A DNA stretch of 64,000 nucleotides, taken from NCBI GenBank assembly GCA_950097015.1, contig CATNEN010000007.1, forward strand, positions 5,518,001-5,582,000, in the 5' to 3' direction. A model generated the notes under the pieces. The model was not told the origin of the DNA and made no database searches. It was given only the letters and a program-made list of their open reading frames with translations. A program made the position numbers and the translations under genes. This document shows positions 1-64,000 of this stretch, one piece after another (positions within the stretch are counted from its first letter, which is position 1; each line of letters begins with the position of its first letter). The stretch comes from Macrostomum hystrix. Taxonomy: Eukaryota; Animalia; Platyhelminthes.

Positions 1-1747
1 CGGAAAGGCGAAACTCAGGCAGCTGAGAGATCTGAGGTACAACGTATGAGCGTCCTTGAACCTTCCTACACACCACACACTTCGATAATTCGTGCTTGGT
101 TCGTTGACGTCCCTTCAGAATCCAATATTTTTCACGAACTTTACTAAGCGTTGAGGCAACTCCCCCGTGAGCAACGGACTGATGAGCTTGTCGAATAATG
201 AGCTGCTCCAAGTGACTGTGGCGAGGTACTAAGATAGGACTATTAACTTCGAAGGACAGTGCGGAAATACGACCTTGTGAACGCAAAAGTCCCTTATCAT
301 CTAATCACAGATTCAAGTTCCTGTTCAGATGTGTTGCAGCAGAGCTACGCCGAATGTGATCGATTTCCTTTGAAAACGATTCCCTTTGAATTGACCTTAC
401 CAATAGGACTTCTGCATCAGTCAACTCTTCGGCGGTCACCGTCCTTGATTTATTGACTAACGATTGAGCTCGAGCACTCCGTAGGTTGCGGACAAATCTT
501 TGTACCCATGCTAGGACGCGTAAAACTCTCGAATAGTTCGAAAACTTGCCTATGTCAATGATTAAAGAGATACGATCGACGTTCTTAGATTCCATGGGCT
601 GTTCAGCGACTGTTGATAGTGCTTCTGCAGAGTTATGATCTTCCGCGACTGTGCTCGAATGCTTATCTTCAGACGAAACTGGGTAGATGCCTGATCGAAG
701 AAATTCGGGACCACTAAACCACACCTTGTTTTTCTGTAGCTGCCCTGGAAGTAAGCCTCGAGATGGCAGGTCGGCGGGGTTCAGTTCCCCGGGAACATGT
801 CGCCACTCGGACGTTGACGTGAGAGTCCGGATCTCCTTAACGCGGTTTTGAACGAAAACTTGGCGAAGCTTGTCGGTGTTGGTGATCCACTGCAGAGTTG
901 TCTTGCTGTCTGTCCAGAGATAACGCGTCATGCTGGGAAATTGCAGACACCGTGCGTATTAGACGAGCTAAGATTAGGGCTCCCAGCAGTTCTAGTCTAG
1001 CGATGCTAAGATTTGATAGCGGTGCTACGCGCGTTTTGGCCTGAATTAAATGCGTTGAAACGTTGTTTGTTTCCGACCGGGCCTGAATGTAGACACAGGC
1101 AGCGTAAGCAGATTCGCTTGCATCACAGAATCCATGTAATTCCATTCGAACTGGCTCCGAATCGAGATCGGCGAAAAGGTAGCGAGGAACTTCGAAGCGT
1201 GAGCTCGACAACGACTGTAACCAACGGTTCCAACTCTCGGCGATATCTGGCGGAAGTTCGTCGTCCCAACCCGACTTGCGAACACACAGTTTCTGTAGCA
1301 TCACCTTGACAACAGTCAAAGAGGGTGACAAGATTCCTAACGGATCGTACACAGACGCAAGTACTCCTAGCATCGACCTCTTGGTTGAAGAGGATCCGTT
1401 GACGTGGGTAACTAGCTCAGAAAACTGCATGACGAATGTGTCCCTGACCGAGTCCCAGTGGAGTCCAAGCACTTTTTCTGTATGACCAACATCCTGATCG
1501 GGTAGCGAGCTGTTGAACGAATCTGAGTTGGATTTCCACTGTCGCATATTCATGCCAGCCAGGTTGAAGATATTTTTTGCATCTTTGTAGAGATTGAATG
1601 CGTCACTTAGAGATTTACAGCTTGTCACTAAATTGTCGACGTACAAGTCTTTGCGAATAATCTCAGCGGCGAGTGGAAAATTATTCTTCTGGCTATCAAT
1701 GTGTTGAAGGACCCTAGCTCTCAAGACACCAGGAGAGCACGTAAAAC
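1..1747 (-). pseudogene. Pao-type pol fragment (RT C-half, RNase H, integrase zinc finger)
   Basis: ORFs 837-1724 and 305-931 are joined by a frameshift near 930. An in-frame TGA at 305-307 is followed in the same frame by LDDKGLLRSQGR...AHQSVAHGGVASTLSKVREKYWI...KCVVCRK. Confidence 0.9.
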
Positions 1748-1900
1748 TGGCTCAAGACTGGCAGGCGTGAGCCAGTAGACGGGAGAGCGAGCGAGGCCGG
1801 CAGCAGACGAAGAGGCGAGCGAGACCGGCAGCATACAAAGAGGTGAGCGAGACCGCCAGCAACTTCGACCGAATCGATGAGAAGACGACTGACAGACGGC

Positions 1901-1912
1901 GTTCGGGCGCCA
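1901..1912 (-). promoter_or_regulatory. Primer-binding site TGGCGCCCGAAC (complementary to a tRNA 3' end, Lys-type)
   Basis: TGG-starting 12-mer directly abutting the LTR terminal CA. It matches the first 12 nt of the known tRNA-Lys PBS. Confidence 0.8.
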
Positions 1913-2159
1913 TGTCTTTACTTCAAGTGATTTACGAAGCGAAGCGAGTTGAAGTCATGAAATAAATTGAATCTTCGCAGTAAGAAACCGTCTTTACGGC
2001 CAAACCTCAAACGAGACAGAGAGCGCAATGGGGGTTTGGGGTACAATCGTGGAGAGTAGCAGGGGCAGGGGGAAGGAGGGGGGTGCAGCGATTTAGAAAA
2101 GAGAGACACAATCAGAGCAAGTACAAACAAGTCGCGTAACCAAAAGTCGCTACACCACA
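1913..2159 (-). repeat. 5' LTR (~247 bp, TGT...ACA)
   Basis: Minus strand begins TGTGGTGTAG and ends ...TAAAGACA, immediately followed by the PBS. The partner LTR is outside the window. Confidence 0.75.
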
Positions 2160-2353
2160 GTATTTAGTTTTCTTACATGACTACTTTTATTATAATGCAA
2201 AAGACATTTCTATCACTATAAAAACAAATACAGAAAAAATGCAAACCTAAATTTAGTTGAGTGTTCGAAAAGTGATTCATTAAAAAGCAAGGCTGAGCCG
2301 AACCTAACATTTGCACTTAACTGTAAGAATAAAACACTTCAAAATACGTCTTC

Positions 2354-3803
2354 TCAATCAAGGATCTGCTTCACCTTGCTCTTGAAGGCTTCGGTCAGCT
2401 CCTTTCCCATCAGTCGACGAAGTCTCGACCCGTCCTTCCTATCACCAACTAGCGTCATCTCCTTGCATGTCTTCTCGTCAAAGTGGCACTTCTTGTAGTG
2501 CTCGTTGACTCCGATTTCGATGGGCACTGGGAGGTGGCCACTTTGCGTGTTGGATTTTGGGACATCTTCCCAGCTGAAATGGTTGTGCAGGGCGACCACG
2601 CAGCAGCTCTTGTGGATGGACTTCACTGAGTAGCCCGGTGGGCTCTCCTGCTTCGTTCGGTACGGGTGTCGCAGCATGTACATCCTGGAGTCCACAGACG
2701 AGTCCTCTCCGAGCTCGCTGAAGTGGTACCAGTTCCTGAAGGCAAACGATCTGGTTTTGTCCTGCATCTCCAGAGCGCTCAGCATTGTCGGGTAGTCTGG
2801 GTGCTGTTGGGGCACAATGATCTCGTCAAGGTCAAACACAGCCGTGTAAGTGTAGCGGCCCAAGTTCTGGAAAATTTTCAACTTACGCTACTTCAACATC
2901 ACTGAAATATTTCAAAAAAGACTCGAACAAACGGAAACAGAGGCAGCTTACCTCGTAGAAACACTGGTTGATGGCCGGAGACATCAGCAGCAGACCCAGC
3001 CACTCTTCCTGACCAGCAACGCAAAACGGACACTTGATGTGCCTGACTTCGAGGAAGCCGTCGGCGCTGTATACTTGAGCGACCTTCTCGAAGTCTTTGT
3101 TCGTCAAGTGATGGAAGTGCAGCTGTACCTTGTCCATCTTAAGCAGCTTCTGGGCCTCGAGCCACTCAATCAGTCGAAGCTCACTCGGCTTTCCGAAGGT
3201 CACCGACACGCAGTTGATGATGCGATGAGGCTGTGGCGGACTCTCTCCTCGAGACAGCGGGTTGTGGATCACTCGCAACACCTGAGACCTCAAAAGTGCG
3301 TCATCAGTTTGGATGAACACGAATGTGGCCGTGCGCGGATCGTTCGAAATCGGGCACGAGAGCACAAACTCTTTGTAGTAATGATTTTTGTGACCCATCC
3401 CGGCACCGATCGCTGACTTCTTGGCTACAGTGCTGTACAAGAAGCGGCCGGACTCGTGAATGAACTGGCAGATCAGCTCCTTCTCGTAGGCCTTCGTGTC
3501 CAACACTGTGATCACCCGCACGTACTTGCGACCTCCCAGCGTCGGTCTGGTGTCGAAGTAGGCGCTGTAGACGTACTGGCCGATTGACGCCAGATCGCCT
3601 TGGTCTGTTCGCAACTGCTGATCGATGACCTCCCTTGCGGACTGCTTGTCTGGGAGAGTCCTGAGATTGATTAACTGTGGATATCTGAGAATTATGGTTA
3701 TCATCAACACAGCATTAGTGATCGTAAAGAATATAAAGCCATTTTGTCGATCGACTCTCAATGGACAGCGGCGCACTGCTTTAATTAAGCACTCTAATGC
3801 CAT
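2354..3803 (-). CDS. Glycosyltransferase family 92 (DUF23)-like type II membrane protein, copy A
   Basis: Exons 3803-2952 and 2866-2354 with a GT-AG phase-0 intron. N-terminus MALECLIKAVRR, hydrophobic GFIFFTITNAVLMITIIL, then YVYSAYFD, CVSVTFG, LIEWLE, NQCFYE|NLGRY and the DxD motif FDLDEIIVP. Confidence 0.8.
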
Positions 3804-4146
3804 TGAAATGTCGCTGATGACGGTATTGTTGATTTCGCTTTGATTGATGTCGTTATTATTAATTCTTAGGGACACTAACGTCTAGAGTTTTTTACCATTT
3901 TTTGTTAGCCGTTAAGTAAAAGTAAGCATACTTTATTGTTTTTTTATCACTTCTGTCACTTCTGTCACGCTATTCATGTAGATATGTAGCACTCAGTTGC
4001 GTTCCATTGCTTTATTGGCGACATTTTTGCCCTTTAGCCATAGACATAAGATATCGCTCGGATTGACAAAAATACTTGCATATTGATTTATTCCATTACC
4101 TACCTATTACCTACCTATTTATTAAAAATTTACCTACCTAATAACA

Positions 4147-4503
4147 GGAGGGTCGGTGGCAGAGCGATTATCGCGTTTGCCTCTCGCACCAAGGTCCCTA
4201 AGTTCGATTCCACGGCGAGGCCACATTTATTTGGGGCGCAGCCGCGGAGAGAAGGCTTGGAGTCTAGTCGTGCAATTTGCGCCCTTGTAGGCCAACCTCC
4301 AAGGCACAGTGAAGTGTACACTGCCTGATGATGAGAAAGTCAGGGCAGATGTACACACATGTGTGAGCGTGTGCCTGCGTACAGTATCTGTGTGCGTGTG
4401 TGCTCAGGAGTCAGCGAAATGGGCAGAATTGCCTCCTCGCTGGCTGCTGGTCTAGTGTCACCAAATTATGTGCCACTGCCCGCAGCCCTCCTCCAATTAT
4501 GAT
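4147..4503 (+). mobile_element. tRNA-derived SINE family A, full-length copy with target-site duplication
   Basis: A box (TGGCAGAGCG) and B box (GTTCGATTCC), short AAT-type tail, and flanking 12-bp direct repeat TACCTAATAACA (4135-4146, 4504-4515). Four other copies are in the window. Confidence 0.88.
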
Positions 4504-4982
4504 TACCTAATAACAATAAAAGTGGAACATAATTTACTGCGAGTAAAAGTTCTACAATGTTATTTTATTCTGTGAACTTCGCAACTCTTTTGTGCCACAT
4601 TTTAACGCCTGACAAGCCTTTTTAGCAGACAGCTCTCTAAAATGAGTCACTCGTTTTAGACACGCTGCTAGCAACTCGGTAGCCACTGGGTAGCATCTTA
4701 TCTTCTGTATCATTTGCTCTCATTTATGCAAGCTCAACTCACTGTGCTTGGGTCGCTGAGGGTCATTGGAGACAGCAGAAGCATCTCACAATTCACTATA
4801 GCTCTGGTTGTCACTCGAAAATGCTGCAACCTACCCCAAAGGACCTGAGATGCGTTCGCGTCATTTCGTAGAGCAGCCTGAATAGCCTGAGACAGCTCGG
4901 TGATATTTAAAGCCCAGTTCAGCATGTCCATTGTAACGCTTGTGCTAACTCTGGTTCTGTCCCACCTAGGGTCGGCTGCAAC

Positions 4983-6724
4983 ATGAAGGCTATGGGAAGA
5001 ATGGTAAGTACACATTATATTATTGCAGCAGAGATACAGAAAATAAGAAATATGTACGTGGGTATTTGCAATACACCTCTGGTCATTCAATTGTTAACTG
5101 CCTAGACTGATTCTATCAAGTTATGACAAAAAAACAAGTCATAGATGAGTTTCATAACAATTAAGGAGACAATACTGAGGAGTTGTAAAGTGTAACTGCA
5201 TCTTTCACAAATCCCACATAGCAAAAATCAAAGTTAAAAAATTCTACTAAAGAAGTCACAAATTTGCTTTGCAGATCCTGCGGCCAGAGGTCTTTGCAGC
5301 CGCTGCGATCGTTGCAGCTGTGCTAATGCTGATTCTGCTGGTCACAAACAGGCAGGGACTGCAGCACCGTGCCGACTCAATCGCGTCTAGCATCCTATCA
5401 GTAGCACAGGTAGGACAGGCCCCCGCAGACAAGCAGTCCGCAAGGGAGGTCATCGATCAGCAGTTGCGAACAGACCAAGGCGATCTGGCGTCAATCGGCC
5501 AGTACGTCTACAGCGCCTACTTCGACACCAGACCGACGCTGGGAGGTCGCAAGTACGTGCGGGTGATCACAGTGTTGGACACGAAGGCCTACGAGAAGGA
5601 GCTGATCTGCCAGTTCATTCACGAGTCCGGCCGCTTCTTGTACAGCACTGTAGCCAAGAAGTCAGCGATCGGTGCCGGGATGGGTCACAAAAATCATTAC
5701 TACAAAGAGTTTGTGCTCTCGTGCCCGATTTCGAACGATCCGCGCACGGCCACATTCGTGTTCATCCAAACTGATGACGCACTTTTGAGGTCTCAGGTGT
5801 TGCGAGTGATCCACAACCCGCTGTCTCGAGGAGAGAGTCCGCCACAGCCTCATCGCATCATCAACTGCGTGTCGGTGACCTTCGGAAAGCCGAGTGAGCT
5901 TCGACTGATTGAGTGGCTCGAGGCCCAGAAGCTGCTTAAGATGGACAAGGTACAGCTGCACTTCCATCACTTGACGAACAAAGACTTCGAGAAGGTCGCT
6001 CAAGTATACAGCGCCGACGGCTTCCTCGAAGTCAGGCACATCAAGTGTCCGTTTTGCGTTGCTGGTCAGGAAGAGTGGCTGGGTCTGCTGCTGATGTCTC
6101 CGGCCATCAACCAGTGTTTCTACGAGGTAAGCTGCCTCTGTTTCCGTTTGTTCGAGTCTTTTTTGAAATATTTCAGTGATGTTGAAGTAGCGTAAGTTGA
6201 AAATTTTCCAGAACTTGGGCCGCTACACTTACACGGCTGTGTTTGACCTTGACGAGATCATTGTGCCCCAACAGCACCCAGACTACCCGACAATGCTGAG
6301 CGCTCTGGAGATGCAGGACAAAACCAGATCGTTTGCCTTCAGGAACTGGTACCACTTCAGCGAGCTCGGAGAGGACTCGTCTGTGGACTCCAGGATGTAC
6401 ATGCTGCGACACCCGTACCGAACGAAGCAGGAGAGCCCACCGGGCTACTCAGTGAAGTCCATCCACAAGAGCTGCTGCGTGGTCGCCCTGCACAACCATT
6501 TCAGCTGGGAAGATGTCCCAAAATCCAACACGCAAAGTGGCCACCTCCCAGTGCCCATCGAAATCGGAGTCAACGAGCACTACAAGAAGTGCCACTTTGA
6601 CGAGAAGACATGCAAGGAGATGACGCTAGTTGGTGATAGGAAGGACGGGTCGAGACTTCGTCGACTGATGGGAAAGGAGCTGACCGAAGCCTTCAAGAGC
6701 AAGGTGAAGCAGATCCTTGATTGA
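4983..6724 (+). CDS. Glycosyltransferase family 92 (DUF23)-like type II membrane protein, copy B
   Basis: Predicted exons 4983-5003 (MKAMGRM|gtaagt), 5275-6126 (tttgcag|ATC, TM VFAAAAIVAAVLMLILLV) and 6212-6724. All junctions are phase 0. The catalytic region matches copy A. Confidence 0.82.
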
Positions 6725-7852
6725 GAAGACGTATTTTGAAGTGTTTTATTCTTACAGTTAAGTGCAAATGTTAGGTTCGGCTCAGCCTTGCTTTTTAATG
6801 AATCACTTTTCGAACACTCAACTACGAGTAAATTTAGGTTTGCATTTTGCTCTTTCTCATGGTAGGAAGTCGTGGGTCTATTGAAGAACAGAAGCAAACG
6901 CGTTGAGCAGATTGCAGGACTAGCGCAAACTCTAGCCGTGCACCTTAGATCCATATACATTGTGCCAGACCGGCATGATTCAGCAATCACTCGAGATTGC
7001 AATAGGGTGGAGGATGGGTGGTTGTGTACGACACATCGAGGTAATTAACAGCGGCGGGGGTGGCGCGCGCGCACTTAAATAGACTGCACTAACAATTGTC
7101 AACTGTCATAGCCCGACACTTAGTTTATTTTTCATTAATGTTATTTTGCCATTTTAGGAATTTTAGGAACATTTTTACTGACTTTTAGGAAATAAGTTTG
7201 AGAAAGTGAAATAAACGAATATCTGTTAAAGCATTTTTGACGGGACACTGCGACCCTTTTTGCTGCTAACTACTATTGCTAATTGATGGCAAAACACACA
7301 GTTAAGCTATTAAGCCTTGCTTTGGAATCGGTTCCGATGTTGCAAAATGGATTTTTTGTCTACGGACAGTGGCTATAGACTGTTTGAATTTGAATTTGAA
7401 TTTGAATTTTTATGACCTGAAAGTAGGAGTACCTTATCCCACTTTCGTCTATCATGCGAAATCATGCGAAACACTACGGACTGTAAGACCTAGAATTCCC
7501 TACGAATATGGGATCCGCACAACGTGCACTCAGGTGTAGATCATGAAGTCCTCTTTTATCTTTAAGTGTCGCTGGAGTTCATACAGTGCAATCAGGGATT
7601 GATTCTTACAAGAAATATCGGCCTACCAGTCTATCGGTCAACACTCAGATAATAAAGGGAATGCTTGGGTAACAGCGAACTGTATGGCTCCCCTATGGAA
7701 ATCATAATCCCTTCTGTTTGCTGCTTTCAAATTCAGGAATTATTCGTTCGGCTTTCAGCCAATAGAGAGGCGGAGCTGTATTCGGTCTATTCTGCAGTTT
7801 TCTAAGAAACTGCAGCGCTTGTCCGCCGGCGAGAGGCAACGACAGCGAAGCC

Positions 7853-10800
7853 ATGTCCAACCTGAAAGCCGCGGTGAGCGTGCTCAGGGACTATGGGCAC
7901 AGGTCCACCCTACACGGTCTGAGCCACATGTTTCAGAGCGGTGACCACTGGCGCAGGGCGTTCTGGTTTGTGCTCACATTCGCCGCCAGTGGCGCCTGCA
8001 TCTACCATATCTACGCTACGGTCAGCAACTATTTGGATTCCCCAATCACCAGCATTTACCGGGACGAAGGTCCTCAGGCCAAATTTCCCGGCGTGACAAT
8101 TTGCAACCTGAAACCTGTCTCAGAGGCTTTGCTTCACGCCGACGATGAGAAGGCCGCGTTGTTCCACCACCTGGACAATGATTGGGGTTTCTTTGACCGA
8201 TGGCTGCTCGGTCTGCGCCGGCGAAAGGCCAACGAGACGCGCGTTGAGTACAAGGAGAGGCAGAGGAGCCTCTTCAAAATCTACACAGACATTTTCTGGG
8301 TGTCAGATGACACCAGAGAGTTCGGCCTAAGCGACAAGCACATGCTGCTAATGTGCATCTACAAAAACAAACACTGCAATTCGTCCAACTTCAAGCTCGT
8401 GCAGCACCATCGGTACTGGAACTGCTACACGTTCCAGCCCTTGGACGGCGATCGGGCCATCGATAACAGCGACGAGGACAGCGGACTGCGGCTGATTCTC
8501 TTCACAGACGCCAACTTCGACCAGAACAACCTGCTCGACTCGGTTAATTATCTGCGCAGCATGACAGTGGAGGATGAGATGACCAGGCCCTACTCGCTGA
8601 GGACCTACCTGGGTCGGGGAAATCGCACATTTAATCAAGTTCTCACTGGCAACAAGTGGGAAGCCGAAGGACTAAGGATCTTCATTCACAATGAGAGCCA
8701 ATTTCCCACCACGTCGGACATTGCATTCGACGTTTCGAGTGGCGCCTCGACAACAATACAGGTCACAGCGACGCAAGTGAATACACTGAACCGACCACCG
8801 CTGCACGAGTGCCACGAAGACGACCCTGATACAATCGCCTACGTCAGGTACTTCGGCCAGAACACGATGGGGCTTAGAAATTATCGCTTGACACAGGCGG
8901 AGGCCGTGATGGAGGCGCGGCAGAAGATGGTGTTCGACAAGTGCGGCTGCTATTCTCACCTGCTGCCATTCCGGTACAACACCAGCCTACTCTGCCTGTA
9001 CGCTGATCCTCAGCACAGACTGTCTCCGTCCATGAAGTTTTTGCAGCGCTTGGCCTGCCACAACATGGAATTCCGAGTGGCAGAGCAGAAAACCTCCGAC
9101 CTGCTGCAGCAGACGGCCGCTTTTCAACCGTGCACCAGCTGGAAGCTGCAAGCCACTAAAGTGCAGATTCCCTGGCCCAGAAGTGATGAAATAATTGACT
9201 TTGTCAACTATATCCTCCTGCCCGCCTACACGTCTGACGAGCTGCAGAGCGACGACCGGGTCCTGCACATGCTGAAGTCCAGGAACAGCCGGTCAGAGGC
9301 CATCCTGAGGCACCTGTTCAACCCAGCGTGCCGGAAGAAGAACGACTCGCAGCTGATCGATTCATGGTGCATCTCGAAGCCCAAACTGATGGCCAACGTG
9401 GCTCGGATCTGGATTAAGCCGGCTTCGACCCGAGCCGGCGTGTACATGGAGGAGTACAGCTACGACTGGCCGGAGGCGCTCAGCGAGGTTGGGGGTATCT
9501 TCGGGCTCTGGATGGGTGAGCAGTCGTTGAGAGATTCATAAATTTTCGAGTTCCTTGAAGCGAGTTCCCTGAAGCGAGTTCCTTGAAGCGAGTTCCTTGA
9601 AGCGAGTTCCCTGAAGCGAGTTCCTTGAAGCGATTTCCTTGAAGCGAGTTCCCTGAAGCGAGTTCCTTGAAGCGAGTTCCTTGAAGCGAGTTCCCTGAAG
9701 CGAGTTCCTTGAAGCGAGTTCCCTGAAGCGAGCTCCCTGAAAATGAATTCCCTGAAATGAGTTCCCTGAAATGAGTTCCCTGAAGCGAGTTCCCTGTAGC
9801 GAGTTCCACATGCACGCATTACTAGCATCGTCATGGGACAATGTTCCTTGGACTTTATCTGCTTCAGTACGTGATGACGGAATCGAAGCACATAGATAGG
9901 AAAATTTTCCTGAACGAACCACCACCCAATGGAAACCAAAGGCAGCTTTTTGCTGCGGAGACGTGATGTCAGATCTTGTGCCTAAGTGGTGAGTCAAGAA
10001 AAGAACCAAGGGAACCCGAACGCTGCGTCCCTCTCGCGGCAAATCCCTTCATCCTCTTCCCCTTGCCTCCCCAGCCGTCACTCGTCTCCCCGTTAAAACA
10101 GCTTCGCCGACTTGAACGTTCAGGTAAAGGGCAAGCTTTAAGCCGGCGGGACTAGAAAAAGATCCGTCCCACCGAGGCATCCCCACCCCGCCGGCACTGG
10201 AAGACAAATCACCATTACCTACCGGCTGCATGCATGTGCGCCAGCGCCCCGGCTGCTGAACCAAAAATTGGCCCCAAAAAGAAAAAAAAGGTAAATAGAC
10301 AATGCCTGGTGTGGATATCGAAACACAAGAGCTCCGGGTGTATAGGAAACTAGTAATACTTGTTGCCTAGAGGGGCCTGCACTTCTGTAGCCTGATCGTA
10401 TTTTATTCTATTTAAGTTCAATATTCCCAGCCAACTATTTAACAATTCCTGCCGACATATTTCTGTACGTGCGTTCTCGTTGTCTCTGTGGCACCAAGAA
10501 TCTCTGGGACGGCACCCCACGCAGCTGTTCCCGGCATCCCAGCCTCTCTTGGTCCCAATGGCTGCTGTGTCAGTCCACTAGGTCCAATTTAACTGATGGG
10601 CTAGGCAGTGCTGCCAGCTGCCAACTGAGCTTACTGTCCATGTCAAAGTTTCTGGGGCGCACTTTCCTGCAGCTAAGAAATGTTTCCTTTGAAAAGCTAA
10701 GAAAATAAACAGATTAAGACTTGCTGCCTTTTATGCTAAGGTGGACTTCTCAGCTCAGCATACAGCTCACCGAATACCAGCACAATCACACACATACAGC

Positions 10801-11180
10801 TCACCTAATGCCGTCAAGTCTCATGAAGCCTTCCGTACCGAAATCCCGCAGGCATCTCGCTGCTTAGCGTGATGGAGTTCCTTGAGCTGCTGTTCATCCT
10901 GATTGGGGTGTGCACCAGCGGAGAAGGCGGACATAACCTCGGTGCGGCTGCGGGAGCAGCAAGCCGTGGCAGGTAAGGGTGGATGAATGAGTGGCGTTAG
11001 CGTCAAGCTCAGCGATCCGCTACTCGCTACTATGAGTAGGGAAGTTGAAAATTTCCACTTTCATTTCACAACCTTTTCATTTCCGGCTGCGTGTACGCTC
11101 AGGCTGCCCGCCGACTTCGACGCCATGCTGCGCTACCTCGCCAACCTAGAGGAAGAGGAGCTGCGTGGACCAGTGCTTTT

Positions 11181-11231
<51 letters not shown>

Positions 11232-11301
11232 CAACACAGCCAGAGCAGCCAGAGAGCCCTCAGGTCGACTGGGACTGGAGTTGCTGCATTATCGAAGCTG
11301 A
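7853..11301 (+). CDS. DEG/ENaC (amiloride-sensitive/ASIC-like) sodium channel subunit
   Basis: Exon 7853-9515 has STLHG, TM1, FPGVTICN, GLRIFIH, Cys-rich thumb and LSEVGGIFGLWM-G|gtgag. Exon from 10852 completes the GIS filter and TM2 (GISLLSVMEFLELLF). It either stops at TAA 10974-10976 or splices at 10972 to a phase-matched last exon 11103-11301 with poly-Q. Confidence 0.88.
9545..9806 (+). repeat. 14-bp-type intronic minisatellite (TGAAGCGAGTTCC[C/T])
   Basis: Direct tandem units in ENaC intron 1. A short array of the same motif occurs at ~41738-41832 in a kinase intron. Confidence 0.95.
11180..11231 (+). repeat. (CAG)n trinucleotide tract, probably coding poly-Q
   Basis: Pure CAG run, in frame with the putative last ENaC exon. 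Confidence 0.9.
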
Positions 11302-11544
11302 TCCTCACAAATCAACACATTTTCGGTGCATATGGAACAAACAGAATGCTAATAGGACCAGCGACCAAACCCTCAAGTAGATTTTCATTTTTACCTAAGT
11401 TGCCTTTGAAATGAATTCCGTGAACTGTTTTACTCTTTCAAGCAAGGTTGATCGCAAGCTGCTAACTATGTAGGGCTAATCTGCTCACCCAACTCAAACT
11501 GCAGGTTGATAGTTTGGACGGCTAGACTTAATCAGTAAGCTTGC

Positions 11545-12310
11545 CCTGCTGTTCAGTACACCTGCACTGTTCTCTAGTACACTGGCACTGTTCTCCAGTA
11601 CACTGGCACTGTTCTCTAGTACACTGGCACTGTTCTCTAGTACACTGGCACTGTTCTCTAGTACACTGGCACTGTTCTCTAGTACACCCGCACTGTTCTC
11701 TAGTACACTGGCACTATTCTTCAGTACACCCGCACTGTTCTCCAGTACACTGGCACGGTTCTTTAGTACACTGGCACTATTATTTAGTACACCCGCACTG
11801 TTCTTTAGTACACTGGCACTATTCTTCAGTACACCCGCACTGTTCTCCAGTACACCCGCACTGTTCTTTAGTACACTGGCACTGTTCTTTAGTACACTGG
11901 CACTATTCTTCAGTACACCCGCACTGTTCTCCAGTACACTGGCACGGTTCTTTAGTACACTGGCACTATTATTTAGTACACCCGCACTGTTCTTTAGTAC
12001 ACTGGCACTATTCTTCAGTACACCCGCACTGTTCTCTAGTACACTGGCACTGTTCTTTAGTACACTGGCACTGTTCTCTAGTACACCCGCACTGTTCTCT
12101 AGTACACTGGCACTGTTCTTTAGTACACTGGCACTGTTCTCTAGTACACTGGCACTGTTCTTTAGTACACTGGCACTGTTCTTTAGTACACTGGCACTGT
12201 TCTTTAGTACACTGGCACTGTTCTTGAGTACACTGGCACTGTTCTTTAGTACACCCGCACTGTTCTTTAGTACACTGGCACTGTTCTCTAGTACACTGGG
12301 ACTGTTCTTA
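11545..12310 (+). repeat. 21-bp minisatellite (CACTGTTCT[C/T]TAGTACAC[TG/CC]G)
   Basis: About 36 tandem units. A variant block recurs 189 bp (9 units) apart. Confidence 0.96.
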
Positions 12311-12989
12311 AGTGCACCTAAACTTGTTATTTAGTACACCCACAGTTATTTAGTGCACCCACACTATTCTCTATTACGAGTACATTGGCACTCTTATTTC
12401 TGAATACTACCAGAATAGTTATACTTATAACTATTAAAATCCAAATTAAGATAATGAGGCACTTTTGCACAACTAATTTACCCACGGGAACTTAGTCAAC
12501 AGTGTTAGCAGCTTCACCAAGATGCAGAAATTAATAAAAAGTACACTGTACACTTTCACTTGCGATGACCAAATTTGTGCGCAAAATAAACAGATCTATA
12601 TTTATGTGATAAAAAATATAATATAAACTTTTAATTGATCTGGTGTTATTCCATTCAATTCACTGGAATGGAGGTCGTCAGGAAATCTAAAAGAAACCGA
12701 TTCTTTGTAAAAAATAGACTGAACAACTTTACACACTGGTGTCTGCGAAAATTGTTTCTTAAACAGACACTTGGTTACAAAAATGTAATCCGAGCAGGAA
12801 AAATGACAACTCATGCGATGCGGCTGCGTTAAATCGCGGTGAGGCAGATGTCAATTTATCCGCCTGTCCTGCTCCACTCCATCAACAATGCCTGTGTAAA
12901 TCTCCTTTATTGACCTTTTTTGTCCTACACATCCGTTAACCTTACCTATCGTAATACCAGTATGCAAACCTTACCTGTCCTAGTCTCCT

Positions 12990-13380
12990 CCGTTAATCCC
13001 ACCTGTTCTAATCTGCTCCGTTAACCCCCTGTTCTAATCTGCTCCGTTAATCCCACCTGTTCTAATCTGCTCCGTTAATCCCACCTGTTCTAATCTGCTC
13101 CGTTAACCCCCTGTTCTAATCTGCTCCGTTAATCCCACCTGTTCTAATCTGCTCCGTTAATCCCACCTGTTCTAATCTGCTCCGTGAATCCCACCTGTTC
13201 TAAGCTCCTTCGTTAATCCCATCTGTTCTAATCCGCTCCGTTAATCCCACCTTTTCTAATCTGGTCCCTTAATCCTACCTGTTCTAATCTCATCTGTTAA
13301 TCCTACCTGCACTAATCTTCTGCGTTAATCCTACCTGTACTAACTAATAGCATCAGTTAATCCCAGCTGTTCTAATCTCC
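12990..13380 (+). repeat. ~28-bp minisatellite (TTAATCCCACCTGTTCTAATCTGCTCCG)
   Basis: Tandem units that degenerate toward the edges. Confidence 0.92.
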
Positions 13381-13457
13381 ATCCACCCGTCTAAATCCCC
13401 TCGCTTAACTGTCATTTAAGCCCTCGCAACTGAAATCCGTTGGCAAGCTGTTCAGTG

Positions 13458-16400
13458 TCAGTCAAGCAGGGCAGGTTCGGACAGGTCGCACTTGCTGGGC
13501 TCCGTGAAGCACAAATCCGGCCATTTGTCGGACACCCGGCCGTGGTAGCGCAGCAAGCCGGCCGCAGACAGAGCGCCAACCGGCGGACTGAACGGCGAAT
13601 AGGCGACATCCTGCCAGAGCTCGCGGCCGGAGATGAAGTACAAGCCATTGTCGGCCAGGCGAAAGTACACAGAATCCACAGGCAGCTGCAGCGGCTTGTC
13701 GCCTGGGGCTGTTGGAAACCTGTCCGCAATCTTGCGCACGCCTTCGCAGCAGTTGTTGAATTTGAAGCCCTTGGCGGAGCCCGGGTTGTAGATGTACACC
13801 TGGCGGGCGAAGTTAAGAATTAGGGGTTTTAGGTTCAGGTAGGAGCGGGTTTAGGTTCAGGTAGAAGCAGTTTAGGTTCAGGCAGAAGCAGTTTAGGTTC
13901 AGGTAGAAGCAGTTTAGGTTCAGGCAGAAGCAGTTTAGGTTCAGGCAGAAGCAGTTTAGGTTCAGGTAGAAGCAGTTTAGGTTCAGGTAGAAGCAGTTTA
14001 GGTTCAGGTAGAAGCAGTTTAGGTTCAGGTAGAAGCAGTTTAGGTTCAGGTAGAAGCAGTTTAGGTTCAGGCAGAAGCAGTTTAGGTTCAGGCAGAAGCA
14101 GTTTAGGTTCAGGTAGAAGCAGTTTAGGTTCAGGTAGGAGTGGTTTAGTTTGGGTGGTCAGCTAAGCTAAGCACCACCTGACTGCAGTTCACGGTCTGCT
14201 TACCCAGCTGCCCTTGAAGAAGTACACCAGCCCTGTTGCATAATCGAAGAAGGCGCTGTCGATGCTGTCCGGAATCCCAAACTGATAGCCGAGCTTCGGG
14301 CCGAAGCAATCCGCGATCTTCTTCGGATAGCCCGGCTTGGCCGCCTTCTGGACGCTGTCGAACTCGACGAACTCGACGCCTGCGGGAGTATTATCCCACG
14401 AGTCACCAGTGAAATCCTGGGCAGCGGGAGTATTATCCCACGAGTCACCAGTGAAATCCTGGGCAGCGGGAGTATTATCCCACGAGTCACCAGTGAAATC
14501 CTGGGCAGCACAAATGTTCGGTGGAACACCGCAGAGGAATGTGGTCAAATGTTCACGCAATAAGTGTCGCAGAAGTCAACAATCCGACCAGGCTTTGAAT
14601 TTGTCACAACCCGCATAAAGTTCATAATCAGCTGTGCAAGCACAACCTCTGTTATCATCGGGGCTAGAATCACTGCAATCAGGGATCTGGGATATTGGCA
14701 TCATAAATAAATTAACCCACTGCATGCACTTGTCAACGCCCACACAGAGGCCAATACCAAAGCACTGGCAGGTTATCACCGCGCAGACTATGACCGCCGA
14801 GAAAAATAAACAATAGACAGCGTAAAAGACCAGGCTTCATCACCAGGCTTTCACAAGCATTGCTTTGATGGTTGCCATGACAACTTGCTAAATCGTTAAT
14901 GGTGTTTCCATAACGTCATTAAATAATTTGCGACTTAACTAATAACTACTCTATGACTCAGGCAGACAATCAGATACAAACAAATTCAAACCACAAACTA
15001 CCCATTAACCCACCTACCCATCCAGCCCACACTCCCCATCCACCCCACACTCCACATCCACCCCACACTCCACATCCACCCACACTCGCCATCCACCCCA
15101 CACTCGCCATCCACCCCACACTCCACATCCACCCCACACTCCACATCCACCCACACTCGCCATCCACCCCACACTCGCCATCCACCTCACACTCGCCATC
15201 CACCTCACACTCGCCATCCACCCCACATTCCCCATCTACCCCACACTCCACATCCACCCACACTCGCCATCCACCTCACACTCGCCATCCACCTCACACT
15301 CGCCATCCACCTCACACTCGCCATCCACCTCACACTCGCCATCCACCCCACACTCGCCATCCACCTCACACTCGCCATCCACCTCACACTCGCCATCCAC
15401 CTCACACTCGCCATCCACCTCACACTCGCCATCCACCTCACACTCGCCATCCACCCCACACTCGCCATCCACCTCACACTCGCCATCCACCTCACACTCG
15501 CCATCCACCTCACACTCGCCATCCACCTCACACTCGCCATCCACCCCACACTCGCCATCCACCTCACACTCGCCATCCACCTCACACTCGCCATCCACCT
15601 CACACTCGCCATCCACCTCACACTCGCCATCCACTCCACACTCCCCACCCCTCACTACCCATCCACCCCACGCTCCCAAACCGTCCGCCCGGCAGCGAAC
15701 CAAAAAAGAAGAATAGGCGGTAGGTGTTGTCCCTGCCGGCTGGATCCCAGTCCACGAGTTCCAGGGCCGCGTCCAGGCCGTCGGGTACGCCGGGCCAGCC
15801 ATGACCAATTGGCCGGGGATCGCCGAGCCGCGGCAGTCCGGCCGAGTTGTCGAACAGCCAGTAGGAGTCGCAGGAGAAAATGTAGGTGTTGTAGATCGGG
15901 TAGCCCCGCTGCGGATCCGCACGGATCCAGTCTAAAACTGTGTTGAATCTGGCTGAGCACGCACCTGAGGGATTGGTGAGTCGATAGGCGAGATAACTGC
16001 ATTCATAGCTGACTGATGTCTATGGTAGTCTAGAGGCTAGATGTCTATGGTAGTCTAGAGGCTAGATGTCTATGGTAGTCTAGAGGCTAGATGTCTATGG
16101 TAGTCTAGAGGCTAGATGTCTATGGTAGTCTAGAGGCTAGATGTCTATGGTAGTCTAGAGGCTAGATGTCTATGGTAGTCTAGAGGCTAGATGTCTATGG
16201 TAGTCTAGAGGCTAGATGTCTATGGTAGTCTAGAGGCTAGATGTCTATGGTAGTCTAGAGGCTAGATGTCTATCGTAGTCAAGAAGCTTGATGAGGTTCA
16301 AACTTATCCGCAGAAGTCCGTAGCAAATCCCTGGACTAGCATGCCTATAGATTCGGAGCCCTTATAAAATAAGCGCACCGTAGTTCTTCTGCACCAGCTT

Positions 16401-18263
16401 GCGCTCCTCAGGCCGAATCTGTGGCGCCGGGCCGCCCAGCCGCAGCACATTGGCCGGGTGCATGATGGAGTCGACGCGGCCGCTGTGCAGCAGACCCAGG
16501 GTGTGCCCAATCTCGTGCGCGAACACCTGACGCAGGTCGATGCTCGGTGCAGTCGAGGATGATTGCTGCTGTCCCGCACTGCTAAAGTCCTCGTCGGCGT
16601 CGATATGGATCGGACCGGCGGCGCGGGAGTGCGAGACTTCGTTGCCGCGGCCGTCGAATGCGTGCCGGCAGACTCCGTGTTGGACTGTGGGATGACGGAG
16701 TGGGATGACGGAGTGGGATGACGGGGTGGGATGACGGTGTGGGATGACGGTGTGGGATGACGGTGTGGGATGACGGAGTGGGATGACGGGGTGGGATGAC
16801 GGTGTGGGATGACGGTGTGGGATGACGGTGTGGGATGACGGAGTGGGATGACGGGGTGGGATGACGGTGTGGGATGACGGTGTGGGATGACGGTGTGGGA
16901 TGACGGTGTGGGATGACGGTGTCGAATGATGGAGTAATATGATGGTGTGGGATGACGGGTTGGGATGACGGTGTGGGATGACGGTGTGGGATGTGAGGTG
17001 AAAGCTACATGCATTTGGTTGGCGGCTCAGAAACTCACGCCTTTGAAAGCTGACGCTGACATCGGCCGCCGGCCTTCCCGACCAATCGGCGGCCGTGGCC
17101 GGCTCCGGCAGCTCCCGGAAGTAGACGGGAGTCACAGTCGACCACAGGCGGAAGGCGTCCGCCAGCAGGCGTCGCTGGAATTCCCGCGGCAGCTGGTGCG
17201 ACTCGCCGCCAGGTTCCAGCTCCCAGGTGATCTGGCGGCGGGGAAATCGATCATTCGATGGGAGCTGATCGTGGAGCACGCTGCGGCCGCGCCTACAGCG
17301 ATGCCCACTGACGACGGCTGGCGACGGCGGGACGCGACCAGCCTCAATGGCGAGGGCGTCGGGCGAGTCAGCGAGGCCACAGCGGCGCTCGTTCATGGCG
17401 TCCAGGGTGGGCGGGTCGGGCTGCCCGGTGCGAGGCAGCTCGTAAGCCACCTGAAAGGCAAGGATGGCTTCGGCGAGGTCCGAGGTGGCCGCCGATGATC
17501 GGCAGGCTTTAGCGGCTTCTTTTATCATGCCCGGCGCTGAAGCTTTTGACGGCTCCGCTGCCTCCCTGGCTTTGCCCAGAAGCTCGTGAAGGTCGGCCTT
17601 CGATCCCGGGTTTCTGGCTGGGGTTGCCGGGTTGCCGCTGGCTGGGGTTGCCAGGTTGCCGCTGGCTGGGGTTGCCAGGTTGCCGCTGGCTGGGGTTGCC
17701 AGGTTGCCGCTGGCTGGGGTTGCCGGGTTGCCGCTGGCTGGGGTTGCCGGGTTGCCGCTGTCTGGGGTTGCCGGGTTGCCGCTGTCTGGGGTTGCCGGGT
17801 TGCCGCTGTCTGGGGTTGCCGGGTTGCCGCTGGCTGGGGTTGCCAGGTTGCCGCTGGCTGGGGTTGCCGGGTTGCCGCTGGCTGGGGTTGCCAGGTTGCC
17901 GCTGGCTGGGGTTGCCGGGTTGCCGCTGTCTGGGGTTGCCGGGTTGCCGCTGGCTGGGGTTGTTAGTTCCGCAGGACTATCTGGCCTGCAGTCTTTCAAA
18001 TATCCGAATCTGAGCAGAAAGGCCTGAGAGAAAAGTGAAGGCGTATTGAGAAGTTAAAAAACGAAAATGAGCACAGGCTGTTTCAAGTCCAGACAAGTAC
18101 TTACTCGACCTTCAGTCTGGAAAGTGGTGGCAGACACTGGCACCCTGACAACAGCGGTGCGGTCTCCCTCTTCTGTCATCTTCCTGGAGTCGATCGGAAC
18201 GCCGAAACCAGAGCGCGACGCCAGCAGAAGCATCAAAAGCTGAAGGTTTAGAATCGGCTGCAT
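13458..18263 (-). CDS. MMP21: Matrix metalloproteinase, MMP21-like
   Basis: Exons 18263-18105, 18023-17039, 16684-16379, 15964-15701, 14379-14204, 13799-13458, all GT-AG and phase-consistent. Signal peptide, FLLRFGYL, cysteine switch RRCGLAD, furin site RRGR, HGVCRHAFDG, HEIGHTLGLLH, Met-turn SIMHP and hemopexin repeats. CSARFNTVLDWIR, GDPRPIGHGWPGVP and SDKWPDLC resemble the MMP21 subfamily. Confidence 0.88.
13825..14150 (+). repeat. 21-bp intronic minisatellite (TTTAGGTTCAGG[T/C]AGAAGCAG)
   Basis: Tandem array filling most of the last MMP intron. Confidence 0.95.
14382..14507 (+). repeat. 42-bp unit x3 abutting an MMP splice acceptor
   Basis: GCGGGAGTATTATCCCACGAGTCACCAGTGAAATCCTGGGCA repeated three times. 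Confidence 0.93.
15015..15670 (+). repeat. 18-bp intronic minisatellite (CACACTCGCCATCCACCT)
   Basis: Tandem array in MMP intron 4. Confidence 0.95.
16015..16280 (+). repeat. 25-bp intronic minisatellite (GATGTCTATGGTAGTCTAGAGGCTA)
   Basis: About 10.5 near-perfect units in MMP intron 3. Confidence 0.96.
16686..16993 (+). repeat. 13-bp intronic minisatellite (GTGGGATGACGG[T/A/G])
   Basis: Tandem array in MMP intron 2. Confidence 0.95.
17614..17962 (-). repeat. 24-bp coding minisatellite (P[A/D]SGN[P/L]AT)n in the MMP prodomain
   Basis: About 14 units in frame between FGYL and AILAFQ. No GT donor on the coding strand within the array. Confidence 0.85.
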
Positions 18264-18584
18264 CTCAATCAAACGCGTCTGTCGTATCTTTCTTTATTTC
18301 GCATTTGAAACCCGCGGACTTTGAAAGCAAGTCCCGTATTGTTATGCTCAGACTCATGGCTCAAATCAAATCTATAGGCTTTAATTTCTTTGCTGTCAAC
18401 TGCAAAACTCCAGGATGGCTGCGATTGGCCGAAACAACTCAGGCGACCCCGGGTTGGTCTACCGCGGACCCTCTGACAATTGAAAAGCTGCCAAACTGCT
18501 GTTTGGAGGTGGAATCCCTGATGAGGCTAATCTATTTGCTAGGCATAAGTGCTTATGTGCTAAGATTCAATAAGGAAGATATGG

Positions 18585-19460
18585 AAGATAGGAAAGGACG
18601 GAGAGAGATGATGGAGAGAGATGACGGAGAGAGATGACGGAGGGAGAGGAAGAAGGGAGAGGAAGAAGGGAGAGGATGGTGGGAGAGGAAGGATGGAGAG
18701 GAGGAGGGAGAGGAAGAAGGGAGAGGAAGGAGGGAGAGGAAGGAGGGAGAGAAAGAAGAGAGAGGATGGTGGGAGAGGAAGGAGGGAGAGGAAGGAGGGT
18801 GAGGAAGGAGGGAGAGGAAGAAGGGAGAGGAAGGAGGGAGAGGAAGGAGGGTAAGGAAGGAGGGAGAGGAAGAAGGGAGAGGAAGGAGGGTAAGGAAGGA
18901 GGGAGAGGAAGAAGGGAGAGGAAGGAGGGAGAGGAAGGAGGGAGAGGAAGAAGAGAGAGGATGGTGGGAGAGGAAGGAAGGAGAGGAAGGAGGGTGAGGA
19001 AGGAGGGAGAGGAAGAAGGGAGAGGAAGGAGGGAGAGGAAGGAGGGTAAGGAAGGAGGGAGAGGAAGAAGGGAGAGGAAGGAGGGAGAGGAAGGAGGGAG
19101 AGGAAGAAGAGAGAGGATGGTGGGAGAGGAAGGAAGGAGAGGAAGGAGGGTGAGGAAGGAGGGAGAGGAAGAAGGGAGAGGAAGGAGCGAGAGGAAGGAT
19201 GGAGAGGAGGAGGGAGAGGAAGAAGGGAGAGGAAGGAGCGAGAGGAAGGAGGGAGAGGAAGGAGGGAGATGATGGAGGAAGAGGATGGAGGGAGAGGAAG
19301 CAGGGAGAGGATAGAGGGAGAGGAATTAGGGAGAGGAAGAATGGAGAGGATGGACGGAGGGAAAGGAGGGAGAGGAAGGAGAGAGAGGATGGATGGAGAT
19401 ATTGGAGGGAGAGGATAGAGGGAGAGGAAGGAGGGAGTGGAAGAAGGGAGAGGATGGAGG
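18585..19460 (+). repeat. Polypurine (GA-rich) degenerate satellite
   Basis: About 870 bp almost entirely G/A (GGAGAGGAAGGAG-like units), upstream of the MMP start. Confidence 0.95.
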
Positions 19461-21084
19461 AATTAATGTAAGACTTAAATGGTGAGTAGAGTCAGATACT
19501 AAGCGGATGACAATTGCATTGCAGGGAGGATGAGAGGGGGTAGGCGGAGTAGAAACTGAGTGAAGATGAGACGGAGTAATAAAGGAGAGGGAGATGGTAG
19601 TGAATGGACAGGGAACAGATGATTTTGATGGCAGTCTCGAAGAGAAAGCACCCGCATGCCTTAGCGTATTTGTCTATCTGTTTGGCAGTCTGGAGTCAAG
19701 AAAATCAACTGTTTCACTGGGCACTCCAGTCCCGCCATGCCATGACAGCGCCCAGGTAGACAGAAGACCAGAGGACGGGAAGGCTGGGAACCCGCGCATC
19801 ATCCTGCAAGCTCCCCCGGCATCTGAGCCACTTTGGCAGCAGGCAGGAAGCCAGCGGGGCCGACAACACACACAAGACAACAACACACTGGCTGAGAGGG
19901 GCTAAATAATTCAATTGCAGGCCCCTAAAACACCGACTCTGCCTGCCTCCTCTGGGCTGGTCCGCAGAAAACAGGTAGATGATAGCCAACAGCATATAGG
20001 ATCTGTACTTTTACTGTCTCCAATGGCAACTGCAGCCAATCATTTTTCATGCTGATTTCAGGCCGCCGTTTCTACTAAAGATCTGAGATAAGTTCCGCGT
20101 GACGCCAGTCAACAATCGCTTCGGTTGCTACTCAACGATCAAAGCAGAGCGGACCGCTGGCTAAAAGTGCAGCTGCTGCTTACACCGATGCCAGACTACA
20201 GTGAGAATGGCCGGCTAGCCGAGGCCATCTGAAGATGACTGCACTGGAGTGGTCAATGGAAAAGTGAGAAGGAGTGACTCAGTTTTAACCAGGTGCCAGT
20301 TCTCAGCAGTTTGAGCAGTTGAGCGACCCTGCTCAGCTAGATGTGAAGAAAAAGGTGCCAGATCACCTTTGCTGGCAGCTGCTCTCCCAGCCGCCGCCGG
20401 ACCCTGGGAATATTGGGAATTAGAAAAACCCCCCACCCGGGTCTGGCAGTTCCGCGATCCGCCGAAACCAAAAAGTGGATTAGCCGGCAGGTAAAGTACT
20501 TTGAATAATTTTTGCACTACCCGGCACACTAGAAGAATTTTTAGAACAACTGGCACAAAGCGAAACCGGTGATAAAAGCATAAATTCGAAAAGTTCATTG
20601 GATTCTCATTAAAATTATAATTCCCGCATTCCGTCTCCGCAATCGATTAATGCGCTGTTCTACTTTATATTTACTGTGATAAACAAATAGATATTTTTAT
20701 AATTGCGATAATCTGGATAATCCATTTGATTACTAGAACGCAGGCAAATTTACACGCATACCACATTGAAAGCAGCGGAGATTCTTATGCGCTTGACAAC
20801 AAACAATGCCACAAAAGTCAATAAATATGTAAAGAGCATATTTTACAAAACAAACAGTTAAACACAGATCAGAAAAAATTGATTCTTATAATTCTGCTGT
20901 AGAAAAATATATTGTTAAAATATTTCGCGATTAGACTGTGGAAATCTACCGCCCTATTATAAGTAGTATAAAGTGAATATATTAATCGAACAGCAAATGT
21001 ACATAGTTCAGCATCTGCGTTGCAGCATATAATTAAATGGAGAGGTGTCAGCACTACTGGTGTTAACAAAACAGCTCAGACAGT

Positions 21085-21302
21085 CTGGGATATTCAGAGA
21101 ATGAGGAACATTCGGACAGTTGGGAATCGGGATATTCAGTCAGTGGAGAACATTTGGACGGTGGGGATATTCAGTCAGTGGGGATGTTCAGTCAGTGGGG
21201 ATGTTCAGTCAGTGGGGATGTTCAGTCAGTGGGGATGTTCAGTCAGTGGGGATATTCAGTCAGTGGGGATGTTCAGTCAGTCGGGATGTTCAGTCAGTGG
21301 GA
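21085..21302 (+). repeat. 17-bp minisatellite (GATGTTCAGTCAGTGGG)
   Basis: Tandem units downstream of the sushi gene stop codon. Confidence 0.9.
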
Positions 21303-21584
21303 CATATCTGTACAATCGATATAAACAGGTGGAGTGACCACAGACGGCCCGGTGGGATATAGCGGATGGTGAGGCGAGAGGAGAGAAAAAAGAGGAGAGA
21401 CGATGGAGAGGGTGGAGAGCAAATATTTGTTTGTGGAACTGCCGTGTCTCTCGAGAGAGAGACAGAGACAGAGACAGAGACAGAGAGAGGCGTGAAGATC
21501 TGAGAAAGAACAAATCAGAAGGCTTAATGAAAACTTGATGAAATCGCACACTGCAGTTTATCAAAAGAGAAAATCCTCATGGGA

Positions 21585-23455
21585 TCACGTAGCTCCGTCA
21601 GGACAGTCAGCCGGCTTGCCCACGGAGCCGCACAATGGCCGATTGCTGGTCAGACTGCGGCTGCTGGCACTCTCCAGTGTCGGCAGGGTGACCGAGGTGC
21701 CATCGCTGAATGCCATCGTCTCTAATGAGCTGCGGTAATTAGATTGCTGTTGTTGTTGCTGCTGCTGCTGATGCGCCGAAGATCCGCCGGCCGCAATTGA
21801 GACAGTCGGCGGAGCGGGCAGGCTGACAGCCGTAGACGTTGACAAAGTGTCGCCGTCGCAGTAACCGGCCGGCAGAGGTCCCGGCGACTGCATCGGACGC
21901 GGCCGACGGCGCGACTGTCGAGTGGCTGCCGAGGAGCTGCGCGATGACAGCGAGGCCTGGTTGGCCGCAGCCGACCTAGACGCTGCTGAGGTCGATGCCG
22001 CGGCCGGCAGCGCAGTCGGGAGTCTCCGACCAGAGGCAGCCGTAGCTGCCGGATTGTCGGCAGCGGATGCCACAGCCTCCTCGTAACTGGGAGGCCTGGC
22101 GGCGGAGAGCAGGCGAACCAGGTCGCCGCCGCCTATGATGCCTCCGCCGACTCCGTCTTCGTCGTTGAAGTCTTCGTAGGCGGCCGACGTGGAGCGAGGA
22201 AAACTGCGACGGCCAGATGCGGACGAGTCCAGCAGCAGGTCGATGGCGCCAAAGTCATCGTAGTAATAGCTACCGCTGCCACCGCCGCCCAGATAGCTGA
22301 AATAGTCGAAGTCATCGAAGCCCGCATCTCGACTGCCCGCTGAGGGAGTCAAGGGCGGCACCGACGGCGGCGACAGGGAGGTGGCCGACGAACCGCCCGC
22401 GGCGGCAACAATGGCAGCCGCGGCAGCGTTACGTCTGGCTCGACGACGGCGAAGAAATCGGGCACGACGAAGGGCGAGCAGGGCGAGGGCGACGGCTAGT
22501 AGCAGGAGGGCCAGGACCGCACAGGGCGCCAGGACCCATGCTAGGGTGGTGAGCAGCGCTGGCGAACCGGACAGACCGACCGAGGAAGAGGACGGGTCGC
22601 AGAGGGTCTCCGGGCCCGGATACCAGGTGCCGTTGTGTTGGCACAGGTGGGCAGTTTCGCGCCCGTCGCAACTAATATAAAGTAAAGGGATTAGGATCCG
22701 ATTTAGATTTAAAAAACCCCACACTGAATGCATCAATTCCCACACTAAATCCATCTAACCCCACACTGAATCCCACACCAAAACAGCTAAGAGACTCACG
22801 AAAACACGGCCAGGGAGCCGGCAAAGTAGAAATCGCACGCCGGGTTAAGGCAGCGCTCAGCGGTGGCCTCAGGAGGTCGGACGCAGCGCACAGAGGGGCG
22901 CACACAGCGTGGCAAACTATCTCGATCCCAGCGTCCGAGACCGGTATCTGACTGTGCGCCAGAGAGACAGGTCCACTGATGCGGCCCCAGCAGCAGGACG
23001 GCGGAGTCGCCAGTTTTCCAACATTCGACAAAGACGCTCTGACCGACGGTGGCGGTGAGGTTGGACCAGACGGGGAGTGGCTCGGCCGCATTGTCGAGGC
23101 TCGGCAGGCCTGGCACTCGGCAGGTGTCGGCCGGCAGGTCGACGGTGGAGGGAGCCGAAGATTCCCAGCATTCGACAGGCGGCCGCCAGCTGCCGTCGGG
23201 CAGGCAGACAGAGTAGCGGCGCTCAGCCAGGCCGAGGCAGCGGTAAGCCAGCAGGCCGCCACGCGCAGCCAGAGTCGATGCCGTCGCGGCCGACGCGGAT
23301 TCGGCTGCCGAGGACGTCAGGGTAAGAAGGCGAGGCGGCTCCGCGAATGCCGAAGCAAACGGACTGGCCGAGATCTGCAGCTGGCAGCCAGACGGCGTTG
23401 ACGTTGCCGCTGCGGCCACCGCCAGCAAGACGGCCAATAGGGACAGCTGGGACCG
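21585..23455 (-). CDS. Type I membrane protein with ~3 sushi/CCP domains and a PPxY motif (SUSD4/SUSD6-like); no genomic ATG
   Basis: Exons 23455-22800 and 22671-21585 (phase 2). Signal-peptide-like RSQLSLLAVLLAVAAAA, three C..C..W..C modules, TM LAWVLAPCAVLALLLLAVALALLAL, Arg-rich stop-transfer and cytoplasmic PPSYEEA. Confidence 0.8.
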
Positions 23456-23509
23456 CTGAAATGGGAAGGGAAGTGTTGATTGTAGGATGAATGATAGGAC
23501 GACACTATT

Positions 23510-23800
23510 GATCTGCTGAAACTACAGATCTGCTGATAATAATGACCTGCTGATAATAATGACCTGCTGATAATAATGATCCGCTGATACTAGTGACTTG
23601 CTGATACTACTGGTTTGCTTATACTACTGATTTGCTTATACTACTGATTTGCTGATACTAGTGACTTGCTGATAATACTGATTTGCTGATACTACTGACT
23701 TGCTGATACTACTGACTTGCTGATACTACTGATTTGCTGATACTAGTGTCTTGCTGATACTACTGACTTGCTGATACTACTGACTTGCTGATACTGATCT
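23510..23800 (+). repeat. 17-bp minisatellite (TGCTGATACTACTGACT)
   Basis: Tandem array between RPS8 and the sushi gene. Confidence 0.92.
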
Positions 23801-23944
23801 GGTGATAAAACTGACAGGATAAACGTGTTAGAATCCTAGACGCTCCTAATTAAAATAGCTCGCAATAATCGTTAATAAGGAATAATGAAAGGAATGACAG
23901 GCTGCAACAACAGTTTTTTTCAATCCAATCCAGCGTTTTAAAAT

Positions 23945-23950
23945 TTTATT
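23945..23950 (-). terminator. Putative polyadenylation signal AATAAA of RPS8
   Basis: AATAAA on the minus strand ~125 nt after the RPS8 stop. Confidence 0.6.
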
Positions 23951-24074
23951 TTGCTAATCAAGCCCACAACAATTGCTAAAACTGAACAAGCGCACGCGCA
24001 CACAGTTGTTTAACATGAGTAACCTTAGCAAAGTCTGAATCGGTCTCATCCATCAGCAAGGCCGCAGCTAGGCT

Positions 24075-24809
24075 CTACTTGGCCTTCTTGGCGCGGATCT
24101 TCCTCAGGTAGAAGTCCAGCTCCTTGCCCTCCAGGATGTAGCCATCGGCGCGGCCGCACTGGCCCGGCCGGGAGGTGATGCAGGCGTACAGACGACCGCT
24201 GGCGAACTGTTCCAGCAGGGCAGGCGGCACCTCCGCTTTCTTCTGCCGTTCAGCGTACTTCTTCATTGTCTTCTTGCTGCGCGTGAACGACAGAGGAGCG
24301 TCGGCGCCAGTCGCTGGCTTGGCGGCGACTGCGGTGGCATCGCCAGACTCAGCTTTGCCAGCGGCGGCGGCGTCAGCTGGCGCAGCGGCATCGGCGGCTT
24401 TGGCAGCGGGAGCCTTCTTCTCCTTCTTGCGGGCCAGTGGCAGCAGGTAATGCGACTCGAACCACTGACGGAACGGCGTGGCGTCGATCAGCACGATGGC
24501 GTTCTTCACCAGGGTCTTGGTGCGCACCAGCTCATTGTTGCTGGCATTGTAGACGGTGTCAATGATGCGAGTCTTGCGAGCCACTCCCCTAGACGGCCAG
24601 CTGAAGTTGCCAGTGTCCAGGCGGAGGGCGCGCAGCTTTATGCCACCGCCGCGCACACGAACGGAGTGGACGCGCTTCGCCGTGCCAGGCTGAGCGATCT
24701 TGGTCAGGGCTGGCGGGCGGCCCAGCTCGAACTTGCGCTTCTTGCGCAGCTGCTCGCGGCGACCTCCGGTCTTGCGGCGCTTGTGGGTGCGATCGCGGGT
24801 GATGCCCAT
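24075..24809 (-). CDS. RPS8: 40S ribosomal protein S8 (eS8), 244 aa, intronless CDS
   Basis: [16 protein letters not shown]...[48 protein letters not shown] branch/acceptor (ctaat...ccgcag) lies 2 nt before the ATG. Confidence 0.98.
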
Positions 24810-24859
24810 TGCTGCGGATTGGAGATTAGCGGCATAAGACTTTAAATTTATTGGCTTTG

Positions 24860-24978
24860 CTGATCCCAACTGATCTGATATCCCAACTGATCTGATATCC
24901 CAACTGATCAGTTATCCCAACTGATCTGATATCCCAACTGATCAGATATCCCAACTGATCTGATATCCCAACTGATCT
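24860..24978 (+). repeat. 17-bp minisatellite (TCCCAACTGATCTGATA)
   Basis: About 7 units just upstream of the RPS8 acceptor. Confidence 0.9.
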
Positions 24979-25748
24979 GCTTAGCTGTTTTATATCCGAA
25001 AAGTCCAGTAAAAAAACAATAAACAACAGTTTTAAGAAATACATTAGCAAATGTAATTAAATAATCCGCAAAGAAAGCAGTGGCAGAATTTTTTGACAGG
25101 CATTTTGCAAAGAATCGATAGGATCTATACAAGGTGTTCCAAAACGCACTGTTAGAGAGCTTGTCTAACTGGCCAACTGGACGATAGACAAATAGACGAA
25201 TAGATTTTTTATAAACTACAACAATCGACATGCTACTGCCTGGCCAGTAGTATCCGTTGCAAATCGCACAATATATTGAAACGATACAGACGTAATGATA
25301 TTAACTATTTCTTTTGTTAAAAAATACGATATATACTCTAGGTTATGAAAACATGAATGAGTAGCATGAACACGCTTTTTAAGGAACAATAAAGATCTTA
25401 ACTGACAAGCAAGAGACAACAACAGAAACACGAATAAGGTGAAGCGAACACTGGAACAATAAATAAATGCTTAATTACAATTTTTGACCTTTCTACGTAA
25501 ATAGATTATAAAAACTGACCTAGCGACAAAACAAGGGCTTCAACAGCCATTCTACTGCAATGAAACTAGAAGAGGCAGAATATTATTGGAACACCAAAAT
25601 ATCTAAGAAATTATTGCTGCAATTTGCGAAACTCCTGACACGCTTGAAGGCCTAATTTAATCCCATAATTTTATCCCATATCTTGAAAATGATAATTTGA
25701 ATCTGTCGACCATAATGCTAAAATATGACTCTGAAGGTTTATTTTCTA

Positions 25749-27476
25749 TTAGGTCAGCGAGTGCAGGTTCTTATTCGGATGCTGTTGCGGCCTCTGCTGG
25801 CCAGCGAAACCGCCGATTGGTCCCATTAGGGGATATTGTTGCTGCTGCTGCTGCTGCTGCTGAGCTGGCGGCGGCATCGGCATCAGCGCCTGAGGTTGCA
25901 TAGCAACTGACGGTATCAGCGGCATTTGGCCTGCAGCTGACATCGGCATTGGCATAGGCGGAGGCAGCTGCTGGTGGTGATGATGATTGGCTTGGATAGG
26001 CTGGCCAATCGACATTGACATTGGCGCGTGATTGGTTGAGAGCTGGTGATGGTGCTGTCCAATGGGCATGGCCTGGTGCATGTGATGATTAGGCTGCTGC
26101 TGCTGCTGATGCGCAAGGTGTTGCTGATGCTGCGGCATCTGCGGTGGAGGGAATCCGCCCAAGTGAGACGGAGGTGGCGGCGGCGGTGGTGGTGGCGGCG
26201 GCGGCGGATGAAGCATGGTCGAAGAAACAGTCGATGGCTGGTGCTGGAACGTCGGCATCAGCGGCGGCAGCGGTGGTGGAGGCGGCGGAGGTGGCGGTAG
26301 GGGCGCTGCATTGGTAGAAGCGGACGCGTACTGATGCCAGCTGCCAGTGAGGACGGAGCTGGGCATCTGCATGGAGACGTGCGGGACAGAGCCCGCCAAG
26401 GTGTGCGGCTGCTGATGATGCTGGAAGTGCACCTGGTTGACCACAGCGTGAGCCGCTGCCGCCGCGGCGCTTAGCGAAGCCGATGCTGCCGATGCGGCTG
26501 GCTGCGCCGAGCTAAAAGCCGGAGCCTGAGGCAGCGGCTGCGGCTGCATCGGAGCAGCAGTCGTAGAAGATGGCAAAGATGCCTGCTGCTGCGGCTTGGC
26601 TCGCGAATCGGGCTGCGTTTCAGAGCGGCCGTTGCCAATATTGATGTTATTGGTGTTGCCAGCGGCAACAGATGCAGAAGCAGCAGCGTTGGCGGAGCCG
26701 GAATTGCTGTTAGCGCCGCTGTTATTGCTCTGGTACATATCCAGTATGCGATGGCAGATGCGCTCAATCAGTGGGAATTCTAGGCCGGGTACGAATTGCT
26801 CCCACCATTTGTCATTCGGACCGGTGCGGCCGTCCCAGTCGCATATCTGATTGCCACTGCACAGGCTGCCTAAGTACAGCACAGAGCAGGCTATGATCTC
26901 GGGCTCCCACTGTAGGCACAGGGTAGTGTACAGGCTGTCATTGACGAATGCCCAGGCGTGGCGCACAATGGCACTGATCTCATCCTGGCCGCCGCGCAGA
27001 CGCCGCCCCATCTCCAGCAAGTGTTTGTACGGGTGCTCGACAATGAAATCGAATTTCAGGGTGCGCAGCATAATCCGCTCCATCTGCATGACCAGCTCGG
27101 CGGGGCTGCGGCTCGGCTGGCCCTGGGACGGCGCAGCGAAATGGGCAGCAAAAGTTCGCTCGTCCAGGTGCTTCTGCACCGAGCGGACCAGATCGCGGCA
27201 GAGTTTCGGGGTCTCTTCCACTTTGCCAGCTAGGAACAGAGCGCAGGCGGCAACCACGTAGCGATCGTGCTTCTTGAAGCTGTGCGCCATGTAGAAGCGA
27301 TGAAAGAAGACAATGCCGGTGGCTATTGTATTGTGGGTGAGGCCGAGGTCCTGGCCGCATTGCAAAATAAATTTGGCGCCCTCGCATCTGTATTTGGTTT
27401 CGACATCGCGCTCAACACCGTCGCGATAGGAGGGCGTGTTGAGCACATCCTCCGGCTCCCAGTACCAGCAGGGCAT
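25749..27476 (-). CDS. CCNK: Cyclin K, intronless CDS
   Basis: MPCWYW...TPS, cyclin box (FFHRFYM, ACALFLAGKVEETPK), FDFIVEHPY, FVNDSLYTTLCLQWEPEIIA, and a Pro/Gln/His-rich C-terminus. Confidence 0.96.
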   Translation of the reverse strand: MPCWYWEPEDVLNTPSYRDGVERDVETKYRCEGAKFILQCGQDLGLTHNTIATGIVFFHRFYMAHSFKKHDRYVVAACALFLAGKVEETPKLCRDLVRSVQKHLDERTFAAHFAAPSQGQPSRSPAELVMQMERIMLRTLKFDFIVEHPYKHLLEMGRRLRGGQDEISAIVRHAWAFVNDSLYTTLCLQWEPEIIACSVLYLGSLCSGNQICDWDGRTGPNDKWWEQFVPGLEFPLIERICHRILDMYQSNNSGANSNSGSANAAASASVAAGNTNNINIGNGRSETQPDSRAKPQQQASLPSSTTAAPMQPQPLPQAPAFSSAQPAASAASASLSAAAAAAHAVVNQVHFQHHQQPHTLAGSVPHVSMQMPSSVLTGSWHQYASASTNAAPLPPPPPPPPPLPPLMPTFQHQPSTVSSTMLHPPPPPPPPPPPPPSHLGGFPPPQMPQHQQHLAHQQQQQPNHHMHQAMPIGQHHHQLSTNHAPMSMSIGQPIQANHHHHQQLPPPMPMPMSAAGQMPLIPSVAMQPQALMPMPPPAQQQQQQQQQYPLMGPIGGFAGQQRPQQHPNKNLHSLT

Positions 27477-27644
27477 TGGTGCTTGGGATCAGCGGAGATC
27501 AAGATCGGGAGATCCCAAGTGTGTTACGTCGCAGTTCTTATTTGAAAATTTTTTTTTAACGTTGGCTTGCGGTTTGCTGAAAAATGCGAATATGGTGTTA
27601 AATAATGGTGTGGTAAATAACTTTGGCTTGTCAATGGCTGAATG

Positions 27645-27932
27645 CACAATCTCTCGCACCAATGTCCCGGAGCTCAATTCCACAGTGAGACCACATTTAT
27701 TTGGGGCGCAATTTACGCCCTTAAGGGCCAATCTCCAAGGCAGTGAGAGTGTACACTGCCTTAACGATGAGAAAGTCATGGCAGATGTACACCGCTGTGT
27801 GAGCGTGCCTGCGAACGGTATCTGTGTGCGTGTGCTCAGGAGTCAGCGAAATGGGCGGAATTGCCTCCTTGCTGGCTGCAGGTCTAGTGTCACCAAATGA
27901 TGTGCCACTGCCTGCAGCCCTCCAGCAATTAT
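27645..27932 (+). mobile_element. SINE family A copy (5'-degraded, internal deletion)
   Basis: Shares ccacatttatttggggcgca...gagaaagtc...ggtctagtgtcaccaaat...gcagccctcc with 4147-4503. Confidence 0.88.
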
Positions 27933-28234
27933 TAATATTTTTATGCCTGAATGCAGACTCGATTAATAATGTGACTTTCACTAATATCCCCATTCTCTTT
28001 CCTCCCAGATCCACGGGCCTTTTTTCCAGAAAACGTAACACTAAAATATCTAAAGAATGAAGGAGACGAGAAGATATCATTAAAAGCATATTTAATAAAC
28101 AGTTTTCTAGCATGACAAATACACAATTTTTTTAAAGAAAATACAAATGGACACTAAAGCTAGCGGATCGATTGGGTCAACCAAAGGGTCAACTGGATCA
28201 AGCAGAGCCTAGAACACTTTCTAAATATTTGACA

Positions 28235-29102
28235 TTATTGAGGCGCCTCATTATTAGTCTGAGGAGCAGCGGCTGCCGCGGCCCGCTCCTCCTGCAGCCG
28301 CCTAAGAAGTTCAACCTTCTTAGGCACGGCAGCCTCCAGTCGCCTGGCGTCGGCCTCCAATTTGAGCTGCTTGCGGCAGGCCTCGGCCAGACTGAGCCCG
28401 ATCCATTCAGCCTGCTCGGCTGGCACGGCGAATTTGGCGTAGCGCTGGCGCAACGGACTCTCGGCTGGCAGGCGAGCCAAAGCCAGCAGCATGTCGCGTT
28501 TTAGATGCGTTCCAAGGCGCGAATTCAAATCGCCGTCAGACGACGACAGAATGTACTGATCTAGACAGCCAGCCTCTTCAATCATTGTGAGAGCCCGGTG
28601 GGTCACTATGATGTACATCCAACGGTTCAACAGCTCCGAGTGAAAGGCAATGCGATGAAGGTGGGGACGCCAGAATCGCGGATGAACCTGCGATGGCGGA
28701 TGAGAGATGGATAGTACGCTTGTAACTGGGAGAATCTAGGAAACAAAATAAAAACTATAAGTAAAACTACGAGCTCAAAATTAAATAACCTACCTGATCC
28801 TCTTTCTCTCGCTGCCTAAACCCGTACACAATGCCTTCGTTGGCCCACAGGCAGCGCTGAGACTCCTCCGGGTAGAATACCTGCGGCGGCAGGTCAAAGT
28901 GCCGGCTAGGATAGACGCGACCGTCACTGTGCGCAACAAACGGCTGCTCTGGATGGCGCTGCGAGAATGGCTGCATGTGAACATGCGGCCGCCTATATGC
29001 CTTGTTCTCCATGTACCGCTGCCTATAGTGCATTGGCAGTCGCGCAAGGGCCGCCTTTAGGTGCGGATAGAAGAACACAGCTCGTTCTAGCTCTAGGCTG
29101 GC
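28235..29102 (-). CDS. MRPL28: Mitochondrial ribosomal protein L28 (bL28m)
   Basis: Exons 29102-28794 and 28687-28235 (phase 0). RLPMHY, PEESQRCLWANEG, FWRP, HSELL, VTHRAL..IEEAGCLDQYIL, LNSRLG..LKR, AEWIGLSLAEA. The frame begins at acceptor cacttcag|GCC with no preceding ATG in the exon. Confidence 0.9.
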
Positions 29103-32100
29103 CTGAAGTGTGTGACAGTGAAGCAATGAAATGCTTATTACAACCAGTATGATAGCATAGCCAAAGTTTATAAAACTAAAATAAACATATTTTAATTCAA
29201 CAAGAAATGGCTAAGTGCAATGGATAAATGAGTGACGAGGATTATAAATAAATGAATATCAAAACAAGCATTTGGGATACATTCAAGTAGGTAGCAATGG
29301 TGACCTTGGCTCCATAGAGTCTTTTAAATATTGAATATATACAATCTACTTTCCTACAAACACATGTTATTACATTTTATAATATTACTCTAGCTTAGGC
29401 TATAAATAAAAGTATCCTAAAACGCTTAAGTTGTCATTAATTAACTTAACAGTTGGCAGAGTGCACACAGCAATAAATTTTGACCACTAAAAAGCATTTA
29501 TATCTCATTTTCAAGGTTTCCTGAGCTGGCACAGTCTTTTAAGACAAAATTTTCATGTGACATGACCACACCAATTTGAATTTTAACTGTTGTGATTATG
29601 TAACAACTGACCTACTGATAACAAATGATTTAACTGACCAAAGCCATGGCATGTTAAATGGTTATTTGTTTGCTAGTTTTTGTTTTTTTAGATTCTATAA
29701 TAAAGGTACAGAAATTAAATTAAAAGCAATTATTTACCAAAAAATTAGCTAGCTCTTCAGTAGCTGCAAAGCCAGTTTTAAATGTCTTTATAATGATTTA
29801 GAAATTAGCTAGGTCTAGCTAAAAATTAAAACAAAACTTAGGATTTATTGTACAAGGCACTTTATATAAATTTTTTGCTATTGTGAATGGTAAATCCAGC
29901 TTTTTGATAAAGGTTAAACATTTGGGTAGGAGGCAGTACAACTAGAAGCAGCTTATAGGATGCTATTGTGCCAACATGAAATGTAGCAAATTAAAATATA
30001 TGAATTTCTGAGTGACACTTTCTAAAAAGTTTACACTAAGACAAGGCAGGACCCTTAGACTTACAGTCTATTTCTATCTTAGTATGTGGTCTGTGAGCAT
30101 TGCCAAGCAAGGAGTGCTCAGGTCATAAAGAAGCACTGTATAGAGACACTGTGGCCTATAGGAGAGTCAATATAAGAAGAAGGAACTATAACAGAGGATG
30201 CTATAAAGGGGGCAATATGAGTGGGTGCCAACCAATAGAATCAACATTTAAGGAGCTATGGCCCCTTGGCCTTAGCCTCCCTAGATCTACCCATGTAATT
30301 TAAAGGCCAATTGGACAGTTTTAGAAATTATATATATGGGTTATAGGGTAGGACCATATTTTATTGACAATTTTCTATTTTCATTTGTTTAAAATTCAAA
30401 CTGATTTTGAATTTAAAATAACTTGAAAATAAACAATATAAATAATTACTAAGAACAAGCAAAACAATAATCCACTTAGATGTCGTAGTAGTGGACTCTG
30501 ATGGATTATTGTATATAACCTAAAAAATGCTTTTAAAGTAACAAAGCAATAATCAAAATTAAATCATTTTCCCTCTGCCTTTCCCACCATTTCTTTTCTC
30601 TTCTTCTTTGGTTTTGGCTATAGATAGCCAGATACCACAATGTCATTCAAAAACTTGTATGACTTTAAGTATTTACTTGTAGTAACTAAGATAGTCATTA
30701 ATATTCCATATCTGAAACTAGAATATTGTCATTTTACTATATAATGTAACAAAATCAATTGCTTGATAACTTTTTATCAACTAAGAAACCAGCATTACAC
30801 AACAACTAATTTTCCAGCATAAGTATAGAAACTGTTATAGAGAACATATGGAAACTACATATTTTTGGTTGCCACTTTAGGTTCTTACTTATAATTATAG
30901 AAATTTAACTTATGAACAGTCTAACAAAACAAAGTAAGGTATGTAAGTGGCACTTATGTAAGTAAGATGTGCCATGCTACTTCCACTCCCACTAACCAGC
31001 TCATCCCTTGGCCATAGACACTCCTAATCACATCAACCATATTGCTTTTATCTCCCCCTGCACTGAACATTTGCCACAGACAAGTTCTATACCCCAGAAG
31101 CAGTGCCACCAGTTCAATAATCACAAAAAGTAACCATAATAATTGAAATTCCAAGTTATTGCATTGATTTGAAATTAAACTTTTGAGAAAAACTGTTTAA
31201 TGAATGATTCAAAAAGAATGTCAAAAACATTATGGTTATGATAGAACATTAGTTATGATAAAAGTTGCTGTAACTTATGGTGATGGTCATGGCTATGGGG
31301 AAAACCTGGTTATGTTGGAATACTAACAACAAGATACCTTATGTCATAGTCATATTAGATAAATAGCTAGCTGGTTATTTTGTTTAGACCTGATACATAG
31401 GAATAAGCATGGTCTTTTTTAATTTAAATATTTTGTGCAACTTGCCAACTGCTAAACTAGCTAGAACATTAATATAACTGAAGTATTAGATTAAAAAACT
31501 GTGAAATAGTGTTTTCTATATTGTGCTCCTACTCCTAGGCTCCTAACTAATGAACATAATTCATAAAAATCATTTCAACTGTCTTAGCCTATAGGGCTAA
31601 AGCAGTTAAACTTATACTTAATGAAAAAAATATTAACAAAAAGTGCTGCAACTTGACTGCTAACTATACTATACTATACGAGCATGGGAAGAATATCTGG
31701 GGTTTACATAACATTAACATACGTTCATAACATTACGATAAGATAGCTAGTCAAGACAGCAGCAACGAAAGTGTTGATTCTGTTGAATAATTTAGATTTC
31801 AGTTAGTCCAAACTTTGTGAGTATCTTATATACGAAGGAGGTGAGCAAGTTTAAAGAGTTTCTTGGCAGAGGTTATATGTAATTATAGACAAACACAACT
31901 AAGTAATACGACGACATTTTTGTTGACAATTCTAGATAAAGGACAAAAACTAATGCAAGACGATTGCTTTTTAAACTTTGCAAGCGGTTTATTTTTCTAA
32001 CGCATTTTAGAATTTAATAACATTTATATTCTATATCTGTCACACTTTTAATTAATACATCGTGTTAAAAAACAATCACAATCAGTCTAAACATAAAATT

Positions 32101-32271
32101 TTTGTTCAAACCTTGTTGCTATTGTAAATTATAATTTTAATCAAGTTTAACGTTAAGTTCACTGACATTTTTTCGTGATTACAATTAGCACGCATTAAGT
32201 CTTTGCGAAGCTTTTTGACGCACACTATTGCATTTAAAGTCTGAAAGAACAGTTTAGGTACTCAAGCTAAC

Positions 32272-38954
<6,683 letters not shown>

Positions 38955-39082
38955 AGAGAGTTCAGCAATTGCCAGTTTATTGGCACGTTGGCCATGGCTT
39001 TTTGGTAGCAAATGCTGGATTGAATAAAAATCTATGATTTTCCTGAGGGTAATTAAGATATGAGCAGTTACGTGGTCGGGTG

Positions 39083-40382
39083 GTTTAGGGATTGAGTAGA
39101 TTAGGGATTGAGTAGTTTAGGGATGAGCTGTTTAGGGATTGAGCAGATTAGGGATGAGCAGTTTAGGGATTGAGCAGTTTAGATATTTAGTAGTTTAGGG
39201 ATTTAGTAGATTAGGGATTTAGAAGCTTAGGGAGTGAGTAGTTTAGGGACTGAGCAGTTTAGGGATTGAGCAGTTTAGCGATGAGCAGTTTAGGGATTGA
39301 GCAGTTTAGGGATTGAGCAGTTTAGGGATGAGCAGTTTAGGGATTGAGCAGTTTATAGATTTAGTAGTTTAGGGATTTAGTAGTTTAGGGATTTAGTAGC
39401 TTAGGGAGTGAGTAGTTTAGGGACTGAGCAGTTTAGGGATTGAGCAGATTAGGGATGAGCAGTTTAGGGATGAGCAGATTAGGGATGAGCAGTTTAGGGA
39501 TGAGCTGTTTAGGGATGAGCAGTTTAGGGATTGAGCAGTTTAGCGATGAGCAGTTTAGGGATTGAGCAGTTTAGGGATGAGCAGTTTAGGGATTGAGCAG
39601 TTTAGGGATGAGCAGTTTAGCGATGAGCAGTTTAGGGATTGAGCAGATTAGGGATGAGCAGTTTAGGGATGAGCAGTTTAGGGATGAGCAGTTTAGGGAT
39701 TGAGCAGTTTAGCGATGAGCAGTTTAGGGATTGAGCAGTTTAGGGATTGAGCAGTTTAGGGATGAGCAGTTTATAGATTTAGTAGTTTAGGGATTTAGTA
39801 GTTTAGGGATTTAGTAGCTTAGGGAGTGAGTAGTTTAGGGACTGAGCAGTTTAGGGATTGAGCAGTTTAGGGATTGAGCAGTTTAGGGATTGAGCAGTTT
39901 ATAGATTTAGTAGTTTAGGGATTTAGTAGTTTAGGGATTTAGTAGCTTAGGGAGTGAGTAGTTTAGGGACTGAGCAGTTTAGGGATTGAGCAGTTTAGGG
40001 ATTGAGCAGTTTAGGGATTGAGCAGTTTATAGATTTAGTAGTTTAGGGATTTAGTAGTTTAGGGATTTAGTAGCTTAGGGAGTGAGTAGTTTAGGGACTG
40101 AGCAGTTTAGGGATTGAGCAGATTAGGGATGAGCAGTTTAGGAATTGAGCAGTTTAGGAATTGAGCAGTTTAGGGATTGAGCAGTTTAGGGATGAGCAGT
40201 TTAGGGATGAGCAGTTTAGGGATTGAGCAGTTTAGGGATTGAGCAGTTTAGGGATGAGCAGTTTAGGGATTGAGCAGTTTAGGGATGAGCAGTTTAGGGA
40301 TTGAGCAGTTTAGGGATGAGCAGTTTAGGGATTGAGCAGTTTAGGGATTGAGCAGTTTAGGGATTGAGCAGTTTAGGGATTG
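39083..40382 (+). repeat. 15-16-bp satellite with a telomere-like TTAGGG core (TTTAGGGATTGAGCAG)
   Basis: About 1.3 kb array with a 128-bp higher-order block. Confidence 0.96.
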
Positions 40383-41239
40383 TGAGATCTCAAATATAGA
40401 ATGTGGGGTATATGCGATCTGTAAAGGATGTTTTGCCACAATGAAGATTTAATGTGCCTAAAAACTTCTCCAGGTGATAAATAAGCAAAATATTAGAAAG
40501 CATTTCTGCGTAATTTTTTCTAGTTTGTTTCGTTTGCTTTCAGCTAAGTTCATGCACGCCTTCATGCATTCACGAAGAACATTAAATAGATTTGTTTGTT
40601 AATCTGCTCTCACAAAACTCCGTGCTGTCATTTAAACTGCTGTGATTTTAAGCAAAGCTGCTGCTGATAACATTGATTGTGTCTTTCAGTTAGCAGCGTG
40701 ATAGTTTGCGAGTTGCTTCGCTTTCAGAGAGCGCGTGACTTTTTAAATAACCTGTGCTATATAAGAAAACTGTACAGGCACTCAGATATTGGCTATAACA
40801 GTCCGAAGTGCAGGTTCAAGCCAAATTCGCTTGGCATAGGTGAGATAACACTCGCTGGTAAGCTGCTTCTTTCAGGTAGGCACTTTTCGTAAAAGTACGC
40901 TTTCGCTTTTTAAAAGCTTTATTAAAAGCATGATCTGATCAAAACTGCTTTTCTTACTAGTAAATTTCAGTTTACCTATGTGTGCCATAGCTATAATTCT
41001 CTAAATACACAGTGGCTCGTAAATAATGTCCATGGATTATACGAGCTAGATTTTTTCTTTTAACAAAAGGCGAGATCCAAGGACACATTTTTTACGTCTT
41101 GTTTTCCTGTGCCATTACGCAATTGGAAAGCAACGACAAAGCAACAATCGACTACTGTTTAGCATGAAACATCATAGATTAATTCAGTAATGTATATTAT
41201 TATTGCTTACATTATGAAGTGCATTAGGAGTTTTTGTAG

Positions 41240-41440
41240 TCTAGTGGGCTTGTCTAAACTAATGGGAAACAATTTGTGTCCACGACATTTAATTCCGCAT
41301 TGCTTCAGCTCACCCAGCTGTAAACTGTGTACCAACATTAGCTGCGCTAGAAATGGTTGGGTGTGTTCCAGCCGCCCCAGTCCACGGACTGTCCTCCCCA
41401 GTCCACGGACTTAACAGCTGTACACAGCCCGCTCAATTCC
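41240..41440 (+). mobile_element. SINE family B (CORE-like), degraded copy
   Basis: gcattgcttcagctcacccagctgtaaa...ccccagtccacggact...acagctgtac matches 49369-49621. Confidence 0.75.
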
Positions 41441-41572
41441 TGCTGCATTCTGTCTCTATCCATAGATAATATTCGGTGTTTCAGTTCGCTACTGTGATTT
41501 TACTCGTATTTATTCTAATTAACCTACTGCAGAATCTGCAAATTATTGCAATTCTCAGAGATTCATCAGCCT

Positions 41573-44500
41573 TCAGGCCTCCAGGCTGTCCGCGTAGCTG
41601 ACAAGGCGCACTTGGACGTCGCCAAAGTTTGCAGCCGCGTTTTGACGCAGCTTCAGCATGGCGATGCACTGCTCAACGTGCGGCCGCTCCTGGCGATGGG
41701 AATGAAAGTTAGTCACTTTTTAGACGTTCAATTTTTTCCTGAAGCGAGTTCCCTGAAGCGAGCTCTTCAAAGAGAGTTCCCTGAAGCGATTTCCCTGAAG
41801 CAAATCTACTTGAAGTGAGCTCTACCTGAAGCGTAATCAATGAGCTGGTTCACTAGAGTTTCTGGTGCGTTGAGTTCGATATTTTTGTAGCAGCTATGAG
41901 TTTGCATAAGAAAGTTAACTACTTAGGGGCTTGCATTATCATCTCAATGTTTTAAATGATAGAGACTTGCATAGAATCTGCTGTTGACGGTTGCTCACTA
42001 GACAGCTAGACAACTCACCATCGGTATTCGATGCGTCATCAGCCCGATGACAAAGTTGACGCCCTGGTCGCCCTCGAGAAGCGCTATGGGGAACTCCACA
42101 GAAGCCGATGGTGCGGAGGTGCCAAAGTAGCATTCCCACAGCATCACGCCTAGCGCGTAAATGTCGGACTTGATTGAGAAAAGCGGCTGCGGGGTCGCCA
42201 GCTCCGGCGCGAGGTAGCCCCGAGTGCCGACGAAGCTGTTCCCGGACAGCACCTCCTCGTCCTTGGCGAAGCCGAAGTCACAGATGCGCAGCTGAGCTCC
42301 GGAGCCGTCGGTCTCGCTGCCGTCCACCAGTACGTTCTCCAGCTTCAGATCGCGGTGCAAGATGTGCCGACTGTGCAAGTGCCTGACGCCAGCTAGGATC
42401 TGCTGGTAGAGTTTCAGGCAAGTCGTCAGGGCCGCGCTGGCATCATCAGCGAATGCGGGCACCAATCTCCGTCGATGTCGCAGGAGGAATTCGCGTAAGG
42501 TTGCCCTGACAACGAGGCATCAGAAGTCCGATCCGACCCAGCCGTGGAAAGTACACGCTGCCGAGGCCGGGCAGCAGGTTCGGGTGCAGGTCGGTTGCCA
42601 GCTCCCGCAGCACCTCCGCCTCCAGCAGGGCGGAGTTGGTCGCGGCGACCCGAATCAGTTTCAGGGCTAACGGAGTCGGCTGGGTGGAGAATGAAGCGAA
42701 TCTCGGTTCAGTTAAGAACTCAAGCGAGTTTCTGTCACATGCAGCAAGCGGGCTGTGGCCCACAGCCAGCAAGGAGGCAATTCTGCCCATTCCGCTGACT
42801 CCTGAGCACACTCGCACTCAGATACTGTTCACAGGCACACGCTCACAACGGGGTATAAATCTGCCCTGACTTTCTCACCGTCAGGCAGTGTACATCTCAC
42901 TGTGCCTTGGAGGTTGGCCCTCAAGGGTGTAAATCACACGACAAGCTTCCAAGCCTTCTCTCCGCGGCTGCGCCCCAAATGAATGTGGCCTCGCCGCGGA
43001 ATCGAGCTCAGGGACCTTGGTGCAAGAGGCAAACGCGTTAACCGCTCTGCCACCGACCCCCTAGCAAGCAAGTGGGCTTACTGTGTCCTTTTGCTGACGA
43101 TGACGCAGAGCGTACACGTCTGAGAAAGAGCCACCACCGATTCTTTCGCCGACGAGCGCCGCGTCCGCAACCTCGATGTCGATGCCCAGCCGACGACAGC
43201 GCTCCGCCGGTATCATCCCGTCGCCCAGTTGCACCGCGCCGTATATCTTCACGCTCGCGACGAGCCCCTGCAGCCGAGAGTGGAGATTATCCAATTGGCC
43301 AAGCAGACGCGTGGGATCCATTGTCAGTTGAGTCCTCTCCGGCGAGCCATTCTGAGGCAGGATGCAGTAGCGGTCGACAAATTCACTCAGCTTTTTCGCG
43401 TCCTCCTTAAAGAAGCGCCGCGTGTTGACAAAGAAGTTGCTGTAGATGAACCGGCTGGTGAGCTTGTCGAGAAAGTCCCAAGCAGTCGTCTCGGAGCTTT
43501 TCAACCGATTGGCGCTTGCTAGTTGGAGTCAGAACTTGAGGACGATTGCGACGGAAAAACGACACGGGGCCCATGATGGCCGCCGTGATGACCACCAGAG
43601 GCACGAACAGCGGCATGCCGATACTCACCGCCAGATTCTGCATCAGACTGGGCCGCATGGGCTGGCAGCCCAGCTGCCGAATGCCAACGCTGATAACCGT
43701 CTGGCTGCTGAGACTGTCGCCGTATTCCGGGTTTTGGTTTGATGGTCCCTCGTCGACATCAGACGCTGCCGATCCTGATCCTGAGGATTCTGACTGCTGT
43801 GGCGACACAGGCAGCGGGCCGCAGAATGAGTTGGAGGCGCAGCAGACTAGCAGCTCCGGAATGCCCTGTGCCTGGCGCTGCAGTTTCCGCAGGTGCTGCA
43901 CTCGCGACTCGGCAATGTCTCTGTCCAGCAGCGTCAAAACCCGAGTTTGGCGGTTCCAGGCGTACAGTTCTGCTGACACCTGCTCCATCAGGCACCGTTG
44001 TAGCTCCTGTTTGCCGAGCTGCGGGTACCGCTAGGCTGTGCTGCGCATAGGCAGCCGCCAGCCGGTCCTTGACCTCCTGCTGACGCAAGTGGAACTCAAT
44101 CTGCACTGAAAGGTCGCCCAGCCGGTTATCTAGCAATCGTTGGAAACTGCGAGCCGCTGACTCAGCCGACTCCTGGAGCCGCTGCAGATCACCGTCTAGT
44201 TTTCGAGGCGGCCGTCGTTGCCTTTCGTCGGAAAAGTCGGCGGTGCGCTTGCTCACCAGGACGCCTCGCACCGACCGGGTTAGAGTCGTGAGGCCCCCCA
44301 ACAAGCGCCGGAGACTCTCCCGCTGCAGCTGGTACAGCTGGCCAGTCAGCAGGTCGCCAAGCTGCCAGTCACCGTCCACCAGTACGCGGCTTCGTCGCTC
44401 CTCGTTTCCAAGGTACAAATTCGCGCAAACTTGGCTTCCACCAGACAGCGGGCCGATTCAAAGAAAGCCGGTCCGCTGCTGGCGTCAATGATAAAGTACA

Positions 44501-45339
44501 GTTGGCCCTGTACCACCGAAAGCGATGTTTGCGCTTCATCAATGTGCAGCAGGAGTCCATGTTCCACTGCCTCAAAAATTTCCCGCTCGTGCTCTGACAT
44601 TGTGGCGTCCTTTTCTGAGTATGTGTCGTCAGTTGCATCACCTGCTGTCAGGCGCTGCAGGAAAAGTGCGCAGCTAGACATAAATCTGCGTAGTCGGCGT
44701 CGAGTACCCGACGTTAGGCGCGGCGCAATGACCACCTGGATCTTGTCCAGGTTGGGGCAGTTGATCCGTAGCTCCCAGTCGTCAACAACAACCTCGCCAT
44801 ACTCGCCGATGTACTCGAACGTGACTTCATCTTCGTTGCTGCTTCTGGTCTGAGCAATCAGCCAACCAATGCATCGCTGCTAGCCAGTCGACGAACTCGC
44901 GCTGCTGATCGCGCGAATCATTCTCTGCAGGCTGCTGGCGGTGCTGACGAGGTCTTTGTAGCAGTTTTGCGTGACAACCCTCGACGAAAGGGTCGTGCTT
45001 AACCCACAAAAGGCCGCCATCCGACGGCACGCGCTTTGAGCGCAGGGTCTCCACAAGCGACGCGGACATCTCGTCACCGTCCAACAAGCCAGCGAAGTCG
45101 ACCAGGGCGCCCTGGCCGCTGAAGAGGAGACCCGGCTGGGCATCCGACAGGTTGTCCGAGGCTGCCTGCGTTGCCTCGGCACAGCGGGTTGCCTTGTCGC
45201 AGAGGCGCCGGTCAAGCAGAAGTCCGCTGGCTAGACCTGCTCGAATCTCGCCAATCGCAGCTGCGTGATTGGCGGAGAGCCACGACTGCGACTCGGCGAA
45301 CTGGTCCAGGCAGCGCTGGACTGGCGCGCTCAGCCGCAT
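41573..45339 (-). pseudogene. Protein kinase with long N-terminal extension (DSTYK/RIP5-like), disrupted by ~5 frameshifts
   Basis: IGGGSFSDVY, ALK, HRDLKLENVL, DFGFAKDEEVLSGNSFVGT..YLAPE, SDIYALGVMLWE, PM|ERP. Introns 43081-42680 and 42018-41690 are GT-AG and phase 0. The frame changes near 44850, 44420, 44000, 43490 and 42460. Confidence 0.75.
42750..43060 (-). mobile_element. SINE family A copy inside a kinase intron
   Basis: Reverse complement of 4147-4450 (ggggtcggtggcagagcgg...ctcgattccgcggcgaggcc...gctggctg). Confidence 0.9.
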
Positions 45340-45451
45340 CGTAGAACTGCGCTGGGTTTTGGAAACGACGTTTATGCATCAGGATCAGGGAGTTGAGACT
45401 TGAGGCTTTGCAGGGGCTCAAGATTATTACCCAATACTCGTAGGGAGTTGA

Positions 45452-45657
45452 ATTAATAATAATAATTTAATACACCTGCCTTAGTTAGATTGCAAGGTGC
45501 ATCTAAAGTTCAGTCCATGGACTGGGTGGATATCACACCCACCCTCCATTGGCCCAGCTGATGCTGGTTAACAGCTGGGTGAGCTGAAGCGATGCAAAGT
45601 TAAGTGTCTTGCTAAAGGACCCAAATCGACCTTCAAGTCATGAGTCCGACTCTCCAA
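45452..45657 (-). mobile_element. SINE family B copy
   Basis: Reverse complement of the CORE region (cctttagcaagacacttaac...cacccagctgtt) with an (ATT)n tail. Confidence 0.75.
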
Positions 45658-46199
45658 AAACATTACAACAACCCCTTCTTGGGATCGTCAACTGTGAAAC
45701 TTCGCCATCGTACGGAATATGTAGCGACATCAACTAAGACAAGTTATTTCGAAAATACTCAAAACTTACCAGAGAAAGATTCAGTTAAACACTTGCGCTG
45801 CTGTTAGAGAAGAAAATTTAGTTTAATCAAAGCAAGCACTCATTGCAAAAGCAGAGTTCAGAAAGGTGGCGATAAAGCAGTCGCTGCAGCCATTTATTTT
45901 ATATCTCTAATTCTGGGCAGGGGTGGAGTGTGCAATAGGCTATGGCTGCAACATGCAGTGAATGTACATTCACTCTCTCTCTCTCAGCAGTGTACGCATC
46001 TGTGCACTTAAATGGGGTTTTCCGCGGGATTGCCATCGAATTCCCGCATTTGCTGCGACTTGTAAACGACCCATTGATGGTAATCAGCGAAAACAGAATG
46101 ATGTCTAGAGGGGCCTAGGGGGACAAGGATGTGCCTTGCAGTCATGGTTCAGCACTTTAACAAACATGTGAAGCTAAAAATGAGCATTGAATATAGATT

Positions 46200-46430
46200 C
46201 ATGGGGTGGTATGACATGACTCGAAGGTCCCGGGTTCAGTTCTTAACTCAACTTGAATAAAATTTGTGTCCTCAACTTGAGCAAAATAGGTACCAGCATC
46301 CAGCATGGCGTAATTGAAGGTGGGTGTAGCGTCCCCCCAGTCCATGGACTGAACAGCCGTACGCAGCCTTCAGATGCGCCTCGCAATAGCAGCGCCTGTG
46401 CCTTAGACTGTACGTGGCCCAATTATTATC
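46200..46430 (+). mobile_element. SINE family B, partial copy
   Basis: ggtaccagcatccagc...gtcccccagtccatggactgaacagccgtacgcagccttcagatgcgcc matches the 3' part of family B. Confidence 0.7.
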
Positions 46431-47464
46431 ATTCTTCTCACAGTGAACCTTTCAATTGCCTTTAATGAAGCCTTCAATGAGCTGGCAGTCACGACTTTGA
46501 ACAATATCATGTTCTCACTGTCACTCATTGTTGAATTCGGACAGCCTGCAACAGATTCTGACCAAACTAGGCTATGTTTCAGCATGGTTACTGCTAATGT
46601 TCATCTTCGAGTAATCCTAGTTGAAATGCACTAGAGAGTAACTAGTATTTTCAATTAAAGCCTTTTAGCTTGAAATTCGATCGCTTTTTCTGTAGACATA
46701 AGAAACGCAGAGAGGTCGTGTCATCAGTTTGACCATTTTAATATAAAATGCTACTACTATCTACCAGACTCTCTTTACTCGTGATGAGGAAGATGCGGAC
46801 TTTCAAATTTCAAAGAGCATCGGTCGCTGCAATTTAGAAGAATGGAAGCATCCTTCCTTTCCCGAGTCATTTTTTTCCGGTTCGATTGGTCCCTGCAAAG
46901 TACTGTCCCGGTCTCATTTCATCTCTATCGACTCTTGAGATGTCAGACTTCTCACTGGGCCTGACTTTCTCAATCCTGCATTGAGTTAATATCTCAAGAT
47001 AACCTATTAGGCCTGGCTTCATCAAAGTGCTTTGATCAAGCTGACAAGGGTATTAGTTCGCTTGAATAGATATAAATTGAGATTGATCAAGGGATTGGGC
47101 AATGGGAACCCGGATCCCAGAGCATTGTTGAGATGGTGCAGCAGATTGCGAGGTTGGAATGTTGACTGCAAAGTGATTTGATTCCCAACAGGCTAGCGAC
47201 TATGGGCAAAAAATGAAATTCTCACTTTGAACTCAGGTGTTGAAATCGAGGAGTAAACAAGTTGCGAATAAACAGACCACGAGAAGGCATCTGCCCAGTC
47301 GTCACCGTTCAGGAGAAATATTTTTCGATTCGCTCGCTTCTGCCGTCCAATGACTGCTCAACGGCCTTGGGGCAAAAATCTAAAAAACACTGTCCAAAAC
47401 ACTAGTACAAGGGGCATGAGATTCTGACTGGTCAGCACTCACCTTGGGTTGACTCTGTTCAAGA

Positions 47465-48574
47465 ATGTTCTCATTGCTAGAGTTCTCAGGCAACTGCTCA
47501 ACTGATGGCTCCGTTAACGGCACCGCACCGAGTCACGACTCGCGGGGCGAGTTCAAGGGCCTCTTCAAGCTGGCCATTGTTGGCATCGGCACCGCCAATC
47601 TCTTGCTCAACACAGTCTGCTTCTTCGTGTTCCTGCGTCATCGGCAGAAGGAGCCCACAATGCGGATGCTGCTGCTGTTCCTGTCTGCCACCGAGATTAT
47701 GGCCAGCTTCGGCATGACGAGCGTTGAGATTCTGCGGGCCGTGACCGAGATCGCTAGAGAGCACGTCTCGTATGCGTCCTTCGCGGTTGCCAAGGCAACC
47801 ATTAGCTACCTGAGCGTCGCCTGGGTGCTGGCCAACTCGGCGCTGATGGCGCGCAACTGGTGCATTGTCCTGATCGCCGCCACCCGCAGCGAAGTCGTCC
47901 TCCGGCCATTCGCCCGCAACACCGGCCGCTGCTTCAGCCGCCGGATTGTCATGGCCAACTTCGCCTGTATCGTGACGCTGGGCCTGAGCTTCGGCCTGCC
48001 GAAGGCGTCACAGGAGGAGTTCCACTTCTGCGCCGAAACTGGCCGCATCTTCAACCGCCTGCCGCTGCTACCGTTCCGCGGCTACAACGAATTCTGCCTG
48101 GCCTCGATGCTCTTCCAGGCCGTTCTGCCGGTCCTGGCTGTGGGTCTCGCGTCCGTCGCCATGACGGTGGGGCTGCGCCGACACCGGCAAGGCCAGCCGG
48201 AGGGCCTCAACCCCAGCCAGGTGCAGTGCAACAAAGCCACTCGCACAGTGCAGATGCTGCTGCTGGCCTTTGTCAGCATGGAGTTGCCGATGTTCGTCAT
48301 GGTGCTGGTTGGTCTGAGGCTACCGGAGGAGAGCCAGTTCTGGGACGTGTTCATGAGTTACGCCATGGAGGTTGCGAACCTGTGCATCACTCTGGACTCC
48401 ACCTGCAATTTTTTTGTCTACATGCTGACGAATTCAGCCTTTAGAGACGCTGTCCTACGAAGGCGCGGCGGGCGGCAACAGCAGCAGCAGCGAAATTTGC
48501 AGCTTCTGCAACAGCAGCAGCAGCACCAGCAGTTGTTGCGGCAGAGGAAAAATAACAGCGAAATCGATTTTTAA
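47465..48574 (+). CDS. Rhodopsin-family 7TM GPCR (peptide-receptor-like), intronless
   Basis: Seven hydrophobic segments, N-glycosylation sites at the N-terminus, TM1 Asn, ARNW..VLIAATR in place of DRY, TM5 LP, TM6 FVSMELP, TM7 LDSTCNFFVY, poly-Q tail. Confidence 0.9.
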   Translation: MFSLLEFSGNCSTDGSVNGTAPSHDSRGEFKGLFKLAIVGIGTANLLLNTVCFFVFLRHRQKEPTMRMLLLFLSATEIMASFGMTSVEILRAVTEIAREHVSYASFAVAKATISYLSVAWVLANSALMARNWCIVLIAATRSEVVLRPFARNTGRCFSRRIVMANFACIVTLGLSFGLPKASQEEFHFCAETGRIFNRLPLLPFRGYNEFCLASMLFQAVLPVLAVGLASVAMTVGLRRHRQGQPEGLNPSQVQCNKATRTVQMLLLAFVSMELPMFVMVLVGLRLPEESQFWDVFMSYAMEVANLCITLDSTCNFFVYMLTNSAFRDAVLRRRGGRQQQQQRNLQLLQQQQQHQQLLRQRKNNSEIDF

Positions 48575-49368
48575 TTACCGACTTTTTAGACTGGACGCTT
48601 GCAAACAAATTACTTCTCGAGTTAATTGAAACTGGACTTATAAAAACAATTGCAGCACCAAGATAAATAAGATTTCTAAGAGCCCTACTCGTGTGTCGTC
48701 AGAGCTCTTCGAAACCCATCCGCCTAATGTATTCCGCTCAAAGCGTTCTTAAGTGCCGTCCCATGCGACTTTGGCGCAGAGTCCTACTTATTTGATCTTG
48801 GCGAGGGTGGGGGTGGGGTAACTCGTTGGTCCACAGAAACACAATCACTCTGTTCAACTCTGTCCGAATATGCATTTTCTATTTTCTCTTGAGTCTAACA
48901 GTCCAACTAACCCGGGTCATCAATTTCCATTTCATCTCGCAGCTCGCAGATCTACTCGGCACGTCTCACTGCGCTTCGGCTCCCCCCCATTGTGGACAGC
49001 AGGGTGGGATTTTTTATTTCATAATATCCCCCCCAGACTGAAATGCTTCGCTTTGCCGATTTGGGCAGTCTGTTTACCTCTATTTTGAACGACCACACCC
49101 GTGCAATGAATGCTAGCAGCTTGAAGTGCAAAGGCATTCCTTCGCAGTTTGTTTCAATGCAGGCCTGGACTTACAAAATGGGCGGAATTGCCTTCTCGAC
49201 GCCTGAGGATCGACCGTCACCATTTGATGTTCCAGAGATCACAGCTCACTGGAAATTGTTGTTACTGCAGCTATTATAACTACTACTAGTTACTACTATG
49301 ATAATTACTACTATTACTGCGAGTTTTACAATCAAACAAGTTCGATTTAGGCGGTTGTAGGGATTAGA

Positions 49369-49621
49369 GGGGTTGCAGCCTGGTAGTTGGGGCGTCGGAC
49401 TCACGAATTGAAGGTCGGGGGTTCGATTCCCGACTCCACTGGAACAATTTGTATCCTTTAGCAAGACACTTAACTCTGCATTGCTTCAGTTCACCCAGCT
49501 GTTAAATGGGTATCAGCTGGGGTAATTGAGGGTGGGTGTGGCGTCCCCCCAGTCCATGGACTGAGCAGTTGTACGCAGCTGTCGGCTGCACATCCGGCCC
49601 AATTGGGGCAGGTGTGATCAA
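49369..49621 (+). mobile_element. tRNA-derived SINE family B with CORE-like central domain
   Basis: tRNA-like head with B box GGTTCGATTCCC. Central TGTATCCTTTAGCAAGACACTTAACTCTGCATTGCTTCAGTTCACCCAGCTGTTAAATGGGTA aligns by eye with the MIR/CORE consensus. Followed by an (ATT)n-like tail. Confidence 0.85.
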
Positions 49622-50327
49622 GTGTTGATTTATTATTATTAATTATCGATTTAGTTGCGTCCGTAAAAATGATCAAATTTGTTATAAAACTTACAGCTGA
49701 AGGATGTCTGGGGTCAGGGGTGTGAGGGAAATTTATGTCCAAAAACTCCCCAGCATTCTAAGCAACATTTAAATCAAATCAAATCAAACAGACAAACTAA
49801 CTATATCGAGAAGGATTCGCGTTAAAAAAAGCTTGGTTGCTAATGACAACAATCCAAGCTGAAAATGGGAGGGCACAGCTAGCCTGAGCCAAAGCTGATG
49901 CTTGATTGAGCTGGGCAATGCTGCTCAGGAAATTGCATTAAAAAAGGGCTTGTACACCTTTCCCAATTGAAAATTTCCCCTGTCTCTCATTCATTCTGGA
50001 TTCCGGGTGGTGGGTGGGATCGTCTGGGAGTTCAAGAGAGCGGCTCGAAAACTTCCGGAGCGTGAGGGGAGAAAAGGCTGAGAGCGTCAGGGGGTCGTCC
50101 GTTTTATTGCAAAATTCTGTATTTTGTGAAAGAAGTGTCATTTTATTTTTTATCCCTGCGATGTGTAGGAACAAAAAGTAGGTAAAAATCATTTTTTAAG
50201 CAATTCCAGACAAGCTTGTGAGGGATTGAGTTAATGAAAAATTTTTCCTTAATTCAAGTTCTGTAGTTTCAATTCACTAAATACCGTTCTGCTTCATAAA
50301 CTCGTTTAAGGGTCGTTAATTATATGC

Positions 50328-51172
50328 TTAGCTTGTCACTTTCTCCGCAGTTTCGAGCTGCTTTGGTTCCATCAGCTTGTCACATTCTCTGCAGTTTAAG
50401 CTGCTTTGGTTCCATCAGCTTGTCACATTCTCTGCAGTTTGAGCTGCTTTGGTTCCATCAGCTTGTCACATTCTCCGCAGTTCGAGCTGCTTTGGTTCCA
50501 TCAGCTTGTCACATTCTCCGCAGTTCGAGCTGCTTTGGTTCCATCAGCTTGTCACATTCTCTGCAGCTCGAGCTGCTTTGGTTCCATCAGCTTGTCACAT
50601 TCTCCGCAGTTCGAGCTGCTTTGGTTCCATCAGCTTGTCAGATTCTCCGCAGTTCGAGCTGCTTTGGTTCCATCAGCTTGTCACATTCTCTGCAGCTCGA
50701 GCTGCTTTGGTTCCATCAGCTTGTCACATTCTCCGCAGTTCGAGCTGCTTTGGTTCCATCAGCTTGTCACATTCTCCGCAGTTCGAGCTGCTTTGGTTCC
50801 ATCAGCTTGTCAGATTCTCCGCAGTTCGAGCTGCTTTGGTTCCATCAGCTTGTCACATTCTCTGCAGTTCGAGCTGCTTTGGTTCCATCAGCTTGTCACA
50901 TTCTCCGCAGTTCGAGCTGCTTTGGTTCCATCAGCTTGTCACATTCTCCGCAGTTCGAGCTGCTTTGGTTCCATCAGCTTGTCACATTCTCCGCAGTTCG
51001 AGCTGCTTTGGTTCCATCAGCTTGTCACATTCTCTGCAGTTCGAGCTGCTTTGGTTCCATCAGCTTGTCACATTCTCTGCAGTTTAAGCTGCTTTGGTTC
51101 CATCAGCTTGTCACATTCTCTGCAGTTCGAGCTGCTTTGGTTCCATCAGCTTGTCACATTCTCTGCAGTTTA
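50328..51172 (+). repeat. 43-bp minisatellite (AGCTTGTCACATTCTC[C/T]GCAGTTCGAGCTGCTTTGGTTCCATC)
   Basis: About 19.5 near-identical units. Confidence 0.97.
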
Positions 51173-51844
51173 AACCTAGCTTCATATCGTAAGCTTCATA
51201 AATAAAGCTGTCAAGCGGATTCCCATCATCGGTAAACTCACAAATTTCCTATTTTCCGTGCACTCAACTCCGTATACCCACCGCATGCAACTCAGACATT
51301 TTCAGTCGACTGAGAATCCTGCTGGAAAATGGATAACTCGTGTTCTAATGCGGTCCAATCAACCCGGCTTTCATTTATACATCTTCCGTCGCATTTGCGA
51401 CAGACGAAATGGCATTCGGTCTGCCATTTCGTCCGCCTGTCACCCCTCCTCCCGAGTCTGAGGCTCAGCCAGACTTCCTTGCTGCCTTGTCAAATTCCCC
51501 AAGTTGATAAATTGATTCCAAATGAACTCAAAGAAGCATCGATTTGCTTTATTTCCAACGATTATTAATCAGTTCACGTACGAGCGTACTTCCTACAGGA
51601 AAATTTCCTATTTGCACTTTAATGAGAGCCGAGTCAGGAAATCTCAGGATTCTAGAGAGCTTCCAGATGATAGAAGATGATAGATTCTAGAATAGGAACA
51701 GCTGGGGTAGACAGGATCAAGATGAAATCGAAAAGGGAAAAAACTCAGGCCTGGAACGAATTGAAATAGAAATTAAACCAAGCCCAGTAGGGTCACATGT
51801 ACAGGCCGTGGTACAGCCGCAGCTGTTGCGGCTCTGAACAGAGA

Positions 51845-52090
51845 CGGCTGTTCAGTCTGTGGACTGGGGGGTGACGCCACAACCCATTTAACAGCTGGGT
51901 GAACTGAAGCAATGCAGAGTTAAGCGTCTCGCTAAAGGACACAAATTGTTCCAGTGGAGTCGGGAATCGAACCCCCGACCTTCAAGTCGTGAGTCCGATT
52001 CTCCAACCCCCTTGAAGGACACAAATTGCCTTGGCCTGAGAATCGAACTCTCGACCTCTTGGTCAGAATTTCGAAGCCCCAACCACTATA
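51845..52090 (-). mobile_element. SINE family B copy with a second tRNA-like head fragment
   Basis: Reverse complement of family B (cccatttaacagctgggtgaactgaagcaatgc...gggaatcgaacccccgacc). A second gaatcgaactc-containing head follows at 52015-52090. Confidence 0.8.
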
Positions 52091-53797
52091 CTATCGTTGC
52101 TGAGAAGTAAACAGACAGTTGTGCTCAAATACGGCGCAAGTGAATGACAACATTCTCTTGTTGTGAGCTCAAGTTGAAATCCTGCGATCACTTATCTTGG
52201 ACTAATCCGAGTGAAGCAAAATCTACGATTGAAATCCCACTTCTGAAGACATGAAGTGCCTTTCCCTCACCTTGTCTGTCTTTCTCGCACGCCTTAATTA
52301 GATTCTCTAGAGCTCCGACTTGAACAAAATCCCCCTACCTGACTGGACCGTAAACTAGGGGATAATACCCCAACGGAGCCCCGAGGGGATCTTAATCCCC
52401 TCGCCAAAGTCGCCCAATTTTTTCGCAAGCTTCCGGCAGGTCCGCCAGGCCCTCCTTTGCTAGCAGGGGATCCAGCAAGAAGTCGGCTTTGACCCTAGCT
52501 GCAAAGAGAAGGCCTCGCTTATAGGACTCATTAAGAGCTAGAGTTGGAACTGCTGGCATCACGCACGCCCCAGATTATAGGGAAAAGATTTGATTGGCTA
52601 GACAGGAAAGCAGCATTCGGGACAGACGAGAAGATAAAACCTGACCAAATAAACACTCGGGGCAGGCCAAAGCTTATCTTATTTTTCTTTAAGAAACTAA
52701 AATTTTAAGGTTTAGCAAAGTTATTTTCAAATCTAATTTAGAATGCAAAGTTAGCAGAATAAAAGCAATCTATTAGCAAGAGTTTGAAATTATCATGAAA
52801 GTTCAGGAACAAAATTTCAAAGATTGCCACAGTTGAATAGTTTGTGAAATAGTTATTAAGAACAAATACAAAATGCTTAGGCAAAAAATGCACAAACAAG
52901 TATATTTCTTTACTTCAAGTAGTATATATTATTTTACCTTTTTGTTAAATTCTTCGATCGCCCTATATTTCTCAGACATTATTACAGGCTCTCAAAGTGA
53001 CTGTTTGCGTTAATTATAGTTCTGCCTTACATAACACTTCATGCTAAATTACGAGTATATTACGAGAAAACTGCGCGTCTACTTTCAGTAGCAATAGACC
53101 GACTTTTTATTAAAAGTACACAGAGTGAATGAGAATTTAATTCCTGCGCCTACTAGTCATGCAATATTGATTTTTTTCATCGTAGCTTCTTATGCAAGTT
53201 CCAATGCAAAAGCGAGACTGGTGAATGGCAAAAAACTATTGAATTTTATTAAAGTGCTTTGGATCTGGATCTATCATGTGACTGGTTGTGCTCAAAACCA
53301 TTTTTATTCCCGTACAAAAAAGCTGCCTTAGTTAAACAATTCTGCAGCTTAATTTCTCTTCTTCGTACTAGATGAAGATGGGGCAGCTGCAGCTGCAAGG
53401 AGTGCAGAAAAGTTGGACAAAAGCAGCAAATGGACACGCGAGCCAATTAGTGAGTGGCGACTACTTCATAGCGGAATTAACTTGCTTATTGGCAGGAGGA
53501 CCGCCTTCCAATACCCGCTGCCTACTCCACGATTGCTGCCAATCGAATGACCGATTCTAGTGAAATTCCACACTGTGGATACAAACTTTCCGGCCAGAGT
53601 CAGCATCGTCGAGATGTTCAGCAATTCTTGTCGAAGACCCTGGTGACAAGGACATTGCTGTGTATCAACAGATAACCGATAATAATAGCAGCGATAGTTC
53701 CTGATAAAATTTTGTCAGCAGAAAAAATTATGCAGAAAATGTTAGTCCGTGTTCTGGATTTTCATGGCGATTTGTTGAATATTTTTGCAGATTAATT

Positions 53798-54075
53798 GAT
53801 TACACCTGCCCCCATTGGGTCAGACGTGCAGCCGACAGCACAGCCGCTGCTATTGCGCGGCGCATCTGAAGGCTGCGTACAGCTGTTCAGTCCATGGACT
53901 GGGGGGACGCCACACCCTACCTTCAGTTATCCCAGCTGATGCTGGTACCCATTTAACAGCTGGGTGAACTGAAGCAATGCAGAATTAAGCGTCTCGCTAA
54001 AGGACACAAATTGTTCTAGTGGAGTCGGGAATCGAACCCCCGACCTTCAAGTCAGTGAGTCACTAGGCTACAACC
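53798..54075 (-). mobile_element. SINE family B, near full-length copy
   Basis: Reverse complement of 49369-49621 including head, CORE-like domain and 3' ggggcaggtgtaatca. Confidence 0.87.
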
Positions 54076-55986
54076 TATCCACTAGGCTATCCATATTTTG
54101 GAGATACAGAAAAGAGAAACATGTGGGTATTTGAAATACCCTTTGTCTTTCAACTCTAGCTGTCTTCAATCTGTACACTGAACAGCTGTACAGACTTAGA
54201 AAGCTGTGGCTGTCCCGCTGGCTGTACATCTGGCCTGCATTGGCTAATCTTGACAATGCCGCATAAATACCGATTAATATAAAAAACTGATATGAAAGGT
54301 AAATTGTTGCCATAGTGTGCAAGCATGCTACCCCGCTCTGCCTCGCCGCAACCGAAAGCGAGGCACGTTACCTTCCCTCAGGCACAAAAACGCCATCACA
54401 GTTTTTGCTCCGCTTTTAATCGATTCGAAATCGAGCAACGCGCCAGCAATTAAAAAACCCGTTCTGGTAAAGGAATCACACAAAAATTTCTGGCCAACTA
54501 AAGTGACCCCATGGAGCAGGAAGGCCGCGCGCCGCGCGTAAGCAATAATGCTTTCAATTTCCAGAAAGCATCGAGAAAGCGGAGATTGTGTTCACGAATC
54601 GGGAACAGCTTCCTTTGGTTCTCTTTCTCTGTGTGTGTTGTTTTAGACCCCAGCGCCAGAAATCTGTGCGCCAGTTTTCGATTGTCTTGTCATTTGTTTA
54701 AATTGGGTTATTATTATTATTTTATAAATTGTTCTTAGATCAGATTTCAATTTGTACTTTTAAAGATTGCATTTTTTCTCGACTTCTCTCCTAAGATGAG
54801 TCTTATCTACGATGGAAGATTTTCTTGGTTCTGTGGGCGGTAAGATTTCGTTAAAATTGGCCCAATCTTTCACTTAACACGCCTCACAGCTCTTCATCAA
54901 TTGAGAGCTACGACGTCAAAGTGTTATTTTCTCATTTCTGTCCGTTTGACAATTTGCCAATAAGTAAGCCAACTCTTCAAGTTTATCTAAATACTATATC
55001 TTTCGAATTCCTTCATTGAATTGAGTCGCTAGTTGGACGACTTAGAATAGTCAATTTGCAGTTAGCTGCAACTTAACTTTTGACAACTCTAACTTATTAC
55101 CACGTTACCTAGGCTTGCGTTTGTGCGCTCCCTTACCATTCTATTATCTCTTTTCAGGTCCTTGTTCCCACACTTGGACAAAGCCCCGGCCGTACTCTCT
55201 CACCTTGCGTGGTGACTCACTGATGACTCATGTTATATTTTTAGCAGCAAGTCTGCCTCTCAAAGGATTCTCCATCCTACATTTTCGCTACGCATGAATC
55301 TAATCGTGCTATTTTTAGCAACAGACCCCTCTCTTATCGGCCCGGCCTTTGTTTGTCTGACGACAGTTTTCTATTAATAGAAAATCATGTGACTGTCCCG
55401 CCAGCTGCCATGACCCAGTCTCTAACTAAATCGACCACGAGTAAGGAAGCGACACCTCCGGATGGACAGTGTGATGGACTTGATTTCGAGGGTAGCTCGG
55501 CGCCCTCGGTGCCTAGAGACCAGAAATTAGCTAGCCTTGATTGGAAGAGTTGCTTAACAACAGCGGGTGATTTGGCGCTTTGTTGACACGAGTTTAGTCA
55601 GTAAAGTAGGGAATGAACAAAACACTAAATAATGACATCACGGTAGAATGCGATGCGATCTATCTTTGTGGGGATAAGTGCAGGTAGGAAGTGGTAAGAC
55701 TTGCATGAGTGTGCGAGCGCCTAATAGCTCGCTAGTTTATTAGCCGAACACCAAGTGTTCCTACCAATCCATCTGTCTGCTTAAATGCTTTTACAACAAT
55801 CTGAATGTCTTGATTTACAACCATCTAAATCGAATGCACCGAAAGTAGAATTTTTCATTTTAAAGTGCTTCTTCATAAGACCGGAATTCAGGAGACAATG
55901 ACAGACGCGGCAATGGAACAAGACAGGATACTGTTGCGTTTGCGGTGCAATAGTGTTTAGTAACATAGTATACTGATGCGGGCTTG

Positions 55987-56168
55987 ACTGGTACAAGAGC
56001 GTACTGGTACAAGAGCGTACTGGTACAAGAGCGTACTGGTACAAGAGCGTACTGGTACAAGAGCGTACTGGTACAAGAGCGTACTGGTACAAGAGCGTAC
56101 TGGTACAAGAGCGTACTGGTACAAGAGCGTACTGGTACAAGAGCGTACTGGTACAAGAGCGTACTGGT
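55987..56168 (+). repeat. 16-bp minisatellite (ACTGGTACAAGAGCGT)
   Basis: About 11 perfect units. Confidence 0.96.
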
Positions 56169-56940
56169 GTTCGTATAATGCGATGCTCATATTAAATAGA
56201 TGCGAAGAATGCGATCGATAGGCCTAAAAACTACCCACCCCTATGGGGTGGCGTACCAGTACACCCGCGAGATGTACAACCACGAACGCAAGCGCTGGAG
56301 AGATGTGCGTGCCTCACATTATTTATTTATTTGATTTCTGGCCCTATGAGCGTCTAGAAAAAGTTTGCGAAACGCTCCTTCTTTTTCTTATGAGTTTAGT
56401 CAATAAAACGACAGAATCTTGAGAACCATTAGAAAGTTTAAAGCATTACAAAGGGATAGCAGAGAGGCAGCGTACAAAGCTCGCAACACGGGACAAATTG
56501 CACTGCACTCGTAATTTGCTCAAAACTAGTTCATGTAATTCTACGAGTATGCAGACTGTATATCACATTGCAACACTAATTCTGATGTTTTAGGATTGAT
56601 ATTTGATGGAAGGACATTATGTTTTGACGCGCATTTTGTGAGGCTTATTGAAATTTAGCACGCAGAAACATGTCAGTCGAAACAAGTCGAACTACTAGTA
56701 GTTAAAGAAAGAAGGCATTTCAGCAAGGATAATTCGATTGAGTTGCTAACGACACGCCCCTAAACATTAGAAAGCATAGGTGATTTGTACGATCGCGTTT
56801 TGCCAGATAAAAAGTGATCATTCAGTTTGAAATTAGGCTGGAGCACAAATGCATGCTGCGTGACTCGTACGACCAGCGACTGTAGGCCAAGAACAACTGG
56901 AATGCCACTCCGGCAACATCGCGTTACCAGACGCTAAGAG

Positions 56941-58206
56941 CTACACGCAGGTCACGTGACAGTCGCCGAGCAGCGGCTGCGCGGTAGGATGCTGCGATTC
57001 CTCCAGCATCGGCGTCAGCCTGGAGTGCGCCGCGCCCTTCTCGAGGACACCGTTTCCTCCGCCACCGGCGCCGATCCCGCTGCCCTCGACGATTCGTCGA
57101 CTAGGTGCGAGGGAGCCTCTGTAGCGAAGGGTGGCGGCCTGCCTTTCAGCGTCCAGAGGCTGATCCCGGCGCCGGCAGCACTGGCGCTGCAGAATTGCCG
57201 ATCGGAACATGGAATTGGTAGTCATGTAGATGATGAAGTTGCAGGTAGAGTCCAGGTTGACGCACAGGTTGGCTAGGCCAATCGCGTAGGTAACAACCGC
57301 ATCCCAAAACGGATTGCCATCCTCCACCCGAGTGCCGATTAGCACAAATAGAAACATCGGCGTCTCCATGCAGACAAAGGTGATGAGCAGGATTCGAATC
57401 GTGCGAGTCGCCTTGCTGTGCCGAGCTCCGCTGCTTGCGCCGCCGACGCCACTGCCACCGCCGCCACCGCCGCCACCGCCGCCACGCTCGTCGAGTTGGT
57501 CGCGGCGACCTCGGCTGCGTCGCAGACCAATTGTCATGGCAACTGAAGCCATGGCTACTATGGACACTGGAAGAACGGCCTGCAGGAACATGGTCACAAC
57601 GTAGAACTCCTTGTAGGAATCGAACGGCTTCAAATCCTTTTTGGCGAAGACGCGTCCGGTCTCCTCGCAGAAACTGAAGCTCTCCTGGAAGGCCTTCGGC
57701 ACCGCCGACGCCAGGCCCAGCAGAATGATGACGGCCGAGGTGACCACGAGGGTGCGGTGGCCAAAGAATCGACCTGTGTTGCGCGAGAATGGGCGCAGTA
57801 CGGCTTCGCAACGACTGACGGCGATCAGGACCACCGACCAGTTCCGTGCGATCAAGAAGGCGTTGGCCATCACCCACGTGATTGTCAGGAAGCTGACGAT
57901 GGCGCGCGGAGCCTGCGCCGAGGGGTACAGCACACGGGAGCCGAGCACCTCCAGCAGGATGCGCACCGTCTCCACGCTGGTCATGCCGAATGACGTCATC
58001 ATCTCGTTGAAGGACAGGATGAGCAGCAATAGGCGCACAGCCGAGTCGCGTTGCTTGTGGCAGAGGAACACGAAAAAGCAGAGACAATTCAGCACGAGGT
58101 TGACGCCGCCAAGCAGCACGAAGGAGCCCTTGATTAGGCCGAGGCTGAGGGGGCCAGTCTGGCTGGAGTTGCTGCAGTTTTCGAAGTGCGTTTGCAGCTG
58201 GAACAT
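56941..58206 (-). CDS. Rhodopsin-family 7TM GPCR, paralog of 47465-48574, intronless
   Basis: Same motifs as the paralog (NLVLN.LCFFVF, SFGMTSVE, ARNWSVVLIAVSR, LRPFSRNTGR, LQAVLP, LDSTCNFIIY). Poly-Gly in ICL3. Confidence 0.9.
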   Translation of the reverse strand: MFQLQTHFENCSNSSQTGPLSLGLIKGSFVLLGGVNLVLNCLCFFVFLCHKQRDSAVRLLLLILSFNEMMTSFGMTSVETVRILLEVLGSRVLYPSAQAPRAIVSFLTITWVMANAFLIARNWSVVLIAVSRCEAVLRPFSRNTGRFFGHRTLVVTSAVIILLGLASAVPKAFQESFSFCEETGRVFAKKDLKPFDSYKEFYVVTMFLQAVLPVSIVAMASVAMTIGLRRSRGRRDQLDERGGGGGGGGGGSGVGGASSGARHSKATRTIRILLITFVCMETPMFLFVLIGTRVEDGNPFWDAVVTYAIGLANLCVNLDSTCNFIIYMTTNSMFRSAILQRQCCRRRDQPLDAERQAATLRYRGSLAPSRRIVEGSGIGAGGGGNGVLEKGAAHSRLTPMLEESQHPTAQPLLGDCHVTCV

Positions 58207-58569
58207 TCTGCGGCTGGGGATCTGCTGGGCGCAGGAGCGGATGTCAGCGGATGGGGACCGGTGGCTGGCTCTTCAACCAAGCAGCTGGCTATTCATGCGC
58301 AAAAGACCAGCTCTGACCAGCTCTGAGGCTTCCGATTGGCCAGCAAACAGCCAATCCTGGAGGCGAGATTTCTTTCTGTGGAGCTTTGCGTCTCTGTACG
58401 CGTCCATATAAGCCGGAATCTTAAACTGCGGGATTAATTATGGGTCATGGGAAATTTAATTTGGGATGCGCCTTTCATATTCATAGACCCAATTTGAAAT
58501 TGCTGTCCTACTAGTAATCAAATAATTTAATAATTTTCTCAAACATAATGTCCTATCTTCGGTCAGGAT

Positions 58570-58890
58570 CGTCCTGTCCACCCTAAAGCATCATCTGTCC
58601 ACCTCAAGGATTATCTTGTCCTCCCCAAAGGATCATCCTATCCACCTAAAAGGATCATCCTGTCCACCCAAAAGCATCATCCTGTCCACCCAAAAGCATC
58701 ATCCTGTCCACCCTAAAGCATCATCCTGTCCACCCTAAAGCATCATCCTGTCCACCCTAAAGCATCATCCTGTCCACCCTAAAGCATCATCCTGTCCACC
58801 CAAAAGTATCGTTATGTTCACCTCAAAATGATCGTCCTAAACTAGTTTAAAGCATGTTCCTGTCCACCACAAAGTATCTTCCTGTCCACC
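58570..58890 (+). repeat. ~22-bp minisatellite (CATCATCCTGTCCACCC[T/A]AAG)
   Basis: Tandem units with degenerate flanks. Confidence 0.9.
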
Positions 58891-59911
58891 TCAATGAGTG
58901 TGTCGCTAAGAACAGGGAAGATAATTTCCTTGCCCATCAATTCGAAAAGAATGAGCAATCTCGTCAATCTCGGCGGACCGAGTGTTGGTACCTGGACGGG
59001 CCCTGGAACACGGGGGAGATAATAAATTTCAGCATACGCATTTTTAAACCGTGATTTATCGCCACAATACTTTTTATTTCGCGTCCAATTCAGATTGCCT
59101 ATCGCTACCATTCCCTGTTGATTTTCGCATACACTTTAAACTCTACAATATAAGGCTTTTAAGTAAACTTTCAAACCGAAGTCTTTAATTAGTCTGAGAA
59201 CTAATAGTAGAAGCACAAATAGCTCTTAATTAGTTTATTACCTGCATGGTGCGGTCTATTTTCAATTGGGTTCTCAATCAAATGCGACTCAGCATGGTTG
59301 CTATGGCCAAAGCGATGCAGGAATAGAGAAATTTAATATTCCCAGCAGCAGCACAGCTGCCCCATATTGATTTGCTGCTTTCCAGGGAGTACAACCCCTG
59401 ACAGCCAAGAAGCCTTTTTTGCTCCTGAAGATGTCGGTGGGAGAGGAAGGAGGACGATTGGGACACAGAAATCCCCACTTTCTCGGTGTGTGTGTTTTGA
59501 CCGTTCAATGAGCGCCCAACTTCTTTGCATTGATGAAGAGCTGGAAAGCGCTCAACAGCCGCCGACCTCAAACGGCACGCTGAAGCACTTGACCAGCCCT
59601 TGCGGGACGGTGGCAGAGGGCCAGAAATCAACTTCTTTGGCGGTAAAGGATGAGATGATAGAGCTATACCTGTTTCTAGGGACTTGACGCCCTTCTGAAT
59701 CTCTGTGCAAGTCTTTAGTGTTGTGGTTTTGCCCGAAGATCGCGCTTTGGCAGTCAGCGAGTGGAGTCGCAACAACAGGGCGTCACGAGGAGCGGGGAGT
59801 CCTCCTAAAAGTACATCGCTTGTTATTGTCAACAATGCAAGGCTGCGTGCCACCGAGAGCGAGGGGATAAAAGGACAGTAAGACTGTCCTGCGAGTGCAT
59901 CTGTCCATTAG

Positions 59912-59958
59912 GTCCGTCTGTCTCTCCGTCTGTCTGTCTGTCTGTCCGTCTGTCTGTC

Positions 59959-59993
<35 letters not shown>

Positions 59994-60014
59994 CTGTCTG
60001 TCTGTCTGTCTGCC

Positions 60015-60059
<45 letters not shown>

Positions 60060-60084
60060 GCCTGCCTGTCTATCTGTCTGTCTG
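59912..60084 (+). repeat. (TGTC)n microsatellite
   Basis: Tetranucleotide run with occasional variants. Confidence 0.97.
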
Positions 60085-60693
60085 CAAAAGCAGGCAGAAC
60101 TCGGGGCCGGGATGGGGGAAGCCTAAATTAGGGGAAACAGAAATAGTTTTCGCAGTGATAAAGCGAGATGAGGCAGGCATTATCTGCTCGACTGAATGCA
60201 TGAAGCAACTGCGCGCTCTAATGCACATTCGGTGTTTAATTTTTTGTATTTCAGAAATTCCACGGCCCACCGCCCTGTCTTGATTGCTAATCACTGCTCA
60301 GTGCTGCTCTAATGCTTCGATTCATTGCCGTCAATATTGTTTCGCTTAAAATGAATTTTAAACAAGAAGCAATTTCCCATTTGTTGCCATTCAGAGATAC
60401 AACCAACTGGTTGCTATAGGGGCCAAAAATGGAAAGTAGTTAATTAACATCTGCTCGAATCGCCAACTGAAATCAATTATTTTAATTAAAAAAACAGCAA
60501 AGTGGGAACTGCAGATTAGCAGGCACCTGAGCTGACTGCGCCAAACACTTCAGCATCCGATTGCTTTGTGAGCTCAAAGAACCCTGAAGCTTTTGCCTTT
60601 CAGTCTTCTGCTGAAAATAGACAGATTAAATCAAGCTTTTCTTGTGTTCCAAAGGTTAATAAGTTGATTTAACATTTTGCCCACACAAGCATG

Positions 60694-60950
60694 CGGGGAG
60701 AGCGATTGACGCGTTTGCCTCTCGCACCGAGGTCCCTGAGCTCGATTCCGCGGCGAGGCCGCATTCATTTGGGGCGCAGCCGCGGAGAGAGACCACAGCC
60801 TAACCATGAGAAAGTCAGGGCAGATGTACACACCTGTGTGAGCGTGTGCCAGCGTACGGTATCTGTGTGCTTGTGTGCTCAGGAGTCAGCGGAATGAGCA
60901 GAATTGCCTCATCGCTGGCTGCAGGTCTAGTGTCACCAAATGATGTGCCA
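60694..60950 (+). mobile_element. SINE family A copy with internal deletion
   Basis: agagcgattgacgcgtttgcctctcgcacc...ctcgattccgcggcgaggcc...gagaaagtcagggcagatg...ggtctagtgtcaccaaatgatgtgcca. Confidence 0.88.
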
Positions 60951-61377
60951 TGGTACGCAGAAAAAGAAGCTGTTCGCTAATTGCTCCTCAAATCATATCC
61001 TTTTAAAAGCGGCCTAGCCACCGATGCGAACTTACAACCTCTAGGAGCAACAGAAGAACGCGAGAGGTCAATCAGCACTGAACCAACCTAGTGAGAGAGT
61101 CATCGCACATTGCAGACAGTCAGGAAGTCATCAAAATGGCAGACGGGATCAGCCACATCACAGGTCTCGCCGTCTCTGCCTGTCACTTCCTCACCAGATT
61201 TCTTAGAAACTAATTACTTAATTATGGTAAATAATAGGCCGATTTTCCCGCAGTCAGCCTATGAGCTGTTATAGTGGGAAAAATGTAACATTCATAATAG
61301 TTTTATAGATCAATATGTTTACGTGCGTGCATGACAGACTGAGGAAGAAAAGGTAAACAGTTTCCCGTCTGACTTAT

Positions 61378-62347
61378 TGTTCTCAGAATTCGGGAAATTT
61401 CTACCGACCTGAAATCCAACTTTTGACCGTCTCAAAAGATGCCAAACATTATTTTCTAAAAGTTCTTTCTAGGTTAGAGGCCTCAAAAATTTATCTTTCG
61501 GTGTGGGAAGAGAGAATCGGGGACCATGTTCAAAATGACAGCCAGCCATATACTAGTTTTTAATTACACCCTCTCATCTCCTCCGTGTCACATCTCCTCC
61601 GTGTCTCATCTCTCCCTTGTCTCATCTCTCCCGTGTATCATCTCTCGTGTCTCATCTCTCCCCTGTCTCATCTCCCCCGTGTCTCATCTCTCCTGTCTCA
61701 TCTCTCCCGTGTCTTTTCTCTCCCCTGTCTCATCTCTCCCGTGTCTCATCTCTCCCCTGTCTCATCTCTCCCCTATCTCATCTCTCCCGTGTCTCATCTC
61801 TCCCGTGTCTCATCTCTCCCGTGTCTTTTCTCTCCCCTGTCTCATCTCTTCCCTGTCTCATCTCTCCCCTGTCTCATCTCTCCCGTGTCTCATCTCTCCC
61901 CTGTCTCATCTCTCCCGTGTCTTTTCTCTCCCCTGTCTAATCTCTCCCGTGTCTCATCTCTCCCCTGTCTCATCTCTCCCCTGTCTCATCTCTCCCGTGT
62001 CTCATCTCTCCCGTGTCTCATCTCTCCCGTGTCTTTTCTCTCCCCTGTCTAATCTCTCCCGTGTCTCATCTCTCCCCTGTCTCATCTCTCCCGTGTCTCA
62101 TCTCTCCCCTGTCTCGTCTCAACCCGGTCTCCTGTCTCCCTGGTTAAATCTGTTCCCAATATGCCTAGCAATATCTGCTATATTTCAGAGTTCCGTATTT
62201 AACGAACAATTACTGTCTTACTGTTCTCAGAATTCGGGAAATTTCTACCGACCTGAAATCCAACTTTTGACCGTCTCAAAAGATGCCAAACATTATTTTC
62301 TAAAAGTTCTTTCTAGGTTAGAGCCTCAAAAATTTATCTTTCGGTGT
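61378..62347 (+). repeat. ~127-bp direct repeat (61378-61504, 62222-62347) bracketing a 16-17-bp CT-rich minisatellite (61572-62115)
   Basis: The two copies match by eye apart from a 1-bp indel. Inner array unit TGTCTCATCTCTCCC[C/G]. Confidence 0.92.
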
Positions 62348-62929
62348 TGTTCGCTTAGTTTAGTTCGCTTAACTCGAAATGAAGAAACGTTACGGTTGCC
62401 TGGGTCGCGGCCACTATCGGGTGCGCCTGAATGAGTCGGGCCCGACCTCTCCGCACACCAGACTCTGTCATCCGAGAACCGAATCTGATCCGAGCTATAT
62501 ATACTTTATGCCAAAGTTTCGGCCTCAACAGACACTGGGGAATTTCCTGCATGCGCTGCTGATTAACAGCAGTCACTGTCCCAGCGTGTGTGAGTGCGCG
62601 CAACCAACAGCTCTGTACCTCCTTGCCACTCCTTACTGACATCAAATTTGGGACCGGCGCCCCGGGGGCAGGAGAGGGAGGAGGGAGAAGCGGCTCAAGA
62701 AATCCAATAAATTGGGAGAGAGCTCAAAAGCTGGCCGGCTGCAGTGTCAAAGGCGACTCAAAAACTGTATTTCTCTAATTTGAGTCAGCCAAAACAGAAC
62801 TGCAAAACCTTCTGATTGTGTTAGAAAGCATTGGAACTCATAGGGCTATGTTATGAAGCACAGCATCCCGCTTTCTCATTACCCCACCGTCTAACTTACA
62901 TTTACGAGTAGTTCGGCAAAACCGCCCAC

Positions 62930-64000
62930 GCAAACTGGCATTTAGTTTGTGACTACCCCACAGCCAGACTGTCATTTAGTTTGTGACTACCCCACAGCCA
63001 GACTGGCATTTAGTTTGTGACTACCCAACACCCAGACTGTCATTTAGTTTGTGACTACCCCACACCCAGACTGTCATTTAGTTTATGACTACCCAACACC
63101 CAAACTGTCATTTAGTTTGTGACTACCCCACACCCAAACTGTTATTTAGTTTGTGACTACCCCACACCCAAACTGTCATTTAGTTTGTGACTACCCCACA
63201 CCCAGACTGTCATTTAGTTTGTGACTACCCCACACCCAAACTGTCATTTAGTTTGTGACTACCCAACACCCAGACTGTCATTTAGTTTGTGACTACCCCA
63301 CACCCAAACTGTCATTTAGTTTGTGACTACCCCACACCCAAACTGTCATTTAGTTTGTGACTACCCCACACCCAGACTGTCATTTAGTTTGTGACTACCC
63401 AACACCCAAACTGTCATTTAGTTTGTGACTACCCAACACCCAAACTGTTATTTAGTTTATGACTCCCCCACACCCAAACTGTTATTTAGTTTATGACTAC
63501 CCAACACCCAGACTGGCATTTAGTTTGTGACTACCCAACACCCAGACTTTCATTTAGTTTGTGACTACCCCACACCCAAACTGTTATTTAGTTTATGACT
63601 ACCCAACACCCAGACTGGCATTTAGTTTGTGACTACCCCACACCCAAACTGTTATTTAGTTTATGACTACCCCACACCCAGACTGTCATTTAGTTTATGA
63701 CTACCCCACACCCAGACTGTTATTTAGTTTATGACCACCCCACACCCAGACTGTCATTTAGTTTGTGACTACCCCACACCCAGACTGTCATTTAGTTTGT
63801 GACTACCCCACACCCAGACTGTTATTTAGTTTGTGACTACCCCACACCCAGACTGTTATTTAGTTTGTGACTACCCCACACCCAAACTGTCATTTAGTTT
63901 GTGACTACCCCACACCCAGACTGTCATTTAGTTTATGACTACGCCACACCCAGACTGTCATTTAGTTTGTGACTACCCCACACCCAGACTGTCATTTAGT
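62930..64000 (+). repeat. 34-bp minisatellite (CTGTCATTTAGTTTGTGACTACCCCACACCCAGA), runs off the right edge
   Basis: About 31 units to the window end. Confidence 0.97.

Follow-up and report, generated by a model that had tools for sequence, protein, structure and literature searches.

The window, i.e., the whole 64-kb stretch of Macrostomum hystrix DNA analysed here, carries on its minus strand the gene for RPS8 and, directly downstream of it, a two-exon gene encoding a putative membrane protein with three Cys/Trp modules (at least the third Sushi-like), whose reading frame lacks a start codon in the genome. The features on which the following account relies, in the order in which they would be transcribed, are these:

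24075..24812, minus strand: RPS8, the upstream neighbour, a single exon (Pfam Ribosomal_S8e, E=4e-23).
23945..23950, minus strand: AATAAA, candidate RPS8 poly(A) signal, from the sequence; the RPS8 contigs stop short of this hexamer, at 23967-23987.
23457..23967, minus strand: ATG-free spacer or outron, from the RPS8 contig end to the acceptor.
23456..23470, minus strand: trans-splice acceptor with its pyrimidine tract, cccttcccatttcag, from the window sequence and the contig ends carrying the spliced leader (SL).
22800..23455, minus strand: coding exon 1, 656 nt, from translation, contig coverage, the joint 22671/22800 and colinearity with the M. lignano orthologue.
23399..23455, minus strand: codons 2-20, RSQLSLLAVLLAVAAAATS, putative signal peptide, from hydropathy.
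22672..22799, minus strand: the sole intron, 128 nt, GT..AG, from the contig joint in runs X3, X4 and X5 (CT..AC on the plus strand).
21585..22671, minus strand: coding exon 2, from sequence, contigs and 76% identity to M. lignano.
22470..22544, minus strand: predicted transmembrane (TM) segment LAWVLAPCAVLALLLLAVALALLAL, followed by RRARFLRRRRARR (positive-inside), from hydropathy and an AlphaFold2 helix.
21495..21584, minus strand: 3' UTR, at least to 21495, from contigs that are interrupted at a (GAGACA)n microsatellite (21453-21486).

The sushi-like gene is single-copy in the genome. Its first coding exon, in which no in-frame ATG occurs, provides residues 2-219 plus the first 2 nt of codon 220 and encodes the signal-peptide-like beginning, followed by two Cys-rich modules and the first half of module 3. 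Exon 2 contributes the second half of this Sushi-like module, the TM helix and a cytoplasmic tail of some 290 residues, which is conserved and carries a PPSY motif as well as acidic/aromatic ones, before the TGA stop at 21587-21585. The contig joints correct the exon model of the first-pass annotation, placing the intron at 22672-22799, exon 1 at 23455-22800 and the beginning of exon 2 at 22671. The intron itself contains a 21-bp tandem repeat (22714-22773).

All that had been claimed initially about the sequence holds, namely the acceptor, the phase-0 start at CGG, the ATG-free minus strand and the absence of Met until the tail. On the minus strand the acceptor is cccttcccatttcag|, whose final g lies at 23456, followed by CGG TCC CAG CTG TCC CTA TTG from 23455. 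When headed by an SL AUG, exons 1 and 2 together form 581 codons up to the TGA, with Met only at codons 1, 480 and 539, and the first downstream AUGs (at +285, +365 and +432) are all out of frame. Upstream, the minus strand is free of ATG over the 557 nt that separate the ATG at 24016-24014 from the acceptor, a stretch that covers everything between the AATAAA (23950-23945) and 23456 and reaches into the RPS8 3' UTR. How exceptional is such a gap? Gaps of at least 560 nt make up 13 of the 1823 ATG-free gaps (0.7%) on both strands of the window, and 292 nt of this one consist of a 17-bp tandem repeat; for its 265 nt outside the repeat the expectation is about 4.2 ATGs, against 0 found (P~0.015, as a Poisson estimate). 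The absent ATG, taken alone, is thus only modestly unusual, and it is the RNA junction, not the missing ATG, that settles the matter.

That junction is present in RNA contigs from four public runs belonging to two studies (X1 from study P1; X3, X4 and X5 from study P2), in which the SL is joined in frame at 23456|23455. The contigs are at least 99% identical to the window, and in all four runs the genome match stops at 23456, from where they run into the SL. The loose end reads ATGCAATAAATTGAGTCTTCG(CA) on the plus strand, which corresponds to ...TGCGAAGACTCAATTTATTGCAT on the mRNA strand, and the mRNA across the junction is accordingly ...GC AUG CGG UCC CAG. The acceptor AG occupies 23457-23456, with its g falling on the same letter as the G of the leader's AUG. 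Furthermore, the 128-nt GT..AG intron is spliced out in the contigs of X3, X4 and X5, which are therefore RNA, and in X4 and X5 the SL end and the intron removal lie in one record of about 1.9 kb. No cis-spliced upstream exon, nor any joint from 23456 to an upstream place, was seen in the contigs of the four runs, which as contigs are blind to minor isoforms, to true 5' ends and to the trans-spliced share of the mRNAs. The RPS8 acceptor at 24812 shows an identical SL loose end in 4/4 runs, an internal positive control for the leader. As for the acceptor sequence, its TTTCAG fits [T/C]TNCAG, the motif of M. lignano SL acceptors (PMC8629364). The first-pass annotation had proposed that the initiator AUG is donated by a trans-spliced leader, and had named as support an SL ending in ATG joined at 23455 with no cis-spliced exon upstream; this is what the four runs from two studies contain, and the proposal is supported by an RNA junction in frame with the 581-codon ORF.

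The leader attached to these contigs corresponds in sequence to the 3' portion of the SL published for M. lignano. In the M. hystrix genome, two SL loci (L001 and L006) read ...ggtctcttacTGCGAAGACTCAATTTATTGCATG|gtaagac, i.e., an ATG followed by the GT donor, and this sequence, GTAAG donor included, is the same as that of the 35-nt SL described in M. lignano (PMC8629364). The premise that the SL of this organism ends in AUG, which an SL with another ending would have contradicted, is consequently borne out by its own SL gene (ATG|GTAAG), and the final ATG had already been noted as a start codon in the M. hystrix genome paper (PMC10468722). The 24-mer TGCGAAGACTCAATTTATTGCATG has 29 copies in the genome, many of them in arrays at roughly 11.6-kb spacing; since a whole-genome search places none of these within 3 Mb of the window, the leader is encoded away from the gene. 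The context of the SL AUG on the sushi-like gene mRNA is weak, with U at -3 and C at +4. In the mRNA of RPS8 this AUG lies out of frame, 5 nt ahead of the real start, and for that reason must often be bypassed.

Prefixing the leader's Met to the frame gives MRSQLSLLAVLLAVAAAATS, with an MRSQ n-region, a 14-residue hydrophobic core (residues 5-18) and a small-residue c-region. Over residues 5-17 the 11-residue Kyte-Doolittle means rise to as much as 2.9, and beyond residue 16 they drop to about 0; the TM segment attains a best 19-residue hydropathy mean of 2.88. The two N-glycosylation sequons (NLT and NGT) and all Cys but one precede this segment, the remaining Cys being inside it. By hydropathy and topology logic, the product resembles a type I membrane protein whose N-terminus is signal-peptide-like, and the same reasoning suggests that the N-terminus would be a cleaved signal peptide. 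Much of the protein sequence is Ala/Ser-rich and of low complexity. An AlphaFold2 model of the M. lignano orthologue, built from a 4-row alignment, has a mean pLDDT of 35, too low for a comparison with the beta-sandwich CCP fold, and the TM helix is its only stretch with pLDDT above 60.

Whether the ectodomain deserves the name "sushi protein", given to it at first sight, depends on the method that is asked. Its Cys positions are compatible with three modules in which four Cys are accompanied by a Trp that lies between Cys3 and Cys4, a framework resembling that of Sushi/CCP/SCR domains (PF00084), although the Pfam HMM of that family fails on this protein: Pfam searches at E<=10 with the two exons apart, the isolated modules and the orthologue returned no Sushi match and nothing relevant, and the 57 matches of the Sushi HMM across the whole genome include none at this locus. 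A PDB sequence search with the alignment profile found no relative. When compared by hhalign with the Sushi domains of the same genome, module 3 is matched with 95% probability (P=3e-8), whereas modules 1 and 2 are weak (P=0.002 and P=0.046, respectively; 0.76 for a tail control). The ESM Atlas protein-language-model neighbours are Sushi clusters, at a score of 0.86, which is taken as a lead only. The Sushi identity is therefore partly supported, as a putative assignment resting on the profile comparison for module 3 only.

Among 1.84 billion representatives, the only homologue is a M. lignano protein flagged "partial", and a homologue search with exon 2 yielded only the M. lignano cluster and no further species; on these sequence searches, the protein is so far known from Macrostomum alone. 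The orthologue has 580-582 aa and is represented by three loci, all of them "partial" entries (PAA56429.1, PAA89560.1 and PAA79990.1). It begins LSQLPLVATLL, aligned to RSQLSLLAVLL, and has its first Met near residue 268. Both proteins are colinear from end to end with all Cys positions kept, at 59% identity in the ectodomain and 76% in exon 2 and the tail. In M. lignano, the SL was trimmed off and these gene models were then cut where trans-splice sites had been mapped (PMC5730564). Since the "partial" protein begins at the aligned codon, the Met-less start is conserved, and the acceptor of the orthologue probably lies at the same position.

We consider it highly probable that this is a two-exon, single-copy gene without a genomic initiator, in which the 3'-terminal AUG of the SL is the only AUG that opens the 581-residue frame. 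The pre-mRNA is SL trans-spliced at the AG at 23457-23456, placing the leader's AUG in frame directly ahead of CGG (Arg2); ribosomes would start at the SL AUG, and the N-terminus would presumably serve as a cleaved signal peptide. The earlier statement that secretory targeting depends on the leader does not go far enough, since in the absence of the SL AUG a usable start is lacking for the entire frame and not for the signal peptide only.

Three other explanations would deprive the SL AUG of this role. Translation might begin at a near-cognate codon inside exon 1 (CUG at codon 5 or UUG at codon 8), making the SL AUG irrelevant; both triplets are indeed in frame among the first 8 codons, and the SL AUG not only stands in a weak context but is evidently passed over on the mRNA of RPS8. 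However, every mRNA contig seen has an in-frame AUG 12-21 nt upstream of those codons, M. lignano keeps the Met-less start exactly at the splice junction, and initiation at SL AUGs is established in flatworms (Cheng 2006, as reported in PMC9851317), so that we regard near-cognate initiation as very improbable. Slightly less credit still is due to the idea that the main isoform receives its ATG from a missed cis-spliced upstream exon, the SL form being minor. The AG acceptor of exon 1 looks normal, and rare or alternative forms drop out of contigs, but the assemblies end in SL at 23456 in 4/4 cases with no upstream joints reported, the 557 nt upstream are ATG-free into the RPS8 3' UTR, and the M. 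lignano gene models at three loci begin at the same codon. The least probable of all is that the frame is no real gene at all, i.e., a pseudogene or a non-coding transcript in which a missing ATG would be meaningless. That suspicion could arise from a sequence that belongs to no Pfam family, has no relative in the PDB, gives a very poor structure model and, over much of the frame, is rich in Ala/Ser and low in complexity; against it stand 581 codons open across a spliced intron, expression in two studies, the single copy, the end-to-end conservation in M. lignano (59% in the ectodomain, 76% in the tail, all Cys positions) and the match of module 3 to the Sushi profile.

The donation of the AUG is a separate matter from the origin of the precursor, about which the arguments are more evenly divided. 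RPS8 has its own acceptor (ccgcag|, 24812), its own ATG at 24809 and a TAG stop at 24077-24075; it shares the strand with the sushi-like gene, both are SL trans-spliced, and they are about 510 nt apart, or about 220 nt when the tandem repeat is subtracted. The operons described in M. lignano (Wudarski 2017, PMC5730564; Ustyantsev & Berezikov 2021, PMC8629364) likewise consist of same-strand trans-spliced pairs less than 1000 bp apart with a repeat-rich spacer, and their distances peak near 100 bp after repeat subtraction (PMC8629364). By its spacing, the pair falls within this published Macrostomum operon distance criterion, and a polycistronic precursor, the RPS8 read-through transcript that the first-pass annotation considered probable, can be proposed as a candidate only; a difference from the M. 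lignano work is that no such precursor is seen here in the contigs, which break at the spacer repeat. With a probability that we place just short of even, the sushi-like gene instead has its own promoter in the spacer of about 510 nt and discards a short outron, in which case there would be no operon and the SL would still provide the AUG. This would agree with contig depths some 100-fold apart (1168-1741 for RPS8 versus 13-17, depth being a poor measure) and with the frequency of monocistronic trans-splicing, as about 60% of the trans-spliced Macrostomum genes lie outside operons (PMC8629364). It would also agree with the lack of any RNA contig over 23579-23846, but contigs break in tandem repeats such as the 17-bp one that spans 292 nt of the spacer (23504-23795), as they do in operon spacers (PMC8629364), so this absence is uninformative; the common strand, the SL at both acceptors and the spacing speak for the operon. 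An Rfam search of 21000-25400 found no family in the spacer, its only match being a chance-level one on a microsatellite. The 17-bp outron repeat was also considered as a special signal and rejected, given that the 64-kb window has about 25 occurrences of 13-45 bp minisatellites.

Start codons provided by a leader are not new to flatworms. The mechanism goes back to Cheng, Cohen, Ndegwa & Davis (2006, J Biol Chem 281:733, as cited in PMC9851317 and PMC12582326), and the ORFs started in this way are named "slORFs" in PMC9851317, which reports from that work an in-frame SL AUG for 28% of the trans-spliced S. mansoni transcripts and more than 40 S. mansoni cDNAs that require it. As in the slORFs, the SL exon at the locus studied here ends with an AUG before a GU donor and is joined in frame to a long AUG-less ORF. 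The gene differs from the slORFs of Schistosoma in belonging to a free-living genus, in coding for a protein known only from its genus and in that the SL Met opens a signal-peptide-like segment; initiation at the SL AUG would here follow from the mRNA junction and the frame. The gene is confirmed as a further instance of leader-donated start codons in flatworms, a mechanism established before, and leaves the knowledge of that mechanism unchanged. For Macrostomum, PMC5730564 and PMC8629364 are not known to analyse SL-donated start codons.

The most immediate consequence concerns annotation, since genes of this kind end up as "partial" or mis-started when the SL AUG is left out: the orthologues from M. 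lignano were deposited as partial, and the M. hystrix annotation pipeline kept the ATG untrimmed on purpose. Beyond that, it is conceivable, though in our judgement rather doubtful, that the dependence on the leader is obligatory and old, having been kept since the split of M. hystrix and M. lignano in a genus-only receptor-like protein. Were this true, SL trans-splicing would act as an on/off gate for translation and entry into the ER. If, in addition, a housekeeping operon (MRPL28, cyclin K, RPS8) had this gene as its last cistron, the roughly 100-fold lower RNA level of the gene and any tissue specificity would have to be set post-transcriptionally, possibly through acceptor use, the weak context of the SL AUG or mRNA stability. 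The locus offers a clean, RNA-backed case of an entire putative secretory/membrane protein that relies on trans-splicing for its first codon, in a free-living genus capable of transgenesis, and the gene is a convenient reporter substrate for the efficiency with which the SL AUG is used.

The two-exon gene downstream of RPS8 on the minus strand (21585-23455) opens without an ATG in the genome and is found, at the RNA level, joined to the AUG at the 3' end of a spliced leader (SL). On this strand the acceptor reads cccttcccatttcag, its last g being 23456, and is followed by CGG TCC CAG CTG TCC CTA TTG, in the phase-0 opening that the first-pass annotation had described.

Features of the gene and its surroundings
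23455-22800, minus strand: exon 1 frame, open to the GTGAGT donor after 22800
22671-21585, minus strand: exon 2 frame, from the TAG acceptor at 22671 to the TGA at 21587-21585
23504-23795 and 24863-24979: 17-bp tandem repeats in both outrons/spacers, the former making up 292 nt of a 557-nt ATG-free stretch
22714-22773: 21-bp tandem repeat in the intron
21161-21301: 17-bp tandem repeat downstream of the gene

Between the ATG at 24016-24014, within the RPS8 3' UTR, and the acceptor, 557 nt of the minus strand contain no ATG at all, so the earlier claim that none lies between the AATAAA hexamer (present at 23950-23945) and the acceptor holds. This absence is real and, by itself, only modestly improbable, because 292 nt are repeat, about 4.2 ATGs are expected in the remaining 265 nt, and gaps of such length represent 0.7% of all ATG-free gaps in the window. 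The tandem repeats of the outrons and the intron look like a genome-wide habit and not a signal, since minisatellites (13-45 bp, ~25 arrays in 64 kb) are found all over the window.

The matter is decided by RNA. Six coded RNA runs from two studies were found, and the contigs of four of them were aligned to 21301-25300. Those of X3, X4 and X5 exactly omit 22672-22799 (CT..AC on the + strand, i.e., GT..AG for the gene) and therefore represent spliced RNA, X4 and X5 each providing one record of ~1.9 kb that spans 21495 to 23456. In 4/4 runs the genome match ends at 23456 and the contigs go on as ATGCAATAAATTGAGTCTTCG(CA) on the + strand; in mRNA orientation the junction reads ...TGCGAAGACTCAATTTATTGCAT followed by G, which coincides with position 23456, and by CGG TCC CAG. 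The RPS8 acceptor, at 24812, carries the identical extension and serves as an internal positive control. In the contigs of the four runs, no joint of 23456 with any upstream place is reported, and none of these contigs is placed in 23579-23846. The observation proposed in the first-pass annotation as a check, an SL ending in ATG joined at 23455 without a cis-spliced upstream exon, was made in each of these four runs. At 23360 all four runs show G where the assembly has C (+ strand), a synonymous change (Pro33, CCG to CCC) that is either an assembly or a strain difference. Just past a (GAGACA)n microsatellite at the 3' end of the gene, contigs of ~2x depth (~33-40) cover 21301-21442, either as a longer 3' UTR split at the repeat or as a separate transcript.

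The extension is a spliced leader encoded elsewhere in the genome. Its 24-mer with the 3' ATG occurs 29 times in the assembly, many copies being arrayed on three contigs (C15, C17 and C42) with ~11.6-kb spacing, and a search of the whole assembly gave no copy within 3 Mb of the window. Two genomic copies, L001 and L006, read ...gacggtctcttacTGCGAAGACTCAATTTATTGCATG/gtaagac, an SL exon whose final ATG abuts a GTAAG donor; the leader matches the 35-nt SL published for M. lignano base for base, and the donor is common to both (PMC8629364). Copies L002-L005 carry the leader without a GT donor, and several dispersed exact copies are among the donor-less ones. The AUG-GU motif is kept across flatworm SL RNAs (PMC12582326), and the M. 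hystrix genome paper regards the final ATG of the SL as a likely start codon (PMC10468722).

The exons were joined computationally only for the ATG and frame count, and were queried apart in the database and fold searches. Once joined, the AUG-CGG-UCC frame comprises 581 codons, in which the only other Met codons, 480 and 539, lie deep within the cytoplasmic tail; the first AUGs that a scanning ribosome would otherwise reach (+285, +365 and +432) all lie in other frames and begin ORFs of 35-140 codons. Given the precedent of schistosomes (a 2006 study, as summarised in PMC9851317), we infer that initiation takes place at the SL AUG. Most likely, the pre-mRNA carries an AUG-free outron; at the AG of 23457-23456 the spliceosome attaches the SL, which would contribute the cap as well as the start codon, and the pre-protein translated from it would probably be directed to the ER by its first ~20 residues. 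With U at -3 and C at +4, the SL AUG stands in a weak context on this mRNA. On the RPS8 mRNA (24807-24814, minus strand; SL...GCAUG/CA AUG GGC) it lies in another frame 5 nt upstream of the true start, begins an overlapping ORF of 36 codons and must therefore often be skipped; the context of RPS8's own AUG, with G at both -3 and +4, is stronger, pointing to leaky scanning as routine on this very abundant mRNA. Considering the weak context and the skipping, translation of the downstream gene may be inefficient. RPS8 itself has a low-complexity insertion rich in Ala/Pro/Lys (24280-24420, minus strand), which spreads 171 residues of the protein over just 67 Pfam S8e profile positions.

Does the pre-mRNA derive from RPS8 read-through? 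Such an operon and separate transcription of the two genes are about equally probable. The pair fits the published M. lignano operon rule (same strand, downstream gene trans-spliced, <1000 bp; PMC8629364), its gap being ~510 nt, or ~220 nt after repeat removal, whereas separate transcription would agree with the ~100-fold difference in contig depth between RPS8 and its neighbour, depth being a poor measure, and with the majority of trans-spliced Macrostomum genes lying outside operons. Repeat-rich spacers are known to break RNA assemblies (PMC8629364). In three runs the RPS8 contigs end at 23967, 23968 and 23987 despite depths >1000, at least 17 nt before AATAAA (23950-23945), and for this reason the hexamer is only a candidate RPS8 poly(A) signal.

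The missing Met is shared with M. lignano. An exhaustive HMMER search with exon 1 against 1.84 billion representatives matched one protein, and a word-indexed search with exon 2 returned the identical single match: M. lignano PAA56429.1/PAA89560.1, with PAA79990.1 as a second cluster member (98% identical). All three are annotated "partial", and they are colinear with both exons over their full length, identity being 59% in exon 1 and 76% in exon 2. Their start, LSQLPLVATLLAW, aligns to RSQLSLLAVLLAV, and the homologues have no Met before ~residue 268. In M. lignano, mapped trans-splice sites were used to cut the gene models once the SL had been trimmed (PMC5730564), and models that are 5'-partial at exactly the matching codon would be the expected outcome of an SL-donated AUG.

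With the SL Met, the N-terminus consists of MRSQ, a 14-residue Leu/Ala/Val core and TSTPSG (hydropathy peak of 2.9, ~0 beyond residue 16), and probably functions as a signal peptide. Next comes an ectodomain bearing 14 Cys and two sequons (NLT and NGT); after it stand a strongly hydrophobic segment of 25 residues, RRARFLRRRRARR and a ~290-residue tail, the layout of a predicted type I membrane glycoprotein. The gene is single-copy. Its description as a "sushi protein" stands in part: although the Pfam Sushi model, which matches 57 other segments in the genome, gave no match to the exons, the isolated modules, the M. lignano orthologue or the locus, a profile built from six of those segments aligned to the third Cys-rich module (probability 95%, P=3e-8) and, weakly but in matching register, to modules 1 (P=0.002) and 2 (P=0.046), the tail control giving 0.76. 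The structure model (pLDDT 35) is useless for the fold. Identity with M. lignano is higher in the tail (21585-22470; 76%) than in the ectodomain (59%). Among the blocks kept in the tail are RPPSY(D/E)EAV (a PPxY motif), DFDYFSY, YYYDDFGAIDLLLDSS and its final ~50 residues, along with acidic/aromatic motifs; the protein may thus have conserved partners inside the cell, for example WW-domain or adaptor proteins.

The SL-donated initiator AUG is a textbook mechanism for flatworms. What is new is one further validated gene with an SL-donated start, encoding a membrane protein so far recorded in Macrostomum alone, in which the Met of the predicted signal peptide is supplied by the leader and the Met-less start is common to M. 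lignano.
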